Source of the DNA: Clostridia bacterium
GTDB lineage: Bacteria; Bacillota; Clostridia; Oscillospirales; CAG-272
Direction of reading: 5' to 3'
Length of the DNA: 64,000 nucleotides
Assembly (NCBI GenBank): GCA_017467105.1
Contig: JAFTSU010000002.1
Span: forward strand, 130,481 to 194,480
Part shown: positions 1 to 64,000 of the stretch, piece after piece
Numbering within the stretch: the stretch's first letter is position 1
How the letters are laid out: the number at the start of each line of letters is the position of its first letter
The notes under the pieces: model-generated
What the model was told of the DNA's origin: nothing
What the model saw: the letters and a program-made list of their open reading frames with translations, nothing else
The model's database searches: none
Program-made: the position numbers and the translations under genes

Positions 1-1
1 C

Positions 2-1222
<1,221 letters not shown>

Positions 1223-1231
1223 GAGGTGAAT

Positions 1232-3835
1232 ATGGAACACAGTTATAAAAGCACAGATATAGAATTCCCTATGCAAAGAATAGAGGACAGGGATATGGAG
1301 AGAGAGGTAAGGACCTCCTTCATTGAGTATTCAATGAGCGTAATAACCTCCAGAGCCCTACCCGACGTAAGAGACGGTATGAAGCCGGGTCAGAGAAGAA
1401 TTATGTACGCTATGTACGAGGATAATCTGACTCACGACCGCCCCTTCCGTAAATCAGCGACTACAGTAGGTAACGTGCTGGGTAGATATCATCCCCACGG
1501 CGACAGCGCTGTATACGGAACTATGGTAAGAATGGCGCAGGACTTCTCTCTTCGATATCCTCTGATAGAGGGACACGGTAACTTCGGTAACGTAGATGGT
1601 GACGGCGCGGCAGCGTACCGTTACACAGAGGCGAGAATGTCAAAAATCGCCGATTATATGATGGGAGATATCGAGAAAAAGGTAGTTCCCATGACACGAA
1701 ACTTCGATAACACAAGAGACGAGCCTACAGTACTGCCATCAAGATTTCCGAACCTTTTGGTAAACGGATCGGTGGGTATAGCGGTCGGTATGGCTACTAA
1801 TATTCCGCCTCATAATCTTACTGAGGTAATAGACGGAATAGTCTACAGAATAGACAATCCCGAGTGTACGGTTTCGGACCTTATGATGTTTATAAAGGGA
1901 CCCGATTTCCCTACTGCCGCAATTATCTACGGCTCACGCGGTATCAGAGATGCCTATGAGACCGGAAGAGGCAGAGTGTACATCAGAGCAAGAGCAAATA
2001 TAGAGGATGAGCACAGACGCATAATATTTACTGAAATTCCCTATATGGTCAATAAATCCATGCTTATAGAGAGTATGGCAAATCTCGTAAAGGAGAAAAA
2101 GATCGAGGGAATCACCGCGCTTCGCGACGAGTCGGGAAGAGGCGGTATGAGAATCGTCGTAGAGTATAAGAAGGATGCGAACGCAGAAGTAATTCTTAAT
2201 CAGCTTTACAAGTATACTCAACTTCAGGATACCTGCTCTGTAAATATGCTTGTAATAGACGGCGGAGAGCCTAAAACTCTGAATTTGCCAACTATACTTG
2301 ACAAATACATTGATTTTCAGAAGAGTATTATAGAAAAGAGAACTCAGTTTGATCTTGATAAGGCTCTTAAGGAAATGCATATTCTCGAGGGTTACAGAAT
2401 AGCTACGGAGAATATTGACGAGGTAATAGCAATTATTAAGGCAAGTGAGTCTATACCTGCCGCAAAGGAGGCTCTTCAAAATAGATTCGGTCTGTCTGAC
2501 GCTCAGTCGCAGGCGATAGTAGAGATGACTCTCGGTAAGCTTTCCGGACTTGAAAGACAAAAGGTTGAGGAAAGGCTTATGAAGCTGGAGATACTCGTCA
2601 ATGAGTTAAGATCTATTCTCGCTGATGAAAACAAGCTTAAGGATATACTTAAGGGTGAGCTTGAGGAGATAAAGCGTAAGTACGGAGATGAGCGTAAGTC
2701 TGAGTTGACAGAGGCTACCGAGGAGATAGATCTTGAGGATCTTATCGAGCGTCATACCTGCGTTATAACAGTAAGCCATACCGGATATATCAAGCGCCAG
2801 AGAGCAGACGTATATTCCGCTCAGAACAGAGGCGGCAAGGGTATCATCGGTATGACAACCAAGGAAGATGACTTCGTTGAGGACGTAATAGTATCAAACA
2901 GCCACGCGCATCTTATGTTCTTCACCAACAAGGGAAGAGTTTACGCAAAGAAGGCGTACAGAATTCCCGAGGCGGGCAGAACTGCCAAGGGCACTAACCT
3001 TGTTAATATAATTGAGCTTGGTGACGGCGAGTTTGTAACGGCTATTATTCCTATAACCGAATTCTCCGAGGGCGAATATCTCACGATGGTAACTAAATTC
3101 GGTATTATCAAGAGAACTCTCCTTACCGAATTTGAGTATCAGAGAAGAAGCGGTAAGATCGCTATAAATCTGGACGAGGGAGACGAGCTGATCTTCGTAA
3201 GACATACCAAGGGTAACGAAAGCTTGATTCTTGCCACGGGTAAGGGCTTAGCGGTCAGATTTGACGAAAATAACGTTCGCGTAATGGGCAGAGGAGCAAG
3301 AGGCGTTAAGGGTATTACTCTGGCAGATGACGACTTTGTAGTAGGCGTTTGCGTTGTTGACGAAAGCAAGACAATACTTACCGTAACCGAGAAGGGTATG
3401 GGTAAGAGAACCCAATTTGATGACTTCCGTGAGATGAAGCACAGAGGCGGTAAAGGAGTTGCCTGCCATAAGATAAGTGATAAGACAGGTAAGCTTGCTT
3501 CTATCGTGACCGTATCGGACGATGACGATATAATGCTCATAACCAACGAAGGAACTATCATCAGAACGTCTGTATCCGGCATAAACGTTTATTCCAGAAC
3601 CGCGTCCGGCGTAATTATTATGAGACTTGCGGAAGATTCCGTAATAAAGAAGGTCGCAAGACTCGAAAAGCAGGAGGAAATAGACGCTGAGAGTGCGGAG
3701 ATTGAAAAGGAGATCGAGAACACTCCTCTCCCCGAAAAGAAGGAAAACGACGTCTATAATGAATCCGAAGATAATCAACCGGAATTTAAGGACGGTGCTT
3801 TTGAATCTGAAGACGCAGAGTCTGACGGAGAATAA
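1232..3835 (+). CDS. gyrA: DNA gyrase subunit A
   Basis: Active-site region AAAYRYTEARM and beta-pinwheel C-terminal repeats. ATG 1232 is preferred over GTG 1226 because AAGAGG sits at 1221-1226. Acidic C-terminal tail. Confidence 0.97.
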   Translation: MEHSYKSTDIEFPMQRIEDRDMEREVRTSFIEYSMSVITSRALPDVRDGMKPGQRRIMYAMYEDNLTHDRPFRKSATTVGNVLGRYHPHGDSAVYGTMVRMAQDFSLRYPLIEGHGNFGNVDGDGAAAYRYTEARMSKIADYMMGDIEKKVVPMTRNFDNTRDEPTVLPSRFPNLLVNGSVGIAVGMATNIPPHNLTEVIDGIVYRIDNPECTVSDLMMFIKGPDFPTAAIIYGSRGIRDAYETGRGRVYIRARANIEDEHRRIIFTEIPYMVNKSMLIESMANLVKEKKIEGITALRDESGRGGMRIVVEYKKDANAEVILNQLYKYTQLQDTCSVNMLVIDGGEPKTLNLPTILDKYIDFQKSIIEKRTQFDLDKALKEMHILEGYRIATENIDEVIAIIKASESIPAAKEALQNRFGLSDAQSQAIVEMTLGKLSGLERQKVEERLMKLEILVNELRSILADENKLKDILKGELEEIKRKYGDERKSELTEATEEIDLEDLIERHTCVITVSHTGYIKRQRADVYSAQNRGGKGIIGMTTKEDDFVEDVIVSNSHAHLMFFTNKGRVYAKKAYRIPEAGRTAKGTNLVNIIELGDGEFVTAIIPITEFSEGEYLTMVTKFGIIKRTLLTEFEYQRRSGKIAINLDEGDELIFVRHTKGNESLILATGKGLAVRFDENNVRVMGRGARGVKGITLADDDFVVGVCVVDESKTILTVTEKGMGKRTQFDDFREMKHRGGKGVACHKISDKTGKLASIVTVSDDDDIMLITNEGTIIRTSVSGINVYSRTASGVIIMRLAEDSVIKKVARLEKQEEIDAESAEIEKEIENTPLPEKKENDVYNESEDNQPEFKDGAFESEDAESDGE

Positions 3836-3838
3836 GCT

Positions 3839-4501
3839 ATGAGAAGCAAGAAAATAATTTTCACCGCGCTGCTCCTTATAACCCTTATTCTTCCCATACT
3901 TACCTCTTGTGAAAAGGACAGAGAGTATGACGAGGGAGAGGTTATAGCGGCAGCGGAGGGACTTCTCATTAAAGCAAAGCTTATTAACGAGATCTATTAC
4001 GGTAAGGGAATTGAATTTGACGAGCAATCCGGAGTCGGAATATACCGTAGGGCAAAGGAAGACTCACTGAGTAAATTCGGTATATCGTCAATAGACGACC
4101 TTAAAGTTAAAACGCTGGAGGTATTCTCCGACGTGAGAGCGGAGATAATGTTTAATACGGTTCTCAGCTCTATCAAGGACGATAACGTAATAGTACACTA
4201 TCTCAGATATTATCAGCACACGGATGATAGCGGAGAGAGCTACGTTATGGTCAACTCAAGATACGATTATTATCTTAAGGGTGATATTGAGTATCTGAGC
4301 GGCATCACCGTGAAGGACGTCAGGGGTGAGATCATAGTGATAGAGGTTCCCGTTAAGCTCACCAGCGAGAGCGGAAAGATCAAGAATTCTACTATAGAGG
4401 TGGAAATGATCGAGGAGGGTGACGGTTGGAGATTTACCTCTCCCTGCGAGGCGGTTTACAACGAAAGCACCGATATATACGAAGATATAATTAATAAATA
4501 A
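3839..4501 (+). CDS. Putative lipoprotein, function unknown
   Basis: N-terminal signal peptide ending in lipobox LTSC (Cys24). GGAG lies ~10 nt upstream, inside the gyrA 3' end. Confidence 0.7.
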   Translation: MRSKKIIFTALLLITLILPILTSCEKDREYDEGEVIAAAEGLLIKAKLINEIYYGKGIEFDEQSGVGIYRRAKEDSLSKFGISSIDDLKVKTLEVFSDVRAEIMFNTVLSSIKDDNVIVHYLRYYQHTDDSGESYVMVNSRYDYYLKGDIEYLSGITVKDVRGEIIVIEVPVKLTSESGKIKNSTIEVEMIEEGDGWRFTSPCEAVYNESTDIYEDIINK

Positions 4502-4539
4502 AAAATTATAAATCCGCAAAAAGCGGTAGGAGGTTTACC

Positions 4540-5190
4540 ATGACATTCAAGGAAAAACTCGTTATACTTAGAAAGGGCAAGGGTCTCACACAGGACGATT
4601 TCGCCAGTGCAGTAGGCGTATCAAGACAGGCAGTTTACAAGTGGGAATGCGGTCAGTCTTATCCCGAAGTACCCAAGCTTCTCGAAATGAAGCTTCTCTT
4701 CGGTATCTCTCTTGATGATCTGCTTGACGACAGCTACGATATTCCTCTTCCCGAGAAAAAGAAGAAGAGAATATCCAGAAAGACTAAGGAAAAGATCGAG
4801 GAGCACGTAGAAACAGCTACTTCGGATTCAAAAACTCACACTGATCTTATGAGTGAAGTAGCAAAGGTTGCAGTAGCACCCAAGGCAGAGCCCGCTCCTG
4901 CAGCAGCTCCCGCCCCTAAGGCAGCACCTGCACCTGCAGCAGCATCCGCTCCTAAGGCAGCACCTGCGCCTGCAGCAGCTCCCGCTCCTAAGGCAGCACC
5001 TGCGCCTGCAGCAGCACCCGCTCCCAAGGCAGCACCTGCGCCTGCAGCAGCACCCGCTCCCAAGGCAGCACCTGCGCCTGCAGCAGCACCTGCTCCCAAG
5101 GCAGAGCCCGCTCCTGCAGCAACACCTGCATCCAAGGCAGAGCCTGAGAAAAAGGGCGGATTCTTTGGAAGAATATTCGGCAAAAAGTAA
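4540..5190 (+). CDS. XRE-family helix-turn-helix protein with a Pro/Ala/Lys tandem-repeat linker and an amphipathic C-terminal tail
   Basis: N-terminal HTH (LTQDDFASAVGVSRQAVYKWECG), seven 12-aa repeats (APAPKAAPAPAA), C-terminus EKKGGFFGRIFGKK. AGGAGG RBS at 4529-4534. Confidence 0.85.
   Translation: MTFKEKLVILRKGKGLTQDDFASAVGVSRQAVYKWECGQSYPEVPKLLEMKLLFGISLDDLLDDSYDIPLPEKKKKRISRKTKEKIEEHVETATSDSKTHTDLMSEVAKVAVAPKAEPAPAAAPAPKAAPAPAAASAPKAAPAPAAAPAPKAAPAPAAAPAPKAAPAPAAAPAPKAAPAPAAAPAPKAEPAPAATPASKAEPEKKGGFFGRIFGKK
4871..5145 (+). repeat. 36-bp tandem repeat, about 7.5 copies, in frame inside the HTH gene
   Basis: The Lys codon AAG recurs at 4882, 4918, 4954, 4990, 5026, 5062, 5098 and 5134, an exact 36-nt period. 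Units are near-identical. Confidence 0.95.
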
Positions 5191-5381
5191 TCTAAAACGC
5201 TAAAAAAAGTAAAAAATTATTTACATATTTCGATAAAATACGGTATTTAATATCTGAATAATTTTAAATAATCTGACAATACTTTATTAAGCAATCAAGC
5301 AGGGCGATGTATTATTGGCTGACATAGTAACCAATATCTCGCTCTGCTTGAAAAAATATACGGTGTAATAAGGATAAAAGT

Positions 5382-5654
5382 ATGAGGGGTTGTCAGAAAA
5401 AGGTTATTTTTCTAAAAAATACAGGCAGCAGTCTGTTTGATGAGGCTTATTTTATTATAAGTCGCGAGGGTGAAAAGGAAAATATCGGCGAAAATAATAT
5501 GATAGTTGAGGCAAACAGAATAATAGAAAGCCATAAGGATTCAGAGAAGGGGTCCGGTATACCTCTGAGGCACAAGCTTTTTATTTTATTCGGTTTCGTT
5601 TTCGGTTTTATGATCGGTCTCGGATTATGCTTGATTCTATCCGGTAAAGTGTAA
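5382..5654 (+). CDS. Small hypothetical protein with a C-terminal transmembrane helix
   Basis: 90-aa ORF with hydrophobic tail LFILFGFVFGFMIGLGLCLIL. No family recognised, and the RBS is weak. Confidence 0.4.
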   Translation: MRGCQKKVIFLKNTGSSLFDEAYFIISREGEKENIGENNMIVEANRIIESHKDSEKGSGIPLRHKLFILFGFVFGFMIGLGLCLILSGKV

Positions 5655-5797
5655 AAAATCATAACACGTGTAGGAATTTTTTGAACAAAAGAGTTGATTT
5701 ATCTATAAAAATCATATTGTCGAAAATAAAAAAATATAATATCTGTAGTAATAATTAAACTAAGAAAATAAACCTTCAGGGTAGATAACTATAAATT

Positions 5798-7492
5798 ATG
5801 ATTAAAGAAAAGACGAAAAAAGACAGAAATACAAAGCTTCGCATAATTCCGCTTGGCGGACTTGGCGAGGTAGGAAAAAATATGACCGTTATCGAGTACG
5901 GAAATGACATAGTCGTGATCGATTGCGGTATGGGATTTCCCGATAAGGATATGCCGGGTGTAGATCTTGTAATGCCCGATATTTCTTATTTGATAAAAAA
6001 CGCGGAAAAGATAAGAGGCGTTCTGATCACTCACGGTCACGAGGATCATATCGGAGCTGTTCCTTATCTCTTAAGGCAAATAAACGTACCGATCTACGGA
6101 ACCAGACTTTCTCTCGGAATAATAGAGGGTAAGCTTGACGAGGATCCTCCTGAATATTATCCGGAGCTTTACACCGTGGAAGCCGGAGATACTGTAAATC
6201 TAGGAGTATTTAAGGCTGAGTTCGTTCACGTAAATCACTCAATAGCCGATGCCTGTGCCATAGCGCTGAAAACACCTGTTGGAACGGTATTCCATACAGG
6301 AGACTTCAAGCTTGACGTTTCGCCTATCGACGATAAAATGATAGATCTTACAAGAATCGGTGAAATAGGAAAGAGCGGTGTGGAAATATTACTTTGCGAA
6401 TCCACAAACGCAGAGAGAGCAGGCTTTACACCGTCCGAGAGAACGGTAGGATCATCTCTTGAAAGAATATTCGCGCAGTATAGCGATAAGCGACTTATAA
6501 TTGCGACCTTCTCTTCAAACGTTCACAGAGTACAGCAAATAATCAACGCCAGCGCGCGCCACGGCAGAAAGGTGGCAATAATCGGCAGAAGCATGGTCAA
6601 TATAATCGGAGCAGCGCTGGAGCTTGGATATATGGAGCTGCCCGACGGAGTACTTATAGACATATCTGAAATAAAAAAATACCGTCAGAACGAAATAACC
6701 CTTATAACCACAGGCAGCCAGGGTGAGCCTATGTCGGCTCTGTACAGAATAGCCTTTGGCGCTCACGATAAGATAAAGGTTACCTCAAACGACGTGGTAG
6801 TTCTCTCCTCCAGCGCAATTCCCGGTAATGAAAAGCTTGTCGGAAGTATTATAAACGCACTTGTTGAGAGCGGAGTCAAGGTAGTTAACGATTCTACCGA
6901 GGAGATACACGTATCCGGACACGCCTGTCGGGAGGAGCTGAAGCTGATGATGGCTCTGACAAGACCAAAATATTTTATGCCCGTTCACGGCGAGGCGCGT
7001 CATCTTAACGCAAACCGCGAGCTTGCTGAATTTATGGGTATTCCATCAAATAATATTTTCGTATCGGAGATAGGTAAGGTTCTGGAGATAGATAAAAAGA
7101 GCGCGAAATTCTCAGGTACTGTTCCGTCAGGAAACGTTCTGGTTGACGGACTTGGAGTTGGAGATATAGGCAGCGTGGTTCTTCGCGACAGAAAGCATCT
7201 TTCCGAGGATGGACTTGTGATAGTAGCCTTGACTCTGGATAACGAGGGATTTATACTCTCAGGACCTGATATCGTATCAAGAGGCTTCGTATACGTCAAG
7301 GAGTCGGGAGATCTTCTCAGAGAGGCAAGATCTGTTGTAAGCTCAACGGTTGAAAAAATGCTATCCGGTAAGTCGAGAAAAAATAAGGATCTGAACACCG
7401 TGAGAACTCAGATCAAGGAGGATTTAGCAAAGTTTATTTACAAGGAAACCAAGCGCCGACCTATGATACTCTCGGTTATTATGAGTGTGTAA
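5798..7492 (+). CDS. rnj: Ribonuclease J (metallo-beta-lactamase / beta-CASP)
   Basis: HGHEDHIG motif, RIIPLGGLGEVGKNM N-terminus, 564 aa typical of RNase J. Confidence 0.93.
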   Translation: MIKEKTKKDRNTKLRIIPLGGLGEVGKNMTVIEYGNDIVVIDCGMGFPDKDMPGVDLVMPDISYLIKNAEKIRGVLITHGHEDHIGAVPYLLRQINVPIYGTRLSLGIIEGKLDEDPPEYYPELYTVEAGDTVNLGVFKAEFVHVNHSIADACAIALKTPVGTVFHTGDFKLDVSPIDDKMIDLTRIGEIGKSGVEILLCESTNAERAGFTPSERTVGSSLERIFAQYSDKRLIIATFSSNVHRVQQIINASARHGRKVAIIGRSMVNIIGAALELGYMELPDGVLIDISEIKKYRQNEITLITTGSQGEPMSALYRIAFGAHDKIKVTSNDVVVLSSSAIPGNEKLVGSIINALVESGVKVVNDSTEEIHVSGHACREELKLMMALTRPKYFMPVHGEARHLNANRELAEFMGIPSNNIFVSEIGKVLEIDKKSAKFSGTVPSGNVLVDGLGVGDIGSVVLRDRKHLSEDGLVIVALTLDNEGFILSGPDIVSRGFVYVKESGDLLREARSVVSSTVEKMLSGKSRKNKDLNTVRTQIKEDLAKFIYKETKRRPMILSVIMSV

Positions 7493-7530
7493 TTTAATTA
7501 AAGATAATATTATAACTGTTTAACTCAATA

Positions 7531-7580
7531 AAAAAACACCGAATTTGTAAGTTTAAGTTTACAAAAACGGTGTTTTTTAT
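7531..7580. terminator. Bidirectional intrinsic terminator between rnj and the convergent 183-aa gene
   Basis: AAAACACCG...CGGTGTTTT stem with an inner TTTGTAA/TTACAAA stem. A-run upstream and T-run downstream. Confidence 0.75.
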
Positions 7581-7581
7581 T

Positions 7582-8133
7582 TTATATCAAGATATTGTTT
7601 ATCAGAGATAGTAGCTCCGGCATAATGATAATTATACTTGTAAATGCAATGAAATAAAGCAGACAAAGCAGTATTGTATTTATTACGGTAACGGAATTGT
7701 ATGATTCGATTATCCGTGCCGGCTCGAGATTATCCTTAGATATATAAAGCTTTGCGGTTTTATAATCCACTCTTTTTTCTTTATACTTTTTATCCTTGAT
7801 CTTCTCTATATACTCGTCATAGGAAAGCTTCTCCTCCCCAACGACAGAAACCAGCTTTTTCAGCCTTGTCTCTCCTGAAAGCTCCAGCTTTACTAATGGA
7901 GAGGATATCCTCATTTCCTCAAGCGTTCTCGCGCTTTCCTCACTTAACGCCTCGTACCTCAGCAGCTTTTTAACCGTATAAATCAGAAGTCCTCTTTTAA
8001 TATTTGTGATAACGGTTGCCAAGATCAATCCGACGAGCACCACAATTAAGAGCTTATTTATCTCCAGATCGAAGCCTATATTTTCATAGTCGTTCAGATT
8101 GATATTAAGGTATTTATTGAATATATTTGTCAA
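7582..8133 (-). CDS. Hypothetical membrane protein (two predicted TM segments)
   Basis: 183-aa ORF with TTG start, AGGGGAA RBS and TM helices near both ends. No family recognised. Confidence 0.55.
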   Translation of the reverse strand: MTNIFNKYLNINLNDYENIGFDLEINKLLIVVLVGLILATVITNIKRGLLIYTVKKLLRYEALSEESARTLEEMRISSPLVKLELSGETRLKKLVSVVGEEKLSYDEYIEKIKDKKYKEKRVDYKTAKLYISKDNLEPARIIESYNSVTVINTILLCLLYFIAFTSIIIIMPELLSLINNILI

Positions 8134-8280
8134 ATTTTATTTCCCCTTCTCTTTTTAAGTAGGTATATCCCGTGTTAATTCTTTACCGGATAAGTATACC
8201 ACTTTTTTATTCTTTATTCAATGACTTGATATAAACAATCGGTTAATAAATAAAGATAAAAATTAATAGGAAATTAATAA

Positions 8281-9174
8281 TTAAATCTCGTCAAGAAATG
8301 CCTTGCCGCAGATCAGAGTAATAAGATCGTCAAGGTCGTCGTTATCCTCGTAGGAGAGGGTCAGAGTTTTTCTCTTGCCCTTCCCTTCTATCCTTACCTT
8401 TCTGCCAAGATGAGATTGCATACGCAGCTCAAGCTCACGGAAGTAGTCAATGAGAGGAAGCTCCTCTTCCTCGTCTTTATTAGCCTTCTTTGGCTTGTTC
8501 ATACGCTTTACCTCCTCCTCAAGCACTCTGACGGAGAGATCCTCCTCAACGGCGCGCTGAGCCAGAAGTATCATAGAATCGCGGCTTTTAAGTCCGAGAA
8601 TAGTTCTCGCGTGGCCGGAGCTTAATTCCTTTGATGCAACGAGGGTCAGTACCTCGTCGGGAAGATCAAGGAGTCTGAGAGTGTTAGCAATAGCGCTACG
8701 GCTTTTGCCAACCTTAACGGAAAGCTCCTCCTGGGTCATATCAAATTCCTCAGCGAGAGACTTGTATGCCATAGCCTCCTCCAGAGGATTAAGGTCCTCG
8801 CGCTGAAGATTTTCTATAAGTGCGATCTGAGCAGTCTTTCTGTCATCTCTGTCCAGGACGATGGCGGGTATCTCGGTAAGTCCGGCAATCTTCGACGCGC
8901 GGAAGCGGCGCTCGCCCGCAATTATCTGATATCTGCCGTCACCGTATTCTCGGACCAGAATAGGCTGAAGCAAGCCGTTTTCTACTATTGAATCGGCAAG
9001 CTGCTCCAGAGCCTCCTTATCAAAATACTTTCTCGGCTGATCACTCTTGGGATCGACCATAGATATTTTCAGATGGGAGATCTTGTCCTCTGAGTGACTT
9101 ACCTCCTCTGTGATAGCGTTATCGAGAAAAATTGCATCCAGACCTCTGCCAAGTCCGCTGTTTTTCTTTGCCAT
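8281..9174 (-). CDS. parB: Chromosome partitioning protein ParB/Spo0J
   Basis: GERRFRA (CTP-binding box), HTH region SVKVGKSRSAIANTLRLL, GGAGGA RBS upstream. Confidence 0.93.
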   Translation of the reverse strand: MAKKNSGLGRGLDAIFLDNAITEEVSHSEDKISHLKISMVDPKSDQPRKYFDKEALEQLADSIVENGLLQPILVREYGDGRYQIIAGERRFRASKIAGLTEIPAIVLDRDDRKTAQIALIENLQREDLNPLEEAMAYKSLAEEFDMTQEELSVKVGKSRSAIANTLRLLDLPDEVLTLVASKELSSGHARTILGLKSRDSMILLAQRAVEEDLSVRVLEEEVKRMNKPKKANKDEEEELPLIDYFRELELRMQSHLGRKVRIEGKGKRKTLTLSYEDNDDLDDLITLICGKAFLDEI

Positions 9175-9301
9175 TATTGCTGTCCTCCGTAAGACTTATA
9201 AAAATAGAAGCGCCACGAAAAGCGGCGATATTTAACCGGGTTGTGTAAAAATGACGGTGAAATGATCACGTGTAAAAAATATTTTTGAAAAGATAAACGA
9301 C

Positions 9302-9466
9302 TGTGGAAAAGTAAACGTAATATGCGGTTAAGTTTCCACACCTAAGAAAAAACGCAAAAACCCACACCACGTAAGGAAAAATCTAAGGTTTTTAAAAATT
9401 AGAATGTGGAAAATCAACTTCAAACTCACAAGTTTTCCACACTATTCACATTTAAAATGTGGAAAA
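9302..9466. promoter_or_regulatory. DnaA-box cluster in the parB-parA spacer
   Basis: TGTGGAAAA at 9302, 9405 and 9458; TTTTCCACA at 9433; GTTTCCACA at 9332; CTATTCACA at 9442. The first four are one mismatch from TTATCCACA/TGTGGATAA. A further TGTGGGTAA is at 9793-9801. Confidence 0.7.
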
Positions 9467-9825
9467 CTTTCCGACACGCCTTTGTTTTGCTTTAATATAA
9501 AAACTATTAAAGTGGGGCGTAGTTATCAAATTGTTATGTTTTCACACCTGTAAATATATATAATAAACCACATTTATAATTAATTAAATCAAAAAAATAT
9601 CAAAAAACAATAAAAAGTGGGGGGTGATATTTGTGATAATTAAGAAAAATGTTACGTGTATAATGCTGATATTAGTGTTTTTTATGTAAAGACTGTATTT
9701 TTTAACAAAGTGGGGAATTTAACCCTAAATAGATTAAACTAATATGAATAATTAAAGAATAAAATTGATAATTGGTTAAAAAATCAATTCAATGTGGGTA
9801 ACTGTATACAGAACTCAATGTTTTA

Positions 9826-10590
9826 TTAAATACGAAGCATAAGCTCCTTGGCAACAGCCGCGTATTCAAGCGAGCCCTTGCCGTAAGGATCGTGATAGCA
9901 TATAGGCTCGCCATAACCCGGAGCCTCTGAAATACGAACCGTACGGGAGATAGGAACCTTGAAAAGCTTATCCTGATAGTACTTTTTCAGCTCCGCAACC
10001 ACCTGACCCGTAAGGGTGAGTCTGCCGTTGTACATTGTAAGCAGAATTCCCACTATCTGCAGAGACGGGTTGTATAGTGATCTTATCTTTTTTATGGTGT
10101 TCATAAGCTGCGACATACCCTCCAGCGAGTAGAACTCACACTGCATAGGTATAACGACTCCGTCAGATACAGTCAGAGCCTTTACGGTCAGCATTCCCAA
10201 CGACGGTGGGCAGTCGATAAATATGTAGTCAAAATCATCCTTTATGGAGTCGAGCGCGATCTCTGTAAATCTGAGCTTATCGTCCTCAAGGTCATATAGC
10301 TCAAGCTCTGCGCCTGCCAGATCGATAGTAGCGGGAACGACCCAAAGGTTTTTAAAGTTTGATTTAACGATCGTGTCCTTTATATCGCTTCTGCCGATGA
10401 TAACGTCGTAGATGGTGCTTTTAATTTTTGATTTTGATATGCCGAGACCGCTGGTAGCGTTGCCCTGGGGGTCCATATCTATCATCAGCACCTTTTTGCC
10501 TTTATTAGCGATCTGAGCTGATATATTTACGCAAGAGGTGGTCTTGCCAACTCCGCCCTTCTGATTTGAAAAGGAAACGACCTTTGCCAT
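9826..10590 (-). CDS. parA: Chromosome partitioning ATPase ParA/Soj
   Basis: Deviant Walker A KGGVGKTT. ATG 10590 is preferred over TTG 10602 because GGAGG lies 5 nt upstream. Confidence 0.93.
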   Translation of the reverse strand: MAKVVSFSNQKGGVGKTTSCVNISAQIANKGKKVLMIDMDPQGNATSGLGISKSKIKSTIYDVIIGRSDIKDTIVKSNFKNLWVVPATIDLAGAELELYDLEDDKLRFTEIALDSIKDDFDYIFIDCPPSLGMLTVKALTVSDGVVIPMQCEFYSLEGMSQLMNTIKKIRSLYNPSLQIVGILLTMYNGRLTLTGQVVAELKKYYQDKLFKVPISRTVRISEAPGYGEPICYHDPYGKGSLEYAAVAKELMLRI

Positions 10591-10973
10591 TTTTTCCTCC
10601 AAGAAATTTTGATGATTTTTAATGCTTGTGTATTGAATTTTTCACGTACGTGAGCGAGAAAAATAAATATTTTAAATAATAAATTAGCGGCTAAATAAAA
10701 TCCGGCGGGGTGATAATTGTCGTAGAGCTTTGCGTGTCCGAGTGGGTGTCTATACGTCCGAGCTCCTTTACCAAAACCGTGATCACCGGTTGATCGGAGT
10801 GAAAGGTAACCTTGGATGTCTTGGGTGTTTAAGCTTTGGTTAGAAATTAAGAATTTAGCCGACATTAGTTCACATTCTGATATGCCGTGCGGCTTTCAAT
10901 CTTATTTTACCGCGCAGAGTTGCTTTGCATTTCACTACGCGCTGCTTTAAGCTGCGAAGCACGCCTTACAGTA

Positions 10974-11165
10974 CTACCCTGCTTCATATCTGTTGGTAAT
11001 AATAACCCGCCTTGGAACTCTTCGTAACGCTACCCTGCTTCAGATCTCCCGATAGTATTGCTTTGGAACACTTAGTAACGTTGCACAGATTCAGTGATCT
11101 TAGTGGTGCTACCCTGCTTCATATCTATTGGTAATGGAAACCTGCTTTGAAACGCTCTAAACAAT
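10974..11165 (+). repeat. Three degenerate direct repeats (56- and 79-bp periods) with an 18-nt conserved core
   Basis: CTACCCTGCTTCATATCT at 10974 and 11109, CTACCCTGCTTCAGATCT at 11030. Each is followed by a GGTAAT/GATAGT..CTTTGGAAC-like segment. Confidence 0.8.
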
Positions 11166-12679
11166 TCTGTTGAATTATGTTTTTACTCCGAATACTTCTG
11201 TATTGTGGTTCGTTTTTTACGGTTTCGCCAGTTTTTATCTTTTTCACGTCTCCCATGAGCTTTATGTAAACCTTCCCCGTGCTGCCGGCTTTCGATATAG
11301 TCTGCTTGAATACTTGATGCGGATGAAAAACTAATAGGTCGTTCTTTCGCTCTGTAAAGATAATTTATAGACGTGATAGTGTATCTGATCGAAAAAAACA
11401 CCGTAATGCGCTAAAAAAGGCAAAATTTCGCGTCAGAGAGGGTGTATAGCCTCAACAATAGGACTGTTTTTGTAAAAATCGGTTAATTTCGGCTGTTAAA
11501 ATTAAGCAGTAACGCATTTTTAGGGTGTAATGAAATAAAGCATTTAAAGCCTGCGCTAAGGAATACAAGAAGATTAATTTATACTGTAGTCTGACAACGT
11601 GAATGATACCAAAAATTACCAAGATACACTTACCGCTTTTTTAATTAACGTTTTGATATACTAATTTATGTTATTTGTGTTAAAATCATAAAAAACCATC
11701 TTTTTGAGCAAAATTAAAATTAAATAAAATAATCAAGCGGCAAACAAAGACGAAAGTTATGTGGCGCTGCAAAATAAGGATTAAAAGCCGAAAAAGCGGG
11801 ACGGATCTGATTGATAAGCAATGAGTAACATGCGTGAGTTGATTTATATTAATCTTCGGCGTTATTAATTAAATGAAACCGTACCAAATCAAGAATAAAT
11901 CGGCTAAAAAACAAACCGTAGCGATTTTGGCTCTTACACTTCCCTGTTTAAGCATACGTCTGAAGGCTTGAAGTATAAATAAGACCAGAAGCCGAGAATA
12001 GAACCGGAGAACCAAAATTTATATCTATAAATAAAATATTTTAAATAATATAAAATATATAAAATTGATATTATCAAATAATATTATACTATAAAGGACG
12101 AAAATTGTCAACTATAACAGTACTTATTTACTTAAAAAATGATAGAAAAAAGTAGTTCTTTTAAAAGAGTCGGAGATGTATCTCGTGATCAAAAAAGAGG
12201 AATAATTAAAAAAATATTTAAAGCATAATAATAATAATTAGTCGAATGATGCTATAAATAAATGTTAATCACGTCAGAGAAGATCGGAAAAAATATATAC
12301 TTAAACCTCTGGAATACAAAAAATGATAAACAAGCTAAATATACCATTATTAGTGTATAAAAATAGATTCATACACAATATATTGTGCCTTTTTACATTA
12401 ATTATGATGCAAAATATTATAAAATTGATTAAACAACCTAAAGTTCCCTAAAAGTTATGTTTGGTTTACAAAAAATAACCTGAGCAAGAACAAAATACAA
12501 TCTTTTAAAATATTTGTAATAATTATACGAGCGAGAAATATATATAAAAATTTGAATATAATCTATAACGACCCACTCTTGTCTCATACGACTCTAGTAT
12601 AACAAAAATTGGTGTGAGTATTCGGTGTTTAAAATAAGATGACTGAGACTATAAATCAATAAATTCATCTTAAAAGCTA

Positions 12680-12695
12680 TGTTTCACGTGAAACA
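12680..12695. promoter_or_regulatory. parS: parS site 1 (ParB/Spo0J binding site)
   Basis: TGTTTCACGTGAAACA, a perfect 16-bp palindrome one base from the B. subtilis parS TGTTCCACGTGAAACA. Confidence 0.85.
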
Positions 12696-12734
12696 TAAAC
12701 AATAAATGATAAATATGTGAAGTTTAAGCTCCGA

Positions 12735-12750
12735 TGTTTCACGTGAAACA
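12735..12750. promoter_or_regulatory. parS: parS site 2
   Basis: TGTTTCACGTGAAACA. Confidence 0.85.
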
Positions 12751-12793
12751 CCAAAAATACCTATAAAAGTATTATTTTTTATCAAAATTGTAT

Positions 12794-12809
12794 TGTTCCA
12801 CGTGAAACA
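12794..12809. promoter_or_regulatory. parS: parS site 3
   Basis: TGTTCCACGTGAAACA, identical to the B. subtilis consensus. Confidence 0.88.
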
Positions 12810-12861
12810 ATTAAATGTATTCATTTTGAATTTTTTTGATTATAGCTAACGAAATAACTAT

Positions 12862-12877
12862 TGTTTCACGTGAAACA
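12862..12877. promoter_or_regulatory. parS: parS site 4
   Basis: TGTTTCACGTGAAACA. Confidence 0.85.
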
Positions 12878-12925
12878 GAACACGGAACGCTCATTTTATG
12901 CTTATATTTATTAAAAATTGCCAAA

Positions 12926-12941
12926 CGTTTCACGTGAAACA
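12926..12941. promoter_or_regulatory. parS: parS site 5
   Basis: CGTTTCACGTGAAACA; only the outermost base differs. Confidence 0.8.
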
Positions 12942-13893
12942 ATAGAAATTATCGAAAATATCTTAAAATATATGCTAATAATATTGTTTTACATAAAAAT
13001 TAACAAAAATGATACAGCACATCTAATAAGGAGGAATAAAATTAATATTTTAAATATATAGTACATAAATCCTTAAAATACTAGTCTGATTAATCTTAAA
13101 TTGATTGATTTATTAAAATAATAATAATGAAATATCAAGGATAAATACATATAACAATTAGCAATATATAATAAAACACCTGTCAAACCAAAGTATGTAT
13201 TTAATATTTTATAAAATAATATAAATATTATTAATTATATGAATATTGAGTGATAATTATCAAAAAATATGCTGTGAAACAGAGGGTTATTATTAAAAAA
13301 TGGAAAAAAATACCAATTTGCTTTTCTCGGGTGATTTATTCACAAAAAATAATGAAATTTGAATAATTTGTTAGTATTTTATACGAAATATCATTTAAAA
13401 ATATGTAAAATATTACTTTTATTACCTGTAATAATTTGTAAAATTCGTAATTAATACTAATTATATTTTTTGAAAATTATAAATAATTAGTGAATAAATA
13501 TTTACAGATGTGTATAAATATACAATCGGTATTGTAATGTTTTTGATACGGTATTTAATTATTGTCTTCTTTAAGCTTGAATATTTTTAGATGTTGAACT
13601 TCTTTTTTTGTTTTTTGAATGGTACTTTCAATATCTTTCTTGTTTTGGTTTTTGTTTATTTGTGCAGGCTGTCGTTTTTTTGTAGTGTATCAGCTTTGAA
13701 AAATTATCAACTTTATCTGATCCTCTTAGTACCGAAACGTATAAAGCTTTATTACGCTCAAATATCGGGCTTTGCTTGCGTGTGGCTCGTTTGTCATGTT
13801 TATTATTAACATTGGATAAAGTATTTTCTAAATTATACAAGCCGTAGTTTAAGTAAATTATTGTTTGTATAGCGATGTATGTTTTAATTAAAA

Positions 13894-13911
13894 TGTAAAT
13901 AATTATTTACA
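13894..13911. promoter_or_regulatory. Perfect 18-bp palindrome TGTAAATAATTATTTACA (candidate operator, factor unknown)
   Basis: Exact inverted repeat 9+9 with no spacer. Related copies are at 22043 and 23296. Confidence 0.4.
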
Positions 13912-14640
13912 ATTTGATTTTTTGGGGTATACCCGTGTAAAGTTTTATTTGTTTTGTTGGTTTTTTTAATTTTGTTTAACTGTTAATTTTTACTGTTTAT
14001 ACATTCGTGATTATTATATAAACTGTCTTTGGTTTTAAACGTACTTATCTAGCTGCGTCGCTTTTATCTGTCCGGTTCTTTTTCTGACCTTGAGAACGGG
14101 ACCTATTTATATATGCCATTTTTCCTTGCGTTTAAAGGCGTTATTAAAAAATGAAGCTGGATCTTCAGATCGGGACACTTTGATAACACGCACAGGTGAA
14201 TCTCGGAGGATCCGGATAGGTAGATTACTTTTACTTGTTTTTTTATCAGCATATTTCGTCTACCCTTTTTTGATATATTTTTCTGCTTCTTGTATTTATT
14301 CAACGACTTTTTATGTATCATTATATGAATAAATATTCTATTTTGTTAATTATAAAAAATTGTGTTTATTTCCTTTGTTGAAAAATAATATGCATATGCT
14401 GTTATATTCTGTTTTTTTATTAATTTCGTACTTTTTCTGTTTAATGTTTATATTCATCCACTTGTGATTTTCGTTAATATAATCTTTGCTATTTTTTCGT
14501 ATTTAGCTTTGATTTGGCAGGGAAGGGTAGCGCGTGTATAAATTCTTTTATTATTGCCTTTTTTTATAAGGAAAATATTTTTTCTTTCTTTAAAGGCTAT
14601 AAACACTTAATAATTTAATATAATTATTAAAAACTAACAG

Positions 14641-14697
14641 AATAAAAAATACACCCGTACAGATATTCTCTAAGAGAGATACCGTATAGGTGTATTT
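14641..14697 (-). terminator. Intrinsic terminator downstream of dnaJ
   Basis: Long imperfect hairpin (ATACACC...GGTGTAT outer stem) followed on the minus strand by TTTTTATT. Confidence 0.7.
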
Positions 14698-14724
14698 AAA
14701 TAATTATTAATTTAGATGTTTATA

Positions 14725-15870
14725 TTATTTATTAAAAAGCCTTGAGAATAGTGACTGTCTGGATTTAGGATTTTTATCGTCCATAGTATTTGCAAATTCC
14801 TCCAGAAGATCTTTTTGCTTCTGCGTTAGGTTTCTTGGGGTCTCTACAACTACTGTGATGATCAGATCACCTTTTCTACCGTTGTTTACGTTAGGAATTC
14901 CTTTGCCGCGCATAGTGAAGGACGCCCCACTCTGAGTACCCTCGGGTATGTGAAGCTTTTCAGTCTTGCCTCCAAGAAGCGGAACCTCGATATCCGCGCC
15001 TAAGGCAGCCTCTGTGAAGCTAATAGGAACCTCGCAATAAATATGATAGCCGTCTCTGGTGAATACCTTATCCTCTTTTACTCTGACCTCGATGATCAGA
15101 TCGCCGTTTGTGCCACCGTTAACACCGGCAGAGCCTTGACCGCGGAGGATAATATTCTGCATGTGATCAATTCCTGCCGGAATATTGACCTCAAGCTTCT
15201 TATTGATCTTTATCCTACCCTTACCGTTACAGTTTTTGCAGGGGCTCTTGATGATCTTTCCGGTACCGCGACAGCTCTGACACGAGCGTTGCGTTTGCAT
15301 ATATCCCAGCATAGTTTGTTGTTGAACGGTAACTCTGCCTGTACCGCGACATGTGGCGCAGGACTCGACAGTAGAGCCCTTTTCAGCACCCGTTCCACCG
15401 CATTCTCCGCATGATTCTATACGCGCAAATGATATATCCTTTTTACATCCGAATGCAGCCTCCTCAAAGGAAATCGTGACACGTGTAGCAACATCATCAC
15501 CTTCGATTGCCATATTCTGACGCCCTCTGGAAGAGCTGCCGCCACCAAAGAATGAGGAGAATATATCGCCGAAATCAAAATCAGCTCCGCCAAATCCACC
15601 GAAGCCTCCAAATCCTGAACCGCCTCCGCCGGAGGCCGGATCAAAGGCTGCGTGCCCGAATCTGTCATACTTAGAGCGCTTGTCTGCATCCGAGAGCACA
15701 GCGTATGCCTCGTTTACCTCCTTGAATTTCACCTCGGCTTCCTTGTCGCCCGGGTTCATATCCGGATGGTATTTTTTTGCAAGGGATCTATACGCTTTCT
15801 TTATTTCATCTTCTCCTGCGTTTTTTTGAACGCCGAGAACCTCGTAGTAATCTCTTTTGTTGTCTGCCAT
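14725..15870 (-). CDS. dnaJ: Molecular chaperone DnaJ
   Basis: J-domain HPD ([11 protein letters not shown]), G/F region, four CxxCxGxG zinc-finger repeats. Confidence 0.97.
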
Positions 15871-15997
15871 AATTATATCCTATTATGCAATAAATTGAGA
15901 AAAATGACAAGTATTATTTACAAATACGAGCATTTTTAATATACAATACAAAGTCTGACAAACGAAAAATCATTTGTCAGCTCTTTGTTTATTTTGT

Positions 15998-16017
15998 GGG
16001 GCGGTCAGAGCCGCCCC
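15998..16017 (-). other. GC-rich hairpin in the dnaK-dnaJ spacer (possible partial terminator or processing site)
   Basis: GGGGCGG-N6-CCGCCCC immediately after the dnaK stop. No U-tract follows. Confidence 0.4.
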
Positions 16018-16025
16018 TAAAGTTA

Positions 16026-17906
<1,881 letters not shown>

Positions 17907-18440
17907 TTAGTTAGCAGATTTGACCATTGCGAAGCGAATTACGTGTTTTCCTTTTTTGTAACCTTTTTGGAAAACCTCAACTATTTCGCCTTCACTTAGG
18001 CTTTCATCCTCTACGTGAAGCACGGCGTTGTGAAGATTTGGGTCAAAGGTGTCTCCGGGCTTTCCGTACTCCTCAACTCCAAGCTTCTCAAGCACCTGTA
18101 TCGCGGATTTTTCTATCATAAGAAGTCCGCTCTTTACTCCCTCTACGTCCTCAAATCCGGACGCTCTTCCGAGGTTGTCAATGATCGGCAGAAGCTCCTT
18201 TACGGTCTCTGCAACCGCAAGCTCATAGAGCTGATCCTTTTCCTCTCTTGAGCGACGTCTGAAGTTGTCGTACTCGGCAGCCATGCGAAGATATTTGTCC
18301 TTCTGCTCGTTAAGCTCGCCTTCAAGCTCCTCGATTTTTTTAACCAGGTCCTTTTTGTCCTGCTTTTTTTCTTTCTTATCTACTTTTATCTCCTCCGCGC
18401 TTTCAGCGGCGGTGTTGATATCCTTTTCTGTGCTTTCCAT
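17907..18440 (-). CDS. grpE: Nucleotide exchange factor GrpE
   Basis: Position between hrcA and dnaK and a GrpE-like C-terminal half. ATG 18440 with an upstream AAAGGAAAG is preferred over TTG 18458. Confidence 0.9.
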   Translation of the reverse strand: MESTEKDINTAAESAEEIKVDKKEKKQDKKDLVKKIEELEGELNEQKDKYLRMAAEYDNFRRRSREEKDQLYELAVAETVKELLPIIDNLGRASGFEDVEGVKSGLLMIEKSAIQVLEKLGVEEYGKPGDTFDPNLHNAVLHVEDESLSEGEIVEVFQKGYKKGKHVIRFAMVKSAN

Positions 18441-18454
18441 CGTCTTTCCTTTCG

Positions 18455-19516
18455 TCAATCGTCATATCCGTTCTCGAGCAGATTGCCCTCGCAGAACATT
18501 CTGTCTATACCGAGAGCCAGACTGTTCAGCATCTCGATAACCTTCTGATAATTCATTCGCTTCGGACCGATAACTCCGACTGACAGCTGCTTGCCGCCAA
18601 GATTTACGTTCTTGAATATCAGCGTTGTATTCTTCATACCGGCGTCGTCATCGTTACCAATGTACACGTGTATTCCGTCAGATGAGGTGCTTTGCTGAGA
18701 GATAACGTCCATAAGCTTATCCTTTTCCTCCAGGACGTTCAGAAGATTTCTGAACTCGGAAACGTCGGAATACTCCGGATAATTCAAAAGCTTCGTAACT
18801 CCATCCAGCTTTACGTCGGCTGAGTCTAACTCGCTCATCGTCTCGTAAATGACCTTAACGGTAGGATGAACCATAGCTCCCGATGAGCCCATAAGCGCCT
18901 CAAGCTTCACGATGATTGGCATTGTGATGCCGTCGCAGGTCAGATTTACAAGATACATATTCGCCGCCTCTGTGAATCTGCGCAGAGCATCCTCTGTAAG
19001 AGAGAATGGCGTGTGAATGGTTCTTGTCTTGACTATGTCTCCCTCAAAGCTCATAACGAGCAGAAACTCGTGGGGGGAGAGAAGCACGCTCTTATACTGA
19101 ATGACTCTTGTCTTACCGAAGCCCGACTTGAAGGCAATTCCGGTGTAGTCGGAGAAGTTTGCGGCAAGCTTTGATACCTCGGACAGTATTTTATCCATCT
19201 CGGTAAGCTTGTAGCGTAGCATCTGATTGATCTCGTCGATCTCGGACTTGGTGTTGCTGTACTGAGAAACGAGCGCGTCAACGTAATATCTGTAGCCAAG
19301 CTCTGAGGGAACTCTTCCTGCTGAGGTGTGAGGCTGTGTAAGGTAACCCATCTCCTCAAGCTCCGCCATCTCGTTTCGTATAGTAGCGGGGGAGGCAGAT
19401 ATGTGAACCTCCTTGGACAAATACTTGGAGCCTACAGGCTCGCCGTGGTTGATATGGGCATCAACTATCGCCCGAAGTATTTGCATCTTTCGCGGTGTGA
19501 GTCTGGAATCGTCCAA
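18455..19516 (-). CDS. hrcA: Heat-inducible transcription repressor HrcA
   Basis: N-terminal winged helix (LTPRKMQILRAIV..EPVGSKYL), first gene of the dnaK operon, CIRCE in its leader. Confidence 0.95.
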   Translation of the reverse strand: MDDSRLTPRKMQILRAIVDAHINHGEPVGSKYLSKEVHISASPATIRNEMAELEEMGYLTQPHTSAGRVPSELGYRYYVDALVSQYSNTKSEIDEINQMLRYKLTEMDKILSEVSKLAANFSDYTGIAFKSGFGKTRVIQYKSVLLSPHEFLLVMSFEGDIVKTRTIHTPFSLTEDALRRFTEAANMYLVNLTCDGITMPIIVKLEALMGSSGAMVHPTVKVIYETMSELDSADVKLDGVTKLLNYPEYSDVSEFRNLLNVLEEKDKLMDVISQQSTSSDGIHVYIGNDDDAGMKNTTLIFKNVNLGGKQLSVGVIGPKRMNYQKVIEMLNSLALGIDRMFCEGNLLENGYDD

Positions 19517-19540
19517 TTATTTGCTCTCCTTTCACCATTT

Positions 19541-19567
19541 TTAGCACTTGATGTGATAGAGTGCTAA
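19541..19567. promoter_or_regulatory. CIRCE operator (HrcA binding site)
   Basis: On the minus strand TTAGCACTC-N9-AAGTGCTAA, against the consensus TTAGCACTC-N9-GAGTGCTAA. Confidence 0.9.
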
Positions 19568-19580
19568 TGTTTGCACTAAT

Positions 19581-19609
19581 AATATATACTATTTTCCCTG
19601 TTGTGTCAA
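19581..19609 (-). promoter_or_regulatory. Sigma-A type promoter of the hrcA-grpE-dnaK-dnaJ operon
   Basis: On the minus strand TTGACA (19609-19604), 17-nt spacer, TATATT (19586-19581). CIRCE lies immediately downstream. Confidence 0.65.
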
Positions 19610-20095
19610 GTATTATTTCAAGAAAAATTATGAATTTTGTGTTAACAATTGGCTCTGGTGGGTCGAAAGTGCTAAAAAAATGTAACAATTTCAAATTTTC
19701 TCCTTCGGAAAAGACAGATCGTGTGTCGCCTCTCATGCGCTTCTTGAAGAAACCAATGAGAGAGTAAAGCCGTGCCTGCGTGTCTTAATATTATAATAGG
19801 AAGAAAAAGCTGTTGCCAATTTTCTATCATATTTCACCTAAAATATTATAGAATGAAGCTATTATATATTATTGTGCTTTTGTTGTAATTTATCTTAAAA
19901 TGTAATAAAATGTAAATAATTATAGTCAATTTTAAGTATTTTCGCGTCTTTTTGTGTAAAAATGTATAAAAAATGAAAACAAAAAATATTTTACGTCTTT
20001 GTTTTTTGTTATGATCCGGGAATTGTTTTTGGGTTTTGTGATTCTTAAATAAAATGATAATAGAACATAATGGAGCATTCAAAATAAAAATGTAC

Positions 20096-20124
20096 TTGAC
20101 TTTATCTTTAAAATATTATATAAT
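20096..20124 (+). promoter_or_regulatory. Candidate sigma-A promoter of rny
   Basis: TTGACT, 17 nt, TATAAT. Confidence 0.55.
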
Positions 20125-20222
20125 TAATTTGTATGGTGTAAGTTTTGCTTTTTGACTTCGCCTACTTACAAACAATAACATTTTCACATAGATTACAGAA
20201 GTAATCAGAAGGAGGTGCAAAC

Positions 20223-21767
20223 ATGATCAAGGCTTGGATCGCTATATTACTGATTGTAGTTGCTGCCATAATTGGCGCTGCTATCGGATTTATAGTTCGT
20301 AAGATAACGTCCGAGAAGAAGCTTGGCTCTGCTACCGAGCAGGCGAGAAAGATTCTCGAGGATGCTATTAAAAATGCTGAGAGTGCTAAAAAAGAATCTA
20401 TCATAGCTGCGAAGGAAGAGATCTTCCAGCTGAAAAAGGATGCGGATCTTGACATCAAGGAGAGACGCAAAGAGGTTTCCAGACTTGAGCGCAGAGTAAC
20501 TCAGAAGGAAGAGACTCTGGATGCTAAGATCGACGGACTTGAGAAGAAGGAGGCTAAGCTTCAGGAAAAGACCGCTGAGGCGGAGCGCACAAACGAGGAG
20601 ATCAAAAAGGCTCTTGAGGGTCAGCTTGCGATGCTTGAGAAGATCGCCGGTCTTACCCGCGAGGACGCAAAGGCAGAGCTTGTTGCTCGACTTGACAGCG
20701 AGATGCAGCACGAGACCGCGCTGAAGATCTCAGAATATGAGGAGAGATTTAAGGAGGAGGCTGACTCCAGGGCCAAGGACATCCTTTCTCTCGCTATTCA
20801 GAGATGTGCCGCTGATCACGTCAGCGAGGTTGCTATTTCCGTAGTTCAGATCCCCAACGACGAGATGAAGGGTAGGATAATCGGCCGTGAGGGCAGAAAC
20901 ATCCGTACTATAGAAAATCTCACGGGTGTAGAGCTGATAATTGACGATACGCCTGACGTTATTACCGTATCGGGATTTGATCCCGTACGCCGCGAGATTG
21001 CCAGAATCGCTCTTGAGAAGCTTGTTGGTGACGGCAGAATTCATCCTGCCAGAATTGAGGAAATGGTTGAGAAGGCTCGCCGCGAGGTAGAAAACTCTAT
21101 TAAGCAGGCAGGTGAAAAGGCTGTCTTTGAAACGGGTGTACACGGACTTCATCCCGAGCTTATTAAGCTGCTCGGTAAGATGAAATACCGTACCTCTTAC
21201 GGTCAGAATGCTCTTCGCCATTCTATTGAGGTTTCTATGCTCGCCGGTGTTATTGCCGACGAAATGGGAGTTGACGTAACCATGGCTCGCAGAGCTGGTC
21301 TTCTTCACGATATCGGTAAGGCGATTACCGCTGAGGTTGACGGCTCCCACGTTCATCTTGGCGTGGAAATTGCTAATAAGTATCGCGAAAACAAGGATAT
21401 AGTACATGCCATAGAGGCCCACCACAACGACGTTGATCCAACAACCGCTCTTGACTTTATTATTCAGGCGGCGGACGCTATCAGCGCAGCCAGACCCGGT
21501 GCAAGACGCGAGGACGTTGAAAACTACATCAAGCGTTTGCAGAAGCTGGAGGAGGTTGCCGGCGGATTTGACGGTATAGAGAAGACCTTTGCTATTCAGG
21601 CAGGCCGTGAGGTAAGAATTATGGTTAAGCCCGAGCTTGTCAGCGACGATAAGATGAAGCTTCTCGCCCGCGACATAGCGAAGAAGATAGAGGACGAGCT
21701 TGATTATCCCGGACAGATCAAGGTAAGCGTTATACGTGAGTCGCGTCACATAGACTACGCTAAATAA
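20223..21767 (+). CDS. rny: Ribonuclease Y
   Basis: N-terminal TM helix, coiled coil, KH ([12 protein letters not shown]), HD (LLHDIGK). AGGAGG RBS. Confidence 0.96.
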
Positions 21768-21797
21768 TCTTTACTTTGAAATTTTGCGAATAACTTC

Positions 21798-21856
21798 GGC
21801 ACATCGGACTCAAGGTAGATTTCTACATCTTGCGCCCGGTGTGCCTTTGCTTTTTA
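21798..21856 (+). terminator. Intrinsic terminator after rny
   Basis: GGCACATCGG...CCGGTGTGCC stem with an inner hairpin, followed by TTTGCTTTTT. Confidence 0.6.
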
Positions 21857-22042
21857 TCGGAATTACTTCATAAATAGGTATTAAAAGAGTTGAAAACCTC
21901 GAAATACCGAATATGCTGTAGTATTCCGGTTTTTACGCCGGTTGGGACTATAACGCTTGTGTTAACCGAAATCAACGAGAATAAAGAAAAAACTAAGGCC
22001 TGCTCGAAGCTGACTTTGGTTTTTTAGGTAAACTAAAAAAGA

Positions 22043-22060
22043 TGTAAATAATAATTTACA
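22043..22060. promoter_or_regulatory. Near-palindrome TGTAAATAATAATTTACA (same family as 13894)
   Basis: 16/18 positions symmetric. Located in the rny-ymdB spacer. Confidence 0.35.
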
Positions 22061-22415
22061 AAATTGCTGTTTTTTGTAAAATTATAGTGTTTAGTTATAA
22101 TGTATAAGCGCAGTTTGTTGAATATTAAGTTTTTGTGCCTACCGCTATTCTTTAATAAGTATCACCGTTGCCTTACCGTCTGTGAAAGTCGGTGACTCTG
22201 TAGGAAGAAGATATCCGTCGGGAACTGCATTATACGTCACGCCAATGTCGGATCCGAGCTCGGTAGTAAAGCTTGCCGCGACGGACGGTAAATATTTATG
22301 ATATTACGCGGAGCGCGATAGCCCTAATTTTCTAGGACACTTTTTAGTCCTGTGATATCGTCATCTTTTAATAACTGTCTCTCATAACTGCCTTCGTCCC
22401 ACGTTCAAAAAGCAC

Positions 22416-22444
22416 TTGTAAAAATACTTGGTATCTGCTATAAT
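22416..22444 (+). promoter_or_regulatory. Candidate sigma-A promoter of ymdB
   Basis: TTGTAA, 17 nt, TATAAT. Confidence 0.5.
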
Positions 22445-22510
22445 ATTAAAGTAAAAGACTTTGCCGACCTTACATAAAACACGCGGCGGAGCATAGAAAG
22501 CGAAGAAACA

Positions 22511-23284
22511 TTGAAAATTCTGGTAATAGGCGACGTAACCAGCCCGTCAGGAGTAGAGTATCTTGGAAAAAGGCTGTGGAAATTCCGAAAGGATAGACGC
22601 ATCGACTTTTGCGTGGTTAACGGAGAGAACGCGTCGTTCATAAGCGGTATAAACGACGAGCTTGCAGAGGAGCTTATACGAGGTGGAGCTGACGCTATAA
22701 CCGGCGGAAACCACACCATGCATCAGCGCAGAGCGTATGGAATGCTGGACGAGAGGGAAGAGGTTATAAGACCCGCAAACTACGGTGACAGGGCGCCTGG
22801 AAAGGGATACACCGTTCTCGACTGCTCCGGATATCGCATTCTGGTAATGAACGTGATGGGCAGCGTGCATATTGAGCCGTCCCTTGATTCTCCCTTTGAC
22901 GCGGTGGACAGGATACTCAGAGATATGGAGGGCAGATACGACGTCTCCATACTTGATATACACGCAGAGGCTACCGGAGAAAAGCTCGCGCTCGCTCATT
23001 ATTTCGACGGAAGGATAAACGTAATATTCGGAACCCATACTCACGTACCTACGGCGGACGAGCAGATATTGCCCCTGGGAACCGGGTATATAACGGATGT
23101 TGGAATGTGCGGTGAGAGCGGCGGAATACTCGGTATGGATGCGGAAAGAGTAGTGGAGAGAATGCGTACGAGAGTGCCTCATCCCTTCAAGGTTGCCGCC
23201 GGTGATGTGGTTGTGAACGGCGTAATATTCACTTTTGATACGTCACTTGGAAGAGTTACAAGCGTTGAGAGAATCAAGCTGTAA
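22511..23284 (+). CDS. ymdB: YmdB-family metallophosphoesterase (2',3'-cyclic-nucleotide phosphodiesterase)
   Basis: MKILVIGDV..., GENAS, GGNH and GTHTHV metallophosphatase motifs. TTG start. Neighbour of rny as in Bacillus. Confidence 0.88.
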   Translation: MKILVIGDVTSPSGVEYLGKRLWKFRKDRRIDFCVVNGENASFISGINDELAEELIRGGADAITGGNHTMHQRRAYGMLDEREEVIRPANYGDRAPGKGYTVLDCSGYRILVMNVMGSVHIEPSLDSPFDAVDRILRDMEGRYDVSILDIHAEATGEKLALAHYFDGRINVIFGTHTHVPTADEQILPLGTGYITDVGMCGESGGILGMDAERVVERMRTRVPHPFKVAAGDVVVNGVIFTFDTSLGRVTSVERIKL

Positions 23285-23295
23285 ATCTTATTAAA

Positions 23296-23313
23296 TGACA
23301 ATAATTATTTACA
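23296..23313. promoter_or_regulatory. TGACAATAATTATTTACA (same palindrome family), 45 nt upstream of mnmG
   Basis: One half-site is perfect; the other has two changes. Confidence 0.35.
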
Positions 23314-23357
23314 TTGTTTCGATTTATCTGATAGTTTCGTGAAAACGGAGTAAATAA

Positions 23358-25238
23358 ATGGAATATAAAACGACAATAGCCGTAATAGGAGCAGGGCACG
23401 CCGGAATAGAGGCGGCTCTGGCTGCGGCAAGGATAGGATGTGACACGGTTCTCTTTACCACGAATTTAGATGCCGTCGGAAACATGCCCTGCAATCCCTC
23501 CGTAGGAGGCAGCGCAAAGGGACACCTGGTGTTTGAGATAGATGCCCTTGGCGGAGAGATGGGATACTGCGCTGATCTTGCCACCATACAGTCACGTACC
23601 TTGAATTTAGGCAAGGGTGCCGCCGTTCATTCAAAGAGAGTACAGGCGGACAGAGATAATTACAAGAGAATAATGAAGAGAACTCTTGAGAGCGAGCCAA
23701 GGCTCAGGCTCGTTCAGGCGGAGATAGTAGAGCTTTTAACCGAGGAAAAAGACCGGAGGGCTGCCGTCGTGGGAGTGCGTACCCATCTTGGCGAGGAGTG
23801 GCGCGCCGAAAAGGTCGTAATCGCCAGCGGCACATTCCTTGACAGCCGTATTTTTGTTGGTGATAAGGTGTACAGCGCCGGTCCCGACGGTATGACTGCG
23901 GCTGTGGGACTTTCTGATTCTTTGCGTAAGAGCGGTATTTCTCTTCGTCGCTTCAAGACGGGGACGCCAGCAAGGGTCCATAGACGCTCTATTGATTTTT
24001 CGCGTCTTGAGCTTCAGGAGGGCGAGGAAGAGCCGATACCATATTCAACAAGGACTGAAAAGTACGGAAAAGGTGTAAACCGCGTTGGCTGTCACGTAGT
24101 ATATACCAACGCCGAAACCCATCGAATAATTAAAGAAAACCTGACACGTTCCGCTATGTATTCGGGAAATATAACCGGAGAGGGTCCGAGATATTGCCCT
24201 TCTATTGAGACGAAGCTGGTCAGATTTGCGGACAAGGAGAGACATCAGCTTTTCGTAGAGCCGTGCGGACTTTATACTGATGAAATGTATATTCAGGGTT
24301 TCTCTACGTCTATGCCCACAGAAGTGCAGTACAGTATGCTTCGCTCCCTTCCCGGCTTTGAGAACGCGGAGATCATGCGCTATGCCTACGCTATAGAATA
24401 TGATTGCATTGATCCTACCGAGCTTCGTCCCACCCTGGAATTCAAAAAGGTGGATGGGCTTTACGGAGCCGGTCAGTTCAATGGCACCTCCGGGTACGAG
24501 GAGGCTGCGGCGCAGGGACTTGTTGCCGGAATAAACGCGGCGCTGTCAGCGAGAGGCGAGGAGCCTATGATACTTGACAGATCCTCATCGTATATCGGGA
24601 CGCTGATAGACGACCTGGTAACCAAGGGCACGGAGGAGCCGTATAGAATGATGACCTCGCGCAGTGAGTACAGACTCCTTTTGCGCCAGGATAACGCTGA
24701 CGAGAGATTGACGGATATAGGCCATAGGGTTGGACTTATTAAAGAGGACCGTTATTTGAAGTTTCTTAAGAAAAGGGAAGAGGTCGCAAAGGAAATCGGA
24801 AGGCTTGATGGAACGGTGATCGCGCCATCAGATGAGGTGAACGGTCTTCTCCTTAAGCTTGGCTCCGCGCCGATCTCAACCGGTATAAAGCTCTCTGAGC
24901 TTTTACGAAGACCTGAGCTGTCCTATTCGGCGCTTGCCTGTATTGATAAAACCAGGCCGGAGCTGCCTTACGCCGTCAGACAGACCGCGGAGATACAGGT
25001 GAAGTACGCGGGATATATCAAGAGAGAGCTATCTGAGGTCGAGCGCCATAAAAGAATGGAAAGTAGACTCATACCTAAGGATATAAATTACAAGGATATT
25101 CTGGGACTCAGACTTGAGGCGGCTGAAAAGCTTGAAAAAATAAGGCCTGAGAGCATCGGCAGAGCGTCCAGAATAAGCGGAGTGAGTCCTGCTGACGTGA
25201 GCGTGCTTTTGATCTATCTCTCCGGAAACGGAAGATGA
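23358..25238 (+). CDS. mnmG: tRNA uridine-5-carboxymethylaminomethyl synthesis enzyme MnmG (GidA)
   Basis: FAD motif [10 protein letters not shown], 626 aa, conserved C-terminal GISP..VSVL region. Confidence 0.96.
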
Positions 25239-25304
25239 CCGATCGCTTCCGTCACATACCAAAAAAACGGTCATCCGATGACCTAAACGTATAGAGGGAA
25301 AAAG

Positions 25305-26297
25305 ATGATTATTCGTACGCCAAGGTATTTTTACAGCTTTAAGTGTATAGCGGACAAATGTTCTGCCAGCTGTTGCGTAGGCTGGGACGTATACGTTGAT
25401 GAGAGCACCGAGCGAAAATACGTAGATCTACAGGGTGAGCTTGGTGAGCGGATCAGAAAAAGCCTGAAGCACGGTCCGGACGGCACTTGTATCGGTCTTT
25501 CGGAGGGCAGATGTCCTTTTCTGAACGACCGTGGACTTTGCGATATTATTTCCGAGCTTGGCGCGGACTATATTTCCGAGATATGCGCTGAGCACCCAAG
25601 ATATTATCTGACCCTTGGAGAATACGTATTCGGCGGTCTCGGAGCGTCCTGCGAGGAAGCCGCGAGGCTAATATTAACGGAAGAGGGCGGACACGGATAC
25701 GTTGAAAAGGAGGCTGATGGCTTTCTACCGCTCGACTGTGACGGGGACATTTTTAATTGCGTATACAGGTCGTATCTTGAGTGCGTAGGTATTGCTTTGG
25801 ATGAGTCTGACTTATACTCCGCGATAATTAAAATATGCGGCGTAACAGAGCGGCTTGACGGGGAGATTAACGGCGATTTTTCCGAGAAAATTTTACACGT
25901 CCCCGGGGATACTGCCGATAATTACCGCTTTATACGTGAGATGGCGGGAAGCCTTGAGTATATGAATGAGAAAAGCCGTGACGAGCTTTTTTCGCGTGAT
26001 TTGGAAAAGACCTGTTATGAAGGCTGCAGGACACACGGGAAAAAGGTGCTGCTGTACTTTTTAGACAGATACTATATGATGATTGCGGAGGATGGGGATG
26101 CCCTCGGTATTCTCGGCTTCATTCTTTTCTCCACAGCTGTAATTTTTCGGAGACTGAGCGGAGAGCTTAGATCGGACGTATCTGTCTTCAGAGAATATTC
26201 TTCCGAGATTGAGTATAACGAATGTAACGTTGAAGCCATAAGGGAAAAGACCCGCTCTCGTATATACACGGATGTTTTACCAATGTTTAGCTTATAA
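25305..26297 (+). CDS. Cys-rich CxxCxxCC-type (YkgJ/FliB-like) protein, possible lysine-N-methylase family
   Basis: N-terminal FKCIADKCSASCCVGW and GRCPFLNDRGLCDI motifs. Confidence 0.55.
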   Translation: MIIRTPRYFYSFKCIADKCSASCCVGWDVYVDESTERKYVDLQGELGERIRKSLKHGPDGTCIGLSEGRCPFLNDRGLCDIISELGADYISEICAEHPRYYLTLGEYVFGGLGASCEEAARLILTEEGGHGYVEKEADGFLPLDCDGDIFNCVYRSYLECVGIALDESDLYSAIIKICGVTERLDGEINGDFSEKILHVPGDTADNYRFIREMAGSLEYMNEKSRDELFSRDLEKTCYEGCRTHGKKVLLYFLDRYYMMIAEDGDALGILGFILFSTAVIFRRLSGELRSDVSVFREYSSEIEYNECNVEAIREKTRSRIYTDVLPMFSL

Positions 26298-26304
26298 TAA
26301 TTTT

Positions 26305-26336
26305 GCCGGCAGAAAAATCTGCCGGCTTTTTGTTTT
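26305..26336 (+). terminator. Intrinsic terminator
   Basis: GCCGGCAG-AAAAAT-CTGCCGGC followed by TTTTTGTTTTT. Confidence 0.85.
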
Positions 26337-26491
26337 TCTCCTGATACGAGATGTGTCCGTATTTCGTAAAAATAGGACGAACGCATCTTTGATCGGTTTC
26401 AAGGGCATATCGTTGCCCAAAGTGCTCTTTTTGTTGTAAAAAGTCGATAACGTAGGTGAGCTTTTACGTTTTTTGCGTTATTTTGCTTTGA

Positions 26492-27910
26492 TTAACCGAA
26501 ATCGGATTTTTTGTGTCTGATAAAGAGTTTTGCAAGCGCTTTTTTATTAAAGGGTATGAGCGGATACAGATATCTTTGCTTTCCGGATACCGTTTTGTTT
26601 GTAGCTATTGCTATGCAGAAGAGTATAAGTCCTGCCAGAAATCCCCATACCTTAAATGCGTATACCAGAATAAGAATAAGAACTCGCATAAACTTGAACG
26701 CATACCCCAGCTCGTGATTCTGCTGGGCGAAGTTAGCTATTGCAACAAATGCCATATACAGTATTACGTCTCCGCAAAGCCACCCAACGTCAACCGCGAA
26801 ATCTCCGAGGATGAGCGCTCCTACCACCGAGAGAGAGTTTGAGAGAATATCCGGTGTGTTCATCGAGGCGATCTTCAATCCGTCAATAGCCAGCTCCACA
26901 AGCAACAGCTGCAGTATTATAGGAAGGGCGCCGCTGTCCTCGGGAATGAGAAATCTTAACACGGGTGGCAGTATATCGCTGTATTCTATTGCCAGATACC
27001 AAAGAGGTGTTATTACCACAGACAGAAGCAGGATCAGCACTCTGACGAGTCGCAGATACGTTCCCGTGAGGGGTGGAAAATAGAAATCTCCCGTTTCCTC
27101 CAGGTAGTCAAAAATGGATGTTGGTAAAATCATAGCAAGGGGTGAGGTATCGCAAAGAACAATAATGCTTCCCTCGAGCAGCTGCGCCGCCGCGGCATCC
27201 GGTCTCTCCGTCGTGCGTATCTTTGGGAAGGGATTATACCAGCCTGACCGTATCAGCGTCTCGGCGAGGCTCTGATACCCTAGAGTCAAGGACCTTGGCT
27301 TCGCCCGACGCAGCTTTTCGCGTATATCCTCCAGCATCTCAACGTCACAGGCTCCGTCCATATAGCACACCACCACGTCGGTGCCGGATGCGCCACCCAT
27401 ATTGAAATGCTCCATTGTCAGCCGCTCGTCTCTGATGCGTCTGCGGATCAGAGCAGTATTGAAGATCAAGGTCTCGACAAATCCATCTCTCGCTCCCTGC
27501 ATAACTCTGTCGCTCTCCGGCTCCTCCGTGGATCTGGCAGGATAGGTGCGGACGTCAAGCAGCACCGCCTCCATACCAAAGCTTTCTGCTAAGATCGCAG
27601 TCTGACCCGATAGCACCGAGTGGATAAGCTTGCTTATATCTGACGTTTTCTCCACCTCTACGTAGGGCATGATACGCGTCAGCTCATCAGCGGTCTTTTT
27701 CTCCTTAAGTGAAAGAAGATACTGCATTATACGTAGCATTTCCGCATCCTTGGTAAAGCCGTCGACGTAGAAAAAGCAATAGTCCTCCCCCGCGACTGTG
27801 AGGTGGCGCTCTATCATATCAAAGCTTTCGGAAACCCTCAGCCTCTCTCTGAGTATCAGCGTGTCAAGGTTGTAGTCTCCCGAAAGAGTTTTAAAAATAC
27901 TTTCCTTCAT
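26492..27910 (-). CDS. GerA-family spore germination protein (A-subunit / SpoVAF-like)
   Basis: 472 aa, soluble N-terminal domain plus ~5 C-terminal TM helices, typical GerAA/SpoVAF architecture. GGAGGGG RBS. Confidence 0.8.
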   Translation of the reverse strand: MKESIFKTLSGDYNLDTLILRERLRVSESFDMIERHLTVAGEDYCFFYVDGFTKDAEMLRIMQYLLSLKEKKTADELTRIMPYVEVEKTSDISKLIHSVLSGQTAILAESFGMEAVLLDVRTYPARSTEEPESDRVMQGARDGFVETLIFNTALIRRRIRDERLTMEHFNMGGASGTDVVVCYMDGACDVEMLEDIREKLRRAKPRSLTLGYQSLAETLIRSGWYNPFPKIRTTERPDAAAAQLLEGSIIVLCDTSPLAMILPTSIFDYLEETGDFYFPPLTGTYLRLVRVLILLLSVVITPLWYLAIEYSDILPPVLRFLIPEDSGALPIILQLLLVELAIDGLKIASMNTPDILSNSLSVVGALILGDFAVDVGWLCGDVILYMAFVAIANFAQQNHELGYAFKFMRVLILILVYAFKVWGFLAGLILFCIAIATNKTVSGKQRYLYPLIPFNKKALAKLFIRHKKSDFG

Positions 27911-28046
27911 TATCCCCTCCTGTTTACCATATTATTGTCATATTTTCACACGGGTATTCTGCGGAGCTAGGAGTAATAGCGATTTTATTTTGGGGCGGAG
28001 AGCCGCGTCTTAAATGTTAAATAATTAATAAAACTCGGAAAATCCG

Positions 28047-28076
28047 TTGACATCCTACGCTGAGTTATGGTATATT
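28047..28076 (+). promoter_or_regulatory. Candidate promoter of the P-type ATPase gene
   Basis: TTGACA, 18 nt, extended -10 TGGTATATT. Confidence 0.5.
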
Positions 28077-28110
28077 ATTTAAGAAAGTTTTAAAATAAAA
28101 GGAGTTTATC

Positions 28111-30540
28111 GTGCAAGCTTTTGAAAAGGAACGCGTCAATGAGGGCGAGCTGCCCTACCTTGGCCTGACGGCTGATGAGGTCAGAGCGGAGAAAGAAGCC
28201 GGTAACGTTAATATCGTTAAGGAGAAGGTTGGTAAAAGCTACGGCAGAATCATTGCGGACAACCTGCTTACCTTCTTTAATTTCGTTTGGGCTGTTGTTG
28301 CCGTAATACTTATATCTATCGGCAGCTTCAAGAATCTGACGTTTTTATTCATAATAATTCCAAACGTACTTATCGCAATTTTCCAGGAAATACGCGCCAA
28401 GAGAACGGTTGAGAAGCTTTCCGTTACAACCGAGCCTCGCGCCACGGTTATCCGCGACGGAGTGCTTTGCGAGATAGACGTCTCGGAGATAGTTATCGGC
28501 GACGTTATGAAAATAGAGATTGGTAAGCAGGTGCTTTCCGACTCGGTCGTGCTTTCCGGATTTGCGGAGGCAAACGAAAGTATGCTTACGGGAGAGTCCG
28601 ACGCAATAAAAAAGCGCGAGGGTGACACGGTGCTTGCGGGAAGCTTCCTTGTCAGCGGAAGCATATACGTCAAGGTCATCCGCGTTGGAAAAAACAATTA
28701 CGTTCATAAGATCGAAAGCGCGGCGAAGGGCTTCAAGGCGCCTGCCTCAAACCTCTTCCGCGACCTTAACCGTCTTATCAAGTACATAGGAATATTTATG
28801 GTGCCTATGACTCTGGCAATGTTTATTGCCAACTATTTCGCGATGGACGGTAATATACACAACGCTCTAACGTCCACCTCGGGATCGGTTATCGGTATGA
28901 TTCCCGCGGGTATGTATCTTCTCGTAACCATAACGCTGACTCTCAGCGTTCTGACCCTCTCGAAGAAGCAGACTCTGGTGCAGGATATGTACTCTATCGA
29001 GATGCTGGCAAGCGCTGACGTCGTATGCCTTGACAAGACGGGAACGATCACCGACGGAACAATGTGCGTTACTGCTGTTGAGGCTCTTAGTACCACCCCG
29101 TGTGAAGAAATTCGCAATATTATGGCTAGAGTAGAGGGCTCTGAGGAGAGTATAAATAACACCTCTCGCGCCCTGATAGATTACTTCGGACAGGTTTCGT
29201 CCGCAGTGCGTGACAAGATCCCATTCTCGTCGGCGAGAAAGTATTCCGCCGTCAGCTTTGAGGACGGAGACGCGTATGCTGTCGGAGCCCCCGGCTTCGT
29301 TCCCGCTCCCGTATCGGCTGAGCTTGAGGAAAAGATCAGACTTCACGCACAGAACGGTGAGAGAGTGCTTCTTCTCGTAAAGCTTGCCGATCTCTCCGGT
29401 GAGGGCGAGGCGATAGCAATGATCGCCATTGCTGACAGGATCAGACCCAACGCGGCAGAGACTATAGCGAAGTTCCAGGATCAAGGCGTTACCGTTAAGA
29501 TCATCTCGGGCGACCACGCCGCAACCGTTTCTACCATTGCGGGCAGAGTTGGAGTAAAGGACTACGAGAATTATATCTCTTGCGAGAATATTTCCGACGA
29601 GGAGCTTGCCGCCGTTGCGGAAACGTACGCTGTATTCGGCAGAGTGACTCCTGAGCAGAAGGTGCTGCTTGTTAAGACCCTTAAGGCTCTGGGACATACC
29701 GTCGCAATGACCGGTGACGGTGTAAACGACACTCTCGCTTTGAAGGAATCAAATTGCGCCATAGCCATGGCGGACGGCAGCGAGGTGGCTCAGAAGGTGT
29801 CGCAGATAGTCCTTTTAAATTCCGACTTTGCAACTCTTCCCGACGTTGTTAGAGAGGGTCGCAGGTGCATTAATAACGTTCGCTCCTCCGCTTCTCTCTA
29901 CCTTATGAAGACGATGTTCGTCATTATGCTCTCTATATTTGCGGTTTGCACGGTTTCGGGATATCCTCTTCAGCCCGGTCAGATGATGCTGATAGAGATG
30001 TTCGTTATCGGAATATCCTCCGTTCTTCTGGCTCTTGAGCCGAACAACAACAGAATAGAAGGACAGTTTCTCAAATCCGTCCTGGTACGGAGCGCGCCTC
30101 TCTCTATAGTAATGTTTATACCCGTTCTGATAGTTATGATCATGGGTATGTTTGATCTGGGTATCTCGCTGGAGTGCAGAAACTCGGTAGTTATGATAGT
30201 GCTTACCGTAGTCGGCTATATCAACCTTATAGCGATCTGCAAGCCGTTTTCGAAGTGGAGAACCGGCGTGTGCGTGCTTGTGGGAGCGGGACTTGTGCTG
30301 ACGGCAGGACTCAGCCTCGCGCTTTCGTATATTCTGCCCGGAACGGTAGACGTTATAGGCGCGGATCCCCTTGGTATTCTTCCTGCCTTTGAGAATCTGA
30401 AGTTCTTCTTCGGTATGCTCGGTGTAGGAGTGACTCTGGCTGTTCTTTTACAGCTGTACAGAAAGAATCTGGAGAGATTTATATTTGGCGTTATCGATAA
30501 GATCGGCGAGAAGATATCGTCGAAGAAAAAATCTGTATAA
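28111..30540 (+). CDS. Cation-translocating P-type ATPase (HAD-IC family)
   Basis: TGES, DKTGTIT and TGDGVNDT motifs, about 10 TM helices. GTG start with AAGGAG RBS. Confidence 0.92.
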   Translation: MQAFEKERVNEGELPYLGLTADEVRAEKEAGNVNIVKEKVGKSYGRIIADNLLTFFNFVWAVVAVILISIGSFKNLTFLFIIIPNVLIAIFQEIRAKRTVEKLSVTTEPRATVIRDGVLCEIDVSEIVIGDVMKIEIGKQVLSDSVVLSGFAEANESMLTGESDAIKKREGDTVLAGSFLVSGSIYVKVIRVGKNNYVHKIESAAKGFKAPASNLFRDLNRLIKYIGIFMVPMTLAMFIANYFAMDGNIHNALTSTSGSVIGMIPAGMYLLVTITLTLSVLTLSKKQTLVQDMYSIEMLASADVVCLDKTGTITDGTMCVTAVEALSTTPCEEIRNIMARVEGSEESINNTSRALIDYFGQVSSAVRDKIPFSSARKYSAVSFEDGDAYAVGAPGFVPAPVSAELEEKIRLHAQNGERVLLLVKLADLSGEGEAIAMIAIADRIRPNAAETIAKFQDQGVTVKIISGDHAATVSTIAGRVGVKDYENYISCENISDEELAAVAETYAVFGRVTPEQKVLLVKTLKALGHTVAMTGDGVNDTLALKESNCAIAMADGSEVAQKVSQIVLLNSDFATLPDVVREGRRCINNVRSSASLYLMKTMFVIMLSIFAVCTVSGYPLQPGQMMLIEMFVIGISSVLLALEPNNNRIEGQFLKSVLVRSAPLSIVMFIPVLIVMIMGMFDLGISLECRNSVVMIVLTVVGYINLIAICKPFSKWRTGVCVLVGAGLVLTAGLSLALSYILPGTVDVIGADPLGILPAFENLKFFFGMLGVGVTLAVLLQLYRKNLERFIFGVIDKIGEKISSKKKSV

Positions 30541-30560
30541 TACTACCTTACACGGCTTTT

Positions 30561-30592
30561 GGACGGAGAACAGAACGGTTCTCCGTCCTTTA
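30561..30592 (+). terminator. Intrinsic terminator after the ATPase gene
   Basis: GGACGGAGAAC...GTTCTCCGTCC stem with a weak T tract. Confidence 0.6.
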
Positions 30593-30614
30593 CTGTAAAA
30601 TAAGTAAAATAAAG

Positions 30615-30643
30615 TTGAAAATAAGAAAAAAATATGGTATACT
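30615..30643 (+). promoter_or_regulatory. Candidate sigma-A promoter
   Basis: TTGAAA, 17 nt, TATACT. Confidence 0.5.
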
Positions 30644-30694
30644 ATAAAAAAACGTGCCGGATTGACGTTTATCCGGCAGGTGTGTGGGGGTATT

Positions 30695-32734
30695 ATGATC
30701 AAGCTGGAGATAAGAAATTTTACAGCGCGGACGGGTTCAGACGCCTTTGAATGTACCGTGCCGTTTTCCGTATTCTCTGCCACCGGCGGAACGGGCGGCT
30801 CCGTCGCGTCGGTAAGTGCCACCGCTACGGTGGACGGGAGGGCGATCGAAAACAAATTCATATATCTCAGGCTGACAGACGTTTCGGGTCTCAGATCTAT
30901 TAAGGTAAACGGCTCCGTGGCTTACGAGCGCTCTGTATCCGACGTTACGGTAAACGTTAATGTAAAGCCGTATATCAGAGTGGGCGATAACCTAATCGAG
31001 CTTATCTTCGCCACCTCGGATGGCGGCGCCGCCCCCGGACTTTTCGGATCTGCGGAGCTTATCTTCTTCAGCGGAGCGGCTATAGATAAGGTTGCCCTGA
31101 AGCAGAGAATGGACGGAGGCTCGGCGTATATTGATATTACTCTTGATATGCTCGGAAATTCGGATAGCGTACGTGCTGTTGCCACCCTTGTTTCAGGTGC
31201 CGGACACGTGTTCTACGGCGGTATTACTCGGGGTAAAGGTACTATAACGGTGAAGGATCCGCTCTTCTGGTGGCCGAAGGGCATGGGAGTGCAGAATCTT
31301 TACAAGCTTACGGTAAACGTATACGGGGAAATGGAGATAGAGGACACGGCGGAGTGCCGTGTCGGAATACGCAGGGTAGAGGCGGAGAGCGGAAGCGCGC
31401 TTATCAGCTTTGGCGGCGTATCCATGCTTCCTATGGGAGCAGTTTATAAGACTGAGAAAAGAGCGGACCCGTCTCTTTCTCAGAACAGACAGTCGGCGTG
31501 CATTACGTACGCGGCAATGGCTGCCTTCAACACTCTTGCGATCTCGCCGGAGGATTCCTTGCCCGACGGCTCGTTCTTCGATCTGTGCGACGCGCACGGA
31601 ATTGCCGTTATCAGAGAGGTGTATACCTCTTCTCTCGAGAGATCGGGTGAGCTTGACGCTTTGGCAAGAGTATCGCACCATCCCTCTATGGCGGTATATC
31701 ATCTGATTCACGATACGGGAAACGCGAGGAGCCTCACCGAGCGGCTTTTACATATATCGCCTTGTATTGCGGTAAGGGTCACGGACGACGCGCCCGTGCA
31801 TCCCTCACATCCCTCTATGCCGACGGAAAGGGTTTTGGATAAATGGCTCTCGGAGGATGAGAGAAACCTGTTCTCCGCCGCTATGGAGAGCGAGGGTCGG
31901 GATAAGCTGATAAATATGCTTATTTCCGCATCAGAGAGATTTCCTTACGCCTCCGGATTTTCCGAGCTGGTATATCTCTCACAGATCTGCTCCGCGGAAA
32001 AAATTATGGACGGTATAAGAGAGGCAAGACTCGGAAGAGGTGAGACGGGAGCCGTGTACGATGCGCTCTCGGATATAGATAGGGGAGTATTCTCTTCCGG
32101 TATAGACTCCTCTGCCACCTGGAAGGCGCTGCATTATTATTCCAAGGAATTCTTCGCACCGCTTGTGGTGATCCCCAAGCATATAGGTGGGGGGCGTGTA
32201 GAGTTTTACGTGTCAAACGAGCGCCGTCAGAGCTTTGTTGGAAACCTGGAATACAGGATAATAGATAATAAAAACAAGATAATATATACAGCAATCGAGC
32301 AGTGCGTTACAGAGCGCGGATGCGCAAAACACGTTGTCGACAGAGATTTCGGCGAAATAATAGCCTCTCACGAGACGGAGTATTATCTTGACGTGTGCCT
32401 GCGTGACCCTATGGGCGTTTTCTCACACGTGACGATGACCTTCGTACCGGAGAAGCACTTCAGATTTCTCCCTCCCAATATACACGCGCAGGTCGTTGGC
32501 TCCGATAAGCGTTTTTCGGTCACTCTTACAGCAGACTCCTATGCCAAGGGTGTTGAGATAAGCTTTAGTGACAGAGACGCCGTGTTCTCGTCAAATTACG
32601 TTGATATTACCTCCTCCGCTCCGATAAAGATATCCTTTAATATAGTCGGAGGTATAGAAACCGCAGAGCATCTTAACCGCACTATAAGGATAAGAAGCCT
32701 TTACGACGTAGCGCACGGTAAGAAATACAAATAA
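30695..32734 (+). CDS. Glycoside hydrolase family 2-like (beta-mannosidase-like) protein, possibly divergent
   Basis: DPLFWWPKGMGVQNLYKL resembles the GH2 sugar-binding/Ig junction motif. ATG 30695 with a GGGGG RBS is preferred over TTG 30662. Confidence 0.55.
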   Translation: MIKLEIRNFTARTGSDAFECTVPFSVFSATGGTGGSVASVSATATVDGRAIENKFIYLRLTDVSGLRSIKVNGSVAYERSVSDVTVNVNVKPYIRVGDNLIELIFATSDGGAAPGLFGSAELIFFSGAAIDKVALKQRMDGGSAYIDITLDMLGNSDSVRAVATLVSGAGHVFYGGITRGKGTITVKDPLFWWPKGMGVQNLYKLTVNVYGEMEIEDTAECRVGIRRVEAESGSALISFGGVSMLPMGAVYKTEKRADPSLSQNRQSACITYAAMAAFNTLAISPEDSLPDGSFFDLCDAHGIAVIREVYTSSLERSGELDALARVSHHPSMAVYHLIHDTGNARSLTERLLHISPCIAVRVTDDAPVHPSHPSMPTERVLDKWLSEDERNLFSAAMESEGRDKLINMLISASERFPYASGFSELVYLSQICSAEKIMDGIREARLGRGETGAVYDALSDIDRGVFSSGIDSSATWKALHYYSKEFFAPLVVIPKHIGGGRVEFYVSNERRQSFVGNLEYRIIDNKNKIIYTAIEQCVTERGCAKHVVDRDFGEIIASHETEYYLDVCLRDPMGVFSHVTMTFVPEKHFRFLPPNIHAQVVGSDKRFSVTLTADSYAKGVEISFSDRDAVFSSNYVDITSSAPIKISFNIVGGIETAEHLNRTIRIRSLYDVAHGKKYK

Positions 32735-32754
32735 ATCTGAAAAGAGGAATAAAA

Positions 32755-33339
32755 ATGAAGAAGCTGATCGAGGAATTTAAAAAGTTTATTAAGCGCGGAA
32801 ACGTTGTTGATATGGCTGTCGGTGTGGCGGTGGCATCTGCGTTTACCGCTATCGTAAATGCATTTACAAAGGGATTTATATCACCCCTTATCGCTCTTCT
32901 TACGGGAGAGTCTAATCTTGATGAGGTCAAGCTGATAATAAGACCCGAGGTAACAGAGACTGTTGGCGAGGAGACAGTAGTCGTACAGCAGGAGGTCGCT
33001 CTTCTGTGGGGCGCTTTCCTTCAGGCTATCATAAACTTCTTTATCATCGCGCTGGCGCTGTTCACGGTTATGAAGGTCGTCTCAACCATCAGAGCGCGCG
33101 CAGAGAAATTCTCCAAGGACGTCAAGAACCGTTTCAGCGACGAGGACGAGAAGGCTGCGGCAAAGGCTGCCGCTGAGAAGGCGGAGGCTGAGGAGAAGGC
33201 AAGAGCAGAGGCTGAGGCTGCCGCAGAGGCGGAGAGAATAGCCGCAGAGGAGAAGGCAAACGAGGTCGAGAGGCTTAAAAGGGAAGAGGCTCTTCTGACA
33301 GAGATCAGAGATCTTCTGCGCAACAAAGCGGAAAAATAA
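32755..33339 (+). CDS. mscL: Large-conductance mechanosensitive channel MscL with an extended Ala/Glu-rich C-terminal tail
   Basis: N-terminus EFKKFIKRGNVVDMAVGVAVASAF is canonical MscL. At 194 aa it is longer than usual. Confidence 0.9.
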   Translation: MKKLIEEFKKFIKRGNVVDMAVGVAVASAFTAIVNAFTKGFISPLIALLTGESNLDEVKLIIRPEVTETVGEETVVVQQEVALLWGAFLQAIINFFIIALALFTVMKVVSTIRARAEKFSKDVKNRFSDEDEKAAAKAAAEKAEAEEKARAEAEAAAEAERIAAEEKANEVERLKREEALLTEIRDLLRNKAEK

Positions 33340-33474
33340 AATCAGCGGTGAGCGAGGAAAATATCTTCGCTCATCTCGAATAATATAGCGAATACGCCCG
33401 GTTTCGCGGTTAACGCCGGACCCGTGTAGAGTTTTTATCTTTTTGAGCGTAAAAATAGCGAAAAGGAGAATGAT

Positions 33475-35361
33475 ATGGTATCCGTACCGATTACGTTTAC
33501 CTCTCTGAATAAAAGCACTGTAGAGGATTATATAGAGAGGTTTCGCGACCTGGAGGTGAGGAGGGTCTTTATATATGGATTAGGATCTTTGCATCTTCCA
33601 TCCTCTCTCATATATACTCGGCGCGAGGATTGTAAATACGCTGTAGACAGATTTAAGGAAGCCGGCTTTGAGGTTGGCTTCTGGGTGGATTCGTTCGGTC
33701 ACGGCAGACCTCTTTTTTCATGTTATGATGACAGAGCGTCAGATATGGAATTTACGCCTATGCTCTCCCTTGACGGCGAAAGCTCACCATACGCGCTTTG
33801 CCCGGACGGAGAAAATTTTTCGCGCGCTTTTATGAAGGGCGTTAGGGAAATGGCGACTCTTTCCCCCGACCTTATTATGCTGGACGATGACTTCAGATTC
33901 GCGAGATTCGGCTTGCAGTATCTTACCTGCTTCTGCGATAATCATATTAAGGACTATTACCGCAGAATAGGGGAGAGAGTACCGCGTGAAAAAATCTCGG
34001 AGCTTATATTCTCCGGAGGAAAAAATAAATACAGAGAAGCTTATTTTGATATGATCTCAGATACTCTGCTTCGGTTCGCGCGCAAAATACGCGAAACCGT
34101 TGACAGCGTAAACCCAAGCATCAGAGTCGGCGCATCCTCCGTCAGAGAAACCGTGGATTTTTCGGGCACGTCACAGGCGGAGATCGCCAGAGCGCTTGCG
34201 GGAGGCACGAAGCCCTTCTGCAGACTTTCCGGTGCCCCATACGGAGGTACTGACGTTATAGAGTGCGTGGAATTTATCAGACTTCAACTCTCATCCCTCG
34301 ACGGAGAGGAGATAGAATGTATGACGGAGGGAGATACATATCCCCGTCCGAGATACAATAAGCCGTCAAAGGTTTTGGAGCTGTATAACCTTGCGCTTTC
34401 GGCAGATCCTCTGTGTAAGGATAGGCTGGATTATCTTTACGACTACACTCAGCCGCCATCGTACGAGATGGGGTACGACGAACGGGCGCGCAGACTTGCG
34501 CCGGTGCTCTCGGCAATAAGAGCCGCCTTTGAAGGTAAGAGGAGGACTGGTGTGTACATATACAATAAGCTGCACAAGATACGCGAGATGCGTTTCAGTT
34601 CTCCGGTGGAAAAAGCAGTGGTAAAAACGCTTCATATGACGTCCGAAAATCCGGCGTCAATATATATGGCGAAGAACTCTATTTCAACCGCTTTTTGTGA
34701 CACGGGGTACCCGTTATGTATATTTGGAGAGAATGCCAGGGACGTGGATCTGTCATTGATGTCACGGGGCGCCGTGCTTGATGCCAGGGCTGCGGAGATA
34801 CTCCGTGACAGAGGGGTGGATACAGGATTTATAAGCGGCGAGTACACCATGCCGATCGGAGAGCTTTACAGAGGCTCTGAGTTCCCTGTGTGTGACGTTG
34901 CTTCCGGTGGTGAAATGGCTGTTAAGGTAAATCCGACGGCGGAGATTCTGAGTACGTTTCTTCCGAGCGGCACCCCTGCATCCTACTCGTACACTAATGC
35001 TTCCGGCGAGAGATTTCTCGTATTCGCGACTGACACGTATCTGAAGCGCAGTAAAAATAATTTCTCCGTCAGCTACTATCGGGAGGCGCAGATTTTAGAG
35101 TGGATAGAGCAGGGCGGTAAAAGATTGCCCGCCACCTGCCAGGGTCACCCAAATCTCTACGTTTCAGCCGCCGAGGGCGATGGAGAACTTGCCGTGCTGC
35201 TTGTTAACAGCTTTGAGGATGAGATATTTTCTCCTACGGTTATTCTTGATAGAAAATATTCTCATATTGAGTCGCCTTATAATGACGCAAGGCTTGACGG
35301 GGATAAAGTCAGGCTCGGCGATATAGGTCCGTTTGGCTTTGCGCTGTTTACGGTAAAATAA
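33475..35361 (+). CDS. Hypothetical protein (628 aa, soluble)
   Basis: Long ORF with AAGGAG RBS and normal codon usage. No family recognised by eye. Confidence 0.7.
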   Translation: MVSVPITFTSLNKSTVEDYIERFRDLEVRRVFIYGLGSLHLPSSLIYTRREDCKYAVDRFKEAGFEVGFWVDSFGHGRPLFSCYDDRASDMEFTPMLSLDGESSPYALCPDGENFSRAFMKGVREMATLSPDLIMLDDDFRFARFGLQYLTCFCDNHIKDYYRRIGERVPREKISELIFSGGKNKYREAYFDMISDTLLRFARKIRETVDSVNPSIRVGASSVRETVDFSGTSQAEIARALAGGTKPFCRLSGAPYGGTDVIECVEFIRLQLSSLDGEEIECMTEGDTYPRPRYNKPSKVLELYNLALSADPLCKDRLDYLYDYTQPPSYEMGYDERARRLAPVLSAIRAAFEGKRRTGVYIYNKLHKIREMRFSSPVEKAVVKTLHMTSENPASIYMAKNSISTAFCDTGYPLCIFGENARDVDLSLMSRGAVLDARAAEILRDRGVDTGFISGEYTMPIGELYRGSEFPVCDVASGGEMAVKVNPTAEILSTFLPSGTPASYSYTNASGERFLVFATDTYLKRSKNNFSVSYYREAQILEWIEQGGKRLPATCQGHPNLYVSAAEGDGELAVLLVNSFEDEIFSPTVILDRKYSHIESPYNDARLDGDKVRLGDIGPFGFALFTVK

Positions 35362-35424
35362 AAATATTATTTTTTAAAATGTATAAAAGCGTATCATTGT
35401 TTTAAAATATCCGAAATAAACGAA

Positions 35425-35474
35425 AGAGAGATAGACCGACGATTGTATTCGTTTGCGATCTATCTCTCTTTTTA
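35425..35474 (+). terminator. Intrinsic terminator
   Basis: AGAGAGATAGACCG...CGATCTATCTCTCT stem followed by TTTTTATTT. Confidence 0.8.
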
Positions 35475-35600
35475 TTTGACCTCGGTGAACTCAGACGGAT
35501 TGGTTTCGGTCATGTACTTTTATTCTAATTATTTGTGTTATTTATGAAAGTTCGATTTTGGTAATTTTTTCGAGCCTTTTATTAGAATTCCATCGGTTTT

Positions 35601-35740
35601 CTAATATCAAAGCTCCGAATTTCAGCAATCCGCTTTGGGCTTTAGCAATCCAATTTGAGCTTCAGCGTTCCGCTTCGAGCTTCGGCGTTCAGCTTTGGAT
35701 TTCAGCAATCCGCTTCGAATTTCAGTGCTTCCTCCACCTC
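35601..35740 (-). repeat. 20-bp tandem repeat, 6-7 units, overlapping the last codons of dus and extending downstream of it
   Basis: Units sit in exact 20-nt register: 35621 TTCAGCAATCCGCTTTGGGC, 35641 TTTAGCAATCCAATTTGAGC, 35661 TTCAGCGTTCCGCTTCGAGC, 35681 TTCGGCGTTCAGCTTTGGAT, 35701 TTCAGCAATCCGCTTCGAAT, 35721 TTCAGTGCTTCCTCCACCTC. Confidence 0.9.
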
Positions 35741-36670
35741 GGCGTAGGTCGTCGCCGCGTTTATTTTTGCGCGAATTTGAGCAGCTCCGTAAAAATACTT
35801 GAGGTAGAGCGCTATCTGCTTTCGGGCCTCCGGCACTGCCAGCCGTTCGCCCTTATCCTCTATGGCTATTCTCAGCTGATATAGCGACGCATCCCTGCGC
35901 TCCCTTACCGTTGGCGTGACGAATTGAGAACCGCTCAGGCGCGAGAGTATTTCGGTAAAGATAAACGGGTTTCCGACAGCTCCTCTGCCAACCATAATTC
36001 CATCAGCTCCCGTATCGCTAAGCATAGAGAGTGCTTCTTCGCCGTTTGTTATATCTCCGTTCGCAAATAAGGGTATATGCAAACTACGCTTTACATTTTC
36101 TATGATTTTTCTATTGCAAGAGCCGCCGTACATTTGAGAGGTGGTGCGTCCGTGAATGCAGATTGCGGCTGCTCCTGCTGCCTCTGCCGCCTTAGCGCAC
36201 TCCACCGCGTTAAGATTATCCTCGGTTATGCCGGCGCGAAGCTTTACCGTGACCGGCAAGTGCGTTGCGTCTGCTACCGATGCGACTATTCTCTCTATAA
36301 GCTTCGGGTCGCGCATCAGGGCAGAGCCCTCGCCGTTAGAGAATATTTTCTTGACGGGACAGCCCATATTTATATCTATGGCTACCGGAGGCGCTCCCTC
36401 TGCCGGAGCGCTTAATATCCGCGCCGCCTCTGCCATTACCTCCGGCTCAGAGCCGAAGATCTGTATACCAACAGGACCCTCATCCTCTCTTATACGTGAG
36501 AGGGCAAAGGTCTTTTTATCATTGTATACCACCGCCTTGGCGCTGACCATTTCGGTGACGGTATATTCAGCGCCTCTTTCGTGACAGATTAAGCGCATGG
36601 CTCGGTCGGTGTAGCCTGCCATCGGGGCAAGTGCGACTCCGTGCCTCAGTGAAACGTTGCCTATTTTCAT
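35702..36670 (-). CDS. dus: tRNA-dihydrouridine synthase
   Basis: LAPMAGYTD, DINMGCP, IHGRT motifs. 322 aa. Confidence 0.92.
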   Translation of the reverse strand: MKIGNVSLRHGVALAPMAGYTDRAMRLICHERGAEYTVTEMVSAKAVVYNDKKTFALSRIREDEGPVGIQIFGSEPEVMAEAARILSAPAEGAPPVAIDINMGCPVKKIFSNGEGSALMRDPKLIERIVASVADATHLPVTVKLRAGITEDNLNAVECAKAAEAAGAAAICIHGRTTSQMYGGSCNRKIIENVKRSLHIPLFANGDITNGEEALSMLSDTGADGIMVGRGAVGNPFIFTEILSRLSGSQFVTPTVRERRDASLYQLRIAIEDKGERLAVPEARKQIALYLKYFYGAAQIRAKINAATTYAEVEEALKFEADC

Positions 36671-36858
36671 TCTGTATCTCTTTCGTCTCGTCTTTGTCTA
36701 TATTTTATCATAATTATTCCCGTTTTGCAAGATTTGACTGCTTTTTGTCTCTGCTTTTCGGAAAAAGCGTTAAAGGATGAAGCTTTTGGCTCTTCCGCAC
36801 TTGAATTTACGTTTTGGATATGCTAAAATATTTATGATAATATTTTTGGGGGAATAAA

Positions 36859-38361
36859 ATGAACGTATCAGACCTTATTTTAGAGCTGGTTGATTACGGT
36901 ATCGGATCTGGTCTTACAGACCAAAGGGATGAGATGCTTGTAAGATGCGCGCTGATGGACGCTATGAATATTGACAGCCTTGAGCCGAGTGGCGAGAGTC
37001 GGTCCGAAAGAGAGATTGGAGAGATTCTTTCCGATCTGTGCGACAGGGCGGCAGGGGCAGGAAATATAGACGGCGATAGCATTGTGGCGCGAGATCTTTT
37101 TGACACGCGGCTTATGGGTGCGCTGACACCGTCTCCATCCTTCGTCATAGATAAATTCAAAGCGCTTTACGCATCAGACCCGGCAGCAGCCACCGATTAT
37201 TTTTATTCTCTCGCGATAAAAAGCAACTACATAAGAGAGGACAGAATAAGGAAGGATCTTAAGTGGACTGTTGACTCAGACTACGGAGAAATTGACATAA
37301 CAGTAAACCTTTCCAAGCCGGAGAAGGATCCCAGAGCTATAGCTAAGGCGAAGCTCTCTCCCCAGACCGATTACCCGAAGTGCGCTCTTTGTCACGAGAA
37401 CGAGGGATTCAGAGGCACCGTTACCAAGGCGGCGAGACAAACGCTCAGGCAGATACCCTTTGATATGGGAGGCGAGACATGGTATCTTCAGTATTCTCCC
37501 TACGTCTATTACAACGAGCATTGCATTGCGCTTTCCGCCGAGCACAGACCTATGAAAATAGACTCTACCACCTTCAGAAAGCTCTGCGGATTTATCAGCG
37601 AGTTTCCTCACTATTTTATAGGCTCAAACGCGGATCTGCCTATAGTGGGCGGCTCGATCTTATCTCACGATCATATGCAGGGCGGCAGATATACCTTCCC
37701 TATTGAAAGGGCAAGAGTCGCGGCTGCCGTTGAGTTTTCCGGCTTTTCAGACGTGGATGCCGCTATCGTGCGCTGGCCTATGTCGGTTATCAGACTGTCG
37801 GCTGACGACCCCGAGAGGCTGTGTCTGTTGGCTGATAAGATACTGACTGTGTGGCGGAATTATACGGACGAGTCGGCGCATATATTTGCCTATACGGGAG
37901 ATACACCCCATAATACAATAACGCCTATTGCCCGTCGCAGAGGCGAGAAATACGAGATGGATCTGGTGCTGCGTAACAATATTACCACGGATGAGTGTCC
38001 CTTGGGCCTATATCATCCGCACAGAGAGCATCACAACATAAAGAAGGAAAATATCGGTCTTATTGAGGTCATGGGTCTTGCGGTGCTTCCGTCAAGGCTT
38101 AAGAGTGAGATGGGGCTGATGAGGGATGCCATACTTTCCGGCGTGGATTTTGCAACCGTTCCGGAAATTGAGAAGCACGGAGATTGGTTCCGTCGCTTCA
38201 AGGATAATTATACCTTCACCCCGGAGAATACGGAGGATATTCTTAAAAAGGAGATCGGCAAGACCTTCGTTAGAGTCCTTTCGGATGCGGGGGTATACAA
38301 GGATAATGAAGAGGGAAGGGCGGCTATTGGCAGGTTTATAGACGAGGTCAACCGCCTGTGA
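36859..38361 (+). CDS. galT: Galactose-1-phosphate uridylyltransferase, type 2 (Firmicute ~500-aa form)
   Basis: Length and the conserved WYLQYSPYVYYNEHCIALS and GGSILSHDHMQGG regions. Confidence 0.85.
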   Translation: MNVSDLILELVDYGIGSGLTDQRDEMLVRCALMDAMNIDSLEPSGESRSEREIGEILSDLCDRAAGAGNIDGDSIVARDLFDTRLMGALTPSPSFVIDKFKALYASDPAAATDYFYSLAIKSNYIREDRIRKDLKWTVDSDYGEIDITVNLSKPEKDPRAIAKAKLSPQTDYPKCALCHENEGFRGTVTKAARQTLRQIPFDMGGETWYLQYSPYVYYNEHCIALSAEHRPMKIDSTTFRKLCGFISEFPHYFIGSNADLPIVGGSILSHDHMQGGRYTFPIERARVAAAVEFSGFSDVDAAIVRWPMSVIRLSADDPERLCLLADKILTVWRNYTDESAHIFAYTGDTPHNTITPIARRRGEKYEMDLVLRNNITTDECPLGLYHPHREHHNIKKENIGLIEVMGLAVLPSRLKSEMGLMRDAILSGVDFATVPEIEKHGDWFRRFKDNYTFTPENTEDILKKEIGKTFVRVLSDAGVYKDNEEGRAAIGRFIDEVNRL

Positions 38362-38394
38362 TCCCAAACGAACAGTGAAAGAGAGGTGAGACGG

Positions 38395-41300
38395 ATGGGC
38401 GAGAGAAAATGGACTCCGATGCAAAGCGCGGCAATTAACGAGAGACGTAAGACTCTTCTTGTTTCCGCGGCGGCAGGCTCCGGAAAGACGGCAACGCTGA
38501 CCGAGCGTATAATCCGCTCCCTGACGGATACCGAGAGGCCTACGAATATTGAGTCGCTGCTTGTGGTTACCTTTACGACCGCCGCCGCAGCGGAGCTTAA
38601 GGCGAAGCTTACCGCGGCTCTTGAAAAGGCTGTGGCTAAGGACCCCTCCAACAAGCATCTTTCACACCAGCTTTATATGCTTCCGTCCGCCAAGATACGA
38701 ACTATCGACTCCTTCTGCAACGATATTCTGCGCATGGGCGCAGACAGAGTAGGGCTGTCCGGCGGATACAGGATCGCCGACGGCGCGGAGTGCGAGCTTC
38801 TGGCGATCTCCGTGCTTGACGGAATGCTCGGAGCAATATACAGAAATGAGCTTTGTGACGTGGCGAGCGCTGAGGAAATGGAGGAGCTGGCTGATTGCCT
38901 TACCGACTCCAGACACACAGAGGAGCTCTCTCTGGTTCTGCGACTCGTATACGAAAGGTGTGAAAGCTCGGAGAAGGGTGTCGACTCCCTGCTTCCTCTT
39001 ATAGATCTGTATAACACCGAGGGCTTCTCCGGAGTGGAGAAAACTCGACACGGGTCCTACCTTTTGGAGATAACAGACGAGATGCTTCGTCACTACTCAG
39101 ATATCTGCGAGAAATATGCAAAAAAGCTCTCTTGCGGCTCAGACTCAGAGAGAAAATACGGAGATATGGCAGAGTCGGACAGGGTAGTCATATCCGCGAT
39201 CCTTCGCGAAAAGACCTACGTTGATAAGAAAAACGCGCTTATGGGCCTGTCCTTTAAGACCAAGCCCTCATCCCGTACTCTTACCGAGATAAGCGCGGAT
39301 ATGGAGAGCTACAGCGCGCTTCGCGATATGATGCGCGAGGACGTGAAGAAGCTATACGATTATTACGTATATACTGAGGATGAGTGGCGTGACACTATGG
39401 ACAGGCTTCGCTCTCTTCTCTACGTGCTATACAGATTTGAGAAAAAATTTGACACTCTTTTTCTTGAGGAGAAGATACGCCGCAGAGCCTTGTCATATTC
39501 CGATATTGAGAGACTCTGCTACCGCTGTCTTATAGAGGACGGTAAGCGTACCGATATAGCAGAGAATCTTTCGAAGCAATACGAGGCTATTTATATAGAC
39601 GAGTACCAGGACGTAAACAGTCTGCAGAACAGTATATTCGGCGCCATCTCAAGACCCGATAACAGATTTATGGTCGGAGATATCAAGCAGAGCATATACG
39701 GCTTCCGCTCCGCAAGGCCCGAGATCTTTGCGCAGATGAAGTCCGCCTTCCCCGAGATATCCGTATCAAAGGGAGAGTGCGCGTCCATATTTATGTCCGA
39801 TAATTTCAGATCGGATGCCGGAGTTATAGATTTTGTAAACTCGGTATTTGACCGTGTGTTCGGTCTGATAGGTGACAGCATAGGCTACGAGGAGGGAGAC
39901 AGACTACGCTGCTCGAAGGTCTATGACGGAGAGACTCCGCCCTACAGATATCCGGAGCTTTGTCTGACCGATAAAAAGGAGAAGGGCGAGGATACCGATC
40001 CGTCGCCCGACGTTGTGGCGGCGAAGATTGAAGAGCTGCTGCGCCTTGGAGTTCTGAACAGCGGCGAGCCTGTAAGACCGTCGGATATAGCTATAATACT
40101 GCGTAGCGCCAGAGGAAGAGACAGCCTTTATGCTGACGCGCTGAAGAAACGGGGCATACCGTCCAGAATATCAGGGTCGAAGAGCTTCTTTCTATCATCG
40201 GAGGTGCTTCTTGCGCTCTGTCTCTTAAACGTTATAGACAACCCAAGAAGAGACATTTATCTTGCGGGACTCTTATGCTCTCCGCTCTTTGATTTTACCG
40301 CGGACGACCTGTGCTTAATTCGACACGGGGGTGGGGGTGAGACTCTGTACGCGGACCTAGTCAGCTACGTGGAGGCAAATCCCGACTTCACTAAGGGTGC
40401 GCGTTTTGTTAATAGACTTGAGTACTATCGCACCATTTCCGAGGGAATCGGTGTGGATACCCTTATCGCAAAGCTCTACAGAGAGACCGGACTTATGGCT
40501 CTGGCTGCTAAAAACGGCGGAGCGGATAATCTGTCCCTTCTTTACGATTATGCTAGAAATTACGAATCCGGTGCTTATAAGGGACTTTACAATTTTATTA
40601 AATTCATAAACGGCGTTCTGGATAAAAAGACGTCCTTTGACGATAAGCGGGAGAGCGCCGAGAGTGACGCAGTACAAATAATAACCAGCCACTCGTCGAA
40701 GGGACTTGAGTATCCGGTGGTGTTTATTGTTGATGCCGGTAAGGCGTTCTCCGCCCAGGATGCCAGGAGCAGACTCGTTTATTCCTCGGATATGGGAATA
40801 TCCTTCCGTCTGCGGTCTCCGTCAGGACTTGCTATCGTCAACAGTCCTATCCACGATCTTACCTGTCATTACATTCTCCGTCTCGGTCAGGAGGAGGAGC
40901 TTCGCGTCCTGTACGTAGCTCTGACACGAGCCAGAGAAATGTTGTATATAGTAGGCTCGCCAACCTCGGAGCGAGAGGATTACGTAGCAAAAATGGAGCT
41001 ACTCAGAGAGCATCTGACTCCGTACGCTCTGCGCTCGAGGCGATCCTCTATGGAAATAATCCTTTCGGCGACGAATATCGCTCCGCTGGATCCATCGGAT
41101 TTTGCTCACGGATACGTTCCGAGAGACGATGAGAATGAGTATAAGCAGGACTCCGATGAGGAGTTTGAGATCATCTCCGAGAGCATTGATACGTCTCTTT
41201 CCGACGAGCTGACACGCAGATTTACCTTCGAATACCCCAAAAAGTATATGACCGTGCTTCCAGAGAAGCTGTCCGTATCCAGAACCTATCCAGGCGCCTT

Positions 41301-41928
41301 GGACGTTGACGGCGCGCTTGAGCTTTTCACAGAGGATGATAAGCCTACACAGCCGTCCTTTATTACCGGCAGGGCGACGGAGGAGAGCGCCAAGCGAGGA
41401 ATCGCGACGCATATGTTCCTTCAGTTCTGCGATCTTGAGCATCTCCGTGACGGAGGAGCCAAGGATGAGCTTCACCGCCTTGTGAGCGAGGGCTTTCTCT
41501 CGGAGACGGACGGCGACAGAGTACGCCTCTCCGAAATAGAGAGCTTCAGACGCTCCCGTCTTTTCGGTGATATGCTGACTGCCAAAAGGGTGTATAGAGA
41601 GCTCAGGTTCAACGTTGCTATGCCCGCTTCTATGTTTACTGAAAACGAGGAGCAGAGAAGCGCCTACGCTGACAAAACGGTGCTGGTGCAGGGCGTTATA
41701 GACTGTATAGTTGAGTACGCCGACGGCTCTCTCGGTCTCTATGACTACAAGACCGACCGCCTTTCAGCAGAGGAGCTTTTCGACAGAAGAAGGGCGGCCG
41801 CTACCCTAGCGGCAAAGCATTCCCAGCAGCTTTCATATTACAAATACGCTGTGGAGAGGATGTTCGGTATAGCTCCTACGAGAGTAGAGGTATACTCCCT
41901 CCCTCTCGGAGATACCGTTCCGGTTTAA
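38395..41928 (+). CDS. addA: ATP-dependent helicase/nuclease AddA (UvrD-like helicase with a C-terminal PD-(D/E)xK nuclease)
   Basis: Walker A AAAGSGKTAT, IDEYQD, C-terminal GVIDCIV...DYKTD nuclease motif. ATG 38395 is preferred over GTG 38386. Confidence 0.88.
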   Translation: MGERKWTPMQSAAINERRKTLLVSAAAGSGKTATLTERIIRSLTDTERPTNIESLLVVTFTTAAAAELKAKLTAALEKAVAKDPSNKHLSHQLYMLPSAKIRTIDSFCNDILRMGADRVGLSGGYRIADGAECELLAISVLDGMLGAIYRNELCDVASAEEMEELADCLTDSRHTEELSLVLRLVYERCESSEKGVDSLLPLIDLYNTEGFSGVEKTRHGSYLLEITDEMLRHYSDICEKYAKKLSCGSDSERKYGDMAESDRVVISAILREKTYVDKKNALMGLSFKTKPSSRTLTEISADMESYSALRDMMREDVKKLYDYYVYTEDEWRDTMDRLRSLLYVLYRFEKKFDTLFLEEKIRRRALSYSDIERLCYRCLIEDGKRTDIAENLSKQYEAIYIDEYQDVNSLQNSIFGAISRPDNRFMVGDIKQSIYGFRSARPEIFAQMKSAFPEISVSKGECASIFMSDNFRSDAGVIDFVNSVFDRVFGLIGDSIGYEEGDRLRCSKVYDGETPPYRYPELCLTDKKEKGEDTDPSPDVVAAKIEELLRLGVLNSGEPVRPSDIAIILRSARGRDSLYADALKKRGIPSRISGSKSFFLSSEVLLALCLLNVIDNPRRDIYLAGLLCSPLFDFTADDLCLIRHGGGGETLYADLVSYVEANPDFTKGARFVNRLEYYRTISEGIGVDTLIAKLYRETGLMALAAKNGGADNLSLLYDYARNYESGAYKGLYNFIKFINGVLDKKTSFDDKRESAESDAVQIITSHSSKGLEYPVVFIVDAGKAFSAQDARSRLVYSSDMGISFRLRSPSGLAIVNSPIHDLTCHYILRLGQEEELRVLYVALTRAREMLYIVGSPTSEREDYVAKMELLREHLTPYALRSRRSSMEIILSATNIAPLDPSDFAHGYVPRDDENEYKQDSDEEFEIISESIDTSLSDELTRRFTFEYPKKYMTVLPEKLSVSRTYPGALDVDGALELFTEDDKPTQPSFITGRATEESAKRGIATHMFLQFCDLEHLRDGGAKDELHRLVSEGFLSETDGDRVRLSEIESFRRSRLFGDMLTAKRVYRELRFNVAMPASMFTENEEQRSAYADKTVLVQGVIDCIVEYADGSLGLYDYKTDRLSAEELFDRRRAAATLAAKHSQQLSYYKYAVERMFGIAPTRVEVYSLPLGDTVPV

Positions 41929-42054
41929 CGATTATTTCGTAAGCTTTTCCAAAAATTATCCGGGTAAATAAAAATATCTATTGAATTATCCGTTTAAATA
42001 GTGTACAATATTATTGTAAACGAAATAAAGACTCTACGAAAGGCGGACAGTGCA

Positions 42055-42468
42055 ATGAGTGCAAAGCTGAACAGGCTGTTTTTTAATGCTTATATTGAGG
42101 TGGACAAGCTTTGCGCTGCGAAGCTTGGATTAGAGAGCGGCGGATTGAATGAATATATCAATAAGCTGATCAATTCACGCTTTGCTCCGGATAGGGAGGA
42201 GACTCTCAACCGGCTTACGAGATACAGAGGGATAAGAAACGCTATGGCGCACAGATCCGGCGCTCTTGATCAGCTGGATGAGATAGATAAGACTGATATC
42301 AAGTGGCTTCAGAGCTTTTCCTACGATCTTTCTCATAAGCGCGACCCTCTCTCGAGGTATCTGCGCCGCGCACGCGGTTACGTAAGACGCCGCAGATTCT
42401 TCGGAGTCATTATAGCGGCTGTCGTAATTCTGGCGGCTGTGCTTGGATATATTCACTTCTTTATGTGA
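42055..42468 (+). CDS. Hypothetical protein with a C-terminal TM anchor
   Basis: ORF runs 42001-42468, with ATG at 42055 after AAGGCGGA. Basic stretch RRARGYVRRRRF followed by a TM helix. Confidence 0.55.
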   Translation: MSAKLNRLFFNAYIEVDKLCAAKLGLESGGLNEYINKLINSRFAPDREETLNRLTRYRGIRNAMAHRSGALDQLDEIDKTDIKWLQSFSYDLSHKRDPLSRYLRRARGYVRRRRFFGVIIAAVVILAAVLGYIHFFM

Positions 42469-42475
42469 GCTTTCA

Positions 42476-42500
42476 GGGCGGAGATTTTCTCCGCCCTTCT
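42476..42500 (+). terminator. Intrinsic terminator
   Basis: GGGCGGAGA-TTTT-CTCCGCCC with a weak T tract. Confidence 0.6.
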
Positions 42501-42623
42501 TACCCCAAAAACAGCTCAAAAAGTTACTGAATACGCATTTTTCCTGAGTACACGTAAAGGATCACCTATCCTTGCCGCTTTTTGACGGCGGTTTATGCAT
42601 AGTGACGAATTTTTTCTATCAAA

Positions 42624-42639
42624 CGGCAATATGTTGATT
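42624..42639. promoter_or_regulatory. NrdR-box-like site 1
   Basis: Core CAATATGTTG matches 9/10 positions of the consensus core CwAtATaTwG. Confidence 0.5.
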
Positions 42640-42645
42640 TTTCTA

Positions 42646-42673
42646 TTGACAAACTCACAATATATGGTACAAT
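42646..42673 (+). promoter_or_regulatory. Candidate nrdD promoter
   Basis: TTGACA, 16 nt, extended -10 TGGTACAAT. Confidence 0.55.
42655..42670. promoter_or_regulatory. NrdR-box-like site 2, overlapping the promoter spacer and -10
   Basis: Core CAATATATGG (9/10). It lies 31 bp centre-to-centre from site 1. Confidence 0.5.
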
Positions 42674-42737
42674 ATAAGCACCCACTTTTTAAGACCGTCA
42701 CGAAAATGACGGCTGAAGCGTGATGAAGAGCAATAAC

Positions 42738-42761
42738 CGAAGGATATCCCTTCGTTTTTTT
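42738..42761 (+). terminator. Intrinsic terminator inside the nrdD leader (attenuator candidate)
   Basis: CGAAGG-ATATC-CCTTCG followed by seven T, ending ~80 nt upstream of the nrdD ATG. Confidence 0.6.
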
Positions 42762-42840
42762 ATCCCCAAAGCATTAGGGGGCGGAACTCGGCGGCGGATC
42801 CGTCGTAAAGGATTAAAATACTAAAGAAAGGAAGAACTGA

Positions 42841-45012
42841 ATGAAGCTTATTAAGAGAAACGGCTCGGAAGAGGAATTTGATAAGAATAAAATATATCTG
42901 GCGGTAGAAAAGGCAAACAACGCCGTTGATGACGCGGACAGAATCAGACCGGGACAGATAGAAAAAATAACGGACAGAGTAACGAAAAAATGCGTGAAGC
43001 TCGCTCGCGCCGTAAGCGTGGAGGAGATACAGGATATGGTCGAGAGGGAAATAATGGCTCTCGGCGCATTCGCTCTGGCGAAGGCTTACATTACTTATAG
43101 ATACACCCGTGAGCTTGTACGTCGCGCGAACACTACCGATGACAAGATAATATCGCTCATAGAGTGTAATAACGAGGAGGTAAAGCAGGAGAACTCCAAC
43201 AAGAATCCAACAGTCAACAGCGTGCAGCGCGACTATATGGCAGGCGAGGTATCTAAGGATATAACTCGCAGACTCCTGTTGCCGCCGGATATAGTCAAGG
43301 CGCACGACGAGGGTATCATTCATTTTCACGATGCCGATTACTTCGCTCAGCATATGCACAATTGCGATCTTGTAAATCTTGGAGATATGCTTGAGAACGG
43401 CACGGTGATCAGCGGCACCCTTATTGAGAAGCCCCACAGCTTCTCTACAGCATGCAATATATCAACGCAGATAATCGCGCAGGTGGCGTCTAACCAATAC
43501 GGTGGTCAGTCTATCAGCCTGACGCATCTCGCCCCCTTTGTAAATATCAGCAGACAGAAGATAAGGCGCGCTGTTACCGAGGAGCTCTCTGAGCTTGGAA
43601 TTACGGATTCCGAGAGTATAGATCGGATAACGGAGAAGCGGCTTCGCGAGGAGATAAACCGTGGAGTCCAGTGTATACAGTACCAGGTAGTAACTCTTCT
43701 GACAACTAACGGTCAGGCTCCCTTTATAACCGTGTTTATGTATCTCGGTGAGGCGAAGGATGAGCAGGAGAGGGACGACCTCGCGCTTATCATAGAGGAG
43801 GTTCTGGAGCAGCGCTATCAAGGTGTAAAGAACGAGAGCGGAGCTTGGATAACTCCCGCCTTCCCCAAGCTTATCTACGTGCTTGAGGAGGATAACGTAA
43901 GAGAGGGAAGCAAGTATTACTATCTCACGAAGCTGGCAGCTAAATGCACGGCGAAGAGAATGGTTCCCGACTATATTTCCGAGAAGATAATGCTGGAGAG
44001 CAAGATAGACAAGAACGGAAACGGGCAGTGCTATACCTGTATGGGCTGCCGCTCCTTCCTTACCCCATACGTTGACGAGAACGGAGAGCCGAAATACTAC
44101 GGCCGCTTCAATCAGGGCGTGGTTACGGTCAATCTGGTTGATATTGGTCTTTCCGCCGGCGGAGATATGGAGAAGTTCTGGAGGATATTTGACGAGAGGA
44201 TGAAGCTCTGTCACAGAGCGCTGAGAGCGCGCCACGAGCGGCTGCTCGGTACTCCGTCAGACGCGGCTCCGATCCTTTGGCAGTACGGAGCGCTCACAAG
44301 ACTCGGTAAGGGCGAAAAGATAGATAAATATCTTTATGGCGGATATTCCACCCTGTCGCTTGGCTATGCGGGTCTTTGGGAGTGCGTATACGCGCTTAAC
44401 GGCAAGAAGCTCACCGAGCCGGAGGGTGAAGCGCTCGGTCTTGAGATAATGAAAAAGCTGAACGAGTACACAGCTAAGTGGAAATCGGCGGAAAACATCG
44501 ACTACTCTCTCTACGGAACACCGCTGGAAAGCACTACTTATAAGTTTGCTAAGGCACTTCAGCGCAGATTCGGTGTTATAGAGGGTGTCAGTGATAAGAA
44601 TTATATCACCAACTCATATCACGTTCACGTAACGGAGCCGATCGACGCCTTTGCCAAGCTTGAGCTTGAGGCTAAATTCCAGAAGCTCTCTCCCGGCGGC
44701 GCAATTTCCTACGTAGAGGTACCGGATATGCAGAATAATCTGGATGCTGTCCTCGGTGTTATGGAGTACATATACGACCACATTATGTACGCGGAGCTGA
44801 ATACCAAATCCGATTTCTGTCAGGAGTGCGGCTTTGACGGTGAGATAGAGATAAAGGAGGTTGACGGCAAGCTGCTCTGGGAGTGCCCGGTTTGTCACAA
44901 CCGCGACCAATCCAAGATGAACGTTGCCCGTCGAACCTGCGGATATATCGGTACTCAGTATTGGAATCAAGGTAGAACGCAGGAGATACAGGAAAGAGTC
45001 CTTCACCTGTGA
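42841..45012 (+). CDS. nrdD: Anaerobic ribonucleoside-triphosphate reductase (class III)
   Basis: N-terminal ATP-cone, C-terminal Zn site CQECG...CPVCHN, glycyl-radical motif RTCGYIG. Confidence 0.96.
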   Translation: MKLIKRNGSEEEFDKNKIYLAVEKANNAVDDADRIRPGQIEKITDRVTKKCVKLARAVSVEEIQDMVEREIMALGAFALAKAYITYRYTRELVRRANTTDDKIISLIECNNEEVKQENSNKNPTVNSVQRDYMAGEVSKDITRRLLLPPDIVKAHDEGIIHFHDADYFAQHMHNCDLVNLGDMLENGTVISGTLIEKPHSFSTACNISTQIIAQVASNQYGGQSISLTHLAPFVNISRQKIRRAVTEELSELGITDSESIDRITEKRLREEINRGVQCIQYQVVTLLTTNGQAPFITVFMYLGEAKDEQERDDLALIIEEVLEQRYQGVKNESGAWITPAFPKLIYVLEEDNVREGSKYYYLTKLAAKCTAKRMVPDYISEKIMLESKIDKNGNGQCYTCMGCRSFLTPYVDENGEPKYYGRFNQGVVTVNLVDIGLSAGGDMEKFWRIFDERMKLCHRALRARHERLLGTPSDAAPILWQYGALTRLGKGEKIDKYLYGGYSTLSLGYAGLWECVYALNGKKLTEPEGEALGLEIMKKLNEYTAKWKSAENIDYSLYGTPLESTTYKFAKALQRRFGVIEGVSDKNYITNSYHVHVTEPIDAFAKLELEAKFQKLSPGGAISYVEVPDMQNNLDAVLGVMEYIYDHIMYAELNTKSDFCQECGFDGEIEIKEVDGKLLWECPVCHNRDQSKMNVARRTCGYIGTQYWNQGRTQEIQERVLHL

Positions 45013-45041
45013 TTTTGTAAACAAAAGTAGCAAAAATATAG

Positions 45042-45092
45042 AAAAAGAGCCGGAATGCGAGAGGTGTATATCTTGCATTTTGGCTCTTTTGT
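45042..45092. terminator. Bidirectional terminator between nrdD and the convergent acyltransferase gene
   Basis: AAAGAGCC...GGCTCTTT outer stem extended by AATGC/GCATT pairs. A-run upstream and T-run downstream. Confidence 0.7.
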
Positions 45093-45153
45093 TGGTTATA
45101 ATACGCTATTTTACTCTGGTTATGCGGATGTCGGATTGCCTATGCTCCGAGGA

Positions 45154-46467
45154 CTATCGGCTTGCCTTCGCCTTGCGAGCGGCTCGTAATGCCTCTGCCT
45201 TTTCGGATGCTATCTTATACAGCTCCTCGTGGGCGAGGCGTATCTTTGTAACTATATCTTCCTTTATCTTCGGGAAGCAATAGAACAGATGGTCGTTATT
45301 GCCGAAAGATATAATATCTCCAAGCTCATACCAGTTGAAATCCGCGTTTGCCGTATAGGATGAAAGAAGCTTTTGAGTATAGCTCAGCTCTCCATCGCAG
45401 CCCTCGAGAGTGAAGCCGTGCTCGCCGTGAGTCATCCTTCCCTCTCCAACGTGGAATATTTTCGTCGTGTCGATGGTCATACATATATCGACCGGCAGCT
45501 CTATACCGTAATCGCCGCGCTCGATCTCCTCCTTGACCTTGGCTCTTTGCCAGAGGTACCAATCGGGAACGTGTGTGAACTTACCCCCGCCCTCGCCCTG
45601 ATATACGAGAGAGCCAAGCTCGTCCAGCACGTAGCTCTCGCCGCAGGCGGTACAGCTAAGGGTCACGCCCTCGCCCTTCATCTTACCCTCGGACATACAG
45701 TGGGGGCATTTATACAGAACGCGATTCAGATAATCTGCGCGGAAATTCTCCGTTATACGAACTTCATTCTCCTTCTGCCACGCAAATCCGTCGAAGGTGA
45801 ACTCCTTTTCTACTATTCGCCCTATCTGCTCGATGGACATCTCCTTTATATCATCGGGCGAGAGAATATATTGCTCCGTGGCGCTGACTTTGATCTTTCT
45901 GCGCTGGAGATTGTTGTATAGGGGGTCTCTTAGAAAGGCGCCGTAGCTCTTTATCATAACGACGGGTATAGAGAGCATCTTTATAAGCGAAGCGGTGGTT
46001 GCTATGGGCATAGTGGTACAGGTACCGTCAAAGGTATAGCCTGCCTCGGGGAAAAGCACCACGGAGCTTTTCAGATTCCTTACCGTGTGGATAATGTCAC
46101 GGACCAGAGTGGAGTCGGATACGAACTTATTGGTCGGAATACATCCTATCCATCTCATCAGCGCGTCCTTGCCTATAAAGCCGTCGCTCGTGGTAATTAT
46201 ATTGAACGGACGGGGATAGAGCATGGATGCCACTATCTCCAGATCTATGAAGCTTGAGTGATTCATTAAAAAGAGCGCGGGCTCGTTTTTTTGAAGCTTG
46301 TCCATACCGATCTTCTCGTATTTGAATTTTGTCGCCCACAGATCAGGCAGGGATACAAGCTTAAGTAGGGTGCGGAAGAACATATTCGGCTTGATAGGCT
46401 TTGCGTGCTTCTTTTTCTGAAGCTCCGTTACCTCTTTATAGGTTTTTTCAACTACCTTTATCTTCAT
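45154..46467 (-). CDS. Lysophospholipid (PlsC-type) acyltransferase family protein with a C-terminal CxxC...CxxC ribbon
   Basis: HxxxxD box NHSSFIDL, CPHC...CTAC. ATG 46467 with an AAGGAG RBS is preferred over the 46518 start. Confidence 0.8.
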   Translation of the reverse strand: MKIKVVEKTYKEVTELQKKKHAKPIKPNMFFRTLLKLVSLPDLWATKFKYEKIGMDKLQKNEPALFLMNHSSFIDLEIVASMLYPRPFNIITTSDGFIGKDALMRWIGCIPTNKFVSDSTLVRDIIHTVRNLKSSVVLFPEAGYTFDGTCTTMPIATTASLIKMLSIPVVMIKSYGAFLRDPLYNNLQRRKIKVSATEQYILSPDDIKEMSIEQIGRIVEKEFTFDGFAWQKENEVRITENFRADYLNRVLYKCPHCMSEGKMKGEGVTLSCTACGESYVLDELGSLVYQGEGGGKFTHVPDWYLWQRAKVKEEIERGDYGIELPVDICMTIDTTKIFHVGEGRMTHGEHGFTLEGCDGELSYTQKLLSSYTANADFNWYELGDIISFGNNDHLFYCFPKIKEDIVTKIRLAHEELYKIASEKAEALRAARKAKASR

Positions 46468-46695
46468 GTCCTGCTCCTTATGAATATTTGGTGCACAAGC
46501 TCTAGAACATTGTACCATATTAAGTCTCCAAAAGCAATAGAAAAATCAATTTTGGTTGATACTGGATTAATAATTTGTTAAAATTTAGGAGATGTATCGG
46601 GGCACGCTCCAAATAATACTTGATTTCAGACTTTACATAATGTATAATATTTTTATGAATTAATGTCGGCAAAGGTCGACGGAGCGGAGGAAAAT

Positions 46696-48240
46696 ATGTT
46701 CTCTAAGGTATATTCTGCCGGTGTCATTGGCATAGAGGGCTTTGAGGTTGTGGTAGAGTGCAGCGCCTGGGACAGAGTGCCGAAATTTGAGCTTTCGGGT
46801 CTTGCGGATACTGCTGTAAAGGAAGCGAAAAACCGAGTGAGAAGCGCATCGGAAAACAGCGGCTTTCTTTTTCCCAGCCTTGATATAATGATAAATCTCG
46901 CCCCCGCCGACGTTAAGAAGGAGGGCTCGGGATACGATCTTGCTATGATCTGCGCTATAATGCAGTGCGATAGGATCATTCCCGCGGATTACGATTTTTC
47001 TGATAAATGCTTTATAGGAGAGCTGTCTCTTTCCGGCGAGGTTCGCTCTGTCAGCGGTGTGCTGTCTATGGCTATTGCAGCCAGAGCCGCCGGCAGACGT
47101 GAGGTATTCGTTCCATTTGAGACGGCGGGCGAGGCAGCCGTGGTCGACGGAATATCCGTATACGGCGTTCGTAGTCTTCGACAGCTTGTCGATCACATAA
47201 GGGGCAAGGAGCTGATAGAGCCGCAGAGATTTGACGCAAGAGCCTTTGATCTGTCCGCAAGACCGGACGGGCTGGACTTCAGTGACGTTCGCGGTCAGCT
47301 TAAGGCTAAGCGCGCTCTCGAGATCGCGGCGGCAGGAGGCCATAACGTGCTTATGATAGGTCCTCCCGGCGCAGGCAAATCCATGATGGCGAAGCGGCTG
47401 CCTACAATACTACCGGATATGACCTTCGAGGAGGCGGTTGAAACCACCAAGATACATTCGGTTACCGGTACTCTGAAGTCAAATCTCGTAACCGACAGAC
47501 CCTTCCGCTCACCTCATCACACGGTAACTATGCCCGGACTGGTTGGAGGAGGAGCGGTACCGAAGCCGGGAGAGATATCCTTGGCAAACAACGGCGTTCT
47601 GTTTCTTGACGAGCTGCCGGAGTTTTCAAAGCAGGTGACCGAGTCTCTCCGTCAGCCTCTGGAGGACGGTGTGGTGACAGTGACCCGCGCGGCAGCCAAG
47701 ATAACCTATCCCGCGTCGTTTATGCTGGTGTGCGCGATGAATCCCTGCAGATGCGGATATTTCGGCGACCCGGTGCGTATGTGCACCTGTACTCCCGCTT
47801 CAAGACAGAGCTATCTGCAGAAGGTCAGCGGACCCCTTCTTGACAGAATAGATATAGAGATAGAATTGCCGTCCGTTACCTATAATGAAATATCCGGCAA
47901 GACCGCGCCCGGAGAGCCCTCGTCATCTATCAGAGAAAGGGTAAACCGCTCCAGAAAATATACTGATGAAAGGCTTCAGCGAGGCGGCGATAAGCCGGGT
48001 ACGCTCAATGCGTATATGACGCCAAGGATGATGCGTAAGTACTGCACTCCCGACGAGGAAGGGCAGAAGCTTCTTAAGGAGGCGTTTGACGCTTTAGGCC
48101 TTTCTGCAAGAGGGCATGACAGAGTTCTGAAGGTGGCAAGAACTATTGCAGATCTTGACGGTATGGATAAGATAAACGCCGATCATATAGCTGAGGCGAT
48201 AATGTACAGAACGCTTGACAGAAAGTATTGGAAAAGATAA
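46696..48240 (+). CDS. comM: YifB/ComM family Mg-chelatase-like AAA+ ATPase
   Basis: Lon-like N-domain, Walker A GPPGAGKSM, FLDELPEF. ATG 46696 follows a GGAGG RBS. Confidence 0.9.
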   Translation: MFSKVYSAGVIGIEGFEVVVECSAWDRVPKFELSGLADTAVKEAKNRVRSASENSGFLFPSLDIMINLAPADVKKEGSGYDLAMICAIMQCDRIIPADYDFSDKCFIGELSLSGEVRSVSGVLSMAIAARAAGRREVFVPFETAGEAAVVDGISVYGVRSLRQLVDHIRGKELIEPQRFDARAFDLSARPDGLDFSDVRGQLKAKRALEIAAAGGHNVLMIGPPGAGKSMMAKRLPTILPDMTFEEAVETTKIHSVTGTLKSNLVTDRPFRSPHHTVTMPGLVGGGAVPKPGEISLANNGVLFLDELPEFSKQVTESLRQPLEDGVVTVTRAAAKITYPASFMLVCAMNPCRCGYFGDPVRMCTCTPASRQSYLQKVSGPLLDRIDIEIELPSVTYNEISGKTAPGEPSSSIRERVNRSRKYTDERLQRGGDKPGTLNAYMTPRMMRKYCTPDEEGQKLLKEAFDALGLSARGHDRVLKVARTIADLDGMDKINADHIAEAIMYRTLDRKYWKR

Positions 48241-48244
48241 GCTT

Positions 48245-48272
48245 TACCCCGAGGGTTTTCGCCCTCGGGGTA
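48245..48272 (+). other. Strong GC hairpin between comM and the U32 peptidase gene
   Basis: TACCCCGAGGG-N6-CCCTCGGGGTA. No T tract, and the next gene's RBS follows directly. Confidence 0.5.
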
Positions 48273-48287
48273 AATAAGGAGAATTGA

Positions 48288-50675
48288 ATGATAAGACGAG
48301 CAGCTCTGCCGGAGCTTTTATCCCCGGCGGGAAATTACGATTGTCTTGTAGCCGCGATCGTCGGAGGAGCGGACGCAGTCTATATTGGTGGAGAGCGGTT
48401 TGGCGCGCGTGCATATGCGGAAAATTTTGACACGGGTGCGATCAAACGAGCCGTTACTCTTTGCAAGCTGAACGGTGTCAGACTGTACGTTACCGTGAAT
48501 ACGCTGATCACCGACAAGGAAATGGCGGATGCCGTAAGCTATGCCATAGAGCTATATAAGCTGGGTGTGGACGCGCTCATTGTTGCGGACGTGGGACTGA
48601 TACGCGAGATCAGACGAGCGCTTCCGAATATGGAGCTTCACGCGTCAACACAGCTCTCCGTGCATAATACGCCGGGCGCTGACGAGGCGTACGCTCTAGG
48701 ATGCGCGAGGGTCGTTCCCGCAAGAGAATTATCTCTTGAAAATATACGCCGTGTCACGAGAGAGAGCAAGCCCGAGGTTGAGGTGTTTTTGCACGGCGCG
48801 CTATGCGTTTCACACTCGGGGCAATGCCTTTTCTCCTCTCTTGTCGGAGGCAGAAGCGGAAACAGGGGCGAGTGCGCCCAGCCCTGCAGATTGCCCTATA
48901 CCACAGCCTGCGGTAAGGGTTATCCTCTATCCCTTAAGGATCTGTCTCTCGCATCGTATATTCCGGAGCTTATAGAGTCGGGAGTCGCTTCGCTGAAGAT
49001 AGAGGGCAGAATGAAATCTCCCGAGTACGTATATACCGTTACGAGTATATACAGACGTCTTCTTGACGAGGGGAGAGCGGCAGATGAGAGCGAGCTTCTC
49101 GCGCTTCGCAAAGCCTTCTCCCGCGATGGCTTTACCGACGGTTATTTTACAGGAAAAATTGACACGGGTATGACCGGAGTGCGAAGTGAGCGCGATAAAC
49201 AGGAGTCCAAGGAGACCAAGACGCCTGTTCCGTCCCTTGAGCGTACGAGGGTGAAGGCTAAGGTAAGGATAGTCCCCGGAGAGCCCGCCTCGATGACGCT
49301 TATCCTTGGTGAGCGAAGGGTCACGGCGACGGGAGATGCTCCCGAGGAGGCGGAAAGCCGTCCACTGACTCCTGAGGACGTAACGGAGAGGCTCTGTAAA
49401 ATGGGCAACACCTGTCTGTCGCTTTCGCCATCCGATATAGATCTGACTCTCGGTGAAGGACTTAACGTCTCTCCCGCCAGGTTGAATGCTCTGCGGCGCG
49501 AGGCGGCAGAGATGCTTGAAAATTTTGGCAGAGAGTACGCAGGAGAATATACCTATGAGAAAACCGACTCCAAGTCAAATGACGGTAAAGCGGATACAAT
49601 AGATTTTACAAACGATGGCGATACATTCGGATCTCGGGATGGTCGCGCTAACGGGACGGCTGTAAAGCTGTCTTGCGTTAAGCTGTCCTTGCCGGAAAAG
49701 ACACGCAGCGAGCCGCGCGTCACTACGGCGCAGTTCTTCTCCGAGGAAGCCTATATGGCTGCGTCCGATGATGCCTTAAGCGCCATTGATATCTCGTTTG
49801 TGCCGCTGTTTTCGTCCGATGACGCCATATCGCGCGCCGGAGCGGTCTTTCTTCCGCCGGTGATCACGGACTCGGAGCTTTGCGCGGTCAGAGAGGGACT
49901 TTTGAGAGCAGTCAGACTTGGCGCAAGCTGGGCTCTGGCGGACAATATAGGTCACCTTTCTCTGATACGTGAGGTGGGACTGAGAATTTTCGGAGGCTTC
50001 AGGCTTAATATATACAATCGCGCCGCAAGCGCGGAATATAAGCGTCTCGGAGCATATCTCGGTATACTCTCTCCGGAGCTTACGCTTCCCCAGGCGAGAG
50101 ATATATCCGACGGGGTGGTTATATACGGCAGAATTCCCCTTATGCTTACGGAGCGGTGCTTTATCAGAGAAGGATTTGGGTGTGACAGCTGTGGCAAAGC
50201 CGCCCTTACCGACAGAATGGGTGAAAAATTCCCGATCATAAGGGAGTGGGGACACAGAAATCTGATACTTAATTCGGAGGTCACCTATATGGGTGACAGA
50301 CCCTTGGAGCTTAGAAAATACGGAATAAATCACACGCATTATCTCTTTACGATAGAGAATGGATATGATATCGGGCGAGTGATTTCGGCTATCGGAGAAT
50401 CGAAGCCTCTCGACGTATCGGTCAGACGCGTCGGCAGACGGGACGTGTCAAAATCTGTGGAAAAACCGAATGCACCGCGAAGTGTTGGTGATAAGGTGAA
50501 AACAGAAGTCGGGCGGGGGAAGCAGTCCGATATAGCTTCGGGCAAAAGAAAGCAAGGCGGCTTTAAAAAAACGGGGGAGACCGGAAGAGGCAAAAATGCG
50601 TCGCGCCGAAGCGCTACATCCTCCGAGGAAAGCTCGATTCACCAAAGGCAAATCACAAAAAAGAAAAAGAAATGA
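48288..50675 (+). CDS. Peptidase U32 family protein (long form) with a Lys/Arg-rich C-terminal tail
   Basis: U32 signature region EVFLHGALCVSHSGQCLFSS. 795 aa, ending ...QITKKKKK. Confidence 0.88.
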   Translation: MIRRAALPELLSPAGNYDCLVAAIVGGADAVYIGGERFGARAYAENFDTGAIKRAVTLCKLNGVRLYVTVNTLITDKEMADAVSYAIELYKLGVDALIVADVGLIREIRRALPNMELHASTQLSVHNTPGADEAYALGCARVVPARELSLENIRRVTRESKPEVEVFLHGALCVSHSGQCLFSSLVGGRSGNRGECAQPCRLPYTTACGKGYPLSLKDLSLASYIPELIESGVASLKIEGRMKSPEYVYTVTSIYRRLLDEGRAADESELLALRKAFSRDGFTDGYFTGKIDTGMTGVRSERDKQESKETKTPVPSLERTRVKAKVRIVPGEPASMTLILGERRVTATGDAPEEAESRPLTPEDVTERLCKMGNTCLSLSPSDIDLTLGEGLNVSPARLNALRREAAEMLENFGREYAGEYTYEKTDSKSNDGKADTIDFTNDGDTFGSRDGRANGTAVKLSCVKLSLPEKTRSEPRVTTAQFFSEEAYMAASDDALSAIDISFVPLFSSDDAISRAGAVFLPPVITDSELCAVREGLLRAVRLGASWALADNIGHLSLIREVGLRIFGGFRLNIYNRAASAEYKRLGAYLGILSPELTLPQARDISDGVVIYGRIPLMLTERCFIREGFGCDSCGKAALTDRMGEKFPIIREWGHRNLILNSEVTYMGDRPLELRKYGINHTHYLFTIENGYDIGRVISAIGESKPLDVSVRRVGRRDVSKSVEKPNAPRSVGDKVKTEVGRGKQSDIASGKRKQGGFKKTGETGRGKNASRRSATSSEESSIHQRQITKKKKK

Positions 50676-50682
50676 AAATAAA

Positions 50683-50712
50683 AGCTCTGTACCATTGATA
50701 CAGAGCTTTTTG
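50683..50712. terminator. Bidirectional intrinsic terminator
   Basis: AGCTCTGTA-N7-TACAGAGCT flanked by an A-run and a T-run. Confidence 0.8.
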
Positions 50713-50798
50713 TGTTAAAAATGTTTTAATTCTTAAAGTCTCGTTATACTGAAATGTCAAATATAAGGCTAAAAAGCAAACAAAAGTAGTCAAAGCGC

Positions 50799-52160
50799 CT
50801 ATTTAACACTTACGAGCATATCAGCAGTTACCGTCACCGTAATGCTAAGATTGTACTGACCTCTCGTTACGTGCAGAATTATCTCGCTGCCTTCGCGCGC
50901 CTTGAGTAAATGATCGGTCACGTGATGCTTGCGAGTGACCTCTACGAGCTCACCGTCTACGCTGACGGCGTGTACTATATCGTTCACTCCGATCTTGCCG
51001 CTAAGAGCCGATGAGGGATCGACAGCCGTGACGGTAACCTCTTCCATTTTTATGATCGCGCCGCTTTCCGAGTCGACCGAGAGGCCAAGGGATTTGGCGT
51101 CTATCGTGACACCGAGAAGACATTTTTTAAAGCTTGTTACGGTATCTCCGTCACACTGACTTATTATAGCGTCGGCAATGCTTTTTGCCAGGTCGATCGG
51201 TATAGCATAGGCTATATTATCCACCTCTGAGCCGGTCCTTTTTGCGTTAACTATACCGACAAGCTTGCCGTCTCCATCGAAGAGACCGCCGCCGGAGTTG
51301 CCCTCGTTTATCGCGGCGCTTATTCTCATAACCCTGAGATTCAGAGAGGTTCTGTTATCCGCTCCGACCATCTTGAGCCATTCGCTGTCTACGCTGATTA
51401 TTCCCTCCGTTACGGATATTCCCATACCCTCGGGATTTCCTACCGCTATGACCTCCTCCATCAGCCTGACAGTCTCGGAGCTTCTGATGGAAGCCGGCAC
51501 AGCGTTACTGTTTTTCAGCACGTCGCTGCCGCTGATTCTCAGCACCGCCAGATCCTGAGTCAACGATCCGCCTATGAATTTTGCGCTGATCTTATATCTC
51601 TCATCCTCTTGGCCGTAAAGATATATCTCTATATCCTCGCTGACATGATCCTTCATCACGGAATCCTTGTGATACACAACGTGATAGTTGGTGATCACGT
51701 AGGCGTCGCCCTTCTCCTTATCCAGCTTGTAAATTACGCCGGAGCCGTTAACTATGTACGGATAGGTCTGATCGTCACTTCCGTAATCGTAGTCATAGCC
51801 GGAGTACTTTCTATGGTTTGATACGATCCTGACCGCCGACAGAAGAGGTCTGTATGCGTCCGCAACACCATCGGAATCGAAATCGCCGGGATAATAGTCG
51901 GGAGCCGCATTTTCATCACCCGAACCGCTATCTCCCTCACCGCTTCCGCCGGATGCGCTGTCGCCGGAGCCTGACTCTCCGGAGCTGCCCGAGCCTTCGC
52001 CATTGCCATCGCCTTCCTCGGAGGAGCCTTGACCTTCGTATTTATCGGAGTTTATTAGAGCGTCTATAAGTATACTGCAGGAGGTCATGGAGAAGACCGA
52101 GCAGGTGAGCATTATCAGAACAAGCAGTGCGGACAAGCCGTGCGTCAATTTTTTTCTCAT
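50799..52160 (-). CDS. S1C (HtrA/DegP-like) trypsin-type serine protease, membrane anchored, with a Gly/Ser/Glu/Asp low-complexity spacer
   Basis: N-terminal TM helix, catalytic-Ser motif GNSGGGLF, TNYHVV His region. Confidence 0.88.
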   Translation of the reverse strand: MRKKLTHGLSALLVLIMLTCSVFSMTSCSILIDALINSDKYEGQGSSEEGDGNGEGSGSSGESGSGDSASGGSGEGDSGSGDENAAPDYYPGDFDSDGVADAYRPLLSAVRIVSNHRKYSGYDYDYGSDDQTYPYIVNGSGVIYKLDKEKGDAYVITNYHVVYHKDSVMKDHVSEDIEIYLYGQEDERYKISAKFIGGSLTQDLAVLRISGSDVLKNSNAVPASIRSSETVRLMEEVIAVGNPEGMGISVTEGIISVDSEWLKMVGADNRTSLNLRVMRISAAINEGNSGGGLFDGDGKLVGIVNAKRTGSEVDNIAYAIPIDLAKSIADAIISQCDGDTVTSFKKCLLGVTIDAKSLGLSVDSESGAIIKMEEVTVTAVDPSSALSGKIGVNDIVHAVSVDGELVEVTRKHHVTDHLLKAREGSEIILHVTRGQYNLSITVTVTADMLVSVK

Positions 52161-52335
52161 CTATGTATCCTTTCTCTTTAACTATGAAATTCTACGCTTA
52201 ATATTATTATACAGCATCTTTATTAATAGTCTGTTAATAAAACGGAATTTTTAAAACTTTCTTTTTGTTTAGGTATCTGTTTTGATGCATTGTCTTTTTT
52301 TGCAATAAATAATTTCGTAAAATATGCGAATAATG

Positions 52336-52364
52336 TTGACAGTCAAACGAATTTTTGATAGAAT
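52336..52364 (+). promoter_or_regulatory. Candidate sigma-A promoter of the SDR gene
   Basis: TTGACA, 17 nt, TAGAAT. Confidence 0.55.
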
Positions 52365-52411
52365 TGTATCCGCAGAGATCAATGCAAGAAACAGTAACGG
52401 AGGATAAAAAT

Positions 52412-53203
52412 ATGTCACTTGCGATCATCACCGGCGCATCCAGCGGAATAGGCGCTGAATTTGCTCTTCAGCTTAAGGAGAGATACGGGGTAGACGAGCT
52501 TTGGCTTATCGCTCGTCGCCGGGATAGAATGGAGGAGCTTGGCAGATCCCTTGGCGTAAGGTGCAAGATCATCGTAGCCGATCTTACCGAGAAGAGCGGT
52601 ATAGAGGCGGTGAGAGAGGCACTTGTACAGGAAAAGCCTCAGGTAGACTATCTGATAAACTGCGCGGGCTTTGGAAATTTCGGCAGCTTTGATCAGATCA
52701 GCGAGGCAGAGGTCGAGGGGATGATAGATCTTAACGTAAAGGCTACCGTGCTTATCACACATATGACCGTGCCGTATATGAAGCGCGGGGCGCGTATAGT
52801 AACTATGGGCAGCGGCTCCTGCTTTACGCCGCTTCCTTATTTCAATATATACTCCTCGGGCAAGGTGTTCGTTCTGCATTACACGAAGTCGCTGAACTTT
52901 GAGCTAAAAAAATACGGTATCAGAGCCACCTGCTTCTGTCCCGGCTGGGTAGAAACAGAGTTTCTCGGAAAGGCAACGTCACAAAGCAACGTAACCCGTC
53001 CGCCTCTATCGGCTATGAAGCCGCTTCTTAATTGTAAGAAGGTGGTAAGGGGCTGCTTAAGAAGGGTAAAGCGCGGTCGTACGATGTACGTGACCGGCTG
53101 GTATACCAAGCTTCAGCATCTGCTATTTAAGATACTGCCCGATAAGCTTTTGACTTACGCATGGCTCGGTATGCTTAAAGGTCCCGAAGATAATGGGAAC
53201 TGA
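52412..53203 (+). CDS. SDR-family oxidoreductase
   Basis: TGASSGIG cofactor motif, YSSGK catalytic motif. ATG 52412 follows a GGAGGA RBS. Confidence 0.9.
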   Translation: MSLAIITGASSGIGAEFALQLKERYGVDELWLIARRRDRMEELGRSLGVRCKIIVADLTEKSGIEAVREALVQEKPQVDYLINCAGFGNFGSFDQISEAEVEGMIDLNVKATVLITHMTVPYMKRGARIVTMGSGSCFTPLPYFNIYSSGKVFVLHYTKSLNFELKKYGIRATCFCPGWVETEFLGKATSQSNVTRPPLSAMKPLLNCKKVVRGCLRRVKRGRTMYVTGWYTKLQHLLFKILPDKLLTYAWLGMLKGPEDNGN

Positions 53204-53341
53204 ATGAGGGAAGAGGTGTAAGGCCTTTTCCTTGATCAAAATTGATTTTCGACGGCGGTTTGTGCTTCGCTGAAACGAAATAATCAAAAAACGTGACACG
53301 TATAGCCGTTTTTTGTAAAAAAGATTTAATTGGAGACTGAA

Positions 53342-54175
53342 ATGAGCAGAAAATATATGAGCGGAGGAGCGATGAGCGCTCCAATACCCCCCGCCCTTGT
53401 GACCGTTGGAGATATGGAAAATTCAAACGTTCTGACTGTGGCATGGACGGGTATACTTGCAACCAAGCCGCCGAGGACGTACGTTTCCGTCAGACCGTCA
53501 AGACACTCTTATTCTTATCTGAAGGAGCGGGGCGAATTTGTTATTAACCTGCCATCTAGGGCTATGGTGAGAGAGGTGGATTTTGCCGGTATATACACAG
53601 GCAAGAAGATAGATAAATTCAAAAGGTGCGGATTTACCAAGGTGAAAAGCGATAAGGTGTCGCCGCCTACGATCGCGGAGTGCCCCATTGCTCTTGAGTG
53701 CAGGGTTTGCGATGTTATTTCTATGGGGACTCACGACGTATTTATAGCAGATATAGTTGCCACCTCCTGTGACGAGGGTCTTCTTGACGGCGAGGGTAAG
53801 ATACACTTCGAGCGCGCTGATCTGATAGCGTACGCCCACGGCGAGTACTATTCCCTGGGTGAGCAGATAGGTAAATTTGGCTTCAGCACTGATAAGGCTG
53901 AGAAAAAAAGCGAAAAGGCTCGCGGCACAAGCTCCGCAAAAATGAATAGCAAGAGAGATACCGTTCAGAGCAACAGAGCCTTGGATAACGGTGGGAGAAG
54001 CAAAGCTGACGAGGTAAGCGAAAATGACAGATCTGCCGCTACAGAAAATGATAATAGAAAGACCGTTGAAACTCACTTCTATGACGGAGTGGGCGGACAA
54101 AGGAAAAAACGGGTATATAAGGATAAGGAAAAGGGAAGACCTCACGGAAAAAGGGTAAAGGAGAAGCAGAAATGA
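53342..54175 (+). CDS. Flavin reductase-like (FMN-binding split-barrel) protein with a ~95-aa charged C-terminal extension
   Basis: Core PALVTVG...NVLTVAWTG...PPRTYVSVRPSRHSY resembles the flavin reductase domain. The tail is rich in K/R/E/D/S. Confidence 0.75.
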   Translation: MSRKYMSGGAMSAPIPPALVTVGDMENSNVLTVAWTGILATKPPRTYVSVRPSRHSYSYLKERGEFVINLPSRAMVREVDFAGIYTGKKIDKFKRCGFTKVKSDKVSPPTIAECPIALECRVCDVISMGTHDVFIADIVATSCDEGLLDGEGKIHFERADLIAYAHGEYYSLGEQIGKFGFSTDKAEKKSEKARGTSSAKMNSKRDTVQSNRALDNGGRSKADEVSENDRSAATENDNRKTVETHFYDGVGGQRKKRVYKDKEKGRPHGKRVKEKQK

Positions 54176-54570
54176 GCCACGAAAATACTGAAAAGATCAG
54201 GGAGCATATATTACAGCTTATAGGCTCGGAATACGAAAGTGACGCGGCGTTTGAGAGAGCGGTAGGGCTTTCGGAAAAGACGGTAAACAATTGGAGACGG
54301 GGCAGATCCGCCTCGTTTATGAGGATGCTTCCTCTTCTCTCGGAGAAGTTCGGTGTCAATATCTCGGAGCTTCTCAATCTGATGCCGACCAAGGATACGT
54401 CTGAGCTTTCACAGGAGGAGCTGCATCTTCTTCATCTTTACAGAAGGAGCCGGGTATTACCGCAGAATATGAGAACGGCTCTCAGAGAAACTCTTGAGAC
54501 TACGATCAATTTATATATAAACAGCGCAAAGGAGCTTAAGGATAAAACGGCGCAAAAAAGCAAGAAATAA
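54172..54570 (+). CDS. XRE-family HTH transcriptional regulator
   Basis: HTH FERAVGLSEKTVNNWRRGRS. The start overlaps the preceding stop (ATGA). Confidence 0.8.
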   Translation: MSHENTEKIREHILQLIGSEYESDAAFERAVGLSEKTVNNWRRGRSASFMRMLPLLSEKFGVNISELLNLMPTKDTSELSQEELHLLHLYRRSRVLPQNMRTALRETLETTINLYINSAKELKDKTAQKSKK

Positions 54571-54607
54571 AAACCAAAGTTTACATTATCGTTTTTGAGG
54601 AGATAAT

Positions 54608-55666
54608 TTGAATAATAAAAATAAATTTAAGGAAATCGCTCCGCTAATAATCGTTGTGCTGCTTACTGCTCTGGTTGTAGCCGCGATTCTGCTAAGAGAC
54701 GGAGAAAAAAACAAGAGCAAGATATTATACGGCTACTTTGATACCGTGACCGTAATAACCGACTATGGCGGAGTGTCGGCGGAGGAGTTCTCCGATATTT
54801 GTCTTACTGTAGAGGAGGGGCTGAAATATTATCACAGGCTTTTTGATATTTACAACGAGTATTCCGATACGGTTAATCTCTGCAAGATAAATAAACTAGC
54901 AGGCGACGGACCGATAGAGATCGATGCTGAGCTTTTTGCTTTTCTCGAGTACTGCAGGGACACGTATACTCTGACTCGCGGTGAGGTGAACGTATGTATG
55001 GGAGCGGTGCTGTCCTTATGGCATGAATTCAGAAGCGATTATTCGAAGGGAGCGCCAATACCCCAAACGGAGCAGCTTTCCGCTCTTTATGAGCACTGTA
55101 ATATTGACCATATGATCCTGGATCGTGCGAACATGACGGTGGAGCTGACAGACCCCGAAATGAGTCTTGATGTGGGTGCGGTTGCCAAGGGATACGCCGC
55201 ACAGAAGATTGTCGATAAGCTGAAGGATAAAGGAATAAGCGGCGTTACGCTGGACGTTGGCGGAAATATCTGCCTTGTCGGAGAGAAGCCGTCGGGTGAC
55301 GGATGGATAACTGGTATAGAAAACCCCGATAAATCATCTGATCAGCCTCACGTTATGACCTTCACGGCCTCTGATACCTCGGTGGTAACGTCGGGGGATT
55401 ATCAAAGATACGTTACTGTTGACGGAAAAAGATACCATCATATAATTGATAAGGATACCCTATATCCCAGCAGCTTCTTTTCTTCAGTGAGCGTGGTATG
55501 CCGAGACTCCGGACTTGCCGACGCTCTCTCGACTGCTCTTTTCTCTATGAGCTACGAGGATGGATTGGCTCTCGTTGAGTCATTACCTGAGGTTCAGCTC
55601 GCGGTATGGGTGACGCCATCAGGAGAGGTGCTGACTGCCAAGGATATGGAATACTATGATGAGTAA
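54608..55666 (+). CDS. apbE: FAD:protein FMN transferase ApbE (membrane anchored)
   Basis: DVGAVAKGYA and TSGDYQRY motifs, N-terminal TM helix, TTG start. Confidence 0.88.
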   Translation: MNNKNKFKEIAPLIIVVLLTALVVAAILLRDGEKNKSKILYGYFDTVTVITDYGGVSAEEFSDICLTVEEGLKYYHRLFDIYNEYSDTVNLCKINKLAGDGPIEIDAELFAFLEYCRDTYTLTRGEVNVCMGAVLSLWHEFRSDYSKGAPIPQTEQLSALYEHCNIDHMILDRANMTVELTDPEMSLDVGAVAKGYAAQKIVDKLKDKGISGVTLDVGGNICLVGEKPSGDGWITGIENPDKSSDQPHVMTFTASDTSVVTSGDYQRYVTVDGKRYHHIIDKDTLYPSSFFSSVSVVCRDSGLADALSTALFSMSYEDGLALVESLPEVQLAVWVTPSGEVLTAKDMEYYDE

Positions 55667-55758
55667 ATTGCTTGCGCTTGCCCGGCTCAAGCTATAACCT
55701 ATAAGTATATACGGTTATGTGCGTAGTCATTCGTTAATTTATCGCAAAAACAAAGAAA

Positions 55759-55803
55759 AGCTGTAAAATTCCATCAAATTTCGGTGGATTTTTACAGCTT
55801 TTT
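55759..55803 (+). terminator. Intrinsic terminator after apbE
   Basis: AGCTGTAAAA...TTTTACAGCT followed by TTTT. Confidence 0.75.
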
Positions 55804-55912
55804 GCAAATAATACTTTGCTTTTATCCTATTCGACTGTCAGAAATCTACACAATTCTCTCGTTTTATGATCTATACTTTTCATATACAAATTAATATGAA
55901 AGGTTGATGAAA

Positions 55913-58321
55913 ATGAACAATCTCAAGGATAGAGAAGAGCAAGCTGCTGACAGCAAGGGCGGCATTGGAGAAAAATATTCAAGGATGGTAAAGGGCGCTC
56001 TAAGCGGTGCGGCGCTCGGTGAAAAAAGCATTCTGTATTATACGGTTGTATTTACTCTCGCGCTGCTGTTTGGCAGATGTCACACCGTTTTCTCAGCTCA
56101 TCCACTTGGAATAGCGATGACGGCGCTGATGCCGGAGCAGGTGTTCGTTACCGCTGCGGGATGTGTGCTTGGATCGCTGACTGTCGGGCGAAGCGGTATA
56201 ATATACGCTCTTGCCGTTTCGCTGACACTTTTTCTGCGCGCTCTTATTTCGGGAGGACGCAGAACTGAGCATCTCTTTAAGGATGGATTAGGGGTCAGAA
56301 TGTCCTGCGCCGTGGTGGGCGGATCGGTCGTGGCTCTTTACGAGGTGCTGCTCGGAGGATTATCCGCCGCCACGGTTCTGCTGGGCGCAACTATGGTTCT
56401 TATGCCTCCTGCCGCTGTATTTCTGCTTTCCGGACTTTTTGAGAACGGGCTTTCGCTCTCTGAGGTTTTCAGCGCAAATAAAAATCTGCTCTCACTTGCG
56501 GGCAGAAGCGACAAGGAACGGTTTAATCTGATATTCTTTCAGCTGTCTTGCCTGACGCTTCTGTTTCTTGTTACTCTCTCTCTTTCCGAAATAGAGCTTA
56601 TGGGTATTTCGGCACCATATATTTTCGTTGGCTTCGTTACCATTCTGGTTGCCAAAAGATTCGGCGCGATCAGAGCAATGGCGGTTGGCTTCGTGTCCGC
56701 CCTAAGTATTTCGGGCGTGTATTCTGTATCCTTTGCTCTGGCGGGTCTCGGCGCAGGTCTTCTCTTCGGCTTCGGCGCTACGTATGCGCTTATTGCCGGC
56801 GGAGCGCTTCTATCTATGTGGAGCGCGTATTCCGGAGGGCTTGAGGGCTTTTTGTCCACTCTCCCCGAGTATATGATATCGGCAATTCTGGCAGGACCTG
56901 TATGTAAGGATATCGTCAAGGAGAAAACTGCCGAGGGTATCGCCTCTGTTGAAAGGACCGCTAAGGATATGGTTGGAACAGCCGCCCTAAAGTATAAGGG
57001 GAGGACTACTGACGCCATTCATGGACTTGAGGCGTCTCTCAGCGAGATGGCTATGCTGGTTAGAGAATACTCCAAGGCTCATTTTCCTCTAAGCCAAGAG
57101 GATTACAGAGACATAGTAATAGACGTTGCGGAGAGAAATTGCCGCTCTTGCCCGGAGCAGAAGATGTGTATGGCGGAGGATATTCGTCCTGTTTTCAGAG
57201 GAGCGGATAAAATAGCCGGAAAGCTTGCTGAGGGAAAAGCTATTACCGCGGAGGACGTGAACGGAAGCACGGAGTTCTGTCAGAAAGCAGAGTCCGTGGC
57301 TGAAGAGATAATGAGAGAGGCGGCGAGAGCCGAGAGAGAGGACAGACGACTTAAGGATACGGATTCTACGGCGGACGTATACGAGCTGGTCGCAAAGCTT
57401 ATCTCCGACGCCAGAGGATATGACGTCAGCGAGAGTGTTTCTGCGGACGAGTATACCGAGCCTCTTACGAATATGATGAGAGAGCTTGGCTACGACGACG
57501 CAGTTATAAGGGTATTCGGAGAAAGAAAAAAGCATTTTATCGTGGCGCTTGAGGACGAGGATGGAGACAGAATAAGCTCCAAGGATCTGCAGCTGGGAAT
57601 AGAGAGGATAGCGTCGGTCAGACTTGGTACACCCGAATTCTACAGAGGCGGTAAAATGGCGCTGATGGAGTGCGACGCAAGGCGTGCCTTTTCCGTTGAG
57701 TGCGCCAGCGGAAGAATATCCGCTGACGAAAAGGAAATATGCGGAGACACGGTTTCAGTATTTGAATCCGCGTCGGACACCTTCTACGCTCTGATCTCCG
57801 ACGGAATGGGCAGGGGAGAGCTTGCAGGAGATACCTCTGCGTTCGTGGCAGGATTTCTTGAGCGAGCGCTGAGCTGTGTCGCCGAAAAGGAGACGGTGCT
57901 TCACCTTTTGAATCACGTTATGAGGGGAAGAAGTGAGGAATGCTCGGCTACCGTTGATCTGTTTGAATTGGATCTGATAACCGGAGACGCTACGTTTGTA
58001 AAGAGCGGTTCTGCACCCTCTTTTATAAAAAGAGATAAATCCATCTTCCGTATTAAATCCCAGACGGCTCCCATAGGGCTTATGCGCTCTATAGATTCCG
58101 AAAAAATACGCGTGGAGGTGAAGAGCGAGGACTACGTAATAATGATATCCGACGGTATACTGCAGTCGGCGGAGGAGTCACCCTGGCTTGTTGAGCTGCT
58201 TGCCTCACCCGCTCCGAAAACGCTAAAGGAGTACGTTGACCTGATACTTTCCGAGGCGACGAGAAGATCGGACAGCGGTGACGATATGAGCGTTATCGTG
58301 ATGAAAATTCAGAAAATATAG
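55913..58321 (+). CDS. spoIIE: Stage II sporulation protein E (PP2C phosphatase with a polytopic membrane domain)
   Basis: About 10 TM helices followed by PP2C motifs LISDGMGRG and MISDGIL. The start is uncertain: TTG 55904, ATG 55907 or ATG 55913. Confidence 0.92.
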   Translation: MNNLKDREEQAADSKGGIGEKYSRMVKGALSGAALGEKSILYYTVVFTLALLFGRCHTVFSAHPLGIAMTALMPEQVFVTAAGCVLGSLTVGRSGIIYALAVSLTLFLRALISGGRRTEHLFKDGLGVRMSCAVVGGSVVALYEVLLGGLSAATVLLGATMVLMPPAAVFLLSGLFENGLSLSEVFSANKNLLSLAGRSDKERFNLIFFQLSCLTLLFLVTLSLSEIELMGISAPYIFVGFVTILVAKRFGAIRAMAVGFVSALSISGVYSVSFALAGLGAGLLFGFGATYALIAGGALLSMWSAYSGGLEGFLSTLPEYMISAILAGPVCKDIVKEKTAEGIASVERTAKDMVGTAALKYKGRTTDAIHGLEASLSEMAMLVREYSKAHFPLSQEDYRDIVIDVAERNCRSCPEQKMCMAEDIRPVFRGADKIAGKLAEGKAITAEDVNGSTEFCQKAESVAEEIMREAARAEREDRRLKDTDSTADVYELVAKLISDARGYDVSESVSADEYTEPLTNMMRELGYDDAVIRVFGERKKHFIVALEDEDGDRISSKDLQLGIERIASVRLGTPEFYRGGKMALMECDARRAFSVECASGRISADEKEICGDTVSVFESASDTFYALISDGMGRGELAGDTSAFVAGFLERALSCVAEKETVLHLLNHVMRGRSEECSATVDLFELDLITGDATFVKSGSAPSFIKRDKSIFRIKSQTAPIGLMRSIDSEKIRVEVKSEDYVIMISDGILQSAEESPWLVELLASPAPKTLKEYVDLILSEATRRSDSGDDMSVIVMKIQKI

Positions 58322-58514
58322 CGGTATCATAATCTTGCGGTTTGCATAGTATATAATAGGTGAACCCAAAAATCAATATGGAGAGCTATATGAAAATAGT
58401 GCTTGTTAGAAGTCCGAAAGTTATAAGATATTTCTTGTCAAAAATTTTCGGAGTAAAAACACAAAACGGTAAATAATAAGGCAAAATACAAATAAATATT
58501 TACAAAAACATAAT

Positions 58515-58570
58515 AAAACGCAGAATTTTAGTAATATCCAATAACGGAATGTACTAAAATTCTGCGTTTT
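58515..58570. terminator. Bidirectional terminator between spoIIE and the convergent SLOG gene
   Basis: AAAACGCAGAATTTTAG...CTAAAATTCTGCGTTTT. Confidence 0.8.
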
Positions 58571-58624
58571 AATATACTTTATATATAACAGGCTTGAACT
58601 ACTCGGGTTTTGTTGCCTCAGCAT

Positions 58625-58954
58625 TTACATATAAATAATTGTGTATGGGGTCCCCGTTCTCTTGCAATAATCAATAACGAAGGCTGTCCCGCGACTTTCT
58701 CCATCCCAGAATGCAACCACGAAATCAGAATATTCAACTATTGTTTTGTTTCGGAGAATAGGCGCGCTTCTGCCGTGAGTATCGTAATCGGGTCGGAAAA
58801 CGGTAAGCTTTAAGCCGTTGGCTTTTGCGTATCTCTCCGCGCACCTGTCAACGCCTCTCGCCCCTCCCGAAACTATTTCGGTGCAGTCTGGCGGAAGATA
58901 TGCGCCGATCTCGGCTACGTAGAGATTTCTTGATCCTATTACTGCTACCCTCAT
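58625..58954 (-). CDS. DUF2493 / SLOG-fold (DprA/YpsA-like Rossmann) small protein
   Basis: MRVAVIGSRN...IVSGGARGVD...VVAFWDGESRGT pattern. ATG 58954 follows an AAGGAGAAGG RBS. Confidence 0.7.
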   Translation of the reverse strand: MRVAVIGSRNLYVAEIGAYLPPDCTEIVSGGARGVDRCAERYAKANGLKLTVFRPDYDTHGRSAPILRNKTIVEYSDFVVAFWDGESRGTAFVIDYCKRTGTPYTIIYM

Positions 58955-59127
58955 ATCCTTCTCCTTAGTATTACTAAGCCAAATCGGCATCTGTTATCCG
59001 GCTGTCTTAGATATATCTGTTTTGTATGCTTATTGTTCCGTTTGTCTATTGGTGTTTCGAGGACTTGCGCCTACTCGTATCTGTCAGATAGATGCTTTTG
59101 CGCTATTTTACATACTCTGCCCGTAGA

Positions 59128-60312
59128 TCACAGCACGACAGTAAATTTGCAGCCGCCCCCTTCTCCGTCACATACGGATACCTCGCCGCCCTCAGCATCT
59201 ACTATCTGCTTCACGAGCGCAAGTCCCAGTCCGTTACCCTCGGATTTGTGCGAGCTGTCGGACTGATAGAAGCGATCAAATACGTGACATTTATCCTCGT
59301 CGGAGATGCCTTCTCCCTCATCTGTCACCGTGAATACGGCTTTGCCTTTCTTTTTTTGTAGGGTTATTCTGATGGTGCTGTCCTTCGGTCCGAACTTAAT
59401 GGCGTTTTCAATCAGATTTTTCCATACGTGAATAAGAAGATTTTCGTTTCCCGTGTGGATAAGCTCCTCCATATCCACGTCAAGCTCACAGTTTTTCTCC
59501 GTCCATTTCGGCTCAAGCTCAACGATGGAGCTACGTATCTGCTCGTCAAGACGGAAGGTTGAGGCTCTGGACTGTATGCCCTGGTTATCTATCTTTGATA
59601 AAAGAAGAATGTTTCCGACCAGAGTTGAGAGCCTGTTTGTATTCAGAAGTATTTTTTCGATATATTTTTGCTGCTCGGGTGTAGTACCGTAAGAGTCTCC
59701 AAGCAGGGTTACGTAGCCCTCTATTGCGGTTATCGGAGTTTTGAATTCGTGCGACACGTTAGATACGAAATCTGTCTGCAGTATCTCCGTCGCTCCCAGC
59801 TCCTTCACCATAGCGTTGAAGTTCTCGTTTATCTCCCTTATTTCTCTGAAGCCCTTGTCCGTTCTGAGCCTGACGGTAAAGTCGCCGTTGGCAACTCTCT
59901 TAACAGCGTTTCCCAGAGTGGAGATGGGTCCGGAGAAAAATCTGGTGAGAAAGAGAATGGTCAGAAGACCAAGCACTACACCTACGCCAACGAGCCATAC
60001 TATGTCGGGTATGCTGGCTGACTTATCTATCGTGCTTCTTACAAGATTCAGAATTCCGGAAGCGCCCGCAGAGATAAGAAGCACCTCTGCCATGATTAGA
60101 ATAGCGAAGAAAATATTAAGACCCAGCGCCTTTTTTTTCACTTGATCGCTGCTTTTAGCGGAGCTTTGCAGGTGATCCTTGGCTATATGCTTTACCTTTT
60201 CGATGTTTCTTCTCAGTAGGTTATTTATTGCCTGTATGCTTTTTCTTTGAGCCTCGACGGAATCGGTTGCGGTGCGCTCCTCGAGCGTGGGAGTTTTATC
60301 TTTGTCGGTCAT
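59128..60312 (-). CDS. Sensor histidine kinase (TM-HAMP-HisKA-HATPase)
   Basis: H-box SHEFKTPIT, G-box GLGLALV. The start overlaps the response-regulator stop (TGATG). Confidence 0.92.
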   Translation of the reverse strand: MTDKDKTPTLEERTATDSVEAQRKSIQAINNLLRRNIEKVKHIAKDHLQSSAKSSDQVKKKALGLNIFFAILIMAEVLLISAGASGILNLVRSTIDKSASIPDIVWLVGVGVVLGLLTILFLTRFFSGPISTLGNAVKRVANGDFTVRLRTDKGFREIREINENFNAMVKELGATEILQTDFVSNVSHEFKTPITAIEGYVTLLGDSYGTTPEQQKYIEKILLNTNRLSTLVGNILLLSKIDNQGIQSRASTFRLDEQIRSSIVELEPKWTEKNCELDVDMEELIHTGNENLLIHVWKNLIENAIKFGPKDSTIRITLQKKKGKAVFTVTDEGEGISDEDKCHVFDRFYQSDSSHKSEGNGLGLALVKQIVDAEGGEVSVCDGEGGGCKFTVVL

Positions 60313-60983
60313 CACAGCTTCACCACCTTGTATCCAACGCCGCGAATAGTTACTATCTTGAAGTCGGGATTATCGCGAAATCTGTCGCGGAGCCTGCCTA
60401 TATGTACGTCGACCGTGTGGGTATCACTCTCGGAGTCGTAGCCCCATATCTCGTCCATCAGCTGCTGACGGGTGAATATCTTGCCGGGGAACGCCGCCAT
60501 CTTATATAGCAGCATAAACTCCTTCTGGGGAAGGATATCGCTCTCCCCTTGGGACACTACCGTCAGCGAGTCGCACTCCATTACCGTGGAGCCTATCACC
60601 TGTCTTCTGTCGTTTATCATCTGGGCGCGGCGGAGGAGAGCTCCAACACGCAGAACCATCTCGTTTACGTTTATCGGCTTGACCATATAGTCGTCCGTAC
60701 CGGACAGAAATCCGCGTCTCATATCGTCAAAGGAATCTCTTGCGGTGATCATAAGTATAGGCGTCATTATGCCTGCGTTTCTTAGCGATTCGGCAAGCTC
60801 AAATCCGTCCATACCGGGCATCATCACATCGGAAATAATAAGATCAAAGTAATCTCCATCTATTATTTTAAGCGCCTCGATTCCGTCAGAAGCGCCTATA
60901 ACGGAATATCCCTGGCGGGTAAGCACGTGGGAGAACAGCTGTCTTAGCTCTCTGTCGTCCTCTACGATAAGAATTTTGAGCAT
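60312..60983 (-). CDS. OmpR-family response regulator
   Basis: Receiver domain (DLIISDVMMPGMDG) plus winged helix (VDVHIGRLRDRF). Confidence 0.94.
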   Translation of the reverse strand: MLKILIVEDDRELRQLFSHVLTRQGYSVIGASDGIEALKIIDGDYFDLIISDVMMPGMDGFELAESLRNAGIMTPILMITARDSFDDMRRGFLSGTDDYMVKPINVNEMVLRVGALLRRAQMINDRRQVIGSTVMECDSLTVVSQGESDILPQKEFMLLYKMAAFPGKIFTRQQLMDEIWGYDSESDTHTVDVHIGRLRDRFRDNPDFKIVTIRGVGYKVVKL

Positions 60984-61123
60984 ATCGTTAAACCTCTTGT
61001 AAAATTCTGAAAAATGTAAAGTATTGTGTGAAAAAAGCGTGGTTAATTGTAAAAGACAAAGAAGTAGTTATTAATAAATTGAGAAAAATCGCTATAAATA
61101 TGTGTGCGAATGTACTATCTTAG

Positions 61124-62008
61124 TCAGAACTGCCTTATAGGCTTGATTGCCGACCCTCCCTCGTATTCTCTCACCTCTCCGACGGCAAAAAATCCGTCGC
61201 AGTCGTAAAGGCTTACTCTTTCACCCACGGAGAAGTCGGATCCTATTTTTTTCTGATATATCTCAAGACCGCAGTGGGCGAGCCTTGCGAAGAATGGCTG
61301 TAGAGTGACCCTCGGCAGATCCTTAAAAACGTAAGAAACGGGATATACGGCGCGTTCTCTTTCCTCGCCCGTCATTTTCTCAAGCTCCCCTAAGGTCTTC
61401 GCCTCATTAAGTGTGAAGCCGGATGCAGATGAGCGAGTCAGAGTCTTCATAACGCCACCGACCTGCAGCTTCTTTCCTATATCAGCGCACAGTGTTCTTA
61501 TATACGTTCCCTTAGAGCAGTGAACGTCCAGAGAGTATTCTCTATCCGAGATCCGTTCTACGTCAATAGAAAAAACGGTGACGGGTCTGGCTTCTCTATG
61601 AATTTCTATGCCATCTCTTGCCAGGTCGCAGAGCTTTTTTCCTCCCACCTTTAGGGCTGAGTACATAGGGGGCGTTTGCATATATCCACCTACGAAAGAG
61701 CTAACTGCCGTTCTCACCTCGTCCTCGGTAGGAATACGGTCACACTCAGTAAGAGCTTTACCGGTTATATCCTCCGTGTCCGTCGTGAGTCCTAAGAGAA
61801 GTGTCGCGGAGTAGTGCTTGTCCGCAGTGAGCATAAATTCGCTCGCCTTGACTCCTCTGCCTATCAGAACGGGCAGAACTCCCGTAGCCATAGGGTCCAG
61901 CGTGCCGGTGTGACCGGCCTTGGCTTCTCCGAATATTCGCTTTATACGGTTTACCACCGCCTGCGAGGTCAGCCCCGCCTCCTTGTTTACTATTACTACG
62001 CCGTCCAT
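61124..62008 (-). CDS. truB: tRNA pseudouridine(55) synthase TruB
   Basis: Catalytic-Asp motif GHTGTLDP, PUA-like C-terminus. Confidence 0.94.
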   Translation of the reverse strand: MDGVVIVNKEAGLTSQAVVNRIKRIFGEAKAGHTGTLDPMATGVLPVLIGRGVKASEFMLTADKHYSATLLLGLTTDTEDITGKALTECDRIPTEDEVRTAVSSFVGGYMQTPPMYSALKVGGKKLCDLARDGIEIHREARPVTVFSIDVERISDREYSLDVHCSKGTYIRTLCADIGKKLQVGGVMKTLTRSSASGFTLNEAKTLGELEKMTGEERERAVYPVSYVFKDLPRVTLQPFFARLAHCGLEIYQKKIGSDFSVGERVSLYDCDGFFAVGEVREYEGGSAIKPIRQF

Positions 62009-62199
62009 CCGTTTCTCCGATGCTTCTGTTAGTGCGGAAAAATCCGTCTATAATATTTTATCACAAAGCAGGTAGGATTTCAATATTTAAGCTGAATTTT
62101 GAATATTTTGATAACGCGCGAGGGCGATTTTCGGAGCGCTTCTTCTTTTCCCGTCTTATGTGTGTAGACGGGAAATCTGCGAGAAAAACAAATTAAATA

Positions 62200-62228
62200 T
62201 TGAAAGTTGATCTGATATGTGCTATAAT
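62200..62228 (+). promoter_or_regulatory. Candidate sigma-A promoter of the ACT/UPF0210 pair
   Basis: TTGAAA, 17 nt, TATAAT. Confidence 0.6.
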
Positions 62229-62296
62229 CAATTTACATTTTATGTATAGGCGGGCTTTTTGCCCTGCCTGCCGCTTTGCGACGGAAAGGAAATAAT

Positions 62297-62566
62297 ATGA
62301 AGGCAGTTGTAACCGTAACGGGTAAGGATAAGGTTGGTATCATCGCTATGGCAAGCGATGAGTGCTCCAAGCACGGCGTAAACATCATTGACATAAGCCA
62401 GACGGTAATGAAGGAATACTTTGCGATGATAATGCTCGTTGAGCTGGATGGCATGACGGTAGATTTCGCATCCTTTGCCGAGGCCATCAAGGGCCGCGGC
62501 TTGAAATTGGGCGTTGATATCCGTGTTATGCACGAGGACATCTTCAACTCTATGCACAAGATTTAA
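62297..62566 (+). CDS. ACT-domain protein (UPF0237 family)
   Basis: MKAVVTVTGKDKVGIIA..., ~89 aa, always paired with UPF0210. ATG 62297 is preferred over the 62276 start. Confidence 0.85.
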   Translation: MKAVVTVTGKDKVGIIAMASDECSKHGVNIIDISQTVMKEYFAMIMLVELDGMTVDFASFAEAIKGRGLKLGVDIRVMHEDIFNSMHKI

Positions 62567-62575
62567 GGAGGTCCT

Positions 62576-63934
62576 ATGCTTAATACGAACGATATTCTGG
62601 AAACCATCAGAATGATACGTGACGAGAATCTGGATATCAGAACCGTTACTATGGGTATATCACTTTTTGACTGTATATCCGACGACCCGGAGAGGCTGTC
62701 GCAGAAGATATACGATAAGGTCACAAGGTCAGCGGGAAGGCTTGTCAGCGTATGCGAGGAGCTGGAGCGCACATACGGCATACCAATCGTAAATAAGAGA
62801 ATATCGGTTACTCCGTTATCATACGTTGGCGCCGGACTCTCTCCCGACGGATACGTGAAGCTTGCCAACACACTCGAGAGGGCGGCCAATCAGCTGGGAG
62901 TTAATTTCATCGGCGGCTTTTCGGCTCACGTGCAGAAGGGGGAGATACTTGGCGCGCGAAATCTTATAGAGGCTATTCCTCAGGCGCTGACCGAAACAAC
63001 GAGAATCTGCTCCTCCGTTAACGTTGCCACCACCAAGGCGGGAATTAATATGGATGCGGTTCGCCGTATGGGCGAGATAATCAAGGAGACCGCGTATCTT
63101 ACGAGAGATAAGGACTCTATCGGCTGCGCGAAGCTGGTGGTATTTGCTAACATTCCTGAGGATAATCCCTTCATGGCGGGAGCCGTTCACGGCTTTGGCG
63201 AGCCCGATACGGTTATAAACGTCGGCGTTTCGGGTCCCGGTGTTGTGGCGGTTGCCGTTAAGGAGGCGGGAGATTGCGATTTCTCCCAGCTTGCCGAAAC
63301 CGTTAAGCGTATAGCGTTCAAGATCACCAGAGTCGGACAGCTTATAGCATCCGAGGCGGCAAAGAGGCTTGGTACTCCTTACGGTATCGTGGATCTTTCC
63401 CTTGCTCCAACCCCAGCGGCAGGAGACTCCGTGGCTGAGATACTTGAGAATATGGGGCTTGAGAGATGCGGAACGCACGGCACTACTGCCGCTCTTGCTC
63501 TGCTCAACGATGCGGTGAAGAAGGGCGGAGTGATGGCTTCAAATCACGTAGGCGGTCTCTCGGGCGCGTTTATACCGGTATCCGAGGATAGAGGAATGAT
63601 AGAGGCTGCCAAGATCGGCACTCTCACCCTCGATAAGCTGGAGGCTATGACCGCTGTGTGCTCAGTCGGACTTGATATGATTGCTATTCCCGGTGATACC
63701 GAGGCGTCTACAATATCCGGCATTATCGCGGATGAGATCAGCATAGGCGTGGTGAACAACAAGACCACGGCAGTGAGAGTTATTCCCGTATGGGGCAAGA
63801 GCGTAGGCGACAGCGCCGAGTTCGGCGGACTCTTGGGATATGCTCCCATTATGCCTGTAAAGAGAGAATCCTGCGAGAGATTTATAAATCGCGGCGGCAG
63901 AATTCCGGCACCTATCCACTCTCTGAAAAATTAA
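62576..63934 (+). CDS. UPF0210 (DUF711, PFL-like) family protein
   Basis: 452 aa, conserved N-terminus [34 protein letters not shown]. Confidence 0.88.
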
Positions 63935-63951
63935 TTTATCATGTACATTTA

Positions 63952-63988
63952 GCGCGATACCTGATCCGGTATCGCGCATTTGTTTTTT
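63952..63988 (+). terminator. Intrinsic terminator
   Basis: GCGCGATACC-TGATCC-GGTATCGCGC followed by ATTTGTTTTTT. Confidence 0.85.
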
Positions 63989-64000
63989 GGTGAGGTTTGC

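Follow-up and report, generated by a model that had tools for sequence, protein, structure and literature searches.

It is only partly understood how bacteria couple replication initiation to the onset of chromosome segregation. The links known so far rely either on proteins, as when Soj acts on DnaA, or on DnaA sites in the vicinity of proteobacterial par genes. In Bacillus subtilis, ParB converts Soj between a DnaA-activating and a DnaA-inhibiting form. In Pseudomonas aeruginosa, the DnaA boxes of oriCII control gidAB-parAB and the level of ParB (PMC13438810). This second cluster is located upstream of gidA, which heads a four-gene operon, and activates its promoter p1; it is dispensable for chromosome replication. 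Six DnaA-box clusters outside oriC restrain initiation in B. subtilis together with Spo0J/Soj (PMC3245932). They work best near the origin and show a genetic interplay with Spo0J/Soj, and some of them also regulate neighbouring genes. DnaA boxes are found at the parS centromere of Caulobacter crescentus (Mera et al. 2014, reviewed in PMC6399470), and the rctA/parS2 region of Vibrio cholerae chromosome 2 is bound by both RctB and ParB2 (PMC6399470). In these two systems, initiator sites at the centromere or par region couple the initiation potential to segregation or to parAB expression. Finally, the oriC of Firmicutes can be bipartite (incA/B and incC in B. subtilis), and its basal unwinding system consists of a DnaA box, a spacer of at most 16 bp (13 bp being the commonest length) and at least three DnaA-trios, 3'-GAT-5' (PMC8287927).

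The window analysed here, a stretch of 64 kb, carries a par locus (Table 1) with the components of a chromosomal ParABS system: a Soj-type ParA (Pfam matches CbiA, ParA, MipZ and AAA_31), a ParB with the ParB_N and HTH domains, and canonical 16-bp parS sites nearby. The locus is chromosomal, with dnaA and gyrBA as neighbours; the spacer between the two par genes gave no match to plasmids and a plasmid origin of this spacer was dropped. A 22.5-kb contig with identical genes (L085) continues the window leftward and reads spoVAC/D/E, dnaA (3748-5148 of L085), dnaN, recF, a small RemA-like gene, gyrB, gyrA (window positions 1271-3835) and RNase J, after which parB and parA follow on the opposite strand. 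The par spacer is 13.2 kb away from the dnaA-dnaN gap. This gene order, from dnaA to parA, is common to almost all of the approximately 48 related species that were fetched (designated by L numbers where needed). Compared with L169/L170, the window genome has its spoVA..parA block in the opposite orientation with respect to the dnaK operon. The spore-former genes spoVA and gerA are close to the par locus, and the gap between parA and dnaJ extends over 4.1 kb with no ORFs and a GC content of 22-36%. No known RNA family was detected in the window at the gathering threshold, and a search of positions 9100-14800 at E<1 returned one chance miRNA match only. ParB and GyrA of the window are found on ruminant-gut metagenome contigs, the nearest genomes are MAGs labelled Oscillospiraceae, Eubacteriales or uncultured Ruminococcus, and the organism is accordingly an Oscillospiraceae-like bacterium of the ruminant gut. 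The clade consists entirely of MAGs from uncultured gut bacteria.

Table 1. Features of the par locus, in window coordinates.
Feature	Position	Strand	Remarks
parB, 297 aa, ParB_N + HTH_ParB	8281-9174	-	ORF; Pfam domains of the identical called gene
parA-parB spacer	9175-9825		651 bp, GC 0.29
Hairpin CGCCGC-TTTTC-GTGGCG with T-rich tail	9211-9227	-	37 nt before the parB ATG
Strong DnaA box, TTTTCCACA (predicted)	9302-9310	-	128 bp upstream of the parB ATG; kept in L005
Weak box GTTTCCACA (predicted)	9332-9340	+	same word kept in L005
Strong DnaA box, TTTTCCACA (predicted)	9405-9413	-	exact-word scan
Core module AAGTTTTCCACA-ctattcacatttaaaa-TGTGGAAAACTT, read from parA to parB	9430-9469	-	convergent strong boxes flanking a weak box
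Strong boxes of the core module (predicted)	9433-9441, 9458-9466		convergent pair
Weak box CTATTCACA (predicted)	9442-9450		between the two strong core boxes
Three CCCCACTTT motifs	9509-9517, 9614-9622, 9707-9715	-	about 100 bp apart; sense strand
Weak box TGTGGGTAA / TTACCCACA (predicted)	9793-9801	-	adjoins the parA stop codon; L005 has TTACCCACT there
parA/soj-type ATPase, 254 aa	9826-10590 (ATG); to 10602 with a possible TTG start	-	ORF; Pfam
Five parS sites, TGTT(T/C)CACGTGAAACA	12680-12941		55-68 bp apart; 0-1 mismatch; 0.18 expected

The two par genes are separated by a spacer whose coordinates, length and AT-richness agree with the first-pass annotation of this DNA. On the forward strand it contains three copies of the word TGTGGAAAA (9302, 9405, 9458) and one of its complement TTTTCCACA (9433), which makes four within 165 bp, 128-292 bp upstream of the parB ATG. 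The sole copy outside the spacer, the fifth in the window, is at 50456, compared with an expectation of 0.39 for the whole 64 kb, and none of 100 shuffles reached five. Each of the four exact boxes is one mismatch away from TTATCCACA and matches the relaxed consensus TT(A/T)TNCACA perfectly; TTTTCCACA, which fits this consensus, is an experimentally bound DnaA box elsewhere (PMC4674748). With the weak words GTTTCCACA (9332), CTATTCACA (9442) and TGTGGGTAA (9793), the spacer totals four strong and three weak boxes. The annotation had reported the same 9-mer three times and its complement once, had listed the same weaker boxes and had held that four copies go beyond an effect of composition, and our counts bear it out on all of these points. 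Moreover, the boxes at 9433 and 9458 are enclosed in a perfect 12-bp inverted repeat (AAGTTTTCCACA / TGTGGAAAACTT, at 9430-9441 and 9458-9469).

In the 77 kb known of this genome, six of the seven TTTTCCACA copies are within two gaps, dnaA-dnaN (two copies) and parA-parB (four copies). The spacer has what is expected of a DnaA-box cluster outside oriC: at least three clustered TT(A/T)TNCACA boxes beyond chance in a short intergenic stretch, a position outside the unwinding origin, and boxes that are the same as those at the organism's own origin. Because of this identity with the box of its own oriC, of a layout shared with that origin and of conservation in the spacers of relatives (see below), we read these words as DnaA boxes; the spacer 9-mers very probably form a DnaA-box cluster outside oriC within the par locus, as was first proposed. 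The three CCCCACTTT motifs possibly represent weak DnaA boxes or sites for another factor. In this connection, the word CCCCACTT reaches 0.85/kb in par spacers compared with 0.02/kb in other intergenic DNA, with 17 of its 19 copies in the sense orientation.

The layout shared with the origin is that of the core module. The dnaA-dnaN gap of L085 contains two TTTTCCACA boxes, of which the second, beside the origin DnaA-trios, reads AAGTTTTCCACA, a 12-mer identical to both arms of the spacer palindrome. It is followed by 13 bp ending in CCCCC, then by CTA CTA CTA CTG CGA CTA and by AT-rich DNA. Throughout the clade, the origins open just after the dnaA stop codon with the triplet agTTTTCCACA-N6-TGTTGAWA-TGTKGAAAAC. 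The core of the par spacer, TTTTCCACA-ttttaaa-TGTGAATA-g-TGTGGAAAA-CTTG, has the layout of this triplet and is in register with its dnaA-proximal form in nine species (TTTTCCACA-N6-TGTTGAWA-TGTKGAAAAC). An nhmmer profile built from the nine oriC modules only was searched against the 64-kb window and approximately 840 kb of related loci. Its single match in the window is at 9431-9468 (profile positions 2-37, E = 0.008), and nearly all of its matches in the related loci are in par spacers, the exceptions listed being the real oriC of L021 and partial matches just upstream of parA in L026 and L031. Judged by its words, its register and this profile, the spacer core duplicates the oriC triplet located just past the dnaA stop codon.

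We then turn to the relatives. The parA and parB genes are split in all 48 species of the clade, by spacers of 45-3222 bp, whereas in 31 loci of Paenibacillus and other Bacillota found by tblastn the end of parA adjoins or overlaps the start of parB. The view that the two genes are normally adjacent is thus right for these Bacillota loci and wrong for the clade itself, where they are always split. Since a split is the rule throughout the clade, the boxes did not create the gap, and the idea of a cluster inserted into a compact par operon had to be given up: the clade inherited the long, fast-evolving spacer, together with parS sites and further motifs, from its ancestor. These spacers are hypervariable and also accumulate tandem repeats. 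A metagenome search with GyrB returned almost only distant Clostridia (at most 72% identity), four of which have parAB nearby, adjacent in three of these loci and separated in the fourth by a 173-bp spacer carrying parS.

With the strict pattern TT[AT]TNCACA, a first scan of the relatives found boxes in seven species only. The pattern was widened to TT[AT]TC[AC]ACA because the origin of L021 also uses TTTTCAACA. This word, used in many relatives, lacks the C conserved at position 6 of the classical box; it is assigned to DnaA because it is present inside the origins of the same clade. Whether the box type of the par spacer varies together with that of oriC could be judged only in part, since TTTTCCACA and TTTTCAACA share the same origins. 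The widened pattern is found in the spacer of 19 of the 48 species, about 29 being without a box. Box density over the 48 species is 2.45/kb in par spacers, 0.15/kb in other intergenic DNA of equal GC (a 16-fold difference) and 0.07/kb in coding DNA. Pairs of boxes at most 60 bp apart are present in the spacer of 13 species and, elsewhere in the ±10 kb loci, in none. Boxes number from zero to nine per spacer, at 68-1878 bp from parB, and occur in five sub-clades of the ParA + ParB tree while being absent from its deepest branches. Measured from start to start, the outer convergent boxes are 23-25 bp apart in some species, and the nearest convergent pair is spaced by 16 bp in others. A core of about 60 bp is nearly identical in the window, L005 and L006, with the rest of the spacer barely alignable, and is kept between species whose ParB proteins are 82% identical. 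The first-pass annotation had named absence of the motif from the orthologous spacers of close relatives as the observation that would speak against it; the motif is kept in many species.

The parS sites of the window are confined to a five-site array located 2.1 kb upstream of parA, and the spacer itself contains none, the nearest site (12680) being 3.2 kb off. Nearly all relatives have between two and seven parS sites arrayed upstream of parA. The array of the window is probably the centromere, with a ParB zone that covers the spacer: the latter likely lies within this zone because only 3.2 kb separate it from the array. In about 20 species a parS site is found inside the parA-parB spacer, and in about ten relatives boxes are located 6-30 bp from parS (L015, L023, L025, L026, L031, L045 and L171-L173). 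Nine species, in the L023/L171 sub-clade, read parS, 16-20 bp, the triplet, a fixed 107-118 bp and the parB ATG.

On the transcriptional side, a scan of the spacer for sigma-A promoters gave three weak consensus matches compared with 6.1 expected from shuffled sequences, none of them convincing. The hairpin at 9211-9227 may be terminator- or attenuator-like, or a stem of the 5'-UTR; L005 has a hairpin at the same place without a T tract. Other palindromes are also observed in the par spacers, among them TGGTA-N5-TACCA and AGATAATTGACA.

We propose, with a probability of roughly 0.6, that the spacer cluster is a DnaA-responsive operator or roadblock for parB and, in addition, serves as a sink for DnaA in the vicinity of the origin. 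At high levels of active DnaA, the protein would occupy the spacer boxes. Bound DnaA would then change how much transcription arrives at parB, either by controlling a promoter within the spacer through operator sites or by acting as a roadblock against polymerases coming from parA; these two modes are indistinguishable because no convincing sigma-A promoter was found. The ParB:ParA ratio would in this way be set by the initiation potential, and the cluster would simultaneously retain some DnaA close to oriC, like the DnaA-box clusters of B. subtilis, without unwinding DNA. Given the switching of Soj by ParB, tuning parB apart from parA would feed back on initiation. DnaA binding in vivo, like the direction and size of the effect on parB or on initiation, is here something we infer from the DNA. 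Several observations weigh on this proposal. The lack of a convincing promoter in the scan and the terminator-like hairpin just before parB count against it, as does the departure of TTTTCAACA from the classical box in many relatives. The element is dispensable or replaceable because about 29 of the 48 relatives are without a box, and a distance to parB that varies from 68 to 1878 bp is more in keeping with titration than with an operator at a set place.

The resemblance to P. aeruginosa oriCII is close: in both cases a second, oriC-like cluster of TTWTNCACA boxes is located kilobases away from the true origin, in the regulatory region of par, and in P. aeruginosa DnaA binding to it sets the level of ParB. 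On the other hand, the spacer boxes sit between parA and parB, so that only parB could be affected, whereas oriCII acts on a whole operon from upstream. The host also differs, being a Firmicute, and the spacer lacks a DnaA-trio module, while oriCII can drive plasmid replication. With the clusters of B. subtilis, the locus shares the nature of an intergenic cluster of consensus boxes in a Firmicute. None of the six is inside the soj-spo0J operon, which is compact in Bacillus, whereas the window cluster is a recognizable copy of an oriC sub-module and, in sister species, abuts parS. As for Caulobacter and Vibrio, the likeness lies in the ten or so relatives with boxes 6-30 bp from parS. The window itself differs, with a spacer devoid of parS and an array 3.2 kb off, so that boxes within or beside parS are found in relatives and not in the window; the phyla and, for RctB, the initiator differ as well.

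This last comparison leads to a bolder reading, which we consider doubtful, in which the parA-parB gap would be a joint control region for DnaA and ParB. The origin triplet would have been copied beside parS or, in the window, into the ParB zone of a parS array, where its occupancy would gate ParB production or block sliding ParB clamps and so wire the start of replication to centromere loading. The gap would then be a Gram-positive counterpart of the DnaA-parS link of Caulobacter, possibly with residual origin activity as in Pseudomonas.

It may be asked whether the control of parB is needed at all, or whether the boxes are a pure DnaA sink comparable to datA or to the B. subtilis clusters. 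They would then do no more than sequester DnaA in the origin region and postpone initiation, and their placement in par would be incidental. The cluster is indeed origin-proximal (13 kb), the number of boxes and their distance to parB vary widely, and the spacers are hypervariable and gather tandem repeats; moreover, the B. subtilis clusters do act so, in a position-dependent manner (PMC3245932). A mere tolerance of this gap for boxes cannot, however, explain its use, because comparable intergenic DNA, including the larger AT-rich gap upstream of parA, is nearly box-free (0.15/kb at equal GC, with no pairs). The fixed 107-118 bp to the parB ATG beside parS in nine species also argues for a local role. 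We therefore regard a sink with no bearing on parB as unlikely.

Could the spacer instead be part of an origin? It might be a displaced oriC, the distal half of a bipartite oriC looping to the dnaA-dnaN gap, or a dormant second origin; in the bipartite version, it would stand in for the DnaA-box cluster that lies upstream of dnaA in Bacillus. The box sequence is the same as in the Firmicute oriC, and the layout of the spacer triplet is that of the dnaA-proximal part of the clade's own origin, of which the spacer core copies a module. Strong boxes are more numerous in the spacer (four) than in the dnaA-dnaN gap (two), and the parA-side half of the 651 bp is very AT-rich. In addition, the usual upstream cluster is missing: the gap upstream of dnaA, which has a strong promoter, contains no consensus box in eight of eight genomes, the sole relaxed matches being TTTTTAACA in L167 and in L171. 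The oriCII of P. aeruginosa, furthermore, replicates when cloned on a plasmid (PMC13438810).

To locate the unwinding origin, a scan was coded from the published rules (PMC8287927) and run on the 22.5 kb of L085, the dnaA-dnaN gaps and the par spacers. In L085 it ranks the dnaA-dnaN site first, with a score of 21 compared with 15 for the best par-spacer candidate, which is plain AT-rich DNA. A box, a spacer of exactly 13 bp and a run of trios are present in all nine dnaA-dnaN gaps obtained (L085, L167-L173 and L021; scores 13-21), whereas no par spacer of any species has a box followed within 16 bp by DnaA-trios, or a score above 15. In particular, the spacer lacks the tandem box, 13-bp spacer, DnaA-trio and AT-rich element of the basal unwinding system, and the search for trios next to the spacer boxes, which had been suggested at the outset, found no such module. 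Gene orientation and base composition agree with this result. The genes dnaA, dnaN, recF, gyrB, gyrA and RNase J are all oriented toward the spacer, and the strand-corrected GC3 skew has the same sign on either side of par (-0.048 and -0.070 in the parA-to-parB frame, 48 species), so that neither measure shows a leading-strand switch there. A sign change at par in a pooled GC3-skew plot vanished once the genes of the + and - strands were split; it was an artefact, because third codon positions on the coding strands of this clade are rich in C. The cumulative skew within the 64-kb window has no minimum at the spacer, the skew of a single window being too noisy to decide.

With the trio module found only in dnaA-dnaN and no switch of skew or orientation at par, the displaced oriC, which the first-pass annotation had offered as an alternative, was ruled out. 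The bipartite version has little weight: the spacer is 13 kb from dnaA with no switch in replication direction, a distance that to our knowledge far exceeds any split-origin spacing, and most relatives are without boxes yet have the same gene order. On these predictions the unwinding origin is the dnaA-dnaN gap and the spacer is not an origin, and any role of the spacer as part of one appears very unlikely. The main idea first put forward for this locus is largely right, and its origin alternative wrong.

Equally improbable, in our view, is that the inverted repeat is the operator of another DNA-binding protein, either Spo0A or a dimeric regulator. The Spo0A box, TGTCGAA/TTCGACA, is one base away from TTCCACA, and Spo0A boxes resemble and overlap DnaA boxes in the B. 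subtilis oriC. The core contains a perfect 12-bp palindrome, and the organisms form spores and have spoVA and gerA close to the locus. Canonical TTCGACA shows a mild enrichment in the spacers (0.36 compared with 0.14/kb, eight species), and the further spacer palindromes (of the TGGTA-N5-TACCA and AGATAATTGACA types) indicate the action of additional regulators. All four window copies nevertheless lack the CG at the centre of the 0A box, and the enrichment of TTCGACA (2.6-fold) is weak compared with 47-fold for TTTTCCACA and 18-fold for TTTTCAACA; on both grounds a Spo0A operator was rejected. For a dimeric regulator, the variable spacing of the convergent boxes is more natural for sites bound independently by monomers than for a dimer operator of fixed geometry, and the same words in the same layout are found in the bona fide origin beside the DnaA-trios.

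Finally, a neutral relic, that is, an oriC fragment that recombination or rearrangement near the origin has copied to the spacer and that persists there undecayed and functionless, would be in line with the rearranged origin region of the clade (the spoVA..parA inversion), the repeats that the spacers accumulate and the patchy presence on the tree, but it is hardly credible given a core nearly unchanged at 82% ParB identity between unalignable flanks, a module present in five separate sub-clades, a distance to parB fixed in nine species, and boxes beyond the triplet (9302 and 9332) that are also kept in L005.

The proposed control of parB by DnaA concerns a Firmicute lineage in which a recognizable origin sub-module is placed between the two genes that, through their ratio, determine if Soj acts on DnaA as an activator or an inhibitor. 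If DnaA binds the spacer, this locus would provide a sequence-defined case in which initiation, ParB supply and centromere loading are coupled in cis, and it would show that par operons can be split to accommodate such control.

In the contig L085, whose genes are identical to those of the window and which extends it leftwards to dnaA, and in the related contigs L167–L173, the gap upstream of dnaA carries a sigma-A promoter that is close to the consensus (TTGACA/TTGCAT, 17 bp, TG-n-TATAAT). None of these gaps contains a consensus DnaA box; those of L167 and L171 each contain one TTTTTAACA, which matches the relaxed pattern only. Moreover, spoVA genes, and not rpmH–rnpA, adjoin dnaA upstream. 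Both the upstream half that is usual in Firmicute origins and the dnaA autoregulation sites therefore appear to be missing here.

In the window, the hrcA–grpE–dnaK–dnaJ operon is located past parA and is encoded on the minus strand; in L169 and L170 it is on the plus strand, immediately upstream of spoVA–dnaA. An inversion of the entire origin-containing block from spoVA to parA accounts for this difference in placement. The operon is head-on to the forks emanating from the dnaA–dnaN gap in both layouts.

The gap between parA and dnaJ in the window spans 4.1 kb, has a GC content of 22–36% and contains no long ORF. It harbours five canonical parS sites (ParB-binding centromere sites) in tandem, and no other parS was found across the 64 kb window, parB included. 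An array of two to seven parS upstream of parA is the rule among the approximately 48 related species, a layout that is closer to plasmid centromeres than to chromosomal parS sites, which are usually scattered. This gap also contains approximately four imperfect direct repeats that share the core GCTACCCTGCTTCATATCT, a few hundred base pairs upstream of parA. Elsewhere in the window, an HTH_3 (XRE-type) protein ends in a C-terminus with a long (APAPKAAPAPAA)n repeat run.

The par spacer, namely the gap between parA and parB, contains three copies of CCCCACTT(T) in the window, and the motif recurs in the par spacers of L005, L006, L010, L013, L018, L022, L024 and L037. Its density there is 0.85 per kb, compared with 0.02 per kb in other intergenic DNA (an approximately 40-fold enrichment), and 17 of the 19 copies follow the parA-to-parB sense orientation, the final copy being located 15–25 nt ahead of the parB ribosome-binding site (RBS) in some species. 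These motifs may be weak DnaA boxes, since the equivalent places in L005 read TTATCCACT and TTACCCACT.

A second recurrent par-spacer element, either the palindrome TGGTA-N5-TACCA or the direct repeats TTACCAT-N3-TTACCAT, occurs in L007, L009, L011, L017, L018, L022, L024, L037 and others, frequently immediately ahead of the parB RBS, and is absent from the par spacer of the window. This element resembles an operator bound by a dimeric regulator. One sub-clade (L023, L019, L025, L026, L031 and L171–L173) possesses a conserved 26 bp palindrome, AGATAATTGACAtttGTTCATTATCT, immediately upstream of the parB RBS; this palindrome is a possible operator or 5'-UTR hairpin.

Features and their positions in the window and in related contigs
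Feature	Location	Strand	Details
HTH_3 (XRE-type) gene	window 4540-5190	+	
CCCCACTT(T) copies	window 9509-9517, 9614-9622, 9707-9715	-	~100 bp apart
parA–dnaJ gap	window 10603-14724		
GCTACCCTGCTTCATATCT-core repeats	window 10963-11156		start-to-start ~28-56 bp
parS array	window 12680-12941		spacing 55-68 bp
dnaK operon	window 14725-19516	-	
dnaK operon	L169:1-1105; L170:1-1483	+	
dnaA promoter region	L085:3514-3748		
TGGTA-N5-TACCA-type element	L011:8331-8346		example
AGATAATTGACAtttGTTCATTATCT palindrome	L172:21340-21370		example
par spacer	L169:18850-19894		~41 bp x6 tandem repeats
par spacer	L170:19100-19603		~22 bp x9 tandem repeats
par spacer	L006:1645-1760		short AT-rich tandem units

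Tandem repeats fill the par spacers of some relatives (L169, L170 and L006), and those of L020 and L035 have acquired inserted genes (3.1–3.2 kb). The parA–parB gap is a hotspot of sequence turnover.

Follow-up and report, generated by a model that had tools for sequence, protein, structure and literature searches.

A parS array within a probable expanded, gene-free control region upstream of parA in an uncultured ruminant-gut Clostridia lineage

Four kilobases of non-coding DNA are almost never kept in bacterial genomes, where deletion bias is expected to remove useless DNA, and, as far as is known, in the chromosomal partition systems of Caulobacter crescentus, Corynebacterium glutamicum, Pseudomonas aeruginosa (parS1-4) and Bacillus subtilis the parS sites sit within or between ordinary genes. 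In all of them, parS are clustered near parAB in origin-proximal position (PMC7022226). ParB-CTP clamps load at parS and then slide (PMC7053999), and DNA-bound proteins act as roadblocks beyond which ParB density falls (PMC7725951). Transcription is affected as well: P. aeruginosa ParB is a repressor at the intergenic parS3/parS4 (PMC5521831), promoters adjacent to such intergenic sites being repressed (PMC7022226, PMC5521831), and in S. pneumoniae the development of competence is modulated by ParB spreading (PMC4488948). Plasmid par operons are autoregulated at centromere/operator sites (PMC7022226), whereas chromosomal ParA lacks the DNA-binding domain that plasmid autoregulation uses.

The locus described here, in a window of 64 kb (the whole stretch of DNA analysed), resembles those chromosomal systems in its clustered, origin-proximal parS near parAB (Table 1). 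The five sites start at 12680, 12735, 12794, 12862 and 12926 (start-to-start distances of 55, 59, 68 and 64 bp), each fits the 16-bp palindrome TGTTNCACGTGAAACA with 0-1 mismatch, and together they are the sole matches in 64 kb, against a chance expectation of 0.04. This palindrome matches the Firmicute/universal parS consensus. The array is origin-proximal because dnaA-dnaN-recF-gyrB-gyrA lies directly left of the window on contig L167 of the same genome, placing dnaA about 16-17 kb away. Window ParB (ParB_N and HTH domains) and ParA (Soj-type) are likewise of the kind found in origin-proximal chromosomal systems, and with this cognate ParB and Walker-type ParA encoded nearby the array has the sequence features of a chromosomal ParABS centromere. 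What differs from those systems is the setting: the five closely spaced sites occupy the centre of a 4.1-kb stretch of AT-rich DNA that lacks genes and shows a mirror-like strand skew, an enlarged state that recurs in the clade. Its midpoint (12810) falls about 150 bp off that of the tract, which agrees with the near-central position assigned to it in the preliminary description. We read the tract as a much enlarged form of the region that controls parS/parAB in this lineage of uncultured Clostridia from the ruminant gut.

Table 1. Features of the parB-dnaJ interval, in window coordinates.
Feature	Position	Strand	Remarks
parB	8281..9174	-	Pfam ParB_N + HTH_ParB; GERRFR in translation
parA	9826..10590	-	Soj-type Walker ATPase, KGGVGKTT; Pfam ParA/CbiA/AAA_31
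Non-coding tract, parA start (ATG at 10590) to dnaJ stop	10591..14724		4134 bp, overall GC 0.29; from ORF, periodicity and spacer scans
Predicted parAB 5' leader, promoter to parA ATG	10591..12076	-	about 1.49 kb; from promoter position and sequence reading
Normal-GC non-coding segment adjoining parA	10591..11400		GC 0.40-0.43; + strand T-rich, skew -0.16
Three direct repeats	10971..11160		core GCTACCCTGCTTCATATCT on + strand; specific to this species
A-rich arm (+ strand)	11400..12679		GC 0.22-0.32; covers the promoter and the first part (~0.7 kb) of the predicted leader
Consensus sigma-A promoter P_parA, facing parA	12083..12111	-	TTGACA-17-TATAAT; 12/12 match
Array of five parS sites	12680..12941		TGTTTCACGTGAAACA; three exact, two off by one base
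Most AT-rich zone	12942..13296		GC about 0.18; AAA/TTT tracts with a phasing of about 10.25 bp
Conserved non-coding block, at the skew change point 13316	13297..13457		160 bp; alignable in three sister loci
T-rich arm (+ strand)	13550..14637		skew -0.30, weak G>C; GC 0.25-0.31
Intrinsic terminator of dnaJ	14638..14697	-	hairpin then UUUUUUAUU; -24.9 kcal/mol, z=-5.2

Between parA and dnaJ the longest ORF spans 112 aa, and re-scanning recovered the same six ORFs of 70-112 aa among which the preliminary description had seen no credible gene. No ORF longer than 112 aa was found in 10591-14724 under any stop-codon reassignment; ORFs of the tract remained at or below 111 aa with TGA or TAG recoded as sense, and recoding of TAA did no more than extend open frames, simultaneously in several frames and on either strand, as AT-rich DNA would lead one to expect. 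Codon periodicity is absent from the tract, with period-3 z of -1.4 to 2.1 in all 450-bp tiles starting at 10450-14500, the values for parB, parA, dnaJ and dnaK being mostly 5-23. Also as initially described, tRNA and rRNA are missing: a tRNA scan of the tract was empty, and in an Rfam search of it no family reached its gathering score, nor did a cut-off of E<=5 bring up anything meaningful. The longest open stretches matched nothing in Pfam or PHROG, which bears out the reported lack of transposase or integrase remnants, and tblastn of the tract against 80+4 related loci and the His_Phos of sister species was equally negative. Neither phage or plasmid similarity nor transposase or integrase signal nor tandem repeats were found in the tract, where unusually stable folds (z<-3) are confined to the parS palindromes and the dnaJ terminator. 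The largest other spacer in the window measures 743 bp, within the range of 3-750 bp given before.

As a candidate pseudogene, the tract shows neither residual periodicity nor protein homology; as a structured non-coding RNA, no Rfam match, further stable fold or covarying pairs; as a mobile element or prophage relic, no remnant, terminal repeats or similarity; and as an oriC, two loose boxes and no chromosome-scale switch in strand composition. The interval recurs at 100% identity in ENA ERZ27256821 and Logan SRR12529336, which confirms the tract as genuine DNA, assembled from two independent samples with different assemblers, and speaks against the assembly artefact considered earlier. Just five mismatches were seen, all at the end of the Logan contig, inside dnaK. 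Contigs of relatives often break within this interval.

GC content is 0.18-0.32 from about 11400 to 14700, versus 0.45-0.55 (about 47%) in the flanking genes, so the far higher AT content first noted from ~11400 holds. The 10603-11400 portion is not AT-rich and is still non-coding. On the + strand, A exceeds T by 860 to 630 at 11400-13400 (skew +0.154, p=3e-9) and T exceeds A by 512 to 278 at 13550-14640 (skew -0.296, p=7e-17), a measured reversal of sign. Cumulative A-T peaks at 13316, and the flip is thus a transition zone, 13316-13550, which lies slightly left of the 13540-13560 first assigned. The skew of the tract exceeds coding skew and persists in sister species whose tracts no longer align, which argues for an ongoing process or for selection. 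Phasing of AAA/TTT tracts is not unique to the most AT-rich zone, since other intergenic tiles of the window show it too.

Three short islands are conserved, namely the parS array, the sigma-A promoter and the 160-bp block, and outside them the sequence is not conserved, not even where the coding DNA of two species is 80-85% identical. P_parA aligns between the window and the sister contig L163 within otherwise unalignable DNA, and no better predicted promoter was found nearer parA. With a conserved promoter 1.49 kb upstream of the gene, a long leader is predicted for parA, and the parAB mRNA would carry ~1.5 kb of it, as judged from the sequence. The block, with the motifs TGGAA-N5-TACCA (TGGTA-N5-TACCA in L165), TTATTCACA and TTCGTA-N5-TAC, aligns to 13325-13506 of L163, 4040-4155 of L164 and 3969-4151 of L165, and the skew flip coincides with it in four species. 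Neither strand of 13297-13457 yielded a consensus RNA structure, and no convincing promoter could be read inside it. At the place equivalent to the direct repeats, L163 carries 4 x 58 bp, and ~35-nt units are visible in the sequence of L164. The preliminary description had mentioned neither the conserved promoter, nor the block at the flip, nor the clade-wide parS arrays upstream of parA.

We compared the locus with 80 species-level relatives for which parS were counted, with 82 loci (1.32 Mb) for a survey of gaps, and with four sister contigs (L163, L164, L165 and L166) whose DnaJ is 88-92% identical. Nearly all 80 relatives have 1-7 parS in an AT-rich spacer upstream of parA, in most of them 100-500 bp from the gene and within a tract of <1.5 kb. 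Tract length ranges from 0.05 to 5.8 kb (clade median 1.16 kb; compact ones 0.2-0.7 kb), that of the window ranking 4th of 61 at about four-fold the median. The number of parS correlates with tract length (rho 0.37, p=0.003), a relation that ignores kinship and is partly trivial. Period-3-free gaps in the 82 loci contain parS in 11/11 cases of at least 3 kb and in 23/26 of at least 2 kb; within these 1.32 Mb, the parS spacer thus stands alone as a site where non-coding DNA has repeatedly grown to several kilobases. The gene-free tract is spanned entirely in L163 (4.65 kb) and L164 (3.87 kb), and the L165 and L166 contigs break off 2.7 and 2.1 kb, respectively, into their gene-free DNA; about 1.3-2.3 kb of it flanks each side of the array in the nearest species. 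Although their tract DNA no longer aligns with that of the window, the sister species keep the multi-kb length and the layout: A-rich arm, conserved block, skew flip, parS array, T-rich arm (with the promoter in L163 and L164), GC-normal segment with repeats (40-47% GC in both) and parA.

A promoter of the form TTGAC[AT]-17/18-TATAAT faces parA in 74/80 related loci with upstream parS. Its -35 is usually about 30 bp from the last parS (most about 28-60 bp) and its -10 is usually 32-100 nt, typically about 63 nt, from the parA ATG; these distances are 568 bp and 1492 nt in the window, the largest of 73. A second consensus promoter in the opposite direction lies <=120 bp from the distal parS in 14/73 relatives, making divergent promoters that bracket the array a clade feature. 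In most relatives, the placement of the last parS and the parA-facing promoter is operator-like, and a promoter abutting the last parS so close to parA implies that ParB may control its own operon.

We give a probability of roughly 0.55 to the reading of the tract as the centromere of the chromosome and the control region of parAB, grown to about four times the median length in the clade. ParB, whose gene lies 1.4 kb off, would load on the five parS at 12680-12941, and the conserved sigma-A promoter at 12111-12083 would drive transcription of parAB. Non-coding DNA would have built up at three points in this species and the sisters nearest to it: between array and promoter (568 bp), between promoter and parA (1492 nt, resulting in the long leader) and past the array on its other side (1.8 kb, including the conserved 160-bp block). 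Such filler, which evolves too fast to align between species and yet stays gene-free, AT-rich and of the same mirror A/T asymmetry, would be tolerated, possibly favoured, because it falls in the zone that the ParB partition complex would cover, which reaches about 2 kb to either side of the array. The gene-free platform for ParB envisaged earlier fits the comparative data, that is, the parS-specific gaps and the flanks in sister species, but a large platform is no requirement, since the arrays of most relatives lie 100-500 bp from parA and large flanks are thus not needed for ParABS function. An expanded centromere alone leaves the mirror skew unexplained. A tentative extension, which we regard as rather unlikely, is a bacterial pericentromere: ~2 kb on each side would be kept gene-free and AT-rich because the ParB complex or SMC loading works better on that DNA or silences it, a process started at the centromere (outward transcription or repeated strand exposure) would imprint the mirror T+G / A+C skew, and composition and length would be selected rather than sequence, as in eukaryotic centromeres.

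It is possible, though we doubt it, that the filler is a functionless by-product of gene loss, small insertions and strongly AT-biased mutation in which only the three islands matter, any deletion here being liable to damage parS, the promoter or parA and therefore difficult to fix. The lack of conservation outside the islands accords with this, as do the wide range of tract lengths and the dnaJ-parA interval being a spot of gene turnover across species, which holds His_Phos, a 434-aa ORF without Pfam assignment (L046) or ORFs of 183 and 149 aa (L004). The expanded sub-spacers moreover differ between lineages, so neutral accretion fits too. However, deletion bias should have purged 4 kb, yet L163 and L164 retain unalignable tracts of similar size and the same layout; the supra-coding skew without sequence conservation and the near exclusivity of multi-kb gaps to the parS spacer also argue against pure neutrality. 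The arms could alternatively be long unstructured non-coding transcripts, running outward from the flip, as the parA leader in one direction and as an upstream leader for the His_Phos side in the other, or inward to parS, with transcription-linked mutation or RNA-level selection creating the mirror skew. The conserved promoter pointing from near the array to parA, the opposed second promoter of some relatives and the coincidence of flip and block all suit such units, and to either side of the flip in L163 and L164 it is the strand heading away that is enriched in T+G, a known signature of the non-template strand. But T-rich skew on the parA-sense strand sets in about 1.2 kb upstream of P_parA, the block reveals no convincing promoter, and where spacers within operons of the clade are transcribed, their sense strand is neutral or enriched in A/C, the reverse of what the outward model would give. 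We therefore deem these transcripts unlikely; of the long AT-rich RNAs first proposed, a predicted parA leader is retained owing to the distant promoter, and structured RNA was not found in the tract.

Decay of two converging gene sets, another of the initial proposals, is now disfavoured and appears highly unlikely. A>T on the presumed sense strand does look like coding skew, part of the interval is occupied by intact genes in sister species, and its total length is similar to the gene-bearing ones of L004, L046, L020 and L021. Period-3 signal and Pfam, PHROG or tblastn matches (His_Phos included) are nonetheless wanting, the skew surpasses that of coding DNA and is oriented opposite to what the genes carried there by relatives would predict, and the layout is common to species that still have His_Phos. 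That the flip zone is the unwinding element of a primary or secondary replication origin, with skew left by departing forks, is very hard to credit: the polarity of L163 and L164 is origin-like (T+G enrichment on the strand that departs from the flip) and DnaA-box-like 9-mers occur at 13336 and 13509, with a five-box cluster 4 kb away (9242-9466), but a standard dnaA-dnaN-recF-gyrB-gyrA cluster is present in this genome, and between its dnaA and dnaN lie a DnaA box, a GC cluster, TAC repeats and an AT-rich stretch. Furthermore, intergenic GC skew is mostly positive on either side of the tract, the apparent GC3-skew switch reflects codon usage (dnaK and dnaJ have C3>G3 in either orientation), and the DnaA 9-mer of the block is exact in the window only. 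That the tract stems from faulty assembly, or is what remains of a mobile element or prophage that escaped annotation, is barely conceivable; AT-rich DNA is hard to assemble and contigs of relatives break here, but two samples and assemblers agree, other species have equivalent tracts, and similarity to phages or plasmids, transposase or integrase signal and tandem repeats are all absent.

An expanded centromere and control region would matter in several ways. This exception to compact genomes sits exactly at the segregation site in many species of one clade, where architecture outlasts the scrambling of sequence, and such regions are probably under-reported because the tract breaks metagenome assemblies. 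If the flanks are selected, this would be a natural case in which the space physically covered by the ParB complex determines how a genome is laid out, and the locus would offer a direct handle on the travel distance that clamps need; if they are neutral, it marks where deletion bias fails. The predicted 1.5-kb parAB leader would be unusual in itself. With the window promoter 568 bp from the array, direct occlusion as at an operator is unlikely, and any control by ParB would need spreading. As in the ParB-CTP sliding-clamp systems (PMC7053999, PMC7725951, PMC9242446), parS with about 2 kb of gene-free flanks would provide a potentially unhindered track. Known ParB footprints of about 10-20 kb, unlike these gene-free flanks, cross active genes. 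To our knowledge, no natural gene-free ParB track has been described. The AT-rich CDEII of budding yeast, a eukaryotic centromere, differs in scale and proteins and has no evolutionary relationship to the tract; by analogy only, function in both would rest on composition and length rather than on sequence, and both evolve fast at a conserved position.

The gene-free tract between parA and dnaJ is a parS centromere and parAB control region, inflated by fast-evolving non-coding filler outside the parS array, the parA promoter (P_parA) and one conserved block. It extends from the parA ATG at 10590 (an upstream TTG lies at 10602) to the dnaJ stop at 14725. The longest ORF in it encodes 112 aa and only six reach at least 70 aa, a listing that, together with absent codon periodicity, bears out the gene desert of the preliminary description, with its six non-credible ORFs of 70-112 aa. 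Periodicity z-scores were mostly 5-23 in parB, parA, dnaJ and dnaK, and ranged from -1.4 to 2.1 in every 450-bp tile starting at 10450-14500, the normal-GC stretch 10603-11400 included. Reading TGA or TAG as sense yielded no tract ORF above 111 aa; with TAA as sense, open stretches lengthened on both strands and in several frames simultaneously, as AT-rich DNA would lead one to expect, and no credible ORF emerged. Searches of the tract for tRNAs and Rfam families (also at a permissive E-value), and of its longest stop-free stretches against Pfam and PHROGs, were empty, which fits the earlier impression that it holds no tRNA, rRNA, transposase or integrase remnant. As blastn against phage and plasmid collections gave no match either and tandem repeats were nothing of note, an origin as a mobile or phage relic is not supported. 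Nor is a structured RNA, since nothing but the parS palindromes and the dnaJ terminator stood out in a z-score scan by sliding window. GC content is 0.18-0.32 over 11400-14700 versus 0.45-0.55 in genes, confirming the marked AT-richness noticed from ~11400 onward, and the next-largest spacer in the window measures 743 bp, consistent with the 3-750 bp given for all others. The tract sequence is identical in two independent samples and is thus no assembly artefact, a concern that the preliminary description had raised.

Positions of the features discussed, in the window and in related contigs
Feature	Sequence	Position	Strand	Remarks
parS array	window	12680-12941		five consensus sites
P_parA	window	12111-12083	-	perfect 12/12 match to clade promoter motif
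Conserved block	window; L163; L164; L165	13297-13457; 13325-13506; 4040-4155; 3969-4151		from alignment
His_Phos_1	L163; L164; L165; L166	11232-11885; 1605-2255; 2125-2781; 2579-3235	opposite	intact gene
Direct repeats upstream of parA	window	10971-11160		3 copies, in GC-normal segment
Direct repeats upstream of parA	L163	16287-16498		4 x 58 bp, 88-92% identity
Repeats upstream of parA	L164	about 5950-6100		~35-nt units visible in sequence; self-BLAST found none
12-bp palindrome	window	about 10642-10653		perfect, TCACGTACGTGA
dnaJ terminator	window	14638-14697		strong
DnaA-box matches	window	9242-9466		four TTTTCCACA, one TTTTACACA
oriC-like module	L167, dnaA-dnaN spacer	5149-5509		TTTTCCACA (DnaA box), CCCCC (GC cluster), TACTACTACTGCGACTAC (TAC repeats), AT-rich stretch
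Palindromic element	window	7527-7583		between RNase J gene and 183-aa gene

The five consensus parS sites, with no others elsewhere in the window, lie within ~150 bp of the tract centre, where the array had been placed from the outset; a half-parS scan added a single site within the tract. P_parA, a sigma-A promoter, is separated from the array by 568 bp and from parA by 1492 nt, the latter a longer leader distance than at any other locus compared, and aligns with the promoter of a sister-species contig (L163) amid otherwise unalignable DNA. A perfect palindrome some 50 nt ahead of the parA ATG resembles the parS core with its central ACGT doubled.

The window begins within gyrB-gyrA, and another contig of the same genome (L167) carries dnaA-dnaN-recF-remB-gyrB-gyrA directly upstream, with an oriC-like module in the dnaA-dnaN spacer, which puts the array some 16-17 kb away from where the origin is expected, as is normal for a chromosomal centromere. 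We take this module to resemble the B. subtilis arrangement of DnaA boxes, GC cluster, DnaA-trio and unwinding element. Five DnaA-box matches are also crowded into 225 bp inside the 651-bp parB-parA spacer (9175-9825); in the dnaA-dnaN spacer of this genome there are just two. Part of this spacer is 87% identical to two related parA loci (9410-9470 to L003, and likewise 9416-9468 to L083), stretches more conserved than the adjoining genes, and 9302-9470 is 73% identical to L163. Judged by sequence, these matches may form a DnaA-box cluster of the kind described in B. subtilis (PMC3245932) and might connect par expression with DnaA. Elsewhere in the window, the palindromic element at the RNase J gene, 82-91% identical in L003, L083 and L163, is probably a bidirectional terminator.

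Comparison of the parA-to-dnaJ interval with relatives, as the preliminary description had proposed, revealed that long gene-free DNA is kept in sister species with mostly unalignable sequence. A DnaJ search returned proteins 88-98% identical, and the contigs of four of these (88-92%; L163-L166) were examined. In all four, dnaJ is followed on the opposite strand by an intact His_Phos_1 gene that the window lacks, and neither the tract nor the rest of the window showed a remnant of it. From this gene to parA, gene-free DNA spans 4.65 kb in L163 and 3.87 kb in L164, and the L165 and L166 contigs stop after 2.7 and 2.1 kb of it. Coding DNA is 80-85% identical between the window and the sisters, whereas alignment within the tract is confined to parS, the promoter and the 160-bp block. 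The block contains short inverted repeats and a DnaA-box-like 9-mer; it has neither a consensus fold on either strand nor a conserved ORF, so that neither an RNA nor a small ORF accounts for it. Despite this divergence, the layout is the same in the window and all sister contigs. Read from dnaJ to parA, it starts with a strongly A-rich arm of ~1-1.2 kb (up to ~1.9 kb to the skew change point in L163), followed by the block; the change point coincides with the block in the window and lies between block and array in the sister species. Beyond it come an array of 5-6 parS and a T-rich arm of ~1.2 kb, which includes the promoter in L163 and L164, where a segment of 0.4-1 kb with 40-47% GC adjoins parA and holds direct repeats peculiar to each species. 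The position of these repeats, which look iteron-like, is conserved in three sister species including the window; their sequence is not.

The wider host group is a large set of uncultured Clostridia/Eubacteriales genomes, most of them from ruminant guts and some labelled Oscillospiraceae or Ruminococcus. With ParA we retrieved 80 species-level loci; a metagenome scan for closer strains found none with ParA identity above 91%. The order hrcA-grpE-dnaK-dnaJ, a variable interval, then parA-parB is widespread among these relatives, and nearly all 80 loci have 1-7 parS in the AT-rich spacer that precedes parA; parS was the only match that blastn and tblastn of the tract detected among them. A single consensus promoter facing parA (TTGAC[AT]-17/18-TATAAT) is present in 74/80 loci, its -35 usually starting ~30 bp after the last parS and its -10 usually ending 32-100 nt before the parA ATG. 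A second, oppositely directed consensus promoter within 120 bp of the distal parS, found in 14 of 73 loci, produces divergent promoters that bracket the array. Gene-free length upstream of parA varies from about 50 bp to 5.8 kb (median 1.16 kb), and the tract ranks fourth of 61. When absence of codon periodicity was used to define gene-free DNA across 82 loci (1.32 Mb), parS occurred in all 11 gaps of at least 3 kb and in 23 of the 26 of at least 2 kb, the exceptions being a parA-parB spacer, a gap adjoining a parS-bearing one and one further gap in L041. The array-to-promoter spacer is enlarged in L068, L076 and L055, the promoter-to-parA spacer in L069, and both in the window, L163 and L062. 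Enlargement is thus recurrent and tied to the parS/parA locus and, with compact versions in most species, not universal. Long parA-parB spacers also occur (2.6 kb in L031, 1.8 kb in L063, 1.5 kb in L006, 1.0-1.2 kb in L071, L015 and L003), and many relatives have an extra parS just after parA within this spacer. Contigs of close relatives often break off inside the AT-rich tract or at its margin (L003 882 bp before parA, L165 and L166 just after the array); such tracts probably act as assembly breakpoints, and MAG collections may under-count them.

The strand asymmetry first described as an abrupt flip near 13540-13560 is genuine in its direction, with A exceeding T on the plus strand over 11400-13400 (skew +0.154, p=3e-9) and T exceeding A over 13550-14640 (skew -0.296, p=7e-17), but lies slightly further left, with the cumulative A-T change point at 13316. 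It is no general property of parS, whose ±400-bp flanks at 41 loci of the wider clade showed no consistent flip (p=0.76). In L163 and L164, GC skew mirrors AT skew, so that the strand leaving the flip is T+G-rich on both sides. Outward transcription from the flip would fit this bias and agrees with the direction of P_parA, although the skew already starts well before that promoter is reached. Inward transcription, giving A/C-rich RNAs, is just as possible, because the sense strand of the clade's transcribed intra-operon spacers is neutral or A/C-rich, an ambiguous rule for the direction of transcription. Read-through from dnaJ fails to explain the right arm, since dnaJ ends in a strong terminator. 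A-tract phasing in the tract is significant (z=4-11) but not specific to it, as other intergenic tiles show phased A-tracts too.

That the tract might itself be oriC is unlikely: codon usage accounts for an apparent GC3-skew switch, the GC skew of intergenic DNA is for the most part positive to the left and right of the tract, and dnaA-dnaN already has a canonical origin module. Across L003-L082, dnaK and dnaJ have C3>G3 on the coding strand whatever their orientation (skew -0.25 and -0.30, respectively), a codon-usage skew that over short windows can look like a replication-skew switch. Decay of two converging gene sets, another of the initial readings, is disfavoured by the missing codon periodicity, the lack of Pfam or PHROG matches and tblastn searches against relatives and for His_Phos that gave no hit beyond parS; moreover, the skew exceeds coding skew and has the opposite orientation to the genes that relatives carry there. 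The proposal of a gene-free ParB platform, according to which the filler's position beneath the ParB complex causes it to be favoured, or at the least protected, is possible: length, composition and layout persist without sequence conservation and enlargement is locus-specific, but many relatives are compact.

The centromere and control region is real, reproducible and unusual, although its core parts, a chromosomal parS cluster and a parAB promoter, are ordinary; its size, an architecture conserved without sequence and its recurrence at the centromere across the clade are what stand out. By homology and established knowledge, ParB-CTP would load at the five parS sites and slide outward (PMC7053999), and bound proteins lower ParB density beyond themselves (PMC7725951). 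The displaced P_parA predicts a 1.49-kb parAB leader. In relatives, the compact parS-promoter pair has, as far as its spacing tells, the geometry of an operator, and resembles the situation in P. aeruginosa, where ParB represses at the intergenic parS3/parS4 (PMC5521831, PMC7022226).

Follow-up and report, generated by a model that had tools for sequence, protein, structure and literature searches.

What is the role of five short palindromes packed into 262 bp of gene-free DNA in an uncultured gut bacterium of the class Clostridia? The window, i.e., the whole stretch of DNA that was analysed (64,000 nucleotides), contains five 16-bp parS sites, to none of which a strand is assigned. Sites 1 (12680–12695), 2 (12735–12750) and 4 (12862–12877) read TGTTTCACGTGAAACA, a perfect palindrome, site 3 (12794–12809) reads TGTTCCACGTGAAACA, the same as the optimal Bacillus subtilis parS (PMC8299390), and site 5 (12926–12941) reads CGTTTCACGTGAAACA. 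The consensus TGTTNCACGTGAAACA is matched without mismatch by four of the five sites and with one mismatch (C at position 1) by site 5. The start-to-start spacings are 55, 59, 68 and 64 bp. The spacers of 39–52 bp have GC contents of 16–29% and are mutually unrelated, similarity being limited to 3–4 nt that prolong the palindrome at sites 3–5. The original prediction had described the array in these terms: its coordinates and sequences were found to be exact to the base, its spacings were reproduced on re-reading, and the identity of the third copy with B. subtilis parS and the unrelated, AT-rich nature of the spacers also stood. No helical phasing of the five sites was observed, the spacings leaving remainders of 0.24, 0.62, 0.48 and 0.10 turn. 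The locus is 100% identical across four independent metagenome assemblies and is thus not an assembly artefact.

The array stands alone in its surroundings. A search for TGTTNCACGTGAAACA with up to two mismatches on both strands of the 64 kb returned 10 strand matches, which are the five array sites only; 0.04 were expected from shuffles, and the observed total was reached in none of 100 shuffles. Allowing three mismatches revealed no further parS in the 64 kb (0.93 expected), and the roughly 73 kb scanned around oriC, made up of the window and 8.7 kb upstream of it, contained none outside the array. None of the ten CACGTG hexamers outside the array in the window has parS flanks and none lies within parB, in agreement with the earlier claim that no other such hexamer in the 64 kb, parB included, is flanked in this way. 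A parS half-site, GTGAAACA, is present at 13274–13281 (plus strand) as the only copy in the window outside the array. The palindrome TCACGTACGTGA at 10642–10653, some 50 nt ahead of the start of parA, resembles the parS core with four additional bases in the centre; it was not counted as a parS site.

The proteins expected to act on such sites are encoded nearby. On the minus strand, parB/spo0J (8281–9174, 297 aa) is followed, across a 650-bp spacer, by parA/soj (9826–10590, 254 aa). The ATG at 10590 is the more likely start of parA, the ORF tool having started at the TTG at 10602; the proximal parS site lies 2090 bp from the former and 2078 bp from the latter, close to the 2 kb originally given. 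ParB contains Pfam domains ParB_N (E = 1e-33), HTH_ParB and ParB_C, and among PDB structures it matches B. subtilis Spo0J best (6SDK, E = 2.7e-56). Its motifs comprise LGRGLDAIF from residue 8 (N-terminal ParA-interaction motif), GERRFRA at 87 (CTP-binding) and ENLQRE at 121. In the helix-turn-helix (HTH) domain, R159/T165/D170/G187 occupy positions equivalent to Caulobacter R173/T179/A184/G201, i.e., the parS type, and GKSR159 and SSG187HAR190 align with Caulobacter R173, G201 and R204. The R..G pattern at the specificity positions is invariant among parS-specific ParBs (PMC7383237). ParA is a Soj-type Walker ATPase with a deviant Walker A motif (KGGVGKT), Pfam AAA_31 (E = 1.7e-67) and CbiA domains, and no N-terminal HTH.

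The neighbourhood is that of a chromosome origin. The window opens with gyrB and gyrA, with RNase J, a 183-aa gene, parB and parA following later; beyond parA, 4.1 kb without a credible ORF precedes dnaJ-dnaK-grpE-hrcA on the minus strand. In a longer contig of the same strain, dnaA-dnaN-recF-gyrB lies directly upstream of the window; about 16 kb separates the array from the dnaA-dnaN spacer, and it is thus close to the origin. The host carries SpoVA and GerA genes and is considered spore-forming. A tRNA/tmRNA scan found none. Within an HTH_3 gene (4540–5190), a tandem repeat of about 35 bp at about 4876–5144 differs in length between same-strain assemblies (L205 versus the window).

Read as a centromere and ParB-loading site, as originally proposed, the array holds up in silico, with consensus sites, an adjacent parS-type ParB and Soj-type ParA, an origin-proximal position and conservation in relatives. 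The five 16-mers very probably constitute the chromosomal centromere (parS array) of this spore-forming Clostridia bacterium. In the ParB cycle, the HTH domain binds parS, and CTP at the GERRxR-containing N-domain closes dimers into sliding clamps. At the present locus, open ParB dimers would bind each palindrome through the HTH domain, and CTP bound at the GERRxR N-domain would close clamps that slide off along the DNA on either side. With five independent loading sites in 262 bp, the clamp flux from effectively one genomic point would be multiplied, and the ParB–DNA complex would stimulate ParA/Soj for origin segregation and recruit SMC. As a secondary role, ParB occupancy would feed back on parAB transcription. 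Two reports describe how ParB nucleates on the parS palindrome and, on binding CTP, becomes a clamp that slides away into the adjoining DNA (PMC7053999, PMC8367383). In vitro, the ParB loading rate, DNA condensation and the stability of the condensed state rise with parS copy number (PMC8299390). A single parS is nevertheless enough in vivo in Pseudomonas aeruginosa and other species (PMC4368675; PMC8299390), so that five sites need not strengthen the centromere. In view of the in vitro dependence on parS number, the suggestion that the array would be an unusually strong clamp and SMC loading point is plausible.

Is the array peculiar to this bacterium? At least 12 related loci, with ParB identities of 51–87%, carry three to six parS sites upstream of parA, and only the 16-mers are kept, the spacers being unrelated. 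Five sites are present in L275, L280 and L281 (86–87% ParB identity) and four in L276 (87%), followed by three in L277 (85%), three in L278 (84%), four in L279 (83%), at least four in L023 (77%), three in L129 (76%), and five each in L128 (75%), L108 (60%), L048 (57%) and L105 (51%). Synteny of the array with parA is thus retained down to 51% ParB identity, and conservation upstream of parA with unrelated spacers points to a chromosomal centromere, at which ParB would be loaded, that has been kept across these lineages. Neither copy number nor even position is strictly constrained, as indicated by two cases. Within one species, parS has eroded, site 3 differing at two positions between L275 and L280. 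In L282 (GCA_045635225.1; 85% ParB identity), no parS with up to two mismatches was found in 20 kb around parAB; this locus (7008–10000) has TrmO as the upstream neighbour instead and a parA-parB spacer of 1.5 kb, and its array has apparently been separated from parAB by rearrangement. In more distant relatives (43–50% ParB identity), the sites are laid out as in B. subtilis, one within parB and another 1–2.4 kb upstream.

Tight arrays extend well beyond these relatives. When one genome per species was scanned for a pair of perfect parS cores 46–76 bp apart, at least 120 species matched, and the matches listed span Bacillota, Actinomycetota, Bacteroidota, Planctomycetota, Proteobacteria and other phyla. 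Among the matches listed, the densest 300 bp of a locus holds at least four sites in 14 loci and at least five in four, the Lachnospiraceae locus L099 having seven in its densest 300 bp and eight in all. Again among the matches listed, parA and/or parB lies within 8 kb in 70 of 120 tight-pair genomes, and a site lies within 500 bp upstream of parA in 44 of 120. Across the surveyed arrays, the copy number ranges from two to eight. Tight chromosomal-type parS pairs were also observed in 66 IMG/VR contigs (L207–L272), with up to seven sites in 270 bp (e.g., L259, 6137–6405); these contigs may be phage-plasmids or misclassified bacterial fragments.

The original prediction regarded the array as exceptional against a Firmicute model of scattered sites. 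This part found no support on comparison, as arrays of four to eight sites per 300 bp occur in many Clostridia and in other phyla, usually directly upstream of parA. In B. subtilis, ten Spo0J/parS sites are scattered, eight of them in the origin domain and one inside spo0J. The present system shares with it the consensus, a homologous ParB core and the Soj partner, but its sites form a cluster of 262 bp instead of being spread over hundreds of kilobases, and parB itself is free of them. Clustered parS is found in most bacteria, scattering being peculiar to a few lineages including Bacilli, where it has been suggested to serve sporulation; a tight cluster avoids the SMC–SMC collisions provoked by distant sites (PMC8357415). 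In Myxococcus xanthus, 22–24 parS sites occupy a stretch of about 3 kb that lies some 4 kb upstream of parA (PMC3899335). The two arrays are alike in containing multiple sites of the same 16-bp consensus a few kilobases upstream of parAB and near the origin, together with a canonical CTPase ParB. Unlike in M. xanthus, only five sites are present here, at about 2.5 times the density (one per ~60 bp versus one per ~140 bp), and the host is a Firmicute spore-former with the array within a gene-free AT-rich block. In gut Clostridia, parS clusters have been located where the Hi-C secondary diagonal crosses (PMC10197239).

Close counterparts occur upstream of parA in other Clostridia and other phyla: L099 (eight sites, 46-bp period), L121 (six), L105 (five) and L128 (five), among others, have the same motif, position and order of array, promoter and parA. 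Their arrays lie 30–500 bp from parA, as against 1.6–2.1 kb in the window and relatives with at least 86% ParB identity, in which non-coding DNA is inserted on both sides of the promoter. The array is denser than the textbook cases and is matched or exceeded by many genomes in the tight-pair scan. Related bacteria commonly carry arrays just as tight, so that the present one is ordinary and belongs to a known kind; the unusual feature is its setting, namely the large gene-free block, the displaced promoter, the tandem repeats and a cluster of DnaA boxes between parA and parB. Likeness to a plasmid centromere had also been proposed. In the sopC centromere of the F plasmid, which has the plasmid-type SopB as its partner, an entire unit of 43 bp is repeated regularly in tandem, in 12 copies. 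Both loci contain several ParB-binding palindromes within a few hundred base pairs, whereas the present one has unrelated spacers of variable length, a chromosomal-type ParB and a chromosomal location. A sopC-like plasmid centromere was rejected on account of the unrelated 39–52-bp spacers, the housekeeping neighbours and the lack of plasmid or phage similarity, and the plasmid-style reading was abandoned on the same grounds, the par genes being of chromosomal type.

What surrounds the array in terms of transcription? A sigma-70 consensus promoter, TTGACA-17-TATAAT (perfect, 12/12), is located at 12083–12111 on the minus strand, facing parA and away from the array, 569 bp from the latter and some 1.49 kb ahead of the parA ATG. 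Relatives with a compact locus have the corresponding promoter 22–86 nt upstream of parA. The compact relatives other than L279 were examined, and all show the succession of array, 20–120 bp, near-consensus sigma-70 promoter (TTGACn, 17 nt, TATAAT), a 22–86-nt leader and parA; L048 has one parS site also within the 5′ UTR. In the window, L275, L276 and L280, the array is 520–640 bp from the promoter and 1.6–2.1 kb from parA. With the promoter at its position in the window, either parA would have a very long leader or a short transcript of its own would be made. At 11901–11918 there is a weak terminator-like hairpin, and RNA folding of the putative leader over 11890–12020 gave z = −0.9. On the other side of the array, an intrinsic terminator of the hrcA-grpE-dnaK-dnaJ operon (14643–14697, minus strand; hairpin of −26 kcal/mol, z = −5.7, then U6) is predicted to shield the array from read-through transcription. 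With this terminator on one side and the parA promoter firing away on the other, the loading zone would be free of convergent transcription.

Such a promoter arrangement raises the question of whether the array is mainly a transcriptional operator, by which ParB, bound at the sites or spreading from them, autoregulates the parAB promoter while segregation proceeds via other sites or array-free. This reading draws on the compact relatives, in every one of which the array ends 20–120 bp upstream of the −35 element of a near-consensus parA promoter, and on the 5′ UTR site of L048. P. aeruginosa ParB represses parS-adjacent genes (PMC7022226), and Vibrio cholerae ParB2 is reported to autoregulate (PMC4010829). 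However, the distances given above for the window, L275, L276 and L280 amount to a poor operator geometry, chromosomal ParAs are devoid of a DNA-binding autoregulatory domain (PMC7022226), and the roughly 73 kb around oriC holds no other parS to act as the centromere. A predominantly regulatory array is thus considered quite unlikely. The operator and centromere roles are not mutually exclusive; the array is possibly an operator for parAB as well, and its position against the parA promoter in compact relatives makes ParB feedback on parAB transcription probable.

Two further explanations were considered. In one, the array and its AT-rich surroundings are the relic of an integrated plasmid, phage or mobile element that came with a partition site of its own, and play no part in the chromosome. 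The low GC content of the region (17–28%, versus about 47% for the window) would fit a foreign origin, as would the IMG/VR contigs with tight parS pairs (66 contigs, up to seven sites), but all intergenic DNA of this genome is below 30% GC. Neither the 4.1-kb block nor the array had a meaningful blastn match in PLSDB (plasmids) or INPHARED (phages), no integrase, replication or other mobile genes are present, and the chromosomal-type parAB lies between gyrBA/RNase J and the dnaK operon, with array–parA synteny kept in relatives down to 51% ParB identity. This origin is judged very improbable. In the other, the repeats are due to chance or form an array unrelated to ParB, i.e., a CRISPR-like array, an operator of another CACGTG-binding regulator or Noc sites. 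Short repeats with variable spacers superficially resemble a mini-array. CRISPR arrays have repeats of at least ~23 nt, near-constant spacers, and cas genes or a leader, whereas the present repeat is a 16-nt palindrome with irregular spacer lengths, and there are no cas genes in the window. Noc, with the specificity residues QKKR, binds the NBS consensus ATTTCCCGGGAAAT; the motif here is parS instead, and the sole ParB-family protein present has R..G rather than the Q/R of Noc. The match covers the whole 16-nt parS consensus, beyond CACGTG, with 0.04 matches expected by chance, leaving next to no probability for this last explanation.

With the array taken to be a chromosomal centromere, its setting requires consideration. 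The gene-free block (10591–14724) is 4.1 kb long, six times the length of any other intergenic region in the window, and provides about 2 kb of gene-free DNA on either side of the array. The flank between the array and the dnaJ terminator (12942–14642, no strand assigned) is AT-rich, at 17–37% GC. The stretch from the promoter to parA (10591–12082, minus strand) is lineage-specific and a putative long leader, with a GC-richer part of 40–46% over 10600–11500. Three units of ~55 bp with the core GAAGCAGGGTAG are located at 10974, 11030 and 11109 (within 10963–11156). Tandem repeats were also found in L275 (24 bp × 9.4 at 7864–8086; 19 bp × 5.9 at 7065–7177) and in L276 (40 bp × 5.1 at 8184–8389; 22 bp × 6 at 4995–5125; 35 bp × 2.5 at 4670–4759). 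Such lineage-specific repeats are concentrated in the GC-richer kilobase just upstream of parA, between promoter and gene.

The window has lost His_Phos_1, the gene that borders the array in relatives. The gap between His_Phos_1 and parA is 4061 bp in L275 (4504–8564), 4120 bp in L276 (4390–8509), 3785 bp in L280 (4780–8564) and at least 2046 bp in L281. At ParB identities of 85, 84, 83 and 76%, it measures 1413, 945, 368 and roughly 200 bp, respectively. Relatives with at least 86% ParB identity thus have in common the length of the ~4-kb block, but not its sequence. Global alignment of the non-coding segments of the window, L275 and L276 against shuffles revealed homology only in a weak patch (13297–13558 of the window) and in the parA-parB spacer, and none in the leader or the array-to-promoter segment. 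Rfam searches over 9100–14800, at gathering thresholds and at E ≤ 1, gave only a spurious miRNA match on palindromes (E = 0.09). No Pfam domain was detected in the ten longest small ORFs of the block, RNA folding of 10603–11500 on the minus strand gave no sign of a structured RNA (z = −0.04), and tblastn with flank ORF fragments of the relatives and His_Phos_1 gave noise only, with no recognisable pseudogene remnant in the block. A 22-nt direct repeat (10661–10681/12029–12050) that might have bounded an insertion in the parA leader was rejected, being low-complexity and AT-rich, with E of about 0.06 and a third copy at 13038. In L275, both strands are open across the 24-bp repeats; the resulting 134-aa ORF is not called by gene finders either and was therefore treated as non-coding. 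An AT-rich palindrome, TGTAAATAATTATTTACA, lies at 13886–13919, and similar copies were observed near 5204–5230, 19906–19932, 22039–22061, 23293–23313 and 58483–58505; this recurrent intergenic palindrome may be the operator motif of a regulator.

Why would a block of this length be kept? One reading is that it forms a maintained "regional centromere", a platform insulated from transcription on which ParB clamps would slide and condense DNA. Its basis is that the sub-clade keeps the length (4.1, 4.06, 4.12, 3.8 and at least 2 kb in the window, L275, L276, L280 and L281, respectively) while the sequence turns over completely. Eukaryotic centromeric satellites show both sequence turnover and lineage-specific tandem repeats. 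Under the regional-centromere reading, the parA promoter may have been pushed 1–1.5 kb from its gene as a by-product. The proposal is tentative and rather unlikely to be correct; neutral inheritance of an ancestral insertion and an action of the repeats in the parA leader RNA are equally open alternatives for the block.

The locus bears on several wider questions. A spore-forming Firmicute that appears to use one tight parS array rather than scattered sites corrects an expectation centred on B. subtilis, and bears on the suggestion that scattering in Bacilli serves sporulation (PMC8357415). According to the scan, the order of array, consensus promoter and parA is widespread in Clostridia, with copy numbers of two to eight. 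[quoted passage not shown] The sub-clade with ten-fold expanded centromere surroundings and a promoter shifted by 1–1.5 kb provides a comparative handle on a possible influence of ParB spreading on the architecture of the surrounding genome.

The parB-parA spacer (9175–9825) has features of its own. A cluster of DnaA boxes (9302–9466, no strand assigned) in this 650-bp intergenic region comprises four perfect TTTTCCACA boxes at 9302, 9405, 9433 and 9458, with near-matches at about 9335 and 9791; a stretch of 24% GC comes next. Between dnaA and dnaN, the same genome has only two DnaA boxes (5150 and 5318 in L205), fewer than in the parB-parA spacer. In the parB-parA spacers of relatives, four DnaA boxes were found in L279 and L125, and zero to two in the others. 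The cluster may serve to titrate DnaA or in regulation, or may belong to the origin. Three copies of AAAGTGGGG, ~100 bp apart (about 9510, 9614 and 9708), are located where the same spacer is AT-rich.
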